The notes under the pieces: generated by a model
Told to the model about the DNA's origin: nothing
The model's database searches: none
What the model saw: the letters and a program-made list of their open reading frames with translations, nothing else
Shown here: positions 1-64,000 of the stretch, one piece after another
How positions within the stretch are numbered: the stretch's first letter is position 1
How the letters are laid out: each line of letters opens with the position of its first letter
Origin: the human T2T-CHM13v2.0 reference genome, Homo sapiens
DNA: 64,000 nucleotides
Assembly: GCF_009914755.1 (NCBI RefSeq)
Contig: NC_060938.1
Strand: one strand, 5' to 3'
Program-made: the position numbers and the translations under genes

Positions 1-3000
1 TGTAGCAATTGTGAATGGAAGTTCACTCATGATTTGGCCCTCTGTCTGTTATTGCTGTATAGGAATGCTTGTGATTTTTGCACATTGATTTTGTATCTTG
101 AGACTTTGCTGAAGTTGCCTATCAGCTTAAGGAGATTTTGGGCTGAGACAGTGGGGTTTTCTAAATATACAGTCATGTCATCTGGAAACAGAGACAATTT
201 GACTTCCTCTCTTCCTATTTAAATACCCTTTATTTCTTTCTCTTGGCTGATTGCCCTGTCTAGAACTTCCAATACTGTGTTGAGTAGGAGTGGTGAGAGA
301 GGGCATCCTTGTCTTGTGCCGGTTTTCAAAGGGAATGCTTCCAGTTTTTGCTCATTCAGTATGATATTAGCTGTGGGTTTGTCATAAATAGCTCTTATTA
401 TTTTGAGATAGGTTCCATCAGTACCTAGTTTATGGAGAGTTTTTAGCATGAAGGGCTGTTGAATTTTATTGAAGGCCTTTTCTGCATCTATTGAGATAAT
501 CATGTGGTTTTTGTCATTGGTTCTGTTTATGTGATGGATTACGTTTATTGATTTGCATATGTTGAACCAGCCTTGCATCCCAGGGATGAAGCCAACTTGA
601 TTATGGTGGATAAGCTTTTTGATGTGCTGCTGGATTCTGTCTGCCAGTATCTTATTGAGGATTTTCTCATTGATGTTCATCATGTATATTGGCCTGAAAT
701 TTTCTGTTTTTGTTGTGTCTCTGCCAGGTTTTGGTATCAAGATGATGCTGGTCTCATAAAATGATTAGGGAGGAGTCCCTCTTTTTCTGTTGTTTGGAAT
801 AGTTTCAGAAGGAATGGTACCAGCTCTTCTTCGTACCTCTGGTAGAATTCAGCTGTCAGTCCGTCTGATCCCGGGCTTTTTTTGGTTGGTAGGCTATTAA
901 TTACTGCCTCAATTTCAGAACTTGTTATTGATCTATTCAGGGATTCGACTTCTTCTTGGTTTATACTTGGGAGGGTGTGTGTGTCCAGAAATCTATCCAT
1001 TTCTTCTAGACCTAGTTTATTTGCGTAGAGGTGTTTATAGTATTCTCTGATGGTAGTTTGTATTTCTGTGGGATCAGTGGTGATATCCCCTTTATCATTT
1101 TTACTGTGTCTATTTGATTCTTCTCTCTTTTCTTCTTTATTAATCTAACTAGCAGTCTATTTGTTGATCTTTTCAAAAAACCAGCTCCTGGATTCATTTT
1201 TTGAAGGGTTTTGTTGTATCTCTATCTCCTTCAGTTCTGCTCTGATCTTAGTTATTTCTTGTCTTCTGCTACCTTTTGAATTTGTTTGCTCTTGCTTTTC
1301 TAGTTCTTTTAATTGCGATGTTAGGGTGTTGATTTTAGATCTTTCCCACTTTTTTTCTGTGGGCATTTAGTGCTATAAATTTCTCTCTAAACACTGTTTT
1401 AGCTGTGTCTCAGAGATTCTGGTATGTTGTGTCTTTGTTCTCATTGGTTTCAAAGCACTTATTTATTTCTGCCTTGATTTCATTATTTACCCAATAGTCA
1501 TTCAGGGGCAGGTTTTTCAGTTTCCGTGTTGTTGTGCGGTTTTGAGTGATTTTCTTAATCCTGAGTTCTAATTTGATTGCACTGTGGTCTGAGAGACCGT
1601 TTGTTTTGATATCTGTTCTCTTGCATTTGCTGAGGAGTGTTTTACTTCCAATTATGTGGTCAGTTTTAGAATAAGTGCAATGTGGTGCTGAGAAGAATGT
1701 ATATTCTGTTGATTTGGGGTGGAGAGTTCTGTAGACATCTATTAGGTCTGCTTGGTCCAGAGCGGAGTTCAAGTCCTGAATATCCTTGTTAATTTTCTAT
1801 CTCGCTGATCTAATATTGACAGTGGGGTGTTAAAATCTCCCACTATGATTGTGTGGGAGTCTGAGTCTGTTTGTAGGTCTCTAAGGACTTGCTTCATGAA
1901 TCTGGGTGCTCCTGTATTGGGTGTATATATATTTAGGATAGTTGGCTCTTCTCGCTACATTGATCCCTTTACCGTAGCTTTTCTTTGTCTTTTTTGATCT
2001 TTGTTGGTTTAAAGTCTGTTTTATCAGAGACTAGGATTGCAACCCCTGCTTTTTTTTTGCTTTCCATTCACTTGGTAAATATTCCTCCATCCCTTTATTT
2101 TGAGCCTATGTGTGTCTTTGCACATGAGATGGATCTCCTGAATACAGCACACCGATGAGTCTTGGCTCTATCCAGTTTGCCAGTGTGTGTCTTTTAATTG
2201 GGGCATTTAGCCTGCTTACATTTAAGGTTAATATTGTTATATGTGAATTTGATCCTATCATTATGATGTTAGCTGGTTATTTTGCCCATTAGTTGATGCA
2301 GTTTCTTCATAGTGTCAGTGGTCTTTACAATTTGGTAAATTTATAGTACCAGTGGCTGGTACTGGTTTTTCCTTTCCATATTTAGTGCTTCCTTCAGGAG
2401 CTCTTGTAAGGGAGGCATGGTGGTGACAAAAATCTCTCAGCATTTGCTTGTCTGTAAAGGATTTTATTACTCCTTAGCTTATGAAGCTTAGTTTGGCTGG
2501 ATATGCAATTCTGGGTTGAAAATTCTTTTCTTTAAGAATGTTGAATACTGGCCCTCACTCTCTTCTGGCTTGTGCGGTTTCTGCAGAGAGATCTGCTGTT
2601 AGTCTGATGGGCTTCCCTTTGTGGGTAATCCGACCTTTCTCTCTGGCTGCCCTTAACATTTTTTCCTTCATTTCAACCTTGGTGAATCTGACGATTATGT
2701 GTCTTGGGGTTGCTCTTCTTAAGGAGTACCTTTGTGGTGTTCTCTGTATTTCCTGAATCTGAATGTTGGCCTGTCTTGCTAGGCTGGGGAAGTTCTAGGT
2801 AATAATCCTGAAGAATGTTTCCAAGTTGATTCCATTCTCTGCATCACTTTCAGGTACACCAATCAAATGTAGGTTTGGTCTTTTCACATAGTCCCATATT
2901 TCTTGGAGGCTTTGTTCGTTCCTTTTCATTCTTTTTTCTCTCATCTTGTCTTCATGCTTTATTTCATTAAGTTGATCTTCAATCTCTGATATCCTTTCTC

Positions 3001-4680
3001 CTGCTTGATCGATTTGGCTATTGATACTTTTGTATGCTTCACAAAGTTCTCATGCTGTTTTTCAGCTCCATCAGGTCATTTATGTTCTTCTCTAAACTGG
3101 TTATTCTAGTTAGCAATTCCTCTGACCTTTTTTCAAGGTTCTTAGCTTCCTTGCATTGGGTTAGAACATGCTCCGTTAGCTTGGAGGAGTTTGTTATTAC
3201 CCATGTTCTGAAGCCTACTTCTGTCAATTTGTCAAACTCATTCTCCATCCAGTTTTGTTCCCTTGCTGGCGAGGAGTTGTGATCCTTTGGAGGAGAAAAG
3301 GCATTCTGGTTTTTGGAATTTTCGGCCTTTTTGCACTGGTTTTTCCTCATCTTCGTGGATTTATCTACCTTTGGTCTTTGATGCTGGTGACCTTCAGATG
3401 GGGTTTCTGTGTGGACATCCTTTTGGTTGATGATGATGCTATTCCTTTCTGTTTGTTAGTTTTCCTTCTAACAGGCCCCTCTGCTGCAGGTCTGCTGGAA
3501 TTTGCTGGAGGTCCACTTCAGACCTTGTTTGCCTGGGTATCACCAGTGGAGGCTGCAGAACAGCAAAGATTGCTGCCTGTTCCTTTCTCTGGAAGCTTCG
3601 TCCCAGAGGGGCACCCGGCAGGTGCCAGTCAGAGCTCTCCTGTATGAGGTGTCTGTCGACCCCTGCCCGGGAGGCGTCTCCCAGTCAGGATGCACAGGGG
3701 TCAGGGACCCACTTGAGGAGGCAGTCTGTCCCTTAGCAGAGCTCAAGTGCTGTGCTGGGAGATCCGCTGCTCTCTTCAGAGCCAGCAGGCAGCAACATTT
3801 AAGTCTGCTGAAGCTGTGCCCACAGCCACCCCTTCCCCCAGGTGCTCTGTCCCAGGGAGATGGGAGTTTTATCTATAAGCCGCTGACTGGGGCTGCTGCC
3901 TTTCAGAGATGCCCTGCCCAGAGAGGAGGAATCCAGAGAGGCAGTCTGGCTACAGTGGCTTTGCTGAGCTGTGGTGGGCTCTGCCTGGTTCAAACTTCCT
4001 GGCAGCTTTGCTTACACTGTGAGGGGAAAACCGCCTACTGAAGCCTCAGTAATGGCAGATGCCCCTTCCCCCACCAAGCTTGAGCATCCCAGGTCAACTT
4101 CAGACTGCTGTGCTGGCAGCAAGAATTTCAAGCCAGTAGATCTTAGCTTGCTGGGCTCCGTAGGGGTGGGATCCACTGAGCTAGACCACTTGGCTCCCTG
4201 GCTTCAGCCCCCTTTCCAGGGGAGTGAACAGTTCTGTCTCGCTGGCATTCCAGGCGCCACTGGGGTATGAAAACTCTGGCAGTTAGCTCGGTGTCTGCCC
4301 AAATGGCTGCCCAGTTTTGTGCTTGAAACCCAGGGCCCTGGTGGTATAGGCACGCGAGGGAATCTCTTGGTCTGTGGGTTGTGAAGACCGTGGGAAAAGC
4401 ATAGTATCTGGGCCAGAATGCACTGTTCCTCACGGCACGGTCCATCACAGCTTCCCTTGGCTAGGGGAGCAAGTTCCCCGACCTCTTGTGCTTCCCAAGT
4501 GAGGCAACGCCCCACCCTGCTTCGGCTTGCCCTCTGTGGGCTGCACCTACTGTCTAACCAGTCCCAATGCGATGAGCCGGGTACTTCAGTTGGAAATGCA
4601 GAAATCACCTGCTTTCTGCCTTGATGTTGCTGGGAGCTGTAGACCGGAGCTGTTCATGTTCGGCCATCTTGCCAGCCACC
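1..4680 (-). mobile_element. L1PA7/8-like LINE-1: 5'UTR, ORF1 and N-terminal part of ORF2, disrupted; runs off the window start; antisense to host gene
   Basis: The minus strand begins GGTGGCTGGCAAGATGGCCGAA. ORF1 start MRKNQCKKAENSKNQ is at 3350, ORF2 start (MIGSNSHITILTLNV) at ~2261. Endonuclease fragment at 1410-1772; RT motifs IDAEKAF and [12 protein letters not shown] at 219-740. Frameshifts and stops are present. Confidence 0.92.
4052..4270 (+). CDS. L1 ORF0-like antisense ORF (72 aa), open; translation unproven
   Basis: MADAPSPTKLEHPRSTSDCCAGS...SVGVG resembles L1HS ORF0 (MAGAPPPASLPPCSLISDCCAS...SVGVG). The ATG has G at -3 and +4. Confidence 0.5.
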   Translation: MADAPSPTKLEHPRSTSDCCAGSKNFKPVDLSLLGSVGVGSTELDHLAPWLQPPFQGSEQFCLAGIPGATGV

Positions 4681-6350
4681 TGTTTCTTGTTCTTGAAGTT
4701 CATTGAGATTCTTCAATCTGTAAGTACATAATTTTTTTCAGATTTGGAAACTTTTCATGATTTAAAAAAATCTATTAAAGACATGCTTTATTAATACAAA
4801 CACAAACTATAAAGGACTAAGAAATATAAATATCTGTGTCATAAGCAAACATTCAGGATCGACAGAATGATCAAAGGAGACTGCATCAAATTGGATTCCT
4901 ATGGTGGAGGGGGGACCCCAGCTGTAACAGCTTTTCCAGTTCTCTCTCCCATCCAGAACCATGAGAGGCACGCCATTCGAGGGGAGGTATGCAATCTGAT
5001 GCTCCTCAGACAGGTCAAAATTCTCAAAGTCTATAGGATTAAAAAGTCTATAGGATTAAAAGGGGAGCATTTTTCTACTTTTGGATAGGTGTCATCGAGG
5101 CAGGAATAAAGGTGGTTTTAGCTTTAACAGTCTTCTCAGTCATAAGGCCCAGACCCCAGCTTCAGCCCATCCTTAGGAGCCACACAGGTGCCTGGTTCTC
5201 TGTTTTCCTTATCAATAAGGATCAGAGTAGTTATTCTGGATTACTCCAAGACTCTCCTTCCACCATTATTAAAAATAGTTTTTTCTGTTTTCCTCTACGC
5301 CTTTTGCAGGAACTCCAATTATATTTGTATTAGGCTGCTTGATTGTCCTACAGCTCCCTGACGCCCTGTTCATTTATTTTCAGTCTTTTTTCTCTCTGTA
5401 TTTCATTTTGCATAGTTTCTCTTGCTAAGTTTTTGAGATCATTTATCTTTTCTTCTGAATTAATATACCAGTAATCCCATTCAGTATATTTTTTATCTCA
5501 GACATTGCTTCATTTTGTGTCTCTAGAAGTTTGATTTGGGTCTTTTCTACAAATCTTCCATGTCTCATTCAACATGCTCAGTCATTCCTCTGCCTTCTTG
5601 AGCTTATGGAATATAGTTAAAATAGTTGTTTTAATATCCTTGTGGGTTAAGCCTAACATCAATGTCAGTTGTGGGTCAGTTTTGATTGAGTGGTTAATTG
5701 ATTGTTATTATGGGTCCTATTTTCCTGCTACTTGCATGCCTGTCAATTTTTTATTAGATGCCAGTCTTTATGAATTTTACTCTGAAGGGTGCTGGATATT
5801 TCTGTATTCCTGTAAATAATTCTTGAACTTTGTTTTGTGACACAGTTAAATTCTTTGGGGACAGTTTGATCCTTTCAGGGCTTGCTTTGGAGGGACCAGA
5901 GCAGCTGTTAGTCTGGGGCTAATTCTTCCCCATGACCAAGACAATGCCATCCTGAGTGTTCTAGCCAGTCCCAAGGTTTTTCGCTGTTCCTTTGTATTCC
6001 ATTCGGATGATTCTTTTCTCAGCCTAGGGTCCTCTTTGCGTGTGTGCTGTTGCCGTAGATCTCCGAGTTCCCTCGCCTCCCTCTCTCAGTAGCTCTCTCT
6101 AGCACTCTGCCCTGTGAGCTCCAGCTGGCTCAGAGGCCTCTGTCTCAATTTGTGCTCCCCTTTCTTGTGCTGTGGTCTGGAAACTCTCTAGGTAATAAGC
6201 TCAGTCAGTTGTAGGGCTACCTCATTTGTTTCCTGTCTCTCAGGGACCGGTGTCCAGTGTCTAAAAACTGTTGTGTCATGTATTCTGCCCAGTCTTTGGC
6301 TGTTTCAGCTAGGGGGGTAAATATGGTCTCTATTGAATCATCTTGGCTGA
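4681..6350 (-). mobile_element. Old degraded L1M-type fragment(s), 5'/ORF1 region
   Basis: T-rich antisense L1M-like ORF1 sequence (e.g. tctagaagtttgatttgggtctttt). Boundaries are approximate. Confidence 0.55.
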
Positions 6351-6894
6351 GGTAAATCTGAATTAAAAAAAAAAATTTCTCATCACAGAAACAATACATT
6401 TTTAGTCTAGAAAGTTGACAGGGGAAGGGAGGTAGAGAAAAAGAAAAAAAGAATGAAGATCACCCGTCATTTTATCACCCGTTGTAACTACCTTTAGTAT
6501 TTTTTCTTTATACAACTTCAAGTCTACACCCACTCTCTTTTATTTTTCTTTTGTATTTCTTTAAACTAGTGCTCTCATACTCTTTATTTACTGTTTTGTA
6601 ACCTGGACCCAAATTTTTTTTCAAAATGCCTACTTGATGAAACTAGAGTACGTGCTGTAAGAGGTAATATGTCTTTAGAAACAATCTAATTGGCAAGCAA
6701 CTAGGATATCTCTAACACAGTCGCCATTAACTAAATTATCAAGTTAATGATAATTAACCTATCAATAGTAAGTTAATATCTTAGACTGTTCCCCTATTGT
6801 ATTTATAAGTTAATGGTTTATAAAGCCAAAAATAAATACCATTGGCAAAGTTAGAATAATTAAGCTAATTATTAGCCTGTATCATTGATTCTTC

Positions 6895-7056
6895 ACCTTT
6901 AGCATGTATTAGAATCACCTGGAGAGTGATTGCTTGACCCCACCTCCAGAATTTGATTTCAGAGATCTGGAGTGGCCAGAGATTTGCATTTCTAACAAGT
7001 TTCCAGGTGATGTTGATACTGCTGGTCTTAGGACTATACTTTGAGAAGCACTGCCC
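6895..7056. mobile_element. MER5-type hAT-Charlie MITE
   Basis: agaatcacctgg...atttgcatttctaacaagtttccaggtgatg...ctttgagaagcactg. Confidence 0.75.
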
Positions 7057-7679
7057 TGGATTATTTTTTGGTAACTGAGATGCTACCAAGATTTTCTTTA
7101 GTATTATATAAGGTAATCAGTGATTATTATTTGGGCTTTCTTAGAGGGAGAAACAGAGGAGACTTAGCAGCTTCTTTCAATTGTAAGGCATGTAATTGTT
7201 AAAAAATAAAAAGGTTGAGGGGAAACAATATTTTATGAATATCAACTTGATTTTCACTATGTTTATAGTCACTAATAGGCTAACTCACCTGCCACTGATA
7301 GCCTGCTTGTCAAGTTATGGTCAAAAATAAGTAGTTAATAAAAAAAAAAGAAAGAAGTAGCTAATAGATAGAAATATTGTATTTTCAAGAGAGGGTAATA
7401 TCAGTAATCTCAGTAAGTACTTTAAAATCTTTAGCTAAAATCCTAATATTTTATAATAGAGTCAGTTTTTTTTGTTTTATTTTGTTCCGTTATTATGAAA
7501 TTTTAGATTTTATTTAAGGATTCCAAAGAAACTCCCCATACACATTCATGCTTCATTTCATACAGTTTTATTAAGTTTATTTTGAGGAGATAGAAATTAT
7601 GTACTCTTTGAATTCTTTATCATTTCGCTATATTATTTCGATTTATGATTTGTTAAATACTTACATACCTTTCTGATAA

Positions 7680-7805
<126 letters not shown>

Positions 7806-8384
7806 TAAAGAAGGCATTTCTGTTCTGAGGAAGAGAGCATGGGAAGCTGTATAGCCTAAATCTAAAATGATTTTTCATGGACGCATGTATTCTATGCTAA
7901 TTTATTGTAAAGTCTTTTTAGGTTTTATATTTCTATACATCATCTTCTTGAACATAGGTGAGCTGTCTTAACTGGTTAACAGAACTGGTTTTTAAAATTC
8001 ACACGTGTGGGTAGCCACTGATAATGAGAATATAATGAATTTAAGACATTTTAAAATACAACCACCCCATGAATTTTGATTGGCCTCCTCCTGTTTACAT
8101 CTATTTTTCTAATAAATTCATTTTCCATATTTCCTTGCAGTCTTTGTCCAGGGTATTTATACTTCTAATATAGTAATATATTAGATTCGGGGATTCTAAA
8201 TCTAAACTGAATTTCCTAACATATACATCCAAATGAATCAGAATTAAGAAATACCACATATTTTAAATTTTTTTCTGTGATAACTACATGTTTTCCGTTA
8301 AGCTTTTCTTAGTTTATTTTAACTTATAGGCTCTTTGCCTGTTGTTTATTTTCATGGACTCACTATTACAGTGGTTTATAAATA

Positions 8385-8513
8385 AGGGTCCCAGGTCGGA
8401 CAGGCCCTGTCTCTTGTGATTCTGGTTCAGGGTTCTGACATTAGTTCCTGGAATCTGTATTTTCAAAACACTCCCAGGTGATTCTGATGCACACGCAGAT
8501 GTAAGAATCAGTG
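8385..8513. mobile_element. MER5-type MITE fragment
   Basis: ggaatctgtattttcaaaacactcccaggtgattctgatgca. Confidence 0.6.
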
Positions 8514-8542
8514 TCATGGAAGACCTTTGTCAAAACATGTGA

Positions 8543-8725
<183 letters not shown>

Positions 8726-8780
8726 TGAGATTTTTCTAATTCATTACTGGTGTTTACTGATCCTTCTTCACATGATTTCA

Positions 8781-9154
8781 ATATTAGTCCATTCTCACGC
8801 TGCTGTAAGGAATACCCGAGACTGGGTAATTTATAAAGGAAAGAGGTTTAATTGACTCACAGTTCCACAGGGGTGGGGAGGCCTCAGGAAACTTACAGTC
8901 ATGGCGGAAGGGGAGGCAAACACATCCTTCTTCATATGGTGGCAACAAGGAGAAGTGCCAAGCAAAAGGGGGAGAACCCCTTATAAAGCCATCAGATCTC
9001 ATGAGAACTCACTCGCTATCATGAGAACAGCAGCATGGGGGTAACTGCTCTCATGATTCAATTACCTCCCACCAGTTCCCTTCCAGGACACGTGGGGATT
9101 ATGGGAACTATAATTCAAGATGAGATTTGGGTGAGGACACAACCACACCATATG
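8781..9154 (-). mobile_element. THE1 (THE1C/D-like) MaLR solo LTR
   Basis: tattagtccattctcacgctgct...aattcaagatgagatttgggtgaggacacaaccacaccatat. Confidence 0.85.
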
Positions 9155-10689
9155 AGCTTCCAAGTTATGTTTCTTAGGAACCTTTTGAGAAATATTCTGA
9201 TCTGAATAAAAGAAAAATGTGACTTCATGACAAGATATATTAAATCTTTAAAACCTGAACCTATGTTTCTAATAGTAAATTTGAATATTAACATTAGAGA
9301 GTGACTGATACAGGCATGAAATGTGAAGAAAAAGAAAAATTATTTACAAGCTGTAAGTAAAGGTCCATGGCCCCCATAATACTTATTTTGACTTCATATT
9401 ATTGCAATTCCTGCCTATTCCCTGTATGAATATTAGCCAACTCTAAATATAGTGTGGTAACACTTCAGGAATGTTACAAGTGCTGCTGTTACTGAATGAT
9501 GAATTTCATTCCATGTGTTACATAGAATAATAGGTGGTTAGGACAGACTTAGGCTTAGCTAAATATCTTAGTAGGGTAATAACATTAAAGTGAGGCCCCA
9601 CAATGCATTTCTAAAGCCCTAGATGATTGCAAGAATATATTGTGAAATTAAGTACTGGCACTTGTTCCTCCATTCCACTGGACAGTAGTTATCAGATCTG
9701 ATGATAGAGACCCTGTGATAAGACTCATTAAAGTGTATCTGCAGTGCTCAAATCTAATTGAATCTTTTGCCCCCAAATAAAAGGTGACTTACTCTTCAAG
9801 TCATTATAGTATAATCTAAAGTGTGGGAATTAAGTTAAAAACCTCACATTCTTTAGGAACATGACTAATAAAGGACACATTATTTGAAAATCTCTGTGAA
9901 AAATGGAATACTATTTGAGGATGTTGCCCTGGGGAAATATTAATTTGGGATCAAATAGAATTGTCCATCTTCAGACTAGTTTTAGAGTTTTGAGACAAAA
10001 TTCAGTGCATTTCAAAAAAAGGTAATTCTTCAGATTAAAATGTTTTTAAAACTTAGACATTTCTGGAAAGGTACCAACTATGTATCTGCTTTATAAGAAA
10101 TATTCTCTTTCATATAGCATAATTTTCTAATAGCTTCTGACAAACTTCTTCAATTAATTCTAAATGTTATCACAGATATTTTATCTCAGCTTGTCCGAGA
10201 TGAAACTGAGCACAGAATTAAAGCCTCTGATGCCTTGGGTGCCTGCCCCTAGTCTCTCCTTACAGGACTCTCTTGCCTGTTGCTGCCAGGTCTCTTTCCT
10301 TAAATATTCCTTTGGCTGTGGCATTATTGCCGATATCAGTGATTCTTTACTTTATATTCTGGCCCAACACACTTGGATATAGCACACTCCCATCATTAGC
10401 CTGGACTGACAACATTTATAAACAGGGAGGTGAGAATGTAGAATTGGAACCAAGAAGCCATGGAGGGCTGAGGGGAGGAGAGGAAGTGGAGAATGTAATG
10501 CAACCTGGAGAAGTTCCTTAATTCTGATATACCTTCTAGGAGGGTGGAGATTGACCTATAAAGTCACAAACAACAGCCATATATTGATCGTCACTTTGAG
10601 CAAGACATTAGGTTGTCTATGAGGATCTCTCAGGCAGGAAAATCTAGGTGTGTAAATCAGTACTCACCATTGCCAAAGTTCATGTGCTC

Positions 10690-13600
10690 ATGAAAATCCA
10701 TAAAAGTGGACAATAGGCTTATATACTAAAAGAAAGGATATATGCATCTACCTTACAACCCAACAATTCTACTTCTAGATGTTTATACAACAGAATTAAA
10801 GTACAATTGATTCTTGAACAACACAGGTTTGAACTGCATAGCTACATTTATACACAGATTTTCTCAGTAAATGTATTGGAAACTTTTTTGGAAATTTGCA
10901 ACAATTTGAAAAAGATGAACTAGAAAGCCTAGAAATACCAATAAAATAAGACAAACTTAGGTATGTCATGAATGCATAAAATATACATAGATACTAGTTT
11001 ATTTTATTATTTGCTACCATAAAACACACAGAAATCTATTATAAAAAGTTAAAATTTATCAAAACTTACAAAAACACAGACTATACATGGCAACATCTGC
11101 AGTTGAAAGAAATGTAAACAAACAAAGATGCAGTATTAAATCATAACTACATAAAGTCAACTGTGGTACATATTAATATTATATACTACAGTAATTTCGT
11201 AGTCACCTTCTGTTGCTATTGCAGTGAGCTCAAATGTTGGGAGTATGCTTAAAACGCCGTGTGGCACTAATCATCTCTGTGTGAGCAGTTCGCCTTTCCA
11301 GTAAATTGTGTATTTCAATAAAAAGTGATCTGTTGCAGTTCTTGTGTATTTCTCATTGTGTTTAGTGCAGTACCATAAACCTTAAATAACACCATGGGAC
11401 CCATACAAAGTGCCACTAGTGATGCTGAAAGGGCCCCACGAAACAGAGAAAAGTCATGACATTAAAAGGAAAGGTTGAGTTGCTTGATATGTGCCGTAGA
11501 TTGAGGTTTGCAACTGTGGTTGCCCACCATTCCGAGATAAGTGAATCCATCTTAAGGACAAGTGTGGAAAAAAAGAAAATTCGTGAAGCTTCCACTGTTA
11601 CTACACCAGCAGGTGGAAAACCTTGCGCATTTTACAAAATACCTTTTCATCTCATGTTGAAAATAATAGCTTTTATGTTGGATGCAGGATTGCTGTAAGA
11701 AAGGCATACCTATGAACACTAATGTTATTCAAGAAAAAGCGACATCATTATATGGCAGCTTAAAGCATAAGGAAGGTGAAGGACCTAAAGCTGGAGAATT
11801 TAATGCCAGCAAAGGATGGCTTGATAATTTTAGAAAGAGCTTTGGCTTTAAAAATGTCAAGATAACAGGAGAAGCAGCTTCTGCCAACCAAAAGGCAGCA
11901 GACAAGTTCCCAGATGCCATTAAGAAAATCATTGAGGAAAAAGGTTATCTGCCTGAACAGATCTTTAATGCAGGTGAAAGTGCTCTATTCTGCAGCGGGG
12001 GTTGGGGGTGGGGAAGCCACAAAGGACATTTTTTTAGTAAGGAAGAGCACCAAGCACCAAAATTTAAGGCAGGGATGGGTAAGCTAAGTTTACTGTTTTG
12101 TGCAAATGCAGAGAGGGGTTTATGATCGGGACTGTCTTTACCTATAAAGCCGCTGACCCCTAAGCCTTGAGGGGAAAAGATAAACACCAACTGCTATTTT
12201 GATTGTACAACAAGAAGGCCTAGACAAAGAGAACTCTTCCTGGTTTGGTTCCACCAATGCTTTGTCCCTGAAGTCAGGAAGTACCTTGCCAGTAAAGGAC
12301 CTTCTTTTAAAGTTCTTTTGATATTGGACAATGCCTGTGGCCACCCAGAACCTCATGAGTTCAACACTGAAGGCATGGAGGTGGTCTGCTTGCCTCCAGA
12401 TAACATCTCTAATTCAGCCTCCAGATCAGGGTACGATAAAGACCTTTAAGACTCATTATACATGGTACTCAATGGAAAGGATTGTCAGTGCTATGGAAGA
12501 GAACCCTGATAGAACATCATGAAAGTCTAGAAAGATTACACCATTGAAGATGCCCTTGTTGTTACAGAAAAAGCCATGAAAGCCATCAAATACAAAATAA
12601 TAAATTTCTGCTGGAGAAAACTCCAGATGTTGCACATGACTTCACAGGATTTATGACAGAGCTAATCAAGGAAATCATGAGATTGTGGATATGGCAAAAA
12701 AAAAAAAAGGGTGATGAAGGATTACAAGGTGTGGCTCTTGGACAAATTCAAGAGGTATTAAGCACCACACTAGAAGTATTAACAGAAGATAACTTGATGG
12801 AGATGAGTGCTTCCAAACCAGCGCCACATGATGAGGAAGACAAGGAAGCAGTGCCAGAAAACAAGTTGACTTTACACAGTCTGGCAGAGTGATTGGGATT
12901 ATTCAAGACTGATTTTGACTTCTTTTACAGTATGGACCCTTCTGTGATATGGGCACTAAAACTAAAGCATAAGGTAGAAGAAGAATTGGTACTATATGGA
13001 AACATTCTTAAAGAAATGAAAAAGGAAAAATGTCAGAAAAGTACAATGTTTTTTGGTAAAGTTAAACCAAGTGTGCCTGCTTCTCTTCCCTCTCCTTCCA
13101 CCTCCTCCACCTCTGAGACTGCAAGACCAACCCCTCCTCTTCCTCCTTCTCAGCCTGTTCCAAATGTGAGATGACAAAGATGAAGACCTTTATGATGATC
13201 CACTTCTACTTAATGAACAGTAAATATATTTTCTCTTCCTTATGATTTTCTTAATATTTTCTTTTCTCTAGCTTACATTATTATAAGAATACAGTATATA
13301 ATATGTATAAAATACAAAATATGTGTTAATTGACTATGTTATTAGTAAGGCTTCTAGTCAACAGTAAGGTATTTGTATTTAACATTTTTGGGGGAGTCAA
13401 AGGTTATTCATGGATTTTAGAGTGCATAGGGATAGGCACCCCAACCCCTGCATTATTCCAGGGTCAACTCTATATGTCTACATAAAGACTTAAACACAAA
13501 TGTTTACAGTGTTTTTATTGATAATAACCTCCAACTGGAAACTACTCAAATGTCCGTTAGCAGACAGGCATACAAATTATGGTATATCCACACAACAGAA

Positions 13601-13830
13601 TATTACTCAGCAATAAAAAGAAACTGATAACAAACAGTAGATCAGTGGTTACTTGAAGTTTAGAGAGTAAATGCCAGAGGCAGGAAGGAACTTTTTGAGG
13701 TGATGGAAATGCTCTATATCTAGATTGCAGTAGTGGTTACCTGGGTATGCACATTTGTCAAGATGCATCTAACTGTACACTTAAAATGGGTGCATTTTGT
13801 TGTAAATCATATTTCAAACTTGACTTTTAA
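10690..13830 (+). mobile_element. Old L1M 3'-end fragment split by the Tigger2 insertion
   Basis: L1M-like sequence (caattctacttctagatgtttatac...) resumes after the transposon (...aaactactcaaatgtcc...ctgtacacttaaaatgg). Confidence 0.6.
10804..13470 (+). mobile_element. Near full-length Tigger2 (pogo/Tc1-mariner) DNA transposon with a decayed transposase
   Basis: TIR-like ends caattgattcttgaacaa and ttattccagggtcaactc, with TA on both sides. CENP-B/pogo-type ORF fragments at 11456-13174 (e.g. FNASKGWLDNFRK, LIQPPDQG). Confidence 0.88.
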
Positions 13831-14020
13831 GAAGATTCTGTTTCCAGAGAGCTGAAAATATAAAATTTCTATTAACCTTTGCCTTTCAGACATAGTCTTT
13901 GATGATGTACTTTTAGTACTTCATAGGTGTTTTTGAACTTTTTTCTTTATAGTTCTTTCCCCACCCCCTCCAACCTTATGGATTACATGTGCTTACTTTT
14001 TGGTAATTAAAACTGTTACG

Positions 14021-14313
14021 TTGGACGTGATGCCTCACGCCTGTAATCCCAGCACCGTTGGGAGGCCAAGGTGGGAGGATCTCTAGAGTCCAGGAGTTTG
14101 AGACCTGCCTGGTCAACATAGTAGGACTGCATCTCTGCGAAAAAGAAACAGAAATATTAGCCAGGCAAGGTATCGCATGCCTTTAGTCCCAGCTACTTGG
14201 GAAGCTGAGACGGGGGATCATTTGAGTCCAAGAGTTTGAGGTTACAGTGAGCTATGATTGCATCACTGCACTCCAGCCTGAGCGACAGACCAAGACCTTG
14301 TCTCTAAAAAAAA
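14021..14313 (+). mobile_element. AluJ
   Basis: Dimeric Alu with J-type right arm; aaactgtta repeated on both flanks. Confidence 0.85.
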
Positions 14314-15267
14314 CCCCAATAAGAAACTGTTATGATCTGTGCAGTATTTACTATTGCATATTGTCCTACATGTACACAGTACTTTCATATGCATTAGATC
14401 ACCACGACCCAGAAAGTTATTTTAATCCCAATTTTGTAGAAGATTAACCAAAACTCAGATGAAGCAAATTGCTTTTTTCATCTGTTCTCTTGTCCTCTAT
14501 TTAATTGCTTTTGTAAAATATCTTTCCTCCTTATTTATTTTCCTTTATTAGTACTCTTTGAGGATTACATAGTTATTAGAACTAAAATAAACCAATCAAA
14601 ATCCAAATGAGTTTACATATGATATGTGCTGAAAATTTTACAGTCTGTGATATCCTTGAGGAAGGAATAATTTCATATTAATTTTTATGTTCTCCTTGTT
14701 TGGTACAGTGGACTGTAAATGTTTGTTTAATGAATGAGTTTCATTGTTCTAAAAAAATAGTGTATCCTGTGCATCTGCTTGTAGCATCTCAAGTATATTT
14801 CTAAAATTCTTTTGAAAACTTTTACCATTAAAACTGATAACATCTCTTGAATATTCTTAAAAATTAAACATTGCTCAATAATAAACATCTTTCCATCACT
14901 CCACATTATTGTATAGTATCCCCAAAAACCAATCGTTGCCAGTAATTTGATATATCTTTTGTGATTTCTTCTAAGCACATACATTTTCATCTATGTGTGT
15001 GATATGCTCCTTTTTAAAAATGTAATTTTGCTATATGAATTAATTGTAACATGCTATTTTTTTTCATTTAATATGACATGGACATCTTTCCAAATCACCA
15101 CATACAGAGGCACCTCACAGTTTTCAATGTATGTAGAACTTTACATATTTATTCAACCATTTTAAAGCCAGTGAAAAGAGATATTTAAACAAGATGAAAC
15201 ATTTTCCACTTTGGGCATGCCTGATAATTTCCAGCTTTTTGTTCATTTTCTTAAGAATATGATTATT

Positions 15268-15850
<583 letters not shown>

Positions 15851-17881
15851 TAAAAGGTAGAAAAATAAATTACTATGCCTGTATCTGGACTTTTATTTTT
15901 CATTCAAGTAATTGTAAAAATACTACTCTACAAAGATGGCATTCCTTTCCTAATAGAACTATTTTCTAAAAGATAGCACATCATATGGCATCTGGCTCTC
16001 TGCTTGTATAGGAAAATGTGAACGCAGTATTTAAAAGAAAAATTAGGAGAGTTGGTGTATGATATACAGAAGTTAAGAACTGCTTATCAGTATATTATGA
16101 ATGCTATCTTAGATCAAGTGGTCTAGAAACAGGTTAGAGTCCAAGATTCTTGTGAATTAATCAATTGAGGGTTGCACTCAAGAAATGTTGTAAAGAAGTG
16201 TTAGAAGGCAGATGGAAAAAGGGAAGTAGCTCAGTAAAATGTGTTTTAGCTGAATTCTAGCCTTAGCTGGGTTCTAGAAGAAGCTGTGGAGTTAGCAGTA
16301 TCTCCAAAAGTTATGCTGTATACTTCCTTACTTCTCACCCCATACAGAGAAGGATGTACCTCCCTCCTCCTCCCCACCCCGCACCGGCATCTCCTACCCA
16401 GGCAGCTCCATTAGCTAAAGGCAATTCCTAGAAGAGAGGAGCCTTCTAAGAATTATCCTAATTTGCTTAGGATAATGGCCTCTATCCACAGCCATATTGC
16501 TGCAAAAGGAAGTGACTTGATTCTTTTTTATGGCTGCGTAGTATTCCATGGTGTATACGTACCTCATTTCCTTTATCCAATTTACCATTGATGGGCACCT
16601 AGATTGATTCTGCATCTTTGCTATTGTTGATAGTGTTGCAATGAACGTAAGAATGTATGTGTATTTTTGGTAGAACAATTTATTTTCTTTTGGATTTATA
16701 CCTAGTAATGGGATTGGTAGGTCAAATGGTAGTTCTGTTTCTTTGAGAAATCTCCAACTGCTTTCCACAGTGACTGAACTAACTTGCATTTCAACAGTGT
16801 ATAAGCATTCCCTTTTCTCCTCAGCTTTGCCAGCATCTCTTGTTTTTTGACTTTTTAATAATAGTAATTCTGACTGGTGTGAGATGGTGGTTCTGATTTG
16901 GATTTCTTTGATGATTCGTGTTGTTGAGCATTTTTTCACACTTGTTTGCTCCTTGTATGTCTTATTTTGAGGAGCATCTGTTCTTATCTTTTGCCCACTT
17001 TTTAATGGGGTTGTTTTTTGCTTATTGAATTAAGTTATAGATTCTGGGTACTAGACCTTTGTTGGATGCATAGTTTGTGAATAGTTTCTCCCATCCTGTA
17101 GGTTGTCAGTTTACTCTGTTCACAACTTCTTTTCCTGTGTAGAAGCTCTTCAGTTTAATTAGGTCTCACTTGTCAGTTTTTGGTTTTGTTGCAATTGCTT
17201 TTAGGACTTAGTCATAAATTATTTCCCAAGGCTGATGTCCAACATGGTGTTTCCTAGATTTTCTTCTAGGATTCTTATATTTTAAGGTCTTACATTTAAA
17301 TCTTTAATCCATTCCATCTTGAGTTAATATTTGTATATGGTGAAAGATAGGAGTCTGGTTTCATTCTTCTGCATATGGCTAGCCAGCTACCCTAGCACCA
17401 TTTATTGAATAGGGAGTCCTTTCTCCATTGTGTATTTTTTGACAACTTTGTTGAAGCTCAGATGGCTGTAGGTGTACAGCTTTATTTCTGGGTTCTTCAT
17501 TCTGTTCCATTGGTCTGTATGTCTGTCTTTTACCAGTACCGTGCTATTTTGGTCACTGTAGCCTTATAATTTGAAGTCAGGTAATGTGATTCCTCTGGCT
17601 TTGTTCTTTTTACTTATAATTGTTTTGGCTGTTCAGGCTCTTTTTTTGCTTCTATAAAATTTTAGGAGTTTTTTCTAATTCTGTGAAAAAATACATTGGT
17701 AGCTTGATAGGAATGGCATCGAAGCTGTAGATTGCCTTGGGCAGTATGGCTGTTTTAACAGTATTGATTCATCCAGTCCATAAGCATGGAATGTTTTTCC
17801 ATTTGTGTCATGTCTGATTTCCTTCAGCAGTGTTTTGTAGTTCTCTTTGTAGAGATCTTTGGCCTCCTTGGTTAGATGTAT

Positions 17882-17883
<2 letters not shown>

Positions 17884-17942
<59 letters not shown>
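17884..17942. repeat. (GT)n(GA)n compound microsatellite
   Basis: Seen directly in the sequence. Confidence 0.95.
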
Positions 17943-17943
<1 letters not shown>

Positions 17944-18394
17944 ACATTGTAGATGGGATTGCATTATTGATTTGGTTTTCGGCTTGAATATTATTGGTTA
18001 ATAGAAATGCTACTGATTTTAGTATGCTGATTTTGTATGCTGAAACTTGAAGTCATTTATCAGTTCCAGGAGCTTTTTGGCAGAGTCTTCTGGGTTCCCT
18101 AGGTATAGAATCATATCAGCAGCAAAGAGAGATACTTTGACTTCTTTTCCGATTTGGATGCCTTTTTTTCCCCGCTGCCTGATTGCTGTGGCTAGGATTT
18201 CTGGTACTGTGTTGAATAGGAGTGGTGAGAGTGGACATCCTTGTTTTGTTCTGGTTCTCAAGGGGGATGCTTCCAGCTTTTCCCCATTCAGTATGAGGGC
18301 TGTGGGTTTGTCATAGATGCTGCATCCTGGAGATTTTGGCATGTTGTATCTCTGTTTTCATTTATTTCAAATAATTTTTTTATTTCTGCTTTAA

Positions 18395-18831
<437 letters not shown>

Positions 18832-20254
18832 TATTTTGATTTTTTAATTTATTGAAACTTGCTTTATGGCCAGGCATGTGGTCGATCATAGGGTATGTTC
18901 TGTGTGCAGATAAAAATAATGTATAGTCTGTGGTTGATGGGTGGAGTATTCTGTAGGTGTCTATTAGATCCAATTGGCCAAGTGTCAAACTTAAGTCCAG
19001 AGTTTCTTTGTTAGTTTTTTGCCTCAGTGATCTAACACTGTCAGTGGGGTATTGAAGTCCCGTACTATTACTATGTGGCTAAGTCTTTTTGTAGGCCAGT
19101 AAAACCTTGTTTTATGAATCTGGGTGCTCCAATGTTGGGTGCATATATATGTAGGATAGTTATGTCTTCTTGTTAAATTGAACTTTCTATCATTAGGTAA
19201 TGACCTTTTGTTTCCATTTTTACTGTTGTTAAAGTCTATTTTATCTGATATAGGAATAGTGACCCCTGCTCTTTTTGTTTGTTTGCATGATAAATCTTTC
19301 TCCAGCCCTTTACTTTGCACCTATGAGTGTCATTGCATGTGAGATGGGTCTCTTGAAGAGACCAGACAAATGGATCTTTTTTTTTTAATCTACCTTGCAA
19401 CTCTGTGTCTTTTAAGTGGGGTGTTTAGACCATTTACATTCAAGGTTAATATTGATATGTGAGGTTTTGGTCCTATTAGGAAGTTGTTGGTCCTATCATG
19501 AAGGTCCTATCATGTATCATGAATGGTTGCTTCGTAGTTCTACTGTATGGTTGCTTTATAGGGTCTGTGGGCTGTGTTCTTAAGTGTGTTTTTGTGGTAG
19601 CAGGTATTATTTTTTTGTTTCCATGTTTAGAACTCCCTTAAGGATCTCTTATAAGGCTGGTTAAGTGGTAACAAACTTCCTTAGCACTTGCTTGTCTGGA
19701 AAAGATTTTATTTCTCTTTCACTTATGAAGCTTAGTTTGGCAGGATATGAAATTCTTGGTTGGAATTTCTTTAAGAATGCTGAAAACAGGCCCCAATCCC
19801 TTCTGGCTTATAAAGTTTCTTCTGAGAAGTTTACTATTAACCTGATGGGGTTCCCTTTTTATGTGATCTGACCTTTTTCTCTAGCTGCCTTTAAGAATTT
19901 TTCTTTAGTGTTGACCTTGGACACCCTGGTGACTGTATGCCTGGTGATGTTCATTTTGTATAGTATCTCACAGCTGTTCTCAGATTTCTTGTATCTGGAT
20001 GTCCACCTTTCTAGCAAGATTAGGGAAATGCTCTTGAGTTATTCCCTCAAATATGTTTTTCAGGTTGTTTACTTTTCCACCTCCTCTCTCAGGAATGTCA
20101 TTAATTGGTAAGTTTGGTTGCTTTACATAATCCCGTATTCCTCAAAGACTCTCTTCATTTCTTTTATTCTTTTTTCTTTATTTTGTCTGACTGAGTTATT
20201 CCAGAATACCAGTCTTCGAGGTCCAAAATCTTCTGCCTGGCATTTACTAACTTC

Positions 20255-20400
20255 CTACACTTAGGAAGCAATTAAGCCTCTTTAAGCTTCAGTTTTTAAA
20301 CATGGAAAATGCAGGTATTATCAACTCAACCTACTTGACAAGATTGTTGTAAAATTCCAGTGAAATAATGTAGAACATTTTACATTATGAAGCATTATTT
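20255..20400 (+). mobile_element. MIR fragment
   Basis: MIR core-like gcctctttaagcttcagttt...gattgttgtaaaatt. Confidence 0.5.
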
Positions 20401-21363
20401 ATGTATACAGTATTATCTCACATATCTCAACCCCCCAGCTAACAGGCTCTATCCTTAAGGATATTCCTTCTTACTCTCCCTCTTCTCCTTTCACATAGCA
20501 CAAATTCTGGTCAGTTGACTTGAGTGCAAATGGATTACTTTACTGGGATACAGAAATTTGTCAGCCTCCCAACTATAAATATGAAAGCAGCCTATCATAT
20601 TTACATTTCTTTAATATACCATTTCAAAACTGCAGATTTGTGTTACAGTTATTTCAGTATATGTCCTGTCCCTGTTAATGTGTAGGTTTGTAATAGGGAG
20701 ATACATTTCATATCTTCTTTGTTTTATCCATGCTGCCTGCCAGACAGTCTTGTACATGGTAGATACTGAATAACTATCAAATGAATAAGTAGTTATTAAG
20801 ACCAAGATACTTTTCAGAGAAAACTTTACCAACTTCTCTAGGACTAGGACCCCAAATCTGTGCTCAGAGCTGCTAGCTTTGAGCTGTATCTTAACTAGGT
20901 GAGAGGCAGGATAAAGTGATATATTAGAACCCATTTTAGAGATACGACTTTATGTGAAAAGTATCTAGTTAAGAAGAAACACAATATAGAGACCTTTTAT
21001 GTAGTTTTAGCCTTCCTTACCTAATAGTGACGTAATCCTTCAACAGAAAAAAAAACATGAATAAAGATATGAAAAACCAACTTGAAAGAGAAAAACAAAA
21101 CACATAAAAACCAGAAATGATGTTTATTCATCTAGAACTTAGAGGAGAGGGTTGGATTGAGGAATTTACAAAAATAGTATAGCAGTAATGAGCTACTTCC
21201 TAACCCAGTTATGACTGAGAATCTATAATTTATCTCTAATAATATTAACATGTGTTGAAATATTCATAATAAACCAGTTTTTAAGAACTTTCACTTAGTA
21301 ACTGTAGAAGTTATCAGTTCTTTTATTTTCCTTTAAAAATTTATATATTATTTTTGTATTTAG

Positions 21364-21603
<240 letters not shown>

Positions 21604-21654
21604 TGAGGTATTTATTTGGTCCAAAACATAGAAGTTGAATAACTTGATCTAAAA

Positions 21655-21939
21655 TTTTTTTTTTTTGAGACAGAGTCTCACTTTGGGCCCAGGCTGGAAT
21701 ACAGTGGCATGATCATGGGCTTACTGCAGGCTCTCGACCTCCCTTTGCTCCACCTCAGCCTATCGAGAAGCTGGGACTACAGACATGCACCACCATGTCC
21801 GGCTAATTTTTGTGTTTTTTGTAGAGACAGGGTTTTGCAATGTTGCCCAGGCTGGTCTCACACTCCTGGCCTCAAGTGATCCACCTGACTCAGCCTCCCA
21901 AAGCTGTACAATTACAGGTGTGAGCCACCACGCCCAGCC
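21655..21939 (-). mobile_element. AluJ
   Basis: Antisense Alu with polyT and imperfect TSD. Confidence 0.85.
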
Positions 21940-22597
21940 TTGATGTAAACTTTTAAAAAGTAATTGAAAGTTTTTTCACAGAAAAAAAATGTGATGACCA
22001 TATTACATTTGTCTTTCTTGTTTATGAGCACTTAATTTTACTTATTTTTTTTTAGTACTTTATTCTGTCCTCTGAAAGTTTCTCATGTGCCATAAAGCCT
22101 TAAAATTTTTGGTTATTTCAGTTTTGACAGTCTTTTATCCATTAAATGGCAGGTCTTATATATTTTATATATGCAATTTGGGCAGCATCTCTTTTTAAAA
22201 AGTCAGCACCATATTGCTAATATAATATGATTCTTAGGTTGCAAAATGATAGCATACCATGTACTTAATAAAGATCAGAAGTTAAATAGTTCATTCTAAC
22301 TTTTGCTTGTTTGTTTTTTTAAACATCTCAGTGCTTTAAGAGGCTTAATTTCTGAAATTTTATTCTGATAGTTTATAGTTATTTTTTAAATTCACATTAA
22401 TCGACCCACAAATGTCATAAACATTCTTTCAACCGTAAATATTTATCTCTCATTTCTATAAAAGATGTCTATAGTCTTATTTATCAGTGCTTTGCCAAGT
22501 TAAAAAACTAAATTGACTTTATTTTACTTGATACTTTAAATACAGAGCATGAAGAAAGAGCTGTGTAGATACTTATTATTTAGCAACCTGCTAATGA

Positions 22598-23044
<447 letters not shown>

Positions 23045-23084
23045 TGAGCCAAGGGATTGTATTATTCAGTGCTGGTGTATTCCT

Positions 23085-23262
23085 GACCCTCTTAATCTAG
23101 GCAGTGTGCATCACCTGGGAAGCTTGTAGAAAAAATTACAGGTGCCATGGTACAATATGAACCCATTATTTCTGAACTTCAAGAAGTAGAATCTGAGCAT
23201 TCTTATCTTCAAAATCTTATTAGATAAATCTGATGTATAACTGGTTAAGAACCATTGCTCCA
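23085..23262. mobile_element. MER5-type MITE (degraded)
   Basis: catcacctgggaagcttgtaga...ggttaagaaccattg. Confidence 0.5.
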
Positions 23263-24020
23263 TTACTTGGTAGAATCTTGGAAAATTCCCTTTATTTGTT
23301 TAATTTTTTTAACTTTCTGTTGTATATTACCACTATTAGAATATTTGAATATTTGTTCTGTACAAACGGGAAGTTAAGAGAAAAACATAACATGCAAGTT
23401 GATTACTTTGTCTAGTTTACCATTCTGTTCCAACACTAGGGGGAGCACTCTGTACACATTGAAACTTGATGGCAATGCAGAGATACTACTGCCTTTTTAA
23501 CAATACATTCTCACTCAGATCTGAAATCTACAGTGTTTTCAAATATTCACATGATTTTTTTTCTCTGTCTTTTGTCTAGTAAATTATGTCTGGTGTAGGA
23601 ACATCATAGTTTGGATGATGAAGAAATATTGCAGAACATAAGGGTTGTTCAGATTCTTAAATATAGCTTAAGAAAACCAAATCTGGCAATTAAAGCAGCA
23701 AACTCTCAAATGTTCAATCTCCGCCCAAACAGAAGGCACAATATAAGTCAGGGGAGTGTTCAAAGAAATTTTCTTTCCAAAAAAGATCTAATATGCTGGA
23801 ATTACCGTAAAGAGATTCTTTCCCCCTAAGAAAAATGGCATAGAGTGCCCAATTGTCCTCGTTTGCTTAGTCACTCTCCATTTTTTAAAAATAGGAAAAA
23901 TGATTTCAGCACCTCTCTTCAAGTACACTATATTAACAGTATAAATAAATTAGGTTTTCAGGGGTTACATACTTCAGAGTCACTGAACAGACATTGGCAC
24001 TGGTAAGAATTCTGTTTCCA

Positions 24021-24309
24021 GGCCCGGCGCTGTGGCTCACACTGGGTAATCCCAGCACTTTGGGAAGCTGAGGTGGGCAGATCATAAGGTCAAGAGATTG
24101 AGACCATCCTGGCTAACATGATGAAACCCCATCTCTACTAAAAATACAAAATTAGCTGGACATGGTAGTGGGCGCCTGTAGTCCCAGCTACTCAGGAGGC
24201 TGAGGCAGGAAAATCGTTTGAACTTGGAGGTGGAGGTTGCAGTGAGCCGAGATTGTGCCACTGCACTCCAGCCTGGTGACAGCGAGACTCCGTCTCAAAA
24301 AAAAAAAAA
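24021..24309 (+). mobile_element. AluSc-like
   Basis: aggtcaagagattgagaccatcc; imperfect TSD aattc..tttcca. Confidence 0.85.
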
Positions 24310-24564
24310 TTCCATTTCCAGCTGTGATCTTAATGGTACAACTGAGTTATATACAGTTCTTTATTATGGTGCAGGACAGATAATAGAGCATATGAAAGAT
24401 TTGAGGCAGTGAATATGACGGGTATAGTTCTTAAGCCACTCTTTGAAAACGTAATGAGTTTTTTTGTTCCTAATATTGATTGCACCATAAAGACTTTAAA
24501 AGGTGAACATTAGTAGCATTTGCAGTTCAGAATAGCTGGAAAAAGAATAAAATACCCATTTTGA

Positions 24565-24870
<306 letters not shown>

Positions 24871-24927
24871 TAGTATATGTGTATAAAGAGGATTACATGT
24901 GGTCCACTTGGAAATTCAGAAATAGAA

Positions 24928-25214
24928 TTTTTTTTTTTTTTTGAGATGGAGTCTTGCTCTGGCTGGAGTGCAGTGTCACAGTCTCGGCTCACTGCAAGCT
25001 CCGCCTCCCGGGTTCATGCCATTCTTCTGCCTCAGCCTCCTGAGTAGCTGGGACTAAGGCCCCTGCCACCACGCCCGGCTATTTTTTTGCATTTTTAGTA
25101 GAGACAGGGTTTCACCATGTTAGCCAGGATGTTCTCCATCTCCTGACCTCATGATCTGCCCGTCTCGGCCTCCCAAAGTGCTGGGATTACAGGCGTGAGC
25201 CACCACACCCAGCC
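24928..25214 (-). mobile_element. AluY
   Basis: Antisense Alu; TSD cagaaata(g/t)aatttt. Confidence 0.88.
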
Positions 25215-25355
25215 CAGAAATATAATTTTTTTTATTCCAAGTTGTACATTATTCCATTTGTTCATATTATTTTATATATATAAATATATATTTTATATAT
25301 TTGTATATATACTTTTAAAACTTGATAATTCAACATAAACATTTTAATATATTAA

Positions 25356-25691
<336 letters not shown>

Positions 25692-26687
25692 GAAAATATA
25701 ATTTTTAAAGGCTAACAATATTTAACTATTATAATTAACTTCTCCCCTGTTGGACAATTACTTGGTTTTTCTTCTAACAATGTTGTAATAGTCTTTGTAT
25801 ATAAGTCTTTATAATCATTTATTATTTTCATAGGTTAGAGACTTTAAAAATGAAATCACTAGGCCAAAGCCTATGAGAATAAGACTCTTGATATATAATG
25901 CCAAAAATCTTTCCAGAAAGGTTTTTTTTTTTTTTTAAACCAGTTGGTACTCTCACCAGTCCTATCAACCTTCCCAGCTTTGAAGATTGTCAGTTCCTGC
26001 CTCTGCTCCTTGCTTGCTCCAGTGGGGGCAGGAGAAGGGGTGGTCTTTAATTTTATTCTTTTAATTTGCATTACTCTGATACCTAAGAATGGAAGTTTTT
26101 AATGAATTTATCAGCAGCTCCTCTTTCTAAAGTGCCTAGTTACATCTTTTGCCTATTTTTCTATTTGGTTATCTTTTTCTTACTGATTTGTGTTTTATAT
26201 TCTGGATTTGAGCTCTTTCAGTTTTCTGTACCACAAATATCTTTTCCCATTCTGTCCCTTGTCTTTTCATTCTCTTACTGTGAAGAGTTACTTGCCTTCT
26301 TCTGATGAGAAGTCCTTAGTTTTAGTGAGAACAACTTACTATTCATTTATTTTATCATTAGTACTTTTTATGTCCTAATTAAGAAAATTTTCCCTGTCCC
26401 TAGGCCCTCAAAGTATGCTTTTATTAATTTCCCTTTGACATGAGATCTACAATCCACCTGGTGTGCAGAAGGAATCAGGTCTCAACTGTCTCCATATGGC
26501 TGGGCAGTTGATCCAGCCATATGAAGAAGTTGATCCTCTCCCCAACTGCCCCCCTGACTGCTTCACGTGAATCAAATAAAGTTCTAAGACATTTACTTAA
26601 ATGTAAAGACATTTATTAAATTTAAATATATATATTTTCAATGGGATTCAAGTGAAGAGACCTGATAGATCAACATTTTGGATGTTC

Positions 26688-27825
26688 AGAAATACGTATC
26701 TGAGATCTGTTTTCTTTTGTGGTTTTTGTAATTTTTTTTTTATTTGCTGAAGTTTTTTAAAGTTCAAATTCTGTGGCATATGAAAGACATAATGAATAAT
26801 TAAATATTTTTTATTTAGGTGAAAACCTAAAACTTTCAGTGTTCTTTAAATGTACTTTTTGTTCTTACCTTGATTAGCTCTTTTTATTTTTAGGTAAAAA
26901 GTACATGTAGCTATGTTTCAATGTAATTAATTTTACATTACTCTTATGAGTCAAGAAAAAGACAAGTCTGAAGAATCATATCAAGCCACTTGAAAAAGGA
27001 TGCAGAAGAACCTGCTTTTCAGTGCCACTGATCATTCCGATTTAGTAGTGATCCCCAAATGTATATGAAAATTACAGCGTGGTATTCACTGTCTCTCTAT
27101 AGACAGTGTAGCTTTTCCTTGGTAGAAGTTGAAAGGGCAGTAATACTATACTTTGAGAAATAGTAGTTATAGAGCTTGCCACATAGTAGGGCCTTAATAA
27201 ATATTTCTTTTTAACTGGCAAAAATTATATATATTTATGGTATACAACATCATGTTTTGATATGTGAATATATTGTGAAATGATTAAATTAAGCTAGTTA
27301 ACCTATCCATCACCTCATATACTTCTTTGTGATAAGAATGTTTTAGAGCTACTCAACAATTTTTAAGCATACAACACATTATTATTAACTCTAGTCCCCA
27401 GGCTGTACAGTAGACCTCCAGAGCTTGTTCCTCTTGACTCAGTGGAACTCTGTACCCTTTGACCAACACCTCCTCTTCCCCAGCCCCTGGCAACCACCAT
27501 TCTACTCTCTGCTTCTGTGAGTTCGGGGTTTTCAGATTCCACAAGTGAGATCATGCAGTGTTTCTTAGTAAATCCTTCTGACTGTCTCATTTCCGTGAGA
27601 TATTTCATTTCTGATATATTATGGAAGTATTCTTGTTATTTTAAAATGCTTCTGTGAAACATATTTTAGGATTTATCCCAACCTTAAGTCCTGATATTTG
27701 CTGTAAAATATTTAATTATTAATTGTCTTTCATATGCCACAGAATTTGAACTTTAAAAAACTTTAGCAAATAAAAAATATATTACAAGAACCACAAAAGA
27801 AAATAGATCTCAGATACGTATTTCT
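26688..27825. repeat. Long inverted repeat: arms 26688-26810 and 27705-27825, ~93% identical, spacer 894 bp
   Basis: Manual reverse-complement alignment gives 6 substitutions plus a 2-nt gap over ~123 nt. Confidence 0.92.
27205..27570 (-). mobile_element. L1MA-type 3' end fragment, preceded by a short L2 tail remnant (~27170-27204)
   Basis: tttatggtatacaacat...cagcccctggcaaccaccattctactctctgcttctgtgagtt. Confidence 0.8.
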
Positions 27826-27955
27826 TTTTCTTAACTTTAAAAGTTTTAGGCATAAACGTTAAGTTCTGTCAGTTCACCAATTAATTGCTTAGGGGAAAAA
27901 GTCTTAGAAACTGCAAAACAGAAGTATTGTGTCTGAGTCATTCTACTTTGAGTGA

Positions 27956-28489
<534 letters not shown>

Positions 28490-28825
28490 TGAAGGACTGT
28501 TGTGAATACACACCTTATCTTAGTCTCAGGACTAGAATATTTTTGAATGTTGGGGAAAAATTTCTTCAAACTTAAAAACTGAAAGCAAACAGTTTTTGTG
28601 ATGGTGATATATGTTCCTTGTTCAGCCACTGTCTCATGGACATTGCAGTGAGGTCTACCAGAGGGCTGAAAAGAATTCAAGATGTAGCTCTTAAGATTTT
28701 TTTTTTATTCCATTATAGGAATTTAAAAAGTAATTCCTCTCTGTGAAAAGCATTTTGTTTGAGATTACATAATTTTTCATCATCAAGAAAAAAATGAATT
28801 GGAAATGTTTTTATTTACCATGTAG

Positions 28826-29062
<237 letters not shown>

Positions 29063-29168
29063 TAATTTTCAGACAAAATTGCTACTACTAATCCTAGGTA
29101 GGGGTAAGAGTTTGTGAGTATATTCCAGGTCTCCAGTGCTAACTTCTTGTTTTATTCTGAATCATTAG

Positions 29169-29309
<141 letters not shown>

Positions 29310-29500
29310 GCCAGTGTTTATTATAAAGACATTTCTTTTTCCCTCTCAATTCCAAGGCATTGGAAAAAGAGAGGAACAAGCAGAAGATGCCTGCAGGTAT
29401 CACTTTGATCCTATGTGGGAGCGACTGAAAATAGAATGAGCTTGGTTAAGCACCTCTCCTTTGCCCTTCACCCTGACTCCTGTCACTGTCTCCATCCCCA

Positions 29501-29506
29501 AATAAA
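29501..29506 (+). terminator. Candidate proximal polyadenylation signal
   Basis: AATAAA ~190 nt after the stop, followed by a U-rich run. Confidence 0.4.
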
Positions 29507-30769
29507 GCTGAAATATTTTTTTAAGTTAGCTGCCGAGAAAACATTTTGCATGAAGGATAAAGTTCTGTTAAAATACATCCTTAAAAAAAGTTTTTCCTAT
29601 GCATTGCCTATGCTTTAAATCAACAAACTCTTCATTTCTAAACTATGATCTCATATTTTTCTAATTTCTTTGCCAAAAATAATTGCCATGTTTTGTCATA
29701 GAACATGAAATTCATTTACCTTGATTTTTAAGAACAGACCAGTGTAGAAATGTTCCTTTTGACTTATAGCAGTATAAAAGTTTAATGTACAGTGAAAGAG
29801 ACTATGAACAGACATAGATTTATCTTATTCCTTGAGCGCTAAAAACTTTAATAAAAAAAACTGCACTAATTTTTTACAGCAATGCACTAAAGTCTGAGAT
29901 TTCTCAGAACATTTATTTATATATAAAAATAAAATACCATTATTTAAATTGCCTTTGGGATTAGCCCCTTCCCTTTCCTTATAAACACAGGTAGCAGGAA
30001 CTGTGCTGCTCATTTTTCTGTTAGTAGTGTGTACTTCATGCCAGGACATTGGGTATTTTCTTTAAAGTGAATATAGAATCTCAAGATATACGTAGCTTCA
30101 TCATTGACATTTCCCAGAGCCAATAGTCAGCGGATCAGTCTTGTGAACACCACTGCCAGCTCCTGTGTCTACATCTCAGAGGAGCCCATGTGCTCTGCTT
30201 CTCTCCACCAGAGCAAGCTCTGCTGGGCGTGCTTCTGGGAAGAAAACAATTTTCTTTAAGAAGAAGATGAATGTCCAGGAATTTAAAGAAAGGATCGATT
30301 GCCTTTTATTTATGAGTTTCTAGCTCTTGAAGTTATTCACATGCAGTTCAGTTAGTCAAGTAAAATTTTTTTTCAAATAAAAGTATCCAAGTGGTGCAGT
30401 TATTATTATATCCCTCTTTAATAATTTTGCTTTTTATTTTTCCCCTCTTCTTTTTCTGTTACTTGAATTTTATTTCCTGTAATTTATAGTGTGTAGCTGT
30501 AAATTGAAATATTTATAACTGTGAAATTGACTTAATTCATATGTTGTCTCATAACTTTATTTTTTTTAAATGCATATTCAGGGAAATATATTACTCATAT
30601 TTACAATTGGGCGATATAGGAACTTCAATTTAGATTTAATTTGCAACTCTTAGCATTTTTTAAATCCTTGATAAAATTTTCCCTTTTGGTGTGAAACTCC
30701 AAAGAAAATTGTACATCTCCTCTGAGCATTTAGGAGCAGCCATCTTTCTACCCCTTGTGAATAAATCAT

Positions 30770-30917
30770 TGAAAGAAACAGGTAAAATTAATTTTAATGA
30801 TACATTTTGTTTCACCCAGTATAGTCAAAGTATTACTATTTCATCATATGTCACTAGCCATATTTCAAGTACTCAATAGCTACATGTACCTAGTGGCTAC
30901 TGTATTAGACAGTACAG
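30770..30917. mobile_element. MER3/MER33-type hAT fragment in the 3' UTR
   Basis: cactagccatatttcaagtactcaatagctacatgtacctagtggctactgtattagacag. Confidence 0.75.
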
Positions 30918-33900
30918 ATTTAAAGTATCTTTTGTTGAGGTGACAGAAGAGAGAAGCTGTTTTTCCTACCAATTCTGATGTAGATCTCACATTATAGCAT
31001 AACATTACAGTAGAAGGAATGAAAACTAAGAAAGTAAATAGTGAACATACAGAACTTACTGCATTTCCACTTTAAAACCTATTTATTTTCCCTTTTTCTA
31101 ATTTTAAACTTTTGTGGTCATTCAGAACCTAATGTGCCTTGTGTTGACATTTCCATAGACTTCACACTTTACAAAATTTACTGTTTAAAAATACTTGTCA
31201 AATGATTTACTGAACCTTTATACAAAAGTACCCTTTCTAAATTGACCATTTAAAAATGTATTTTTGTGATACCGTCATTATGTTCTGCATTTGCCTCATT
31301 TTGGCAGATCTACAGTATGCCATTAAAGTTTAGTGTTGTTTTTGGTTTTGGAGGGTTTTTTTCTGAAACTGAATTTATAATCTATTTCTCTGTATACATA
31401 TATTTTTAAAATCTTCTGAAAGGAACTATGTTCCCTGCTGCTTCTTCCCTTTCTGAAGTGAATATGATCTTTTCATGGTCATTGCCTAGATAAAAGTAGA
31501 GCCTTTTCAATCTTAGATGGAAGATAATTCATTTTCCCACACAGAAAAAAAATCTGACCTTTACATGATTTAATCTGAAGGGCTAGAATTTTTTAATTTC
31601 TAGCCCCTCCTCCAAAAAAATTTTAAACACATCACATACTCTGAAAAGTCAGATTTCAAATGCAAGACTAGACTTTATATGGAACATATATGTTGGGTTT
31701 TGATTTTGGGTAGCAATTGACATATATTTTTCTCAAAACAAGTTGAATTTTGTTAACATATATAATTCTTTAGTGAATTTATAAATTAGGACCCCTGAGA
31801 AGAAGCCCTGTTGTTTTTCTTAAGAGTCTAAAACTGACAATCTTTTAAAAATCATAATACTTTTCTAGTAATTGCATCAGGGAATTGGTGATAATTGAAG
31901 AAAGATCCATTTCTTAAGAATAATTTGATCTAAATTATTATATGGAAATAAACATACTTGTGTTAACTAAATTGATCATAAATTCTTGTTCCTGCCTCAC
32001 CCCTCACCCCCCAGAGAATAGTGAGTGACTCGTTTAGATTCTCTGCTTTTTTTCAGTTATGTACAAGACTTCAGCATACATTAATGTCTTTAGTTTATAA
32101 ATTTGCCAATGCTTTAATTTCCATAATTTGAAAGTTAAAAGATGTAACTAAAATACTAGCTTTTTTATTCATTTCCTTTTGGTGGAGTTGTATGATTGAA
32201 AACTTTGCTTTTTCTTGTTTAATTCTTCCGCCACCCCCTCTTTTGAGAGAAAGGTAATCGTGGAATGAGTTATAAATTATTGCCTGTTTTTCCTTTATTT
32301 CTTTCATTCAGTGGCAAAAAACATTTTATAACTCCTAAGTTTTTGGTTAATCTTCCAACTTATACCTTGGTGTGAACTCTCTTTTTACACCATTTTCAAC
32401 ACTGGATAAAACTTTAATGTTGACTTTTTGCTAAAGAACTTTAATTTTTCCAAGAATCTAGATTAACATAAGATGTTGATATTTAAGGAACTTGGAAGAG
32501 TAAGTGGTGAGGCTGTATGTATATTTTTTAAGAGATTACCTTTTAGGAAATTAGTGAACAAACTTAACCAGTGTTCTGCCTTCTTTGACTTTGTTACTGG
32601 AGGATGATAATCTATTTCTATTAGATTCGAAGTATTTTGGAAAATATTTCAAGTATATCTGAACTACTTATAATTCTTAAAACAGAAGTAGTCAGACAAT
32701 ATTTGTATCCTAAGTGAGATATGGAAAATTACTCTGTATACTAAATGTCAGGCAATGAAAATGTAAGTTTTTGTGTAGAAAACCCATTAAGAAGATGTGT
32801 TTTTCTTTCTGAATTAGTTTATTTTTCCATCACATACCAAAATATAAAAATCAGCCTCACATTTTTCAGCAAGTTTAGCTTATAGCCTTGATAAATTCCT
32901 CTGTGCTTCTGAGCAGCATCCTTCTGCCTCTGCTTAGCAGCTCTGCATTTGGTGGATTGCTGTTGTGAGTCATTCATCCAGCACTGGGCCTTTTAAGCTG
33001 AAGATTCACCCAGTGTCTAAAGTTGTCCTTTTCTTATAGCTAGCTTTCAAGCATCTTTCCTCCTAAATAAATATGTGACTTGAGAAAAAGGTAATAATGA
33101 TTTTGTCAGAATTCTTTGAATTTATATTTACTAGCTACTTAACCATAAACTGCTGTCCAGATTGTTAATTTCATTTATATTTATTTTAATTAATTTGTCA
33201 TGAATATGGACAAAGCCTTTTCTGGGGTGTGTGTGTGTGTGTATGTTTGTTTTTTAAGTCGTCATTATTCATTCGTATTCTTTTTCTGTGTAATGTAATC
33301 ATATAAAGTTACTTTGGACAGAGACCCAGTTAATTTTCTCTTTTGATAGGATACATGGTTTAGATAAGGTATAAAGTGTCCCTTTTTATTCTAGAGGCTT
33401 TTCCTTTAATTCAGAGATTAGTGGAGATAATAACATCAGTCAAGGCTAATGTGGTACATGGAACTTGCTAATGGAGGTTGGACATTCTGTTTCAGTCTTA
33501 CATGGATATTGTTTCATTGGTGTTGAGGAAGAAAAAAATTAGATACTACCATGCATTGGGACAGCATAATTCTAATATTACATTGAATATGGCTTTTTAA
33601 AAATAAGTATTAAAAAGCCAATCGTTTTCTCCATTTATCTATCTTTTTTGTTTGTTTTTAATTTGGTTGATTGATATGCACCCAGGCCGTCTTATTTTTA
33701 CTTGTTAAATGTCTGTCTAGGAAGAACTGTGATTGGAAAGGAATTAATTATTATACAAATAAATCTGGTAGGATATGAGTGGAGTAAGTTTGCTTGAAAC
33801 AGAAGTATATTTTCTACTTTGAATCACCTCACCAGAGTCATCTGTCAAGAATTATGTATAACAATTTATCTTTATTGCCTACATACAACATACTTTTTCT

Positions 33901-34659
33901 GAATTAAGATAACTTCTATTTGTGAGTTGAACTTCATTATCTGCCATTTTGTGGAATCAACCTTACATTCTTTGGTGGAACTAGAGCTGATTGTCACCAC
34001 AAGGTTATATGACAACTCTGTTCTAAGACTTATACCTATTATATAGGGTTATACCTTTTTTCTTATGCCTCAGCTCTGTACCTGACAATTTATGATTCAG
34101 TGGAGCCAAGCTAGAAGGAACAAAGGTCATCTAACACTGTGATGGGGATGAATTCCTGAGTTTTACCTGCACAATGAGGTGGTGCCCCGGAATTCACAAC
34201 AGAGTAGTGATAGAGCATAAGATGGCTGCTCCAGATGACTCTTGGGTTTAGTGTACTTGTGATTGAACAAGATTTTTTATCTATGAAGCTTGATTCTACA
34301 ACCAAAATAATAGAAATGGGGGGGGGGGGGGAATCATGTCTGCTTATGCTTTTTAAAAGCTTATAGTTTAAGTAAAAGTAAAATGTAAAAACTGATTAAA
34401 CCTATACAAGTCTGGCAATGAGCTCTGCATGAGGAAATGGAAGGAGGAATATTGAAAATGATTCTAGGAAAGTGAACGTAAGAAAGGAAAATGGGTTTTC
34501 CTTTTCTGATCATGGGCTCTGGAAAGTATTCATGGCCTTTACCAGCATTCAGTATAAACCAGAGATAAGGACATATGTACTTACGTGTGTCTGTGAGTGT
34601 GTGTGTGTCTGAGTGTTATTCTGAACAGCTTGTAAATATTGTAGTTGTTTAAAATGGAA

Positions 34660-34739
34660 AATAAAAGCTGAGTTCTTTTGGCAAATATATTGCATCAAAA
34701 ATACAGTATTGACAGTGGATAAAACACTGAGGAAATAAA
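34660..34739 (+). terminator. Distal polyadenylation signals (AATAAA at 34660 and 34734)
   Basis: Two canonical hexamers, upstream UGUA, downstream U-rich tract. Confidence 0.7.
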
Positions 34740-35689
34740 TTTTTTTTCATTTTGCCTTCTGTCCATTTTTTGTCAAACTGAGAAAAATTAGAGTACACTA
34801 TATTAAGTTCTGTATGGCATGTTCACACTTGGTTCTGAAATCATTTTAAACAAGCTTTGGCCTGTAAACATGTGCTTCAACTTGCAATAGATCAAAAGCG
34901 TACATCATACTTCATGTTAAAACATGGTCTGTTTCACACTTTTCTTAGTGCAAGGGTTGTAGTTTGTCTTCTGAATTTATCTCGATGTTACATATTAACA
35001 ATATTAGATAGAACATGTAGGATAAAAATGTGTGTTCAATCACAGACTAAACTACAATACAGAAAATGGAAAGAACATTTGGATTATGGTCATCAAAGGC
35101 AGGTACAAACTTGTTTGGTATATTTGCAGTGTGTACTAACTCAGTGATTTCACATATAATACAGAAAATGCAAGCTAATTTACAATGAGAATAGACATAT
35201 TCTTGATTAAATCACTTATAATCCTTTAATGCATCATTTTAACTATTTATTAGTAAGAACCAGAACCAGCAGGATACAGATTATATGCCTTTTGCATCAG
35301 AGTCCAAATAATTTGCTATCTTTCCTCTGGGGTCACAGTGGCATAAAACATCTTCAAAGAAAGGCATTCCCTGGATTAGTTGCATTCCTCGTAGAGCCAG
35401 AGATTCAAAGGGCTGTTGACGTGAAATTTAGGTCCCATAAAACTTCTTCCTTATTCTTTTTTTTAATCCAGATCCTGCACAACCTTATTCTTAAAGTGCA
35501 GTTTATGTAAGATTTTTCCTCCTAAAGGATCCAAAAATGTTTCGCTGAACTGTAGCCAATGAATCTTGCCATGTTAGGTGTGTTTTCCCCTGGGGAAGGG
35601 TGGAAAGCAACACTTTGTGAAGTAAGGGCATGACAGAATGGTGGCTTCCTGGGTATATAAGCACTTACTTATATAAAATATTTATTCTT

Positions 35690-35897
35690 AGCCTGAGCAA
35701 TAGAGACCCCTTTTCTACAGAAAAACTTGAAAATTAGTCGAGCACAGTGGTGTGTGCCTGTAGTCCCAGCTACTTGGGAGGCTGAGGTGGGAAGATTACT
35801 CCGCCAGGAGGCGAAGGTTGCGGTGAGCTGAGATTGCACCACTGCACTCCAGCCTGGGTGACAAAGTGAGATGCTGTCTCCAAAAAAAAAAAAAAAA
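35690..35897 (+). mobile_element. 5'-truncated AluJ
   Basis: End of left arm, linker, right arm and polyA. Confidence 0.8.
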
Positions 35898-36314
35898 TTT
35901 TTCCTCCATAGGTGCTTATCCAAGGCAACTAAATATAATTAAGCTTCATCCTTGGGAAAATGTAATTTAATGCAAGAGGATCCCAAGGTTGCTTTGCAAT
36001 TTCTCAAGCATTAACAGCAAATAACTGGAGATGAATCTACCTTGTCTGTGAAACTTTTAAAGATGCCATTCAGTTTCAGTGCCCAGTGAACCATGCCAAA
36101 AGGGGAAAGTCATCTTTCAGTCCGAGGTTCCTTTTTTCTTATGAGAGCACTATTTACGGATACAGAAGCAACCGGCCCATATAAAAATACTCCACATCTG
36201 TGGCCTCATCTTAAAGCAAATATTCTTGACCTGTCTTTATCATATAAAGTCAACATTCCAGGATAGCACTGAACTTAACCAGATACCCAGTAGTGCCTCT
36301 GTGTGTTTGTAATA

Positions 36315-36400
36315 CAGTTGACCCTTGAACGACGCAGGGATTAGGGGTGCCAACGCCCGGCACAGTTGAAAATCTGCATATAACTTTTGATTACCCCGAG
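36315..36400 (-). mobile_element. Tigger2/Tigger2a terminal fragment
   Basis: ta|cagttgacccttgaac..., the reverse complement of the Tigger2 end seen at 13390-13470. Confidence 0.75.
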
Positions 36401-36479
36401 TCAACTCCTGTGAACAAAGGCTATCTTGAATTTGGAGGAAAGAGACTATTTCAGTGAGATACAGAAATAAATACAGAGA

Positions 36480-38260
36480 CTTTATTTTTGTGAGATACAG
36501 AGATTTGGCTTGGCAGTTATTTTCTTTCTGCAGTTCAAAGGAATCATTCCACTGTCTTCTACCTTTCATGATTTTTTTAGTCTTGTTGCTCTTTTAAGGG
36601 CAATGTATTTTTAATCCTCCAATTATTTTTGTCTTTGATTTTTAAAGCTTTCCATATAGTGCCTGTGTGTAGTTTTCTTTGTATTTATCTTGCCAAAGTG
36701 TTTTTTATTATCACTGAATCTTGGCCATTATCTCTTCAAATATTCCTTCTGCCATATTATTTTTCTCTCCTCCTCTCACACCACAATTATACACATATTT
36801 TACCATGTCCTTTATCTCATGTTCTTTTCTGAATTTCCTATCTTTGGTCTCTCCATATTTAGTTTAAATATTTTATTCTACATATCTTCCAGTTGTTATT
36901 TTTCTTTCATCATCTGTATCTAATATTCTGCTAAACTGATCTATTGAGTTATTAATTTTAATTTGTATATTTTTCAGTTCCAGAATTTGCATTTGATCCT
37001 CTAATATATTTCCAGTTACCTGCTGATGTTCTTGCTCACTATTTAATTTATTAAACATATTAACTACAGTTAAAGCTCATATATGATAATTCCAACATCT
37101 GGGTCTCCTGTGATTCTGTTTCTGTTGTCTTTTTTTTCCCCCTCTTGTTTCTCTGTTTTGTCTTTTGTCTGTGTATTTCTGATTGAATACCAGACACTGG
37201 TATTCATTCAGAATACATTCTGATTGAATGCCAGACACAGTATATGAAAATCTGTACATAATTGAGGCTGTAGATGTTATAATCTTCCTCAAGATGATCT
37301 ACTTTTACTTTTGGCAAACAAGGTAGGAAATAAGGGAATGAGCTGTTTGGAAGATGATCTTCAGCCTTCTGAGAACTGATCTGTTTCTCTTTTACTACTA
37401 GGGTGTAGCCCTTTAGATATACAAACTTAAAGACTGGGTTTCATCTTTGGCGGGCCCTGAATTGTAATTACAAACACCCCAGCCTTGTGAAAGTCCAAAA
37501 TCACTGCTCAGTTTCTCAGCCACTGCTTTCAAATTGGCAGATGTGGCACTGAAACCATCCCCAAGAAAACTTTATAAAATTGATTAAGGGAGAAAATAAA
37601 ATTCAACTAGGTTTGCAGTACAATGAGCAGTAATCATTAAGCCAGCTTGCCCTTTGGCCTACTTCCCTGTAGCTGGCCGCTGCTTACTACCCCAGGAAAA
37701 TGTAGGCCTTGTCACAAGACTTTGTTCTATAGCTAAAATCTAAGAGTTTCTCCTTTAGGTTTTGCATACCAACGAAACTACTGACACCGGCTGGCTGAAG
37801 GGCCCCGTAAGAAGCTGACTCATGGAAGAATAGTTTCCATATCCTATGATTTCATCTCTTTACCAGGACCAATCAACAACCCCAATTTTCCAGCCTGTTG
37901 TCCTCCACCATCCCCTTAAAGACACGCCCAGAACCCCTCGAGGGAACAGATTCATGGCTTGAGAATTCCCCTCCATTTTCTCATCCAGCAGCCTTGGATT
38001 ATTAAATTCCAATGTTGCTGCAGTTCCCGTTGTCAGTGTAGTATTGATCTGTTGTCGCCCAGCGGGCATACAAACCTGGCAGTCCTGTTACAACACCAAA
38101 TACCAGTCTTCCCTCTCTGGGCTTCCTTCTCTCTGGGGTCTTGGCCCCTAAAGTCGTAGTTACTGCGGTAGCACTCCAACACCTTCAAGTATATTTTTAT
38201 GCTTTGTACAGCTTTCCTCATTATTTTTGATTGAAGGGTTGATCTGAAACAAGCTAACCT
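36480..38260 (-). mobile_element. Old L1M ORF1-region fragment interrupted by an LTR
   Basis: Minus-strand ORF1-like peptides (GRRQWNDSFELQKENNCQ; QMQILELKNIQ). Confidence 0.6.
37550..38092 (+). mobile_element. ERV1 solo LTR (LTR26-like)
   Basis: TG...CA ends (tgaaaccatcc...ctgttaca), ATTAAA signal, near-TSD gcac/acac. Confidence 0.65.
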
Positions 38261-38799
38261 CTTGTCAAGTCTTTTCTTAATGTCAGTTGGCATCCTCACC
38301 CATCTATTACAACATCTAATTACTTAAACTTTGACTTGCCTTTGCCTTGACTTTACTGGCTATATTCTTTCATTTCAGATTCAGCCATGCCTTAGTTGCT
38401 AGCTAGCCTACTGATTGTACCCAGCCACTATTGGAGGGTTAGAGTAGTGAGAGGAGTGCACAGGGTTTTGTGGTACAAACCAATCCACTTGAATAATGGG
38501 AGCTGAGGGAAAACAAGATCAGTGGCCTCCAAAGTGGGTGTGGGCATGGCAGCTATCTGAAATCTGTGTCCCACCCAGTCCAAAATGTATCATAGAGGTA
38601 GGCCAGACACCTCAGGTAAAGCAGAGATGTCTAGACCAGTGACACATACGCAGGATCTGACCAACATTTTGTACTCTTGCAGGCTCTGGTTAGATGACAG
38701 AGTCACATTACTCATGATTTCAAGATCAGTGTTTTTTGTTACAGCACAGTGAGTTTTTTCCTGTTCACTTTTCTAGGCAGTGACTTTCCTGGCCTAAGG

Positions 38800-38801
<2 letters not shown>

Positions 38802-38838
<37 letters not shown>

Positions 38839-39117
38839 AGATGGAGTCTTGCTTTGTTGCCCAGGCTGAAGTGCAGTGCACAATCTCGGCTCACTGCAAC
38901 CTCTGCCCCCCAGGCTCAAGCAATTCTCCTGCCTCAGCCTCCTGAGTAGCTGGGATTACAGGCATGTGCCACTACGCTTGGCAAATTTTTTTGTATTTTT
39001 AGTAGAGAGGGGTTTCACCATGTTAGCCAGGATGGTCTCGATCTCCTGACCTTGTGATCTGCCTGCCTTGGCCTCCCAAAGTGCTGGGATTACAGGCGTG
39101 AGCCACCGTGCCCGGCC
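38802..39117 (-). mobile_element. AluS/Y-type with a T36 tail
   Basis: TSD tggcctaaggtctt. Confidence 0.9.
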
Positions 39118-39606
39118 TGGCCTAAGGTCTTATTAACTCTCCTCCATTTCAGACATGACCCCCTGTGGAGTTATAGCTGCAACAATAGCAGAGACAGGAT
39201 TTAGCCAATGCAGGGTGCTTTTCCAGCCCTAGCTTAACCTTTCCATTCATTCTAAATGAAATAAAATCTCACAGGTAACCCAAGGACTGAAATAGGCTTC
39301 AGGTAAGAAGTGAGTGAACTTTGTATTTTTCCTGAGCTTGGTGGAATGAGTGTTTGGAAAAGTTAAATGGTTTAACTACTGAAAACCACCCAGGCCACAG
39401 GCATATGATTCATTTTGTGTGACCTTAGACTTTTTCTTGGAAGATTTGGGGCCAGAAAATAGGAAGCCAAAAATAGCTTCATTGGGATCAAATATTTTTC
39501 TTTCTGGAAACCAGAAAACTATTCAGTTCTGTAAGTTCCAACAAGTTCCTCATTAACATCACTATTTCTCTACCTATATTAAGTCACCCCCTTGAAATTC
39601 GGGTCA

Positions 39607-39971
<365 letters not shown>

Positions 39972-40638
39972 TGATGGCTAGTGAAACATAGGGGAAGCAT
40001 TGGCGTCTCCAGTAATTAGATGGCTTGGCATAACACCAAGGCTCACCTTTTCTCCTGGCTCACCTGCCATTGGCCACACAGCAAGCCTCATGGAAACTGG
40101 ACATGAGGCCTTTAAAAATCCAAGATCCTCAGTCTCTTCTCTTCTAGATAACATGGAAAATAAAATCAAATTTGGGACGCATTTTTTCATAGGGAAATTT
40201 TTATTAACATTAACTCCTCAAAAGTACAAGGTGTGTTTTAGATAAAGGAGAAAGCTGACATAAGAGCTGGAATTAATGTGGATAGAGAGGGACAGATTGA
40301 CTATCCAAATATGGTTGTTTTTAGGGTTTGTTAGGAGTTAGTACTTAAACTTGATTTTTTCAGAACCTAAAGGTTTTATAAACTTAATAATTTTTTTGAG
40401 AACCCAAATTAGCCTCAGAACCAACTAATGATAATAAAAGTAGTAGATCAATATGTTGATCAAAATGCCAGTTTATTAATTTACAGTTCTAGAGATTTAG
40501 GGCACTCCCAGCTTTCTGTCAGAAGATAACTGAGAGGCCACATTGGCATCAGAAGTTAATGAACACAGAGCACAAGGAAGTGTATTTTTTCTTCCTGTGT
40601 TGGGAAACACATGCTTTATTATTATTTTACTGTTCTAG

Positions 40639-41520
40639 TGATAGAGGTGAGAGACAGAGAAATTCTAGGCAGACGGGCATGTCCTGAGGAAACCTCACCT
40701 TCAAGTCAAATTAGCCTGAAACTCACAGCCCAAAGTGAGAACTAATATTCCTGTTTGCCTACCATCTCCTGATTGGTTCTTTCTGAGTAATGTCTTTTTA
40801 CCAATCAAATGTTGCCTTTTCCAAAACTACCTACGGCCTGCCCCAGCCCCATCCTGTGCCGATAAAGACCCCAGACTCAACTTGTAGAGAGGAGAGATGC
40901 TGGGCTTTGGAGAAGAGAGATGGCTTGACTTCAGGGAAGAGGTGGCCGGACTTCAGGGAAGAGGTGGCCGGACTTCAGGAAAGACTAACTGCCCTTTCCG
41001 TCCCCTCTCCAGCTCCCCTCTCGACTGAGAACCATTTCCATCACTAAATAAAATTATCTGCCTTCACCATCCTTCAAGTATCTGTGCAACTGCATTCTTC
41101 TTGGACAAGAGGTTGGGAGCCACCAAGTGCAAGCACCCAAAAAGGCTGTCACACTGGCCCTTTGCCCTTGCTGGCAGAGGGCAGCCGCCCCACGAGACAA
41201 GGCAGGGAACCAACTGAGCTGTTAACACACAGCCATCTGCAGACTGTGTAGCTAAGAGAGCACGGTCACATTCCTTCTAGGCTTTGGGGTCACAGGCACC
41301 CCCACACAGAGCCTGCTCCTGCTGGCACCCAGAGTGGTCGGCATATCACCTTTTCTCCTGGCTCACCTGCCCATGGCCACACAGCAAGCCTCATGGAAAC
41401 CATGAGCCACACTCACTCACTCACATGCTCCCTCTCACAAGGGGTTGAGTGCGGCAGGCTGAGTAAACAGGGAACACCTGTTACAAGTCTGATGAAGGGG
41501 CTGAGAAAAATCCTGAATCA
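40639..41520 (+). mobile_element. ERV1 solo LTR (LTR27/LTR28/MER52 group)
   Basis: TG...CA ends, perfect 4-bp TSD CTAG, CCAAT boxes, AATAAA at ~41047. Confidence 0.8.
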
Positions 41521-41590
41521 CTAGTAATAGAATAATTTTCATTTTTTTCCTTACTCCAGCAAACACAAAAATTTTGGTTGACTTCCTTTT

Positions 41591-41649
41591 CCACCTGCGT
41601 CGGCCTCTCAAAGTGCCAGGATTACAGGCATGAGCCGCTGCACCCAGCC
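41591..41649 (-). mobile_element. Alu 5' 59-nt fragment flanked by a TSD
   Basis: tgacttcctttt on both sides. Confidence 0.8.
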
Positions 41650-42098
41650 TGACTTCCTTTTGCAAGACTCCAAGCAGAACAACCCCATTTCTTCCATTAT
41701 CAAATTCTTGCTTTTGTTATGTTCATACATCTGAGTTAGGTTCCAGCTTTCACATCCAACTCCTACCTCCGTCTAGCCACTTTAATTAGGTTACTGCAGC
41801 CCTTGTCCTTCCTGCTTTGTCTGGAGAGAATAGATCTTAACCTTAGTTGTCAAATTTACTAGTTTTAAGCCTTGGAAATTCCCTTCATCTTACAGTTCAA
41901 AGGATACCACTTTACGAGACCTCCTACTTTATTACATTTCTAACTAAGAATAATTTAATTATTTTTCCCAAATACACCATCAATTTGGGGCAGGAGGAGA
42001 ATTACATCAAATAATTTTTTCTTATAACTTTTAAACTAGGAGCAAACAAATACTTAAAAGACATTAAAAGTAAAGTCTAATTTTTAAAAGAAAGTTTA

Positions 42099-42550
42099 GG
42101 CCAGATGCAGTGGCTCACACATGTAATCCCAGTACTTTGGGAGGCCAAGGTGGGAAGATTGCTTGGGCTTAGGAGTTTGACACCAGCCTGGGAAACATTG
42201 CAAGACCTCATCTCTACAAAAAATTTTAAAAATTAGGTGAGCATGCTGGCATATGCCTGTAGTCCCAGCTACTCAGGTGGCTGAGTTAGGAGGATCACTG
42301 GAGCCCAGGAGTTCAAGACCAGGCTTGAGCAAGATAGGAAGACCCTGTCTCTAAAAAAAAAAAAAAAAAGAAAAAGAAAAAAAATTGTTTTAAATTAGTT
42401 GTGGTAGCTTGTGCCTGTAGTACCAGCTTCTCAGGAAGCTGAGGTGGGAGGATCGCTTGGGCCTGGAAGGTCAAGGCTGCAGTGAGCTATGATTGTACCA
42501 CTGCACTCCAGCCTGGGTGACAGAGCAAGACGCTGTCTAAAAAAAAAAAA
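42099..42550 (+). mobile_element. AluJ-age trimeric composite
   Basis: Three monomers separated by A-rich linkers. Confidence 0.8.
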
Positions 42551-43621
42551 AGTGTTTGAAGAAGAAAAAGGGAGTTAAAAAAAGAATAGATTATGCAACA
42601 TTGATCTCATCTGTCTTTGTTCTGCACCTGGGAAGATAAGCTAATAATTGACATTATCAGTGCTAAATTGAACAGACTTTTTAGTTTTAGGAGCAGACTG
42701 TAGACCTAAAGGGCATTTGCATTGAAAGGGAGTCCCTAAGGAAGTCATTGAAGGCTATTACAGTAATTCAGCTGCCAGGCAATGTTGGCCTGGACTAAGA
42801 TGTTGACTGCAGTAGGTCAGGTTCTGTGGAAGCAAACTCTGAGCCTGACATTTTTGCAGAGGAAGTTTATTGGGGTAGAGTGCTTTTAGGAACAATGTGT
42901 GTGAAGGAGTAAAAGAAGCAAATAGGGCACAGAAAGAAATTGCACTGCAATGCAGTTACTACAAAGGCTTTAGTCAAAATCCATGGGGAGGCCTGGAGCT
43001 AGATGGCCCTTCTAAGATGTCCTGGATTTTAAAAAGAGAGCTGAGGGTGATCCCTGGGAAGGGATAACTTCTGGAATCTAGGGGAACGATGACCTCCCTC
43101 CTGAAGTGGAATCTGGGCAGAACACCACAACATCCCCTTTAGTTCTTGCACTGCTCATCTCTGCATCTCTCCCTCCCCTACTACCCTTTTGAGAGTTCCC
43201 CTTGGCCATCACCTCTGCTAGTCAAGGTGGCTTACCTCCTGGTGTGACCCAAGCTGCCTCATCCTTGAGAGTTCTGGACCTCTAGTCCCCATGCCCTGAT
43301 TCTCAGGCAGTGTCTGCTCTACATGGCTGACCGTCTTCCATTTAAATTGGGCAGGGGATTGCCATGAGACACCCTAGTGGATCACTTGGGTGCCAGATGT
43401 GTGCCCTCCTGCCCCCACTGTGTGACAGCCCCGCCTCCTCCTGGTGATCCTGGTGGGTTACCCCTGCCATGGTGGTAGCTTCTTTCCTTGCCTGCTTGTC
43501 TCTGCACAAGTGACTAGGTGACAGCGTAAACAGACCCAGGTTCAGCTGCTCACCATGCAAAAGCCAGACAGAGGGTTGGTGGGAGGAAAAGCAGGTTTAA
43601 ATGGAGAGCCAGCAAACCAAG

Positions 43622-44031
43622 TGTCAGGCCTCTGAGCCTAAGCTAAGCCATCATATCCCCTGTGACCCGCACGTACACATCCAGATGGCCGGTTCCTGCC
43701 TTAACTGATGACATTCCACCACAAAAGAAGTGAAAATGGCCTGTTCCTGCCTTAACTGATGACATTGTCTTGTGAAATTCCTTCTCCTGGCTCATCCTGG
43801 CTCAAAAGCTCCCCTACTGAGCACCTTGTGACCCCCACTCTGCCCGCCAGAGAACAACCCCCTTTGACTGTAATTTTCCTTTATCTACCCAAATCCTATA
43901 AAACGGCCCCACCCTTATCTCCTTTTGCTGACTCTCTTTTCGGACTCAGCCCACCTGCACCCAGGTGATTAAAAGCTTTATTGCTCACACAAAGCCTGTT
44001 TGGTGGTCTCTTCACATGGACACGCATGAAA
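43622..44031 (+). promoter_or_regulatory. LTR7 promoter/enhancer: ACAAAAGA SOX-like motif at 43721, TATAAAA at 43897, ATTAAA at 43968
   Basis: Motifs seen directly. Activity is inferred from LTR7 family behaviour. Confidence 0.7.
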
Positions 44032-44033
44032 TT

Positions 44034-44051
44034 TGGTGCCGTGACTCAGAT
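44034..44051 (+). other. tRNA-His primer binding site
   Basis: TGGTGCCGTGACTCAGAT, one mismatch to TGGTGCCGTGACTCGGAT. Confidence 0.9.
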
Positions 44052-44475
44052 CGGGGGACCTCGCTTGGGAGATCAATCCCCTGTCCTACTGCTCTTTGCT
44101 CCGTGAGAGAGGTCCACCTATGACCTCAAGTCCTCAGACCGACCAGCCCAAGAAACATCTCACCAATTTCAAATCCGGTAAGCGGCCTCTTTTTACTCTC
44201 TTCTCCAACCTCCCTCACTATCCCTCAACCTCTTTCTCCTTTCAATCTTGGCACCACACTTCAATATCTCCCTTCTCTTAATTTCAATTCCTTTCATTTT
44301 CTGGTAGAGACAAAGGAGACACGTTTTATCCATGGACCCAAAACTCTGGCGCCAGTCACGGACTAGAGAAGGCAGCCTTCCCTTGGTGTTTAATCATTGC
44401 AGGGATGCCTCTCTCATTATTCACCCAGGTTTCAAAGGTGTCAGACCATGCAAGGATGCCTGCCTTGGTCCTTCA

Positions 44476-44765
44476 CCCTTAGCAGCAAGTCCCACTTTTC
44501 TAGGGGAGGGGCAAGTACCCCAACCCCTACTCTCTGTGTCTCTACCCCTTCTCCGCCTTTCTGGGGGGCAAGAAACCCCCAACCCCTTCTCCTTCACTCT
44601 TAGTGGCAAGTCCCACTTTTCTAGGGGAGGGGCAAGTACCCCAACCCCTTCTGTGTCGCTACCCCTTCTCCGCCTTTCTGGGAGGAAAAAACCCCCACAA
44701 CCCCTTCTCCTTCCCCCTTAGCAGCAAGTCCCGCTTTTCTGGGGGAGGGGCAAGTACCCCAACCT
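44476..44765 (+). repeat. HERV-H leader tandem repeat (~120 bp unit, ~2.5 copies)
   Basis: cttag(c/t)(a/g)gcaagtccc...ggggaggggcaagtaccccaacc occurs three times. Confidence 0.85.
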
Positions 44766-47700
44766 CATAGCTGTGTGCCCCGATCCCTTATTTCTGCACC
44801 CCCACCTCTAATATCTCTGTGCCCTGATCCCTTATTTCCATGTCCTGACCTTGTATCTCTGCGCCCCGACCCCTTTCCCGCTTTTCTGGAAGGTAAGAAC
44901 CCCCGAACTGCTTCCCTCCATGTCTCTACTCTCCCTTTTCTTTAAACTTGCCTCCTTCACGATAGGCAACCTTCCACCCTCCATTCCTCCTCCTTCTCCC
45001 TTAGCCTGTGTTCTTAAGAACATAAAACCTCTTCAACTCTCGCCTGACCTAAAACCCAAATGCCTTATTTTCTTCTACAATGCTGCTTGACCCCAATACA
45101 AACTCGACAGTAGTTCTAAATGGCCAGAAAACGGCACTTTCGATTTCTCCATCCTACAAGACCTAAATAATTTTTGTTGAAAAATAGGCAAATGGTCTGA
45201 AGTGCCTGACGTCCAGGCATTCTTTTACACATCAGTCCCTCCCTAGCCTCTGTGCCCAGTGCAACTCGTCCCAAATCTTCCTTCTTTCCCTCCCGCCTGT
45301 CCCCTCAGTCCCAACCCCAAGCATCGCTGAGTCTTTCTAATCTTCCTTTTCTACAGACCCATCTGACCTCTCCCCTCCTCCCCAGGCTGCTCCTCGCCAG
45401 GCCGAGCTAGGTCCCAATTCCTCCTCAGCCTCCACTCCTCCACCCTATAATCTTTTTATCACCTCCCCTCCTCACACCTGGTCCCGTTTACAGTTTCATT
45501 CCGTGAGTAGCCCTCCCCTACCTGCCCAGCAATTTCCTCTTAAAAAGGTGGCTGAAGCTAAAGGCATAGTGGAAGTTAATGCTCCTTTTTCTTTATCAGA
45601 CCTCTCCCAAATCAGTGAGTGTTTAAGCTCTTTCATCAAATATGAAAAACCCAGCCCAGTTTATGGCTCGTTCGGCAGCAACCCTGAGATGCTTTACAGC
45701 CCTAGACCCTAAAAGGTCAAAAGGCCGTCTTATTCTCAATATACATTTTATTACCTAATCTGCTCCCGGCATTAAATAAAACTCCAAAAATTAAATTCCG
45801 GCCCTCAAACCCCACAACAGGACTTAATTAACCTCACCTTCAAAGTGTACAATAATGGAGTAGAGGCAGCCAAGTAGCAATGTATTTCTGAGTTGCAATT
45901 CCTTGCCTCCACTGTGAGACAAACCCGTCACATCTCCAGCACACAAGAACTCCAAACGCCTGAACCACAGCTGCCAGGGGTTCCCCCAGAACCTCCTTCC
46001 CCAGGAGCTTGCTACAAGTGCCAGAAATCTGGCCACTAGGCCAAAGAATGCCCACAGCCCAGGATTCCTCCTAAGCCATGTCCCATCTGTGCAGGATCCC
46101 ACTGAAAACTGGACTGTTCAACTCACCTGGCAGCCACTTCCAGAGTCCCTAGAACTCTAGCCCAAGGCTCTCTGACTGACTCCTTCCCAGATCTTCTCAG
46201 CTTAGCAGCTGAAGACTGACACTGCCCGATCACCTCAGAAGCCTACAAGACTATCACAGATGCTCTAGGTAACTCTCACAGTGGAAAGTAAGTCCGTCCC
46301 CTTCTTAATCAATACGGAGGCTACCCACTCCACATTACCTTCTTTTCAAAGGCCTGTTTCCCTTGCCTCCATAACTGTTGTGCTATTGACGGCCAGGCTT
46401 CTAAACCTCTTAAAACTCCCCAACTCTGGCGCCAACTTAGACAATACTCCTTTAAGCACTCCTTTTTAGTTATCCCCACCTGCCCAGTTCCCTTACTAGG
46501 CCGAGACACTTTAACTAAATTATCTGCTTCCCTGACTATTCCTGGGCTACAGCCACACCTCATTGCCACCTTTTCCCCCAGTTCAAAGCCTCCTTCACAT
46601 CCTCCCCTTGTATCTCCCCACCTTAACCCACAAGTATAAGATACCTCTACTCCCTCCTTAGTGACCGATCATGCATCCCTTACCATCTCATTAAAACCTA
46701 ATCACCCTTACCCCGCTCAATGCCAATATCCCATCCCACAGCATGCTTTGAAAGGATTAAAGCCTGTTATCACTCGCCTGCTACAGCATGGCCTTTTAAA
46801 GCCTATGAACTCTTCTTACCATTCCCCCATTTTACCTGTCCTAAAACCAGACAAGCCTTACAAGTTAGTTCAGAATCTGCACCTTATCAACCAAATTGTT
46901 CTGCCTATCCACCCGTGGTGCCAAACCCATACTCAATACCTCCCTCTACTACCCATTATTCTGTTCTAGATCTCAAACATGCTTTCTTTACTATTCCTTT
47001 GCACCCTTCATCCCAGCCTCTCTTTGCTTTCACTTAGACTGACCCTGACACCCATTAGGCTCAGCAAATTACCTCGGCTGTACTGCCGCAAGGCTTCACA
47101 GACAGCCCCCATTACTTCAGTCAAGCCCAAATTTCATCCTCATCTGTTACCTATCTCAGCATAATTCTCATAAAAACACACGTGCTCTCCCTGCTGATAG
47201 CGTCCAATTAATCTCCCAAACCTCAATCCCTTACAAAACAACAACTCCTTTCCTTCCTAGGCATGGTTAGTGCGGTCAGAATTCTTACACAAAAGCCAGG
47301 ACCACACCCTGTAGCCTTTCTGTCCAAACAACTTGACCTTACTGTTTTAGCCTAGCCCTCATGTCTGCGTGCAGCGGCTGCCACTGCTTTAATACTTTTA
47401 GAGGCCCTAAAAATCACAAACTATGCTCAACTCACTCTCTACATTTCTCATAACTTCCAAAATCTATTTTCTTCCTCATACCTGACGCATATACTTTCTG
47501 CTCCCCGGCTCCTTCAGCTGTACTCACTCTTTGTTAAGTCCCACAATTACCATTGTTTCTGGCCCAGACTTCAATCCGGCCTCCCACATTATTCCTGATA
47601 CCACACCATGACTGTATCTCTCTGATCCACCTGACATTCACCCCATTTCCCCATATTTCCTTCTTTCCTGTTCCTCACCCTGATCATGCTTGGTTTATTG

Positions 47701-50087
47701 ATGGCAGTTCCACCAGCCCTCATCACCACACACCAGCAAAGGCAGGCTATGCTATAGTACAAGCCACTAGCCCGCCTCTTAGAACCTCTCATTTTCTTTC
47801 CATCATGGAAATCTATCCTCAAGGAAATAACTTCTCAGTGTTCCATCTGCTATTCTACTACTCCTCAGGGATTATTCAGGCCCCCTCCCTTCCCTACACG
47901 TCAAGCTCAAGGATTTGCCCCCACCCAGGACTGGCAAATTAGCTTTACTCAACATGCCCTGAGTCAGATAATTAAAATACCTCTTAGTCTAGGTAGGCAC
48001 TTTTACTGGATAGGTACAGGCCTTTCCTACAAGGTCTGAGAAGGCCACCGCAGTCATTTCTTCCCTTCTGTCAGACATAATTCCTCAGTTTAGCCTTCCC
48101 ACCTCTATACAGTCTGATAACAGCCCAGCCTTTACTAGTCAAATCAGCCAAGCAGCTTTTCAGGCTCTTAGTATTCAGTGAAACCTTTATATCCCTTACA
48201 GTCCTCTGTCTTCAGGAAAAGTAGAACGGACTAAAAGTCTTTTAAAAACACACCTCACCAAGCTCAGCCACCAACTTAAAAAGGACTGGACAATACTTTT
48301 ACCACTTTCCCTTCTCAAAAGTCAGACCTGTCCTCAGAATGCTACAAAGTACAGCCCATTTGAGCTTCTGTATAGACGCTCCTTTTTATTAGGCCCCAGA
48401 CTCATTTGACGCCAGACCAACTTAAACTGTGCCCCAAAGAAACTTGTCATCCCTACTACCTTCTTTCTAGTCATACTCCTATTCACCGTTCTCAACTACT
48501 CATACATGCCCTGCTCTTGTTTACACTGCCGGTTTACATGGTTTCTCTAAGCCATCACAGCTGGTATCTCCTAGTGCTATCCCCAAACTGCCACTCTTAA
48601 GTCTTGAAGTAAATAAATAATCTTTGCTGGCACGACTATGCTGAATCTCCTTAGGCGCTCTCTAATCAGATGTCCTAGGTCCTCCCAATTCTTAGACCTT
48701 TAATACCTGTTTTTCTCCTTCTCTTATTCCGTTTAGTTTTTCAATTCATACAAAACTGTATCCAGGCCATCACCAATAATTCTAAATGACAAATGTTTCT
48801 TCTAACAGTCCCACAATATCACCCCTTACCACAAAATCTTCCTTCAGCTTAATCTCTCCCACTCTAAGTTCCCACGCCGCCCCTAATCCCGCTCGAAGCA
48901 GCCCTGAGAAACATCGCCCATTCTCTCTCCATACCATCCCCCAAAATGTTCACTGTCCCAACACTTTACCACTATTTTGTTTTATTTTTCTTATTAATAT
49001 GAGAAGACAGGAATCTCAGGCCTCTGAGCCCAAGCTAAGCCATCGTATCCCCTGTGACCTGCATGTACACATCCAGATGGCCAGTTCCTGCCTTAACTGA
49101 TGACATTCCACCACAAAAGAAGTGAAAATGGCCTGTTCCTGCCTTAACTGATGACATTGTCTTGTGAAATTCCTTCTCCTGGCTCATCCTGGCCCAAAAG
49201 CTCCCCTACTGAGCACCTTGTGACCCCCACTCTGCCCGCCAGAGGACAACCCCCTTTGACTGTAATTTTCCTTTATCTACCCAAATCCTATAAAACGGCC
49301 CCACCCTTATCTCCTTTCGCTGACTCTCTTTTTGGACTCAGCCTGCCTGCACCCAGGTGATTAAAAGCTTTATTGCTCACACAAAGCCTGTTTAGTGGTC
49401 TCTTCACATGGACGCGCATGAAACCAAGAAGATGATGAACTAGTTTTCTGAAGTACCAACTTAAATTTTAAATTTTACCATAGGGCTTTGAAAGGGAAAC
49501 CTGGTATGGGAGACAGGCAGGAGGAGCGCAGGGCGTAGAATCTGTGTGTCTTGTTCGAAGGGCCTTCTTAGATCACTTTTCTCAATATCTAGTTGGCATT
49601 GTCGTAACCCACCTGCCCTCCACCTGTTGGTGACTCCCCTTAAGCAGGAGAATTCCACAATGGAAGCTCCATGCCTGGTTTGTTTCAAGATTAGCCTCCA
49701 GGATTTCTTAAGCAAAAGCATAATTAGATAAGCATGCATTGTCAGAGGGGAGTGCCTACAGAGGGAAGGAATGAAGAGGTGAGAGGGGAGGGAAGGAAGA
49801 AGAAAATGGGCACTTTCTAAAGCTGAGGTTCCTGGTTACAAACTCCCCCACTGTCAAATTGTATTCCATCTCTATGGAATAGGGATGGTGTATTCATTCT
49901 TGCTAGTTCCTGCTGAAAAACAGCATAGTTAGGGAGCCATGGAATGGAACCTGTCTTCCTGGAGTTCAAAGTATTCATGAGTCCCTGGGCTTACAGAAGA
50001 GATCTGCTGGAGCATCATAGTGGGTGTGTAACAGCAATACAGCCCACAGCAGAAGAATAAACTTATCTCTATAATCACGGCTAAAGT

Positions 50088-50718
50088 TGTGAGAGGTATT
50101 TGAACCAGAGCAACTCGATCTTGAATAGGGGCTGTGTAAAATAAGGCTGAGACCTACTGGGCTCCATTCCCAGGAAGTTAGGCATTCTTAGTCACAGGAT
50201 GAGATAGGAGGTCAGCACAAGACACAGGTCATAAAGACCTTGCCGATAAAACAGGATGTGGTAAAGAAGCCAGCTAAAACCCACGGCACCCACCAAGACG
50301 GCAGTGAAAGTGACCTCTAGTAGTCCTCGCTGCTCATTATACGTTAATTATAATGCATTAGCATGCTAAAAGACGCTCCCACCAGCCATGACAGTTTACA
50401 AATGCCATGGCAACGTCTGGAAGTTACCCTATATAGTGTAAAAAGGGGAGGGATCCTCAGTTCCAGAAAGTCTCCGCCCCTTTCCCGGAAAACTTATGAA
50501 TAATCCACCCTTTGTTTAGCATATAATCAAGAAATAACTGTAAGTATACTCAGTTGAGCAGCCCATGCTGCTGCTCTGCCTATGAAGTAGCCATTCTTTT
50601 ATTCCTTTACTTTCTTCATAAACTTGCTTTCACTTTATGGACTCGCCCTGAATTCTTTCTTGTGCAAGGTCCAAGAACCCTCTCTTGGGGTCTGGATCAA
50701 GACCCCTTTCCGGTAACA
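50088..50718 (+). mobile_element. MER41B solo LTR
   Basis: tgtgagaggtatttgaaccagagcaact...cctttccggtaaca; retains the GAS-containing block. Confidence 0.85.
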
Positions 50719-51137
50719 AAATTATGAGCAACCTTTTTTTTTCTTCACCAGGAGGGGCCTGTTCTAGATCATGAAGAGGGCCATTGATTTAAGGACATTG
50801 TGGGATCAGACGTAGCATTAATTTGCTTGTGCATGTCTTGCAGCGTTGAGGATGTATTTCCAGAGTTATCTGGAATGTACACACAGCATTCAGTCTTAAT
50901 TATAGTGCACATTCCCCGCTGTCAATTGTACCCAGAGCTTCTGTGGGGATGACAGGTTAGCTAAACATATATATGTGACAGGTTATAGGAGGAGCTACTA
51001 ATATAAATCAAGGCGAATTCATGACGTGTATCAAACAAATATGCATGTAACATGAACATGACCCATGTTCCATTTGGGGTGGAGACTTAACATTTAAATC
51101 TATTACAATTAGGCCCTATACGTCAAAAGTTCTTTTC

Positions 51138-51587
<450 letters not shown>

Positions 51588-54045
51588 TCAGTTCGCATCT
51601 AATGGGGTGCCATGTTTGTAACCAGACCCAGGTATGGCTGCTCACCACTTGAAAGCCAAACATGAGAAGTGAGGGTGGTGGAAGGGAAAATAACCCAGTT
51701 GTAAAAACCAGCTCCACAAGCCTGCTAGCACTTGATTAAAGCCAACTTTTCCTTCCACCAACTCTCACCTCTCATGTCTGGCTTTCTAGCAGTGAGCCGC
51801 TGAACCGGGGTCCGGTTACAACAGCAATAGCTTAAAGTTGAATGGGACTCTTGCTGTCTCTCCTGATGGAAGTTTTTCCCTTGTGGAAACCAGGATCTTT
51901 AGACCCACAGAGTCTAAAGTTGCAAGAGTAAGAAGAGCAAATTCTCCAAGTGAGTCACGGGTAAAGATGGTAAGTGGGGCCACTTCTGCTTCTACTTATT
52001 GGTTCTCAGTTTCATGAATTCCACCCATTGGGGCCACATAACCAAAATAACAGTCATTGATTTAGGGTGTACCCCACATCCTAAGGGATGCTACCCCATC
52101 CTCAAAGAATATTATTTACAAACTGGCATCTCAGCTGTACTTTTAAAGGACCATCCAATTGTACTATCAAGTCACCAGCTTCTACCGTATGTGATAGGAT
52201 CAGTGGGTCCCATGGTCATGTATTTGGTGAATCAGACACATTATAAATCCTTGATGATACTGTTGGCTGAAGCTATGCAAGCAGAAAAGGCAAAACCCAT
52301 ACCTAGAACATGTGTCAATTCTAGTCAAGATAAACAACTGCTCCCATCTAGAGTGGAAGGGGCTCAGCATGAACAACCAGCCATCAGAGGGATGGCTGCC
52401 CTCCTTAAAGGATGGGTATTGTATTGGGGCTCAGCATTGCTTTCTGTTGCACTCAAGTTAAATATTTGGCAGCATCAGTAAGTAGCTAGATCACTCTTGG
52501 TGAATGGAATCTTTTTACACGTTTTCCATGCTGCCACCATAGCTATTCCTCTCATGCACCCAATTTTGCCAGCACAGGAGTGGCCATTGAAGAAGATGGC
52601 TGATGTCAACTAGACTACTACTTGGTTGGACTACTACCAATGATTTGGACTACTTGGTTTTTGAGTGCCTCCTCCACAGCAGATGCTCTCTGGTGAGCGT
52701 TAACTTGCACTCAAAAATCTTTACATTCCATGCCCACTCCTAGAGATCCGTCCATGTGCCTCTACCCCTGTCCCCAGTCTTTTCTTTCTCCTAGGCCCCT
52801 GACCAACTAGCCAAGCCATTTGCTATTCCCGTGACTCCATGTTTTTTTCTGGCCTCTGCTCTCTTTCCACATAACGTGGATGACCTCATAGCCTGATGTT
52901 TGCCTCGCAATGATTTCCCTCATTACTGTCTTAAAGGACCACCAGCACGGGGCTGTATGGCTGCAGTAGTCCGTTAATGGTTTGCAGATACGTATTGAAC
53001 CAACCCATCTTGAGCCAAACTTGGCTTTTTTCCTCCTCCATCAGTTGGTTGTAAGGGATTCACCCCTCACCCCATCGGCCATCTGCGTGAGCTGAGGAAA
53101 AGTTCTTCTGTGACAGTAGTGAATGACACGGGAGGGTCTGCACCACCTGCTCATACAGTCTGCGTAGGCCCTCTGTACCACTTCAATCTCAGGATGGATT
53201 CCTACTAGGCCCCCTCAGACATGTGGCTGAGTGTCTGACAAGTTGTGTGATCAAATACTCTTTACCAAACCCCAGGGGCAAACCAGGAGCTGTTTCCAAA
53301 TAGTATGTAGTTCTCTGTTGCAAATATATAAACCGTAGCATATAGTTCTCTGTTGCCTTACTTCAGAACCCTATGGGTCTACATTGTGATTCTCCAGTTA
53401 GGTTTACCATAAACTCTATATAGCATTTTTTCTCAATCACAGATAATTTGAATACCAGATTGTATGGACCAAGTGACAAGACTGCTTATATCACACCCTG
53501 GACTGGCTGTGGAGCTATTTTCTCCCCTGGGTCCCACTCAATGCTGGTAGCTTTCCATGTGTCTTGGCAAATGGGCCAGAATAATGTTCCCATGAATGGA
53601 CTATGCTGACCTCAGAACCCAGGTTGATTGTATAGGACATGTGATTCCTTTTGAGTCCTTTATTTTGAAGACAATGTCCCAGCAGGCTCCTGAGTCTTGA
53701 TAGCGTTTATCTCCACCAGACTTCCCAATTCTTGCTCATCCAGTCTGATCGACATAATGTCATCAATGTCATGGATTAATGTAATGTTCTGCAGCATGTC
53801 CAGAAGGTTCAGCTTTCTTCAGACTATCTTTTGACAGAGGGCAGAGAATTAACATAACCTTGGGGCAAGGTCATGTTAATGCATAGGGTTATTCACCTCA
53901 CGAATGCAAACTACTTCTGGTCCTCATTTTCTACAGGGGTGGATAAGAATACACTTGCCAGATTGGCTGTATGCCAGGTACCTGATACACTGTTAATTTG
54001 CTCTAGGAAATATACCACATTTGTATGCTTTTTGCAGGGCCTGAC

Positions 54046-54772
54046 TGAAACCCACCTTTGCAAAAATTATAACTGAGGAAATTATGACAGTGAAAGAGAT
54101 CAGACCCAACTGATTCCATCTTGCTTCTAACCTTTAAGCTGTCCTTGTTCATTCCTGGGCATAGACTAAGCTAATCCTGGGAAGGAATTTAGTTTATGAT
54201 TTGACTCTGAAACAAAATTGATACTAGCCTTTCCCCTAAAAAACCTACCTCTTGCCTAGGGACCAGTCTGCCTTTATCGGACTAACAAACCAGCTACAAG
54301 ATTAGAAATTACGGTTTAGGGGTCATGCAGCCTCTGGCTGCAAGAGTCTGAGCCTCCCCAAATTGCTCCTGAGGATAACATCACTATTGTAAAACCTAAG
54401 ATCAGTGCTTGAGGTATTTGGCAGACCCTGTGCTCCCTGGATCAGCTGACATCACCCAGACCAGTAATCTGGCTCAGCCATTTCTGCCATCCCACCCAGA
54501 AACAGAAGACAGCAGGAAAAACTTACTTCCACCCCCTATGATTCCATCTCCAACCTGACCAATCAGCACTCCCCACTTCCTGAGACCCTACCTGCCAAAT
54601 CATCTTAAAAAACTCTGATCCCCAAATGCTCGGAGAGACTGATTTGAGTAATAATAAAACTCCAGTCTCCCACACAGCTCTGTGTGAATTACTCTTTCTC
54701 CGTTGCAATTGCCGTCTTGATAAATTGGCTCTGTCTAGGCAGCGGGCAATGTGCACCTGTTGGGCAGTTGGA
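54046..54772 (+). mobile_element. LTR8 solo LTR
   Basis: tgaaacccacctttgcaaaaattataactgaggaaattatgacagtg; TSD TGAC. Confidence 0.85.
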
Positions 54773-55952
54773 TGACTAGTGATTCAGTTGGAATATGGAG
54801 GCCACCAACCCTCTCCTTTAAGTCTCTTCTAGTCCCCACAGGATATATTAATAGTATTGTTGGTGATTTACCATCTTGACTGGAAGTGGGGAGAAATTTC
54901 ATAGATTTCCACTTGGCCTTCCTTAATGTGGTTGACTAACTAGTTGGTTCACCTAACTGCCAAATATGTCCATTCTGCTTATATGCTTAATGGGAAATAA
55001 CCATGGGACAGTTCTATGACCCAGTGAGCCCACTGCGAGACCTGCACCAGGACCTTCTTAGCTGCTCCCCATAGGGCCTCCTCACCCTCCATTCTCCCTG
55101 GTGGTGGCTTGGGTGTCCAATATCAATTAGCTCAGGCCTTGTGTCTGTGTCCAACCAGTCCTCAAAGTTTCTGGGTATTGCCCTTGGCCCACAGGTCCTG
55201 TGGGGAAGGCTAAATAAAGGTAATCATACCATATACATTGCTGTGGCGTTGCAAGTTTCTGCTGAGGGCCCAGCTCTTCTTTCAGCTACCAAGTTCTAGG
55301 TCTGAAAACTGGCCCAGGTCCAGAAACTAGACAACAGATTGTGACTTTTTATGAGAGTGCCTCCCTCAGCCTCCTTGATTGTGCAGATTGAGTGAGACCC
55401 TTGGTGGCTGCCCACATATCTATCTTGACCTTCAGAGTGCCATGTTCTATTAACAATTGTCATATTCTGTCTGGGCCAGGCTGCTGTGACTGCCACCCCT
55501 TGTTCCTTATTACAGTAATTACATACACCTGGTTTCTGATGCCACGCGCTTCCTGGCCTCTGTTAATTTGAAACCCCATCATCCCGTGGCTATAGGGAAA
55601 GCGAGTTCTATAAGAGCATCTGCTATTCTCAGCCCTGGTCTACAAAGGACAGCCACCACTGAGCTTCTTCAATAATGCTGGTGCCCCTCTCATCAACACA
55701 TTTTTGATCACTTTACTAGTCAAAGTATTCTTTCTAGGCCTCCATCCCATGGAAGGTAATTGGCTGGTGGGTTTTCTCACCTTATATAAAATGCCTGTTT
55801 TATCAAGCCCACTTCTCTGGGCCTTCGGTCCCTTTCTCTATCACTTGCCATGGCAATTCTGACAGTGCTACTTCACTTAGTATGGGCTAGTGCTTTTTCC
55901 CAGCTTCTAGGAATCAACCTAGCAGCATATTTGCATATAGGAGCTTTGACAG

Positions 55953-56736
55953 TGACACGGGAGAGTTCTCTGACCCCCCCCTCGCAGGACGTGCAACAGG
56001 GGTGTGGCTTGTCTGTTTGGCCACAGCCGCTGCTCAAACCCCTTATGGGAGGGGGAGCACACAGACAGGCAGGTGCAGGAGCTGGGGCGAGTGTTTCTGG
56101 GCTGTGGCCCCACAGCAGCATCTAGGGGTGGGCGCCTGTGACCCCTGAAGCCCAAGTGGGCATGTGTTACAGTGCGCTCTTTTAGCTTTGCCATCCACCA
56201 ATGGCTTAAGTGTTAAACAGCTTAGTAGACTCTCTGCCTTTTCACAAGGGCAGAGGGCCAGTGTGACAGCTTTCTGTATCTTGAGCTCTTGTCCAGTGTC
56301 CTGAATCAGGTGACACACAGACTTGGAGGATGGTGAATGTGGGGGTTTTATTGGGTGGTGGAGGTGGCTGTCAGTGGGATGGATGGGGAGCTGGAAAGGG
56401 GATGAAGTAGGAAGGTGATCTTCTCCTGGAGTTTGGCTGTCCTGAGGCTGATTTCCTCTCCAGCGGTCCCCAGCTGAACTCCTCCCAATGTTCCTTCTCT
56501 TCTCTCCTTCTCTGCTGCTCTTCTGTTCATCTGCTCATCTACTCCTGGAGCTGGGGGTTTGGGGTTTATATGGGTACAGGATAAACGGGTGTGGCAGGCT
56601 AAAAGGCAACTTTTGAACATGAAAACAGGAATGCCTGTTCCCATTTAGGGCCATGGGTATCCAGGCTTGAAGGTGGGACCTTTGCCAGGGAACTGCCCTC
56701 TTCTACCCAGTATTTCCCTGTCTCCTGTCCATATCA
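55953..56736 (-). mobile_element. LTR1-family solo LTR
   Basis: The minus strand starts tgatatggacaggagacagggaaatactgggtagaagagggc; near-TSD acag/gcag. Confidence 0.8.
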
Positions 56737-58227
56737 GCAGGATATTCATCTTGTATCATAGAAGAATGTCCTCATATTAATAAACTCTCTATTATCCAAC
56801 TTTATATTCTATTTCTCTAGATTCAGTGCCCTCCAGATCCCACCCCATAAATATCCTCTCTGCTTCTGCCAGTACATGCTGGCTAGGCCCTATAGCGTCT
56901 TTGATGTATAGTCTCCTTCTCCCTCAAGGGACCCAGTACATTCCTGGCCTGGTTGTGTTGTGGCTTGACTGTAGCTTTTAGCCACGCAGGGAGGTGGGGA
57001 TAAGTTATGAAAGGCATGAGGAGTCTTTGAGTTGTCTTCAAGCAGAGGGGTACGGGTCACATCTGCAGGCCAGTGTTTGGAGGACCTGGGGTTTCAAGAA
57101 CCTCAAGTTGAACTGTGATGCAGTTATGACAGAGGCTTCAGCCAATCTCACAGATAGCTCTAGAGCTGCCATGATTCCCATCTCAAGTCTCCCTCCCAGC
57201 TGGGGCCTTGGCATAGTGGACTCATCTAAATGGAGAGTCCAGTCTTCTCTGGAGCTCCATTCACTTCTGAGCCTCAGCTGCTTCTGCCCTCTGGTTGAAG
57301 AAGATCAGGATCTCTTTATATGCTACCAAGGAGGCCTGTTGGACTTCAACACTTTGTCCTCGCAAAGAGTAACTGCCCTTGGCCTTTTGCTGTCTTTCTC
57401 CAGTGCAACCATAGCCCTCAACCTGTGAGGAGTGAAGGAAGCACTTTGGCCAGAGGGAGAAGCTGAACTGCAATGCAGTCACCACAGAGGCCTCAGCCAA
57501 TCCCATAGGAAGTTCTGGGTCTCTGATGGTCCTTCAGAGTTGTCTGGATTTGAGGTACAGGGGCTGGGGCCACCCCGCCAACATTGATTAGTTATAGGAT
57601 GTGGGCTACCCCCAGGAGGAGCTTTAACCTTGGGTGAATCAGTTTCCTTTGGATGGAGGGAAATCCCTGGGGAGGGACTTAACTTTGTGCAGTCAAGGGG
57701 AATGAGCATCTCATCATAAAGGAAAATTTGAGTGGCCGAATGGCACATGGCATGCATTCCATTGACACTGGGAATAAAGAGAGGGGGCTAGGGATAGGAA
57801 AATGATTTCTGGAAGAAGAATCGACAGGATATGCTGACCACAGAGCATCTGAATGAAGATAAGGTTCTCTCATTCAAGAAACATTTAATACCTTCCCTAG
57901 GCTCAGCCCTGTGTGAGATGCAGGTTGTGGACTTGAATGGTTCTTCACCTCAGGGAGCTCAAATTGGAAGCCATATGCCAAAGAAAGAGTGGAGACAGTG
58001 CCAAGATCTCAATATGCTGCAATGTGAATGGGAGGATGTGGCTAAAAAGACAAGACAATCCTTTGTTGTGATGGAGCTTTTCATGAGCTCTGGAGCTCAC
58101 GTTTTCCCTCTCTCTAGAAACACCCAAATCCTTGGCTCAAAACGAGACTTCTTCCTTGAGGACTTTGAAGTATAGTACTAGCATCAGTGCCTACCCTGCT
58201 TCTTGTACCTTCCCTTTACCAATAATC

Positions 58228-58356
58228 ACAGACACACACACACACACACACACGCACGCACACTCACTCTCACACACACACATACTCACACACACACGCA
58301 CACTCTCACACTCACGCAAACTCACACCCACTCTCTCACACACACACACTCACACA
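58228..58356. repeat. Imperfect (CA)n-rich simple repeat
   Basis: Seen directly in the sequence. Confidence 0.9.
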
Positions 58357-58539
58357 GTGAATTGCACTACGTGAGGACTAGAGATGCAAATAGGGACAGT
58401 TGAGAGAATCCCATCGTAGGGAGTGCTTCCAGCCTCACACATGACAGCAATGTGCCCAGGAGTGACTTTTCTTTTTCTGTTTGTGAAGGAAATGAGCACC
58501 CCAGAGTCAGGAAGCCTCCCAAATCTCTGCAAATCAAGT

Positions 58540-60503
<1,964 letters not shown>

Positions 60504-60505
60504 GA

Positions 60506-61400
<895 letters not shown>

Positions 61401-62463
61401 CTGAGACCTCCTCACTGCACACAGCCAGGCACCCACCCAGGCACCCACCCCCTTCCGATGCCATCTGATAAGCAGGGACCTATTACTGCTCTGCTGGGAG
61501 CTGAGTCAGAGATGGGGCATACTGGGGGCTGGGGAATGATTACTTCTTTGTTTCCCCCTCTTATTTTATCCCTGGAAAGCCTGGATCAAACCAGGAGGTA
61601 GAGAGATTTCTTCAGTGGTGGGCCCTCCACAGGAAAGTCCCCACCATCCCTGTCCTCCCACCATCAGTAACCACACCATTCCTACCCAACTGCCTGATTG
61701 GGGATGAGGTCTGGGGCTCATGTACCTCTGCATCCCAAACAAATAGCTACTGTGCATTCCTGTAAGTCCTCTGGTTGAGAATCTGTAAACAGACTCATTG
61801 GTAAAGTCTTTCTTGGAAGCTGACCACATGACATGGGAATGTTCGTAGAAGATGCACGTAGTCACCATGAGGAGGGGAAAGAACCCAGTCATCCTATTGT
61901 TTTAGACAGGGCTTAACAAAAATGTCTATATAACAAAGCCTGCAAAAATTTAGAAGTGAAACATTTGTGGTTTGAGTTTTTGCGTCAAGGTCCACCACAC
62001 TTCCTGACAAGTCAGCTCCTTGTCTGGGTAGCCCTTGGATATCAGATCTTCAGGAGAAGCTACTGCCTCTTCAGGTCTGCAGGTTTCCAAATATCAAATT
62101 TCTAAAGCATACAATGCCCACAGTTTCACCACTTCCTTTGGTGTCAATGCATTTCATTTTGAGCAATGGCAAGAAAGGCCCCTATGAAATCTTGCTACCA
62201 CCACCAACAGGAAACATAGCAATCTGTAGCTATAGTCCCCTCATCTGGAGACTGGCCTTGGTAGGCTCACTTCATGCCTTCCTTGCTGGGTTTTGGAAGA
62301 TGTTGCAATTAACACAAGGAAAGAAGGCAAGCTCTTACCCCTCCTTCCCCTTCACTCAGTAGCAGCATGGTGGTTGCAGAAATAAAGCACTCAGTTGTTC
62401 TTTCTGCTTGCAATTGTTCAGATGCAAGGGGAAAAAGTAAAAACTGAAGCTTGCTATGACCTC

Positions 62464-62847
62464 TGTCTTAAACCATTTTGTGCAGCTATAAAAATTGCTG
62501 GGTAATTAATAAAGAACAGAAATTTATTTCTCACAGTTCTGGAGGCTGGGAAGTCCAAGATCAAGGTGCCAGCAGGCTTGGTGTCTGGAGAGGGCCACCC
62601 CCAGGATGGTACCTTACACATTACATCTTCCGGAGCAGGGGCAATCACTGTTCCTTACAGGACAGAAATGCAGAACAGAGGGAACCCACATCCACAAGCC
62701 CTTTTTAGACTGGCTTTAATCCACTCATGCTCCACCCTCATGACCTGAACACCTCCCAGTAAACCCCACCACCCAATGCTGTTGCATTGGGGATTAAGTT
62801 TCCAACACGTGAGTTTTGGAGGGAACAAAAACATTCTGACCATAGCA
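62464..62847 (-). mobile_element. MST-type MaLR solo LTR
   Basis: aaatttatttctcacagttctggaggctgggaagtccaagatcaagg...acattctgaccatagca. Confidence 0.8.
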
Positions 62848-63076
62848 GCCTCTCCCCAACTTTTACAAGAAGGCTGGCATCTGACGCATTTCATAGCCTG
62901 AGTATAAGATGAGGTAACGGAGGGCCCACATCACCTACATCCTGTAAAGCCTGAGGCTCACCAAACCACACAGGGGAGTATGAACACAGAGGACACCTCC
63001 CACTGTTGTTCTCTTGTCTCCTGACTCAAACAGCCCCTTCCTTTCAGCCCAAGACATTGAGCCATCCGGGGCTTGC

Positions 63077-63750
63077 TGTGGTATGATACAAAATAAATAT
63101 TTGGTCTTTGTCCCTGGTTCCTGACACAGCGCCTCAAAATCCTTGGAACTGATAGTCCTGTATGCTAATGAGATGAGTCATGGAGAGGCCCTAGATAGCT
63201 TCAGGATGGGGGCTGGTCACTAGAAAAATCAACCATGTGATTAGAGGATTAGAACTTTCAGCCCCACCTCCTCACTTCTGACCTTCAAGGAGAGGAAAGG
63301 GATTGGAGATAAAGTCCAATCACTAAATGACCAATGATTTCATCAATCATGCCTGCATAATTCAGACCTTGAGCAAGAAAGAGGTCAAAGCCTGAGTTAC
63401 TACCTTTAGTGAGCTTAATTTCCACGTAGGAAAGTAAGAGAAGCACAGCAGCAAAGCTGTGTTTAAAATCCCCGCCCCCGCCCTCCCACTCCCTGCAAAA
63501 ACACTCCTAAATGAAGTCAGATAAAAATCTCCCAAAAAAATCCTAAGTGAAATCAGATGCAGTGGCTGAAACGTAATTCCAGCTACTGGGGAGACTGAGG
63601 TGGGAGGATTGCTTAAGCCCAGGAATTTGAGGCCAGCCTGGGAAACATAGAGAGACCCTATATCTTTAAAAAATTTTGTTTTAATAAAAACAAGAATAAA
63701 ACCTAAATGACAGGGATTCAGAGAACTTCTGGGTTGAGAAAAACATTGCT
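63077..63750 (+). mobile_element. MER21-type LTR fragment containing a FLAM-like Alu monomer (~63555-63690)
   Basis: tatttggtctttgtccctggttcctgacacag...ccctagatagcttcaggatgggggctggtca. Confidence 0.7.
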
Positions 63751-63805
63751 TTAAGAGGCCAAGGTGAGAGAATCACCTGAGGCCAGGAGTTCAGGACCAG
63801 CCTCT

Positions 63806-64000
63806 AAGAGACGGGGGGGTCTCACTCTATTGCCCAGGCTGGAGTGCAGTGGCACAATCTCAGCTCACTGCAGCCTTGACCTCCTGGGCTCAGGTGATCC
63901 TCCTACCTCAGCCTCCTGAGTAGCTGAGACCACAGGCATGTGCCACCATGCCCAGCTAACTTTTTTTATTTTTAGTGGAGATAAGCTTTCACTGTGTTGC
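63806..64000 (-). mobile_element. AluJ (runs off the window end), abutting a short sense Alu fragment at ~63755-63803
   Basis: gagac...tctcactctattgcccaggctggagtgcagtggcac...gcagccttgacctcctgggctca. Confidence 0.8.

What the first reader, a model, noticed from the sequence alone, without database searches (positions are those of the whole stretch)
26688..27825. Non-repeat ~120-bp inverted repeat predicting a long pre-mRNA duplex in a PCNX1 intron
Seen: 26688-26810 is the reverse complement of 27705-27825, with 6 substitutions and one 2-nt gap. All three transition differences give G-U wobble pairs on the sense (PCNX1) strand and would be A-C mismatches on the antisense strand; this is suggestive but only three events. 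The arms do not resemble Alu, L1 or a MITE I recognise, there is no TSD, and they look more similar to each other than the enclosed L1MA/L2 fragments look to their consensus. The right arm ends ~150 nt upstream of the 27978 acceptor. Inference: a long-range RNA stem that loops out 894 nt, regulates splicing and is a non-Alu ADAR substrate.
Basis: partly seen in the sequence, partly recalled or inferred. Interest (0 to 1): 0.8.

Follow-up and report, generated by a model that had tools for sequence, protein, structure and literature searches.

The report
Single-copy inverted duplication in PCNX1 intron
A 120-base stretch of a PCNX1 intron is present a second time, flipped, about 900 bases away; it is most likely a harmless evolutionary copying accident that lets the unspliced RNA fold into a long double strand, and nothing shows that it controls splicing.

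Summary
26688-26810 is the reverse complement of 27705-27825 with 6 substitutions and one 2-nt gap. The spacer is 894 nt and the right arm ends 152 nt before the 27978 acceptor.

- **Not chance:** E = 1.6e-44 against the 3.1-Gb genome. The duplex energy is -160.4 kcal/mol, against -26.2 ± 4.3 for 200 shuffles.
- **Not a repeat family:** the whole genome holds only these two copies. There is no target-site duplication.
- **Younger than its contents:** the arms differ by 5%. The old L1 fragment between them is only 72-75% identical to its relatives.

The best reading is a locus-specific inverted duplication, probably primate-age, that was made by a template switch or templated break repair.

The stem survives in the fold of the whole exon-intron-exon RNA: 115 pairs, with a longest helix of 54. 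Its features match the edited class of catalogued non-repetitive human dsRNAs, so passive ADAR editing is likely, though untested.

Nothing supports selection or a splicing role. The 3-of-3 G-U pattern has P = 0.125. The other three substitutions and the gap break pairing. The stem covers no splice signal.

No outgroup genomes, Dfam or editing data were available.

The parts
26688..26810 (+). Left arm of the inverted repeat (123 nt, 22.8% GC, T-rich on the sense strand). Probably the source copy.
   Evidence: Searches give the alignment. Searches show only two copies in the genome. One search gives AT skew -0.24, like the rest of the intron (-0.14).
27705..27825 (+). Right arm (121 nt), the reverse complement of the left arm with 6 substitutions and a 2-nt gap. 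Probably the derived, inverted copy. It carries a sense-strand AATAAA at 27769.
   Evidence: In one search it is the only one of nine segments measured in this intron with A>T on the sense strand (+0.18). This is a weak hint only, 1.3 sd from the mean of 958 intronic 120-nt windows. One search gives the AATAAA.
26811..27704 (+). 894-nt spacer, which is the loop of the predicted RNA stem. It is unique sequence apart from the L1 fragment.
   Evidence: 26811-27210 and 27568-27704 have no other genomic match at E <= 10; sense-strand T>A is kept (-0.04, -0.12, -0.26), so there is no sign that the spacer was inverted.
27203..27567 (.). Old LINE-1-type fragment inside the loop. It looks like an L1 3' end antisense to PCNX1, but that orientation and the family name are recalled, not tested.
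   Evidence: 3691 first-look candidates; the 39 scored hits elsewhere in the genome (40 scored, one being the query itself) are 71-77% identical (the 11 fetched as loci 72-75%); alignment limits 27203-27566 against 11 fetched copies.
27978..28420 (+). Downstream PCNX1 exon. Its acceptor lies 152 nt after the right arm.
   Evidence: Hub annotation given with the finding; sequence.

Best explanation
This is a locus-specific inverted duplication. One mutational event copied about 121-123 bp of unique PCNX1 intron sequence, in reverse-complement orientation, to a site about 0.9 kb away and across an L1 fragment that was already there. The likely event was a replication template switch or templated repair of a break. 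The right arm is probably the copy.

The event is probably primate-age and the repeat has since drifted neutrally, gaining 6 substitutions and one 2-nt indel. As a by-product, the PCNX1 pre-mRNA can fold into a 115-bp, 94%-paired stem with an 894-nt loop. Nuclear ADARs probably edit this stem promiscuously before the intron is spliced out and degraded. It has no demonstrated or needed role in splicing.

Shown: the repeat, its uniqueness in the genome, its sharp ends, the absence of a target-site duplication, and the predicted duplex. Inferred: the mutational mechanism, which arm is the copy, the age, editing, and neutrality.
For: - **Two copies only.** Only 2 copies exist in 3.1 Gb, by BLAST-type search at E <= 10. 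A 27-nt core of the arm, allowing up to 3 mismatches, occurs 1 forward and 1 reverse, with controls 0 and 0.
- **Positive controls.** The same search does find about 70%-identical copies of an old repeat 300-570 bp upstream (40 hits elsewhere in the genome from 86 candidates) and of the L1 fragment.
- **Sharp ends and no transposition mark.** Homology has sharp ends and there is no target-site duplication.
- **Relative age.** The arms are 95% identical, while the enclosed L1 fragment is 72-75% identical to other copies. The repeat is therefore younger than the sequence it spans.
- **Absolute age.** K = 0.0496 (Jukes-Cantor 0.051; Poisson 95% range 1.8-10.8%). This gives about 21-26 Myr at a recalled rate of 1.0-1.2e-9 per site per year, with a range of about 8-54 Myr.
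- **CpG.** The single CpG of each arm is intact.
- **Differences are scattered.** There is no long perfect block beyond 54 bp.
- **Which arm is the copy.** On the sense strand the left arm has AT skew -0.24, like the intron, and the right arm +0.18.
- **The duplex.** Energy is -160.4 kcal/mol on the sense strand and -145.8 on the antisense. The stem is kept in the MFE of 3812 nt of exon-intron-exon.
- **Mechanism is described in print.** Template switching that creates reverse-complement copies, and so hairpins, in one step is described for primate genomes, with events up to 83 bases (PMC10710096, passages).
Against: - No outgroup genome was available. The absence of one arm in other primates or mammals, which is the core of the claim, is untested.
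- Neither junction shows microhomology, and none of the candidate mechanisms leaves a signature I could read.
- Published short template switches are smaller and adjacent (up to 83 bases). This event is 121 nt with an 894-nt gap.
- The skew argument for which arm is the copy is only 1.3 sd.
- The genome search skips very common words. It failed to confirm a short old-repeat motif that I thought I recognised at about 27170-27205. An ancient, highly diverged repeat origin of the underlying sequence therefore cannot be excluded, though that would not explain 95% identity between only two copies.
- All 3 transitions preserve pairing on the sense strand, which is in the direction expected under selection.
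Confidence: 0.7

Rival explanations
1. The two arms are kept complementary by selection because the long-range stem shortens or reshapes the intron, regulates splicing of the downstream exon, and acts as a dedicated non-Alu ADAR target.
For: The duplex is very stable and persists in the full-intron fold. 3 of 3 transitions give G-U on the sense strand. The sense duplex is 14.6 kcal/mol more stable than the antisense one. The right arm holds a sense AATAAA at 27769 that the stem would mask. Long-range intronic pairings do affect splicing in human genes (PMC8052449, passages).
Against: P = 0.125 for the wobble pattern. 3 of 6 substitutions plus a 2-nt bulge break pairing. The stem ends 152 nt before the acceptor and covers no splice signal. 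It loops out no exon of the selected transcript. Six AATAAA/ATTAAA hexamers occur in this intron, so the one in the arm is not special. Catalogued conserved splice-linked pairings are about ten times shorter, with median 13 nt and -17.2 kcal/mol. Conserved dsRNAs are the least stable class, with median 65 bp and -42 kcal/mol (PMC11838218). No paper links PCNX1 to editing.
Confidence: 0.07
2. The repeat is the scar of a roughly 1-kb inversion. Staggered breaks or a double template switch inverted the spacer and left an inverted duplication of the breakpoint sequence at both ends.
For: The architecture (arm, unique segment, inverted arm, sharp ends, no target-site duplication) is what such events leave. 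Inversions are regularly found flanked by inverted repeats in human-chimpanzee comparisons (PMC8755829, passages). Those cases are 17-33 nt inversions.
Against: The three spacer segments keep the sense-strand T>A bias of the intron (-0.04, -0.12, -0.26), where a recently inverted segment should show A>T. This test is weak. No old repeat is split across a breakpoint, and the L1 fragment is in one piece.
Confidence: 0.12
3. An older inverted repeat whose arms have been kept alike by gene conversion between them, not by selection or by youth.
For: The arms are far more alike than the age of the enclosed L1 fragment would predict. Conversion between palindrome arms is well known for large human palindromes (recalled).
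Against: The arms are short, and the longest perfect block is 54 bp. That is below the identity tracts usually thought necessary for efficient mammalian recombination (recalled). The differences are spread along the arms, with no conversion-tract pattern.
Confidence: 0.05
4. The arms are terminal inverted repeats of a DNA transposon or MITE, or two independent insertions of one repeat family in opposite orientation.
For: Terminal inverted architecture, with the left arm preceded by a C so that the unit starts 'CAG...', a motif I recall from some transposon ends.
Against: Only 2 copies exist in the genome at any detectable identity. A family young enough to keep 95% identity between ends should have left other copies at least as similar. 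There is no target-site duplication. Rfam gives no match. DNA transposons are thought to have been inactive in the anthropoid lineage for tens of Myr (recalled).
Confidence: 0.02

Closest known systems
Non-repetitive intramolecular dsRNAs of the human genome (dsRNAscan catalogue, PMC11838218; I read passages of the main text only)
   Same: Two complementary arms within 10 kb, not overlapping a recognised repeat family, and intronic.

| Feature | This repeat | Edited non-repetitive class, median, n = 4,597 | Unedited class, median |
|---|---|---|---|
| Length | 115 pairs | 144 bp | 75 bp |
| Energy (kcal/mol) | -160.4 | -184.8 | -44.6 |
| Paired | 94% | 87.5% | 75.2% |
| Longest continuous helix | 54 bp | 30 bp | 14 bp |
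| Loop | 894 nt | 509 nt | 1407 nt |
   Different: It is shorter than the >300 bp that paper uses for likely MDA5 ligands.
Inverted Alu pairs (IRAlus), the main ADAR substrates in human pre-mRNA
   Same: Intronic inverted repeats that form long dsRNA. The window holds 8 other pairs of 80 nt or more within 5 kb, mostly in stretches listed as masked.
   Different: The arms are single-copy sequence, not Alu. They are more complementary than any other pair in the window (95% against 72-89%), and about 120 bp rather than about 300 bp.
Template-switch mutations that create hairpins in one step (PMC10710096, PMC5453318; I read passages of the first and only the search listing of the second)
   Same: A reverse-complement copy of nearby unique sequence appears with sharp ends, without a target-site duplication and without a mobile element, preferentially noticed in introns.
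   Different: Described events are short (15-83 bases) and give hairpins with small loops. Here the copy is 121 nt and lies 894 nt from its source. The ancestral state was not seen.
[quoted passage not shown]
   Same: Long-range intronic base pairing within 10 kb. Such pairs are enriched in A-to-I sites, more so when more stable.
   Different: PCCRs are defined by vertebrate conservation and are short, with median 13 nt and -17.2 kcal/mol. This stem is about ten times longer, its conservation is unknown, and it looks young.
Inversions flanked by inverted repeats or inverted duplications (PMC8755829, passages)
   Same: A unique segment bracketed by near-perfect inverted repeats.
   Different: Those inversions are 17-33 nt with flanks of 3-75 nt. 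Here the bracketed segment is 894 nt, and its base-composition skew gives no sign of inversion.

Membership tests
DNA transposon / MITE with terminal inverted repeats | Multiple related copies in the genome | tested here: not met
   Only the two arms match, at E <= 10. The 27-nt core with up to 3 mismatches occurs in 2 places only.
DNA transposon / MITE with terminal inverted repeats | Target-site duplication flanking the element | tested here: not met
   The longest shared flank word is 4 nt, reached by 991 of 1000 shuffles.
DNA transposon / MITE with terminal inverted repeats | Match of the ends to a curated transposon consensus (Dfam/Repbase) | not testable with these tools
   No Dfam or Repbase library was on hand.
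Inverted Alu pair | Both arms are Alu (7SL-derived) sequence | tested here: not met
   The Rfam scan finds SRP-like (Alu) matches only at 24941-25690 and none in 26688-27825. The copy number is 2.
Non-repetitive intramolecular dsRNA (dsRNAscan class) | At least 25 bp of pairing between arms less than 10 kb apart | tested here: met
   115 pairs with an 894-nt loop.
Non-repetitive intramolecular dsRNA (dsRNAscan class) | Arms do not intersect annotated repeats | tested here: inconclusive
   The arms are single-copy by genome search. The RepeatMasker track itself was not available, and the hub lists only the 20 longest masked stretches.
ADAR substrate (edited dsRNA) | Clustered A-to-G mismatches in RNA on both arms | not testable with these tools
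   No RNA-seq or editing database was available. Paper searches found nothing for PCNX1. Supplements were closed.
Conserved splice-regulating long-range pairing (PCCR) | Both arms conserved across vertebrates, with compensatory substitutions | not testable with these tools
   No orthologous sequences were held. The arm-to-arm comparison gives 3 wobble-compatible and 3 disruptive substitutions plus a bulge, which is uninformative.
Conserved splice-regulating long-range pairing (PCCR) | Overlaps or loops out a splice site, an exon or a regulatory site | tested here: not met
   The stem ends 152 nt before the acceptor. The loop 26811-27704 holds no exon of the selected transcript (hub annotation). 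The other 26 transcripts were not visible.
Template-switch mutation | Exact reverse-complement copy of nearby sequence with sharp ends | tested here: met
Template-switch mutation | Ancestral (outgroup) sequence lacks the copy | not testable with these tools
   No outgroup genomes were held.
L1 twin-priming inversion | Inverted segments are L1 (or one retro-copied RNA), bounded by a target-site duplication and a poly(A) tail | tested here: not met
   The arms and most of the spacer are unique, with no source locus elsewhere. There is no target-site duplication. The L1 piece is one uninverted block, far older than the arms.

The most novel reading that the evidence does not exclude
A primate-specific, single-step inverted duplication created a new 115-bp intronic dsRNA that has since been co-opted. 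By pairing on the sense strand only (all three transitions kept as G-U), it would mask the AATAAA at 27769 or change the kinetics of the 27978 acceptor, and would recruit ADAR to the PCNX1 pre-mRNA. That would be a datable case of a long regulatory RNA structure born de novo without any transposon.
Probability: 0.05. Interest if true: 0.55.

Novelty: new member of a known kind. Interest (0 to 1): 0.25.

Why it matters
Almost all long dsRNA in human transcripts comes from Alu or L1 pairs. Single-copy inverted duplications are the minority route by which a genome gains a long RNA duplex in one step. Such a duplex is a possible ADAR, PKR or Dicer substrate and raw material for new RNA structures.

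This locus is a clean example: sharp ends, no mobile element, and datable from its own arms. It could serve in a survey of how such duplications arise and whether they are tolerated in introns. By itself it is probably neutral. Thousands of similar structures are already catalogued, so its value is as an example and not as a discovery.

Tried and rejected
- **Transposon ends.** Rejected on copy number and the missing target-site duplication.
- **Two independent insertions of one repeat family.** Rejected for the same reason.
- **L1 twin priming or retro-copy of a distant transcript.** Rejected. No source locus exists elsewhere, the L1 piece is a single old block, and there is no target-site duplication.
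- **Extended, more diverged homology beyond the arms.** None found.
- **Known RNA family in the arms or loop.** None found in Rfam at E <= 1.
- **Microhomology at the junctions.** None readable.
- **A MIR-like motif near 27170-27205.** I thought I recognised it from memory, but the genome search did not confirm it. I make no claim on it. It does show that the search can miss short old repeat pieces.
- **Literature on PCNX1 editing or dsRNA.** 0 papers for 'PCNX1' + 'RNA editing'. 2 for 'PCNX' + 'A-to-I': the one I read concerns chicken PCNXL2, and the other, a circular-RNA review, I saw only in the listing. 1 irrelevant paper for 'PCNX1' + 'ADAR'.
- **Supplementary tables of the dsRNAscan paper.** These might list this very structure, but they were closed.
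- **Comparative genomics.** The held genome has no relatives and no other eukaryote genome was available, so covariation and dating by presence or absence could not be attempted.

Full report
**Observation.** The repeat finder reports inverted arms 26688-26789/27724-27825 (102 nt, 95%) and 26791-26810/27705-27724 (20 nt, 95%). A gapped alignment joins them into one repeat of 123 against 121 nt, with 6 substitutions and one 2-nt gap. The differences are at 26709 G/A, 26725 T/C, 26733 T/A, 26735 T/A, 26749 G/A, the gap at 26789-90, and 26794 G/T. The spacer is 894 nt and the right arm ends 152 nt before the acceptor at 27978.

Chance is excluded. The inverted copy scores E = 1.6e-44 in a search of the entire 3.1-Gb genome. 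The inter-arm duplex is -160.4 kcal/mol, against -26.2 ± 4.3 (minimum -39.9) for 200 shuffles. The minimum is -46.9 for 65 other 121-nt windows of the same intron. Among the 9 inverted pairs of 80 nt or more within 5 kb in the 64-kb window, this is the most complementary (95% against 72-89%).

**What the arms are not.** The window's own genome could be searched whole. The arm alone, the arm with flanks at E <= 10, and the right arm with flanks at E <= 10 each find only the two arms. A 27-nt core of the arm, allowing up to 3 mismatches, occurs once forward and once reverse in the genome, and the reversed-pattern control gives 0 and 0.

The search can see old repeats. It returns 40 hits of about 67-92% identity elsewhere in the genome (plus the query itself), from 86 candidates, for an old repeat at about 26120-26400. 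It returns 3691 candidates for the L1 fragment in the loop. It is not perfect: a short motif near 27170-27205 that I thought I recognised as an old SINE end found nothing, and the tool warns that very common words are skipped. So I cannot exclude that the underlying sequence descends from some ancient, eroded repeat. That would not explain two copies at 95% with nothing else in the genome above detection.

Several other signs of a mobile element or known RNA are absent:
- There is no target-site duplication around the unit or around either arm.
- Rfam has no match in 26688-27825 at E <= 1.
- Homology ends sharply, and the 200-nt flanks align no better than shuffles.

Transposon ends, paired insertions of one family, and L1 twin priming are therefore rejected.

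**Relative age.** The loop contains a 365-nt LINE-1-type fragment (27203-27567) in one piece. It is 72-75% identical to the 11 fetched copies and 71-77% to the 39 scored hits elsewhere in the genome. If the inverted repeat predated that insertion and evolved neutrally, its arms should be similarly far apart. They are 95% identical. The repeat is therefore younger than the sequence it brackets, unless it is conserved or homogenised, and the copy must have landed about 0.9 kb from its source.

From 6 substitutions in 121 aligned sites, K = 0.0496 (Jukes-Cantor 0.051; Poisson 95% range 1.8-10.8%). With a recalled primate rate of 1.0-1.2e-9 per site per year, this is about 21-26 Myr, with a range of about 8-54 Myr. 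The single CpG in each arm is still intact, which fits a modest age. These dates rest on recalled rates and on six events.

**Which arm is the copy, and was the spacer inverted?** The only polarity test available without outgroups is strand composition. The intron is T-rich on the sense strand (AT skew -0.14). The left arm fits this (-0.24). The right arm is the only one of nine segments with A>T (+0.18). The three spacer segments keep T>A (-0.04, -0.12, -0.26). This weakly suggests that the right arm is the inverted copy and that the spacer was not inverted. The right arm's value is only 1.3 sd from the mean of 958 intronic 120-nt windows, so this is a hint and not a result.

**Mechanism of origin (inferred).** The sharp ends, the lack of a target-site duplication, the lack of a mobile element, and a reverse-complement copy of nearby unique sequence all point the same way. 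This is the signature of a replication template switch or of templated synthesis during break repair. Such events are documented as one-step creators of hairpins in primate genomes, with inferred events up to 83 bases (PMC10710096, passages). Inverted repeats flanking small inversions are documented in human-chimpanzee comparisons (PMC8755829, passages). The present event is larger (121 nt) and longer-range (894 nt) than those classes. I saw no junction microhomology.

**The RNA.** On the sense strand the arms form 115 pairs (87 A-U, 25 G-C, 3 G-U). 94.3% of arm nucleotides are paired and the longest uninterrupted helix is 54 bp. The stem is retained in the minimum-free-energy fold of the whole 3812-nt exon-intron-exon RNA and of the 1138-nt unit on either strand.

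These values sit with the 'edited, non-repetitive' class of the genome-wide dsRNAscan catalogue, not with the unedited class (PMC11838218, passages).

| Feature | This stem | Edited class (n = 4,597), median | Unedited class, median |
|---|---|---|---|
| Length | 115 pairs | 144 bp | 75 bp |
| Energy (kcal/mol) | -160.4 | -184.8 | -44.6 |
| Paired | 94.3% | 87.5% | 75.2% |
| Longest continuous helix | 54 bp | 30 bp | 14 bp |

Promiscuous ADAR editing is therefore likely, mostly on the A-rich right arm (56 A, against 36 on the left). It is untested. I had no editing database, and three paper searches found nothing on PCNX1. At about 120 bp and intronic, it is below the >300 bp that paper uses for likely MDA5 ligands, and it would be removed with the intron.

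**Selection and splicing.** 3 of 3 transitions giving G-U on the sense strand has P = 0.125, or about 0.20 with a recalled transcription-linked bias. The other half of the substitutions (two U-U, one G-A) and the 2-nt bulge disrupt pairing.

The stem does not touch the branch-point, polypyrimidine or AG zone, and it loops out no exon of the selected transcript. The other 26 transcripts were not visible to me. The AATAAA inside the right arm (27769) is one of six such hexamers in the intron.

Known splice-regulating long-range pairings are defined by conservation and are short, with median 13 nt and -17.2 kcal/mol (PMC8052449, passages). Conserved dsRNAs are the least stable class in the dsRNAscan catalogue. 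A 115-bp near-perfect stem looks like a young duplication and not like a selected structure. I put the regulatory reading at about 5-7%.

**Verdict.** The finding is real and correctly described. Its most probable nature is a neutral, lineage-specific inverted duplication that happens to encode a long intronic dsRNA. It is a new instance of a known and already catalogued kind. The decisive test, presence or absence of each arm and covariation in other primates and mammals, could not be run here.

Noticed in passing
window 27950-27999: A 12-nt inverted repeat (27950-27961 / 27988-27999, 92% complementary) spans the 27978 acceptor. The 71-nt stretch 27940-28010 folds at -20.8 kcal/mol into a hairpin that encloses the polypyrimidine tract and the AG. 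This local structure is better placed to affect use of this acceptor than the long repeat.
   Followed up: partly
window 24046-24223 and 25085-25667: Inverted repeat pairs (84-106 nt, 79-89%) lie on either side of the exon 24609-24814. The downstream arms fall in Alu-like sequence, with SRP-type Rfam matches at 24941-25690. This is the arrangement that favours back-splicing (circular RNA) of that exon. circPCNX RNAs are in the literature (listing only), but I did not check which exons they contain.
   Followed up: no
window 26120-26400: An old interspersed repeat. 40 hits elsewhere in the genome at about 67-92% identity were scored from 86 candidates. The family was not named here. It served as a positive control for the genome search.
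   Followed up: partly
window 26489-26527: A 15-nt near-perfect palindrome with a 9-nt loop (93%), upstream of the left arm. It also appeared as a weak self-match on the minus strand.
   Followed up: no
window 26586-26636: A 19-nt tandem repeat with 2.1-2.6 copies at 84-90% match, about 50 nt upstream of the left arm.
   Followed up: no
window 26847-26909: A 14-nt inverted repeat (93%) with a 35-nt loop, just inside the left arm. It is a second, small hairpin-forming repeat in the same AT-rich stretch and may be chance.
   Followed up: no
window 27769-27774: A sense-strand AATAAA inside the right arm, which the long stem would base-pair. It is one of 3 AATAAA and 3 ATTAAA in this intron.
   Followed up: partly
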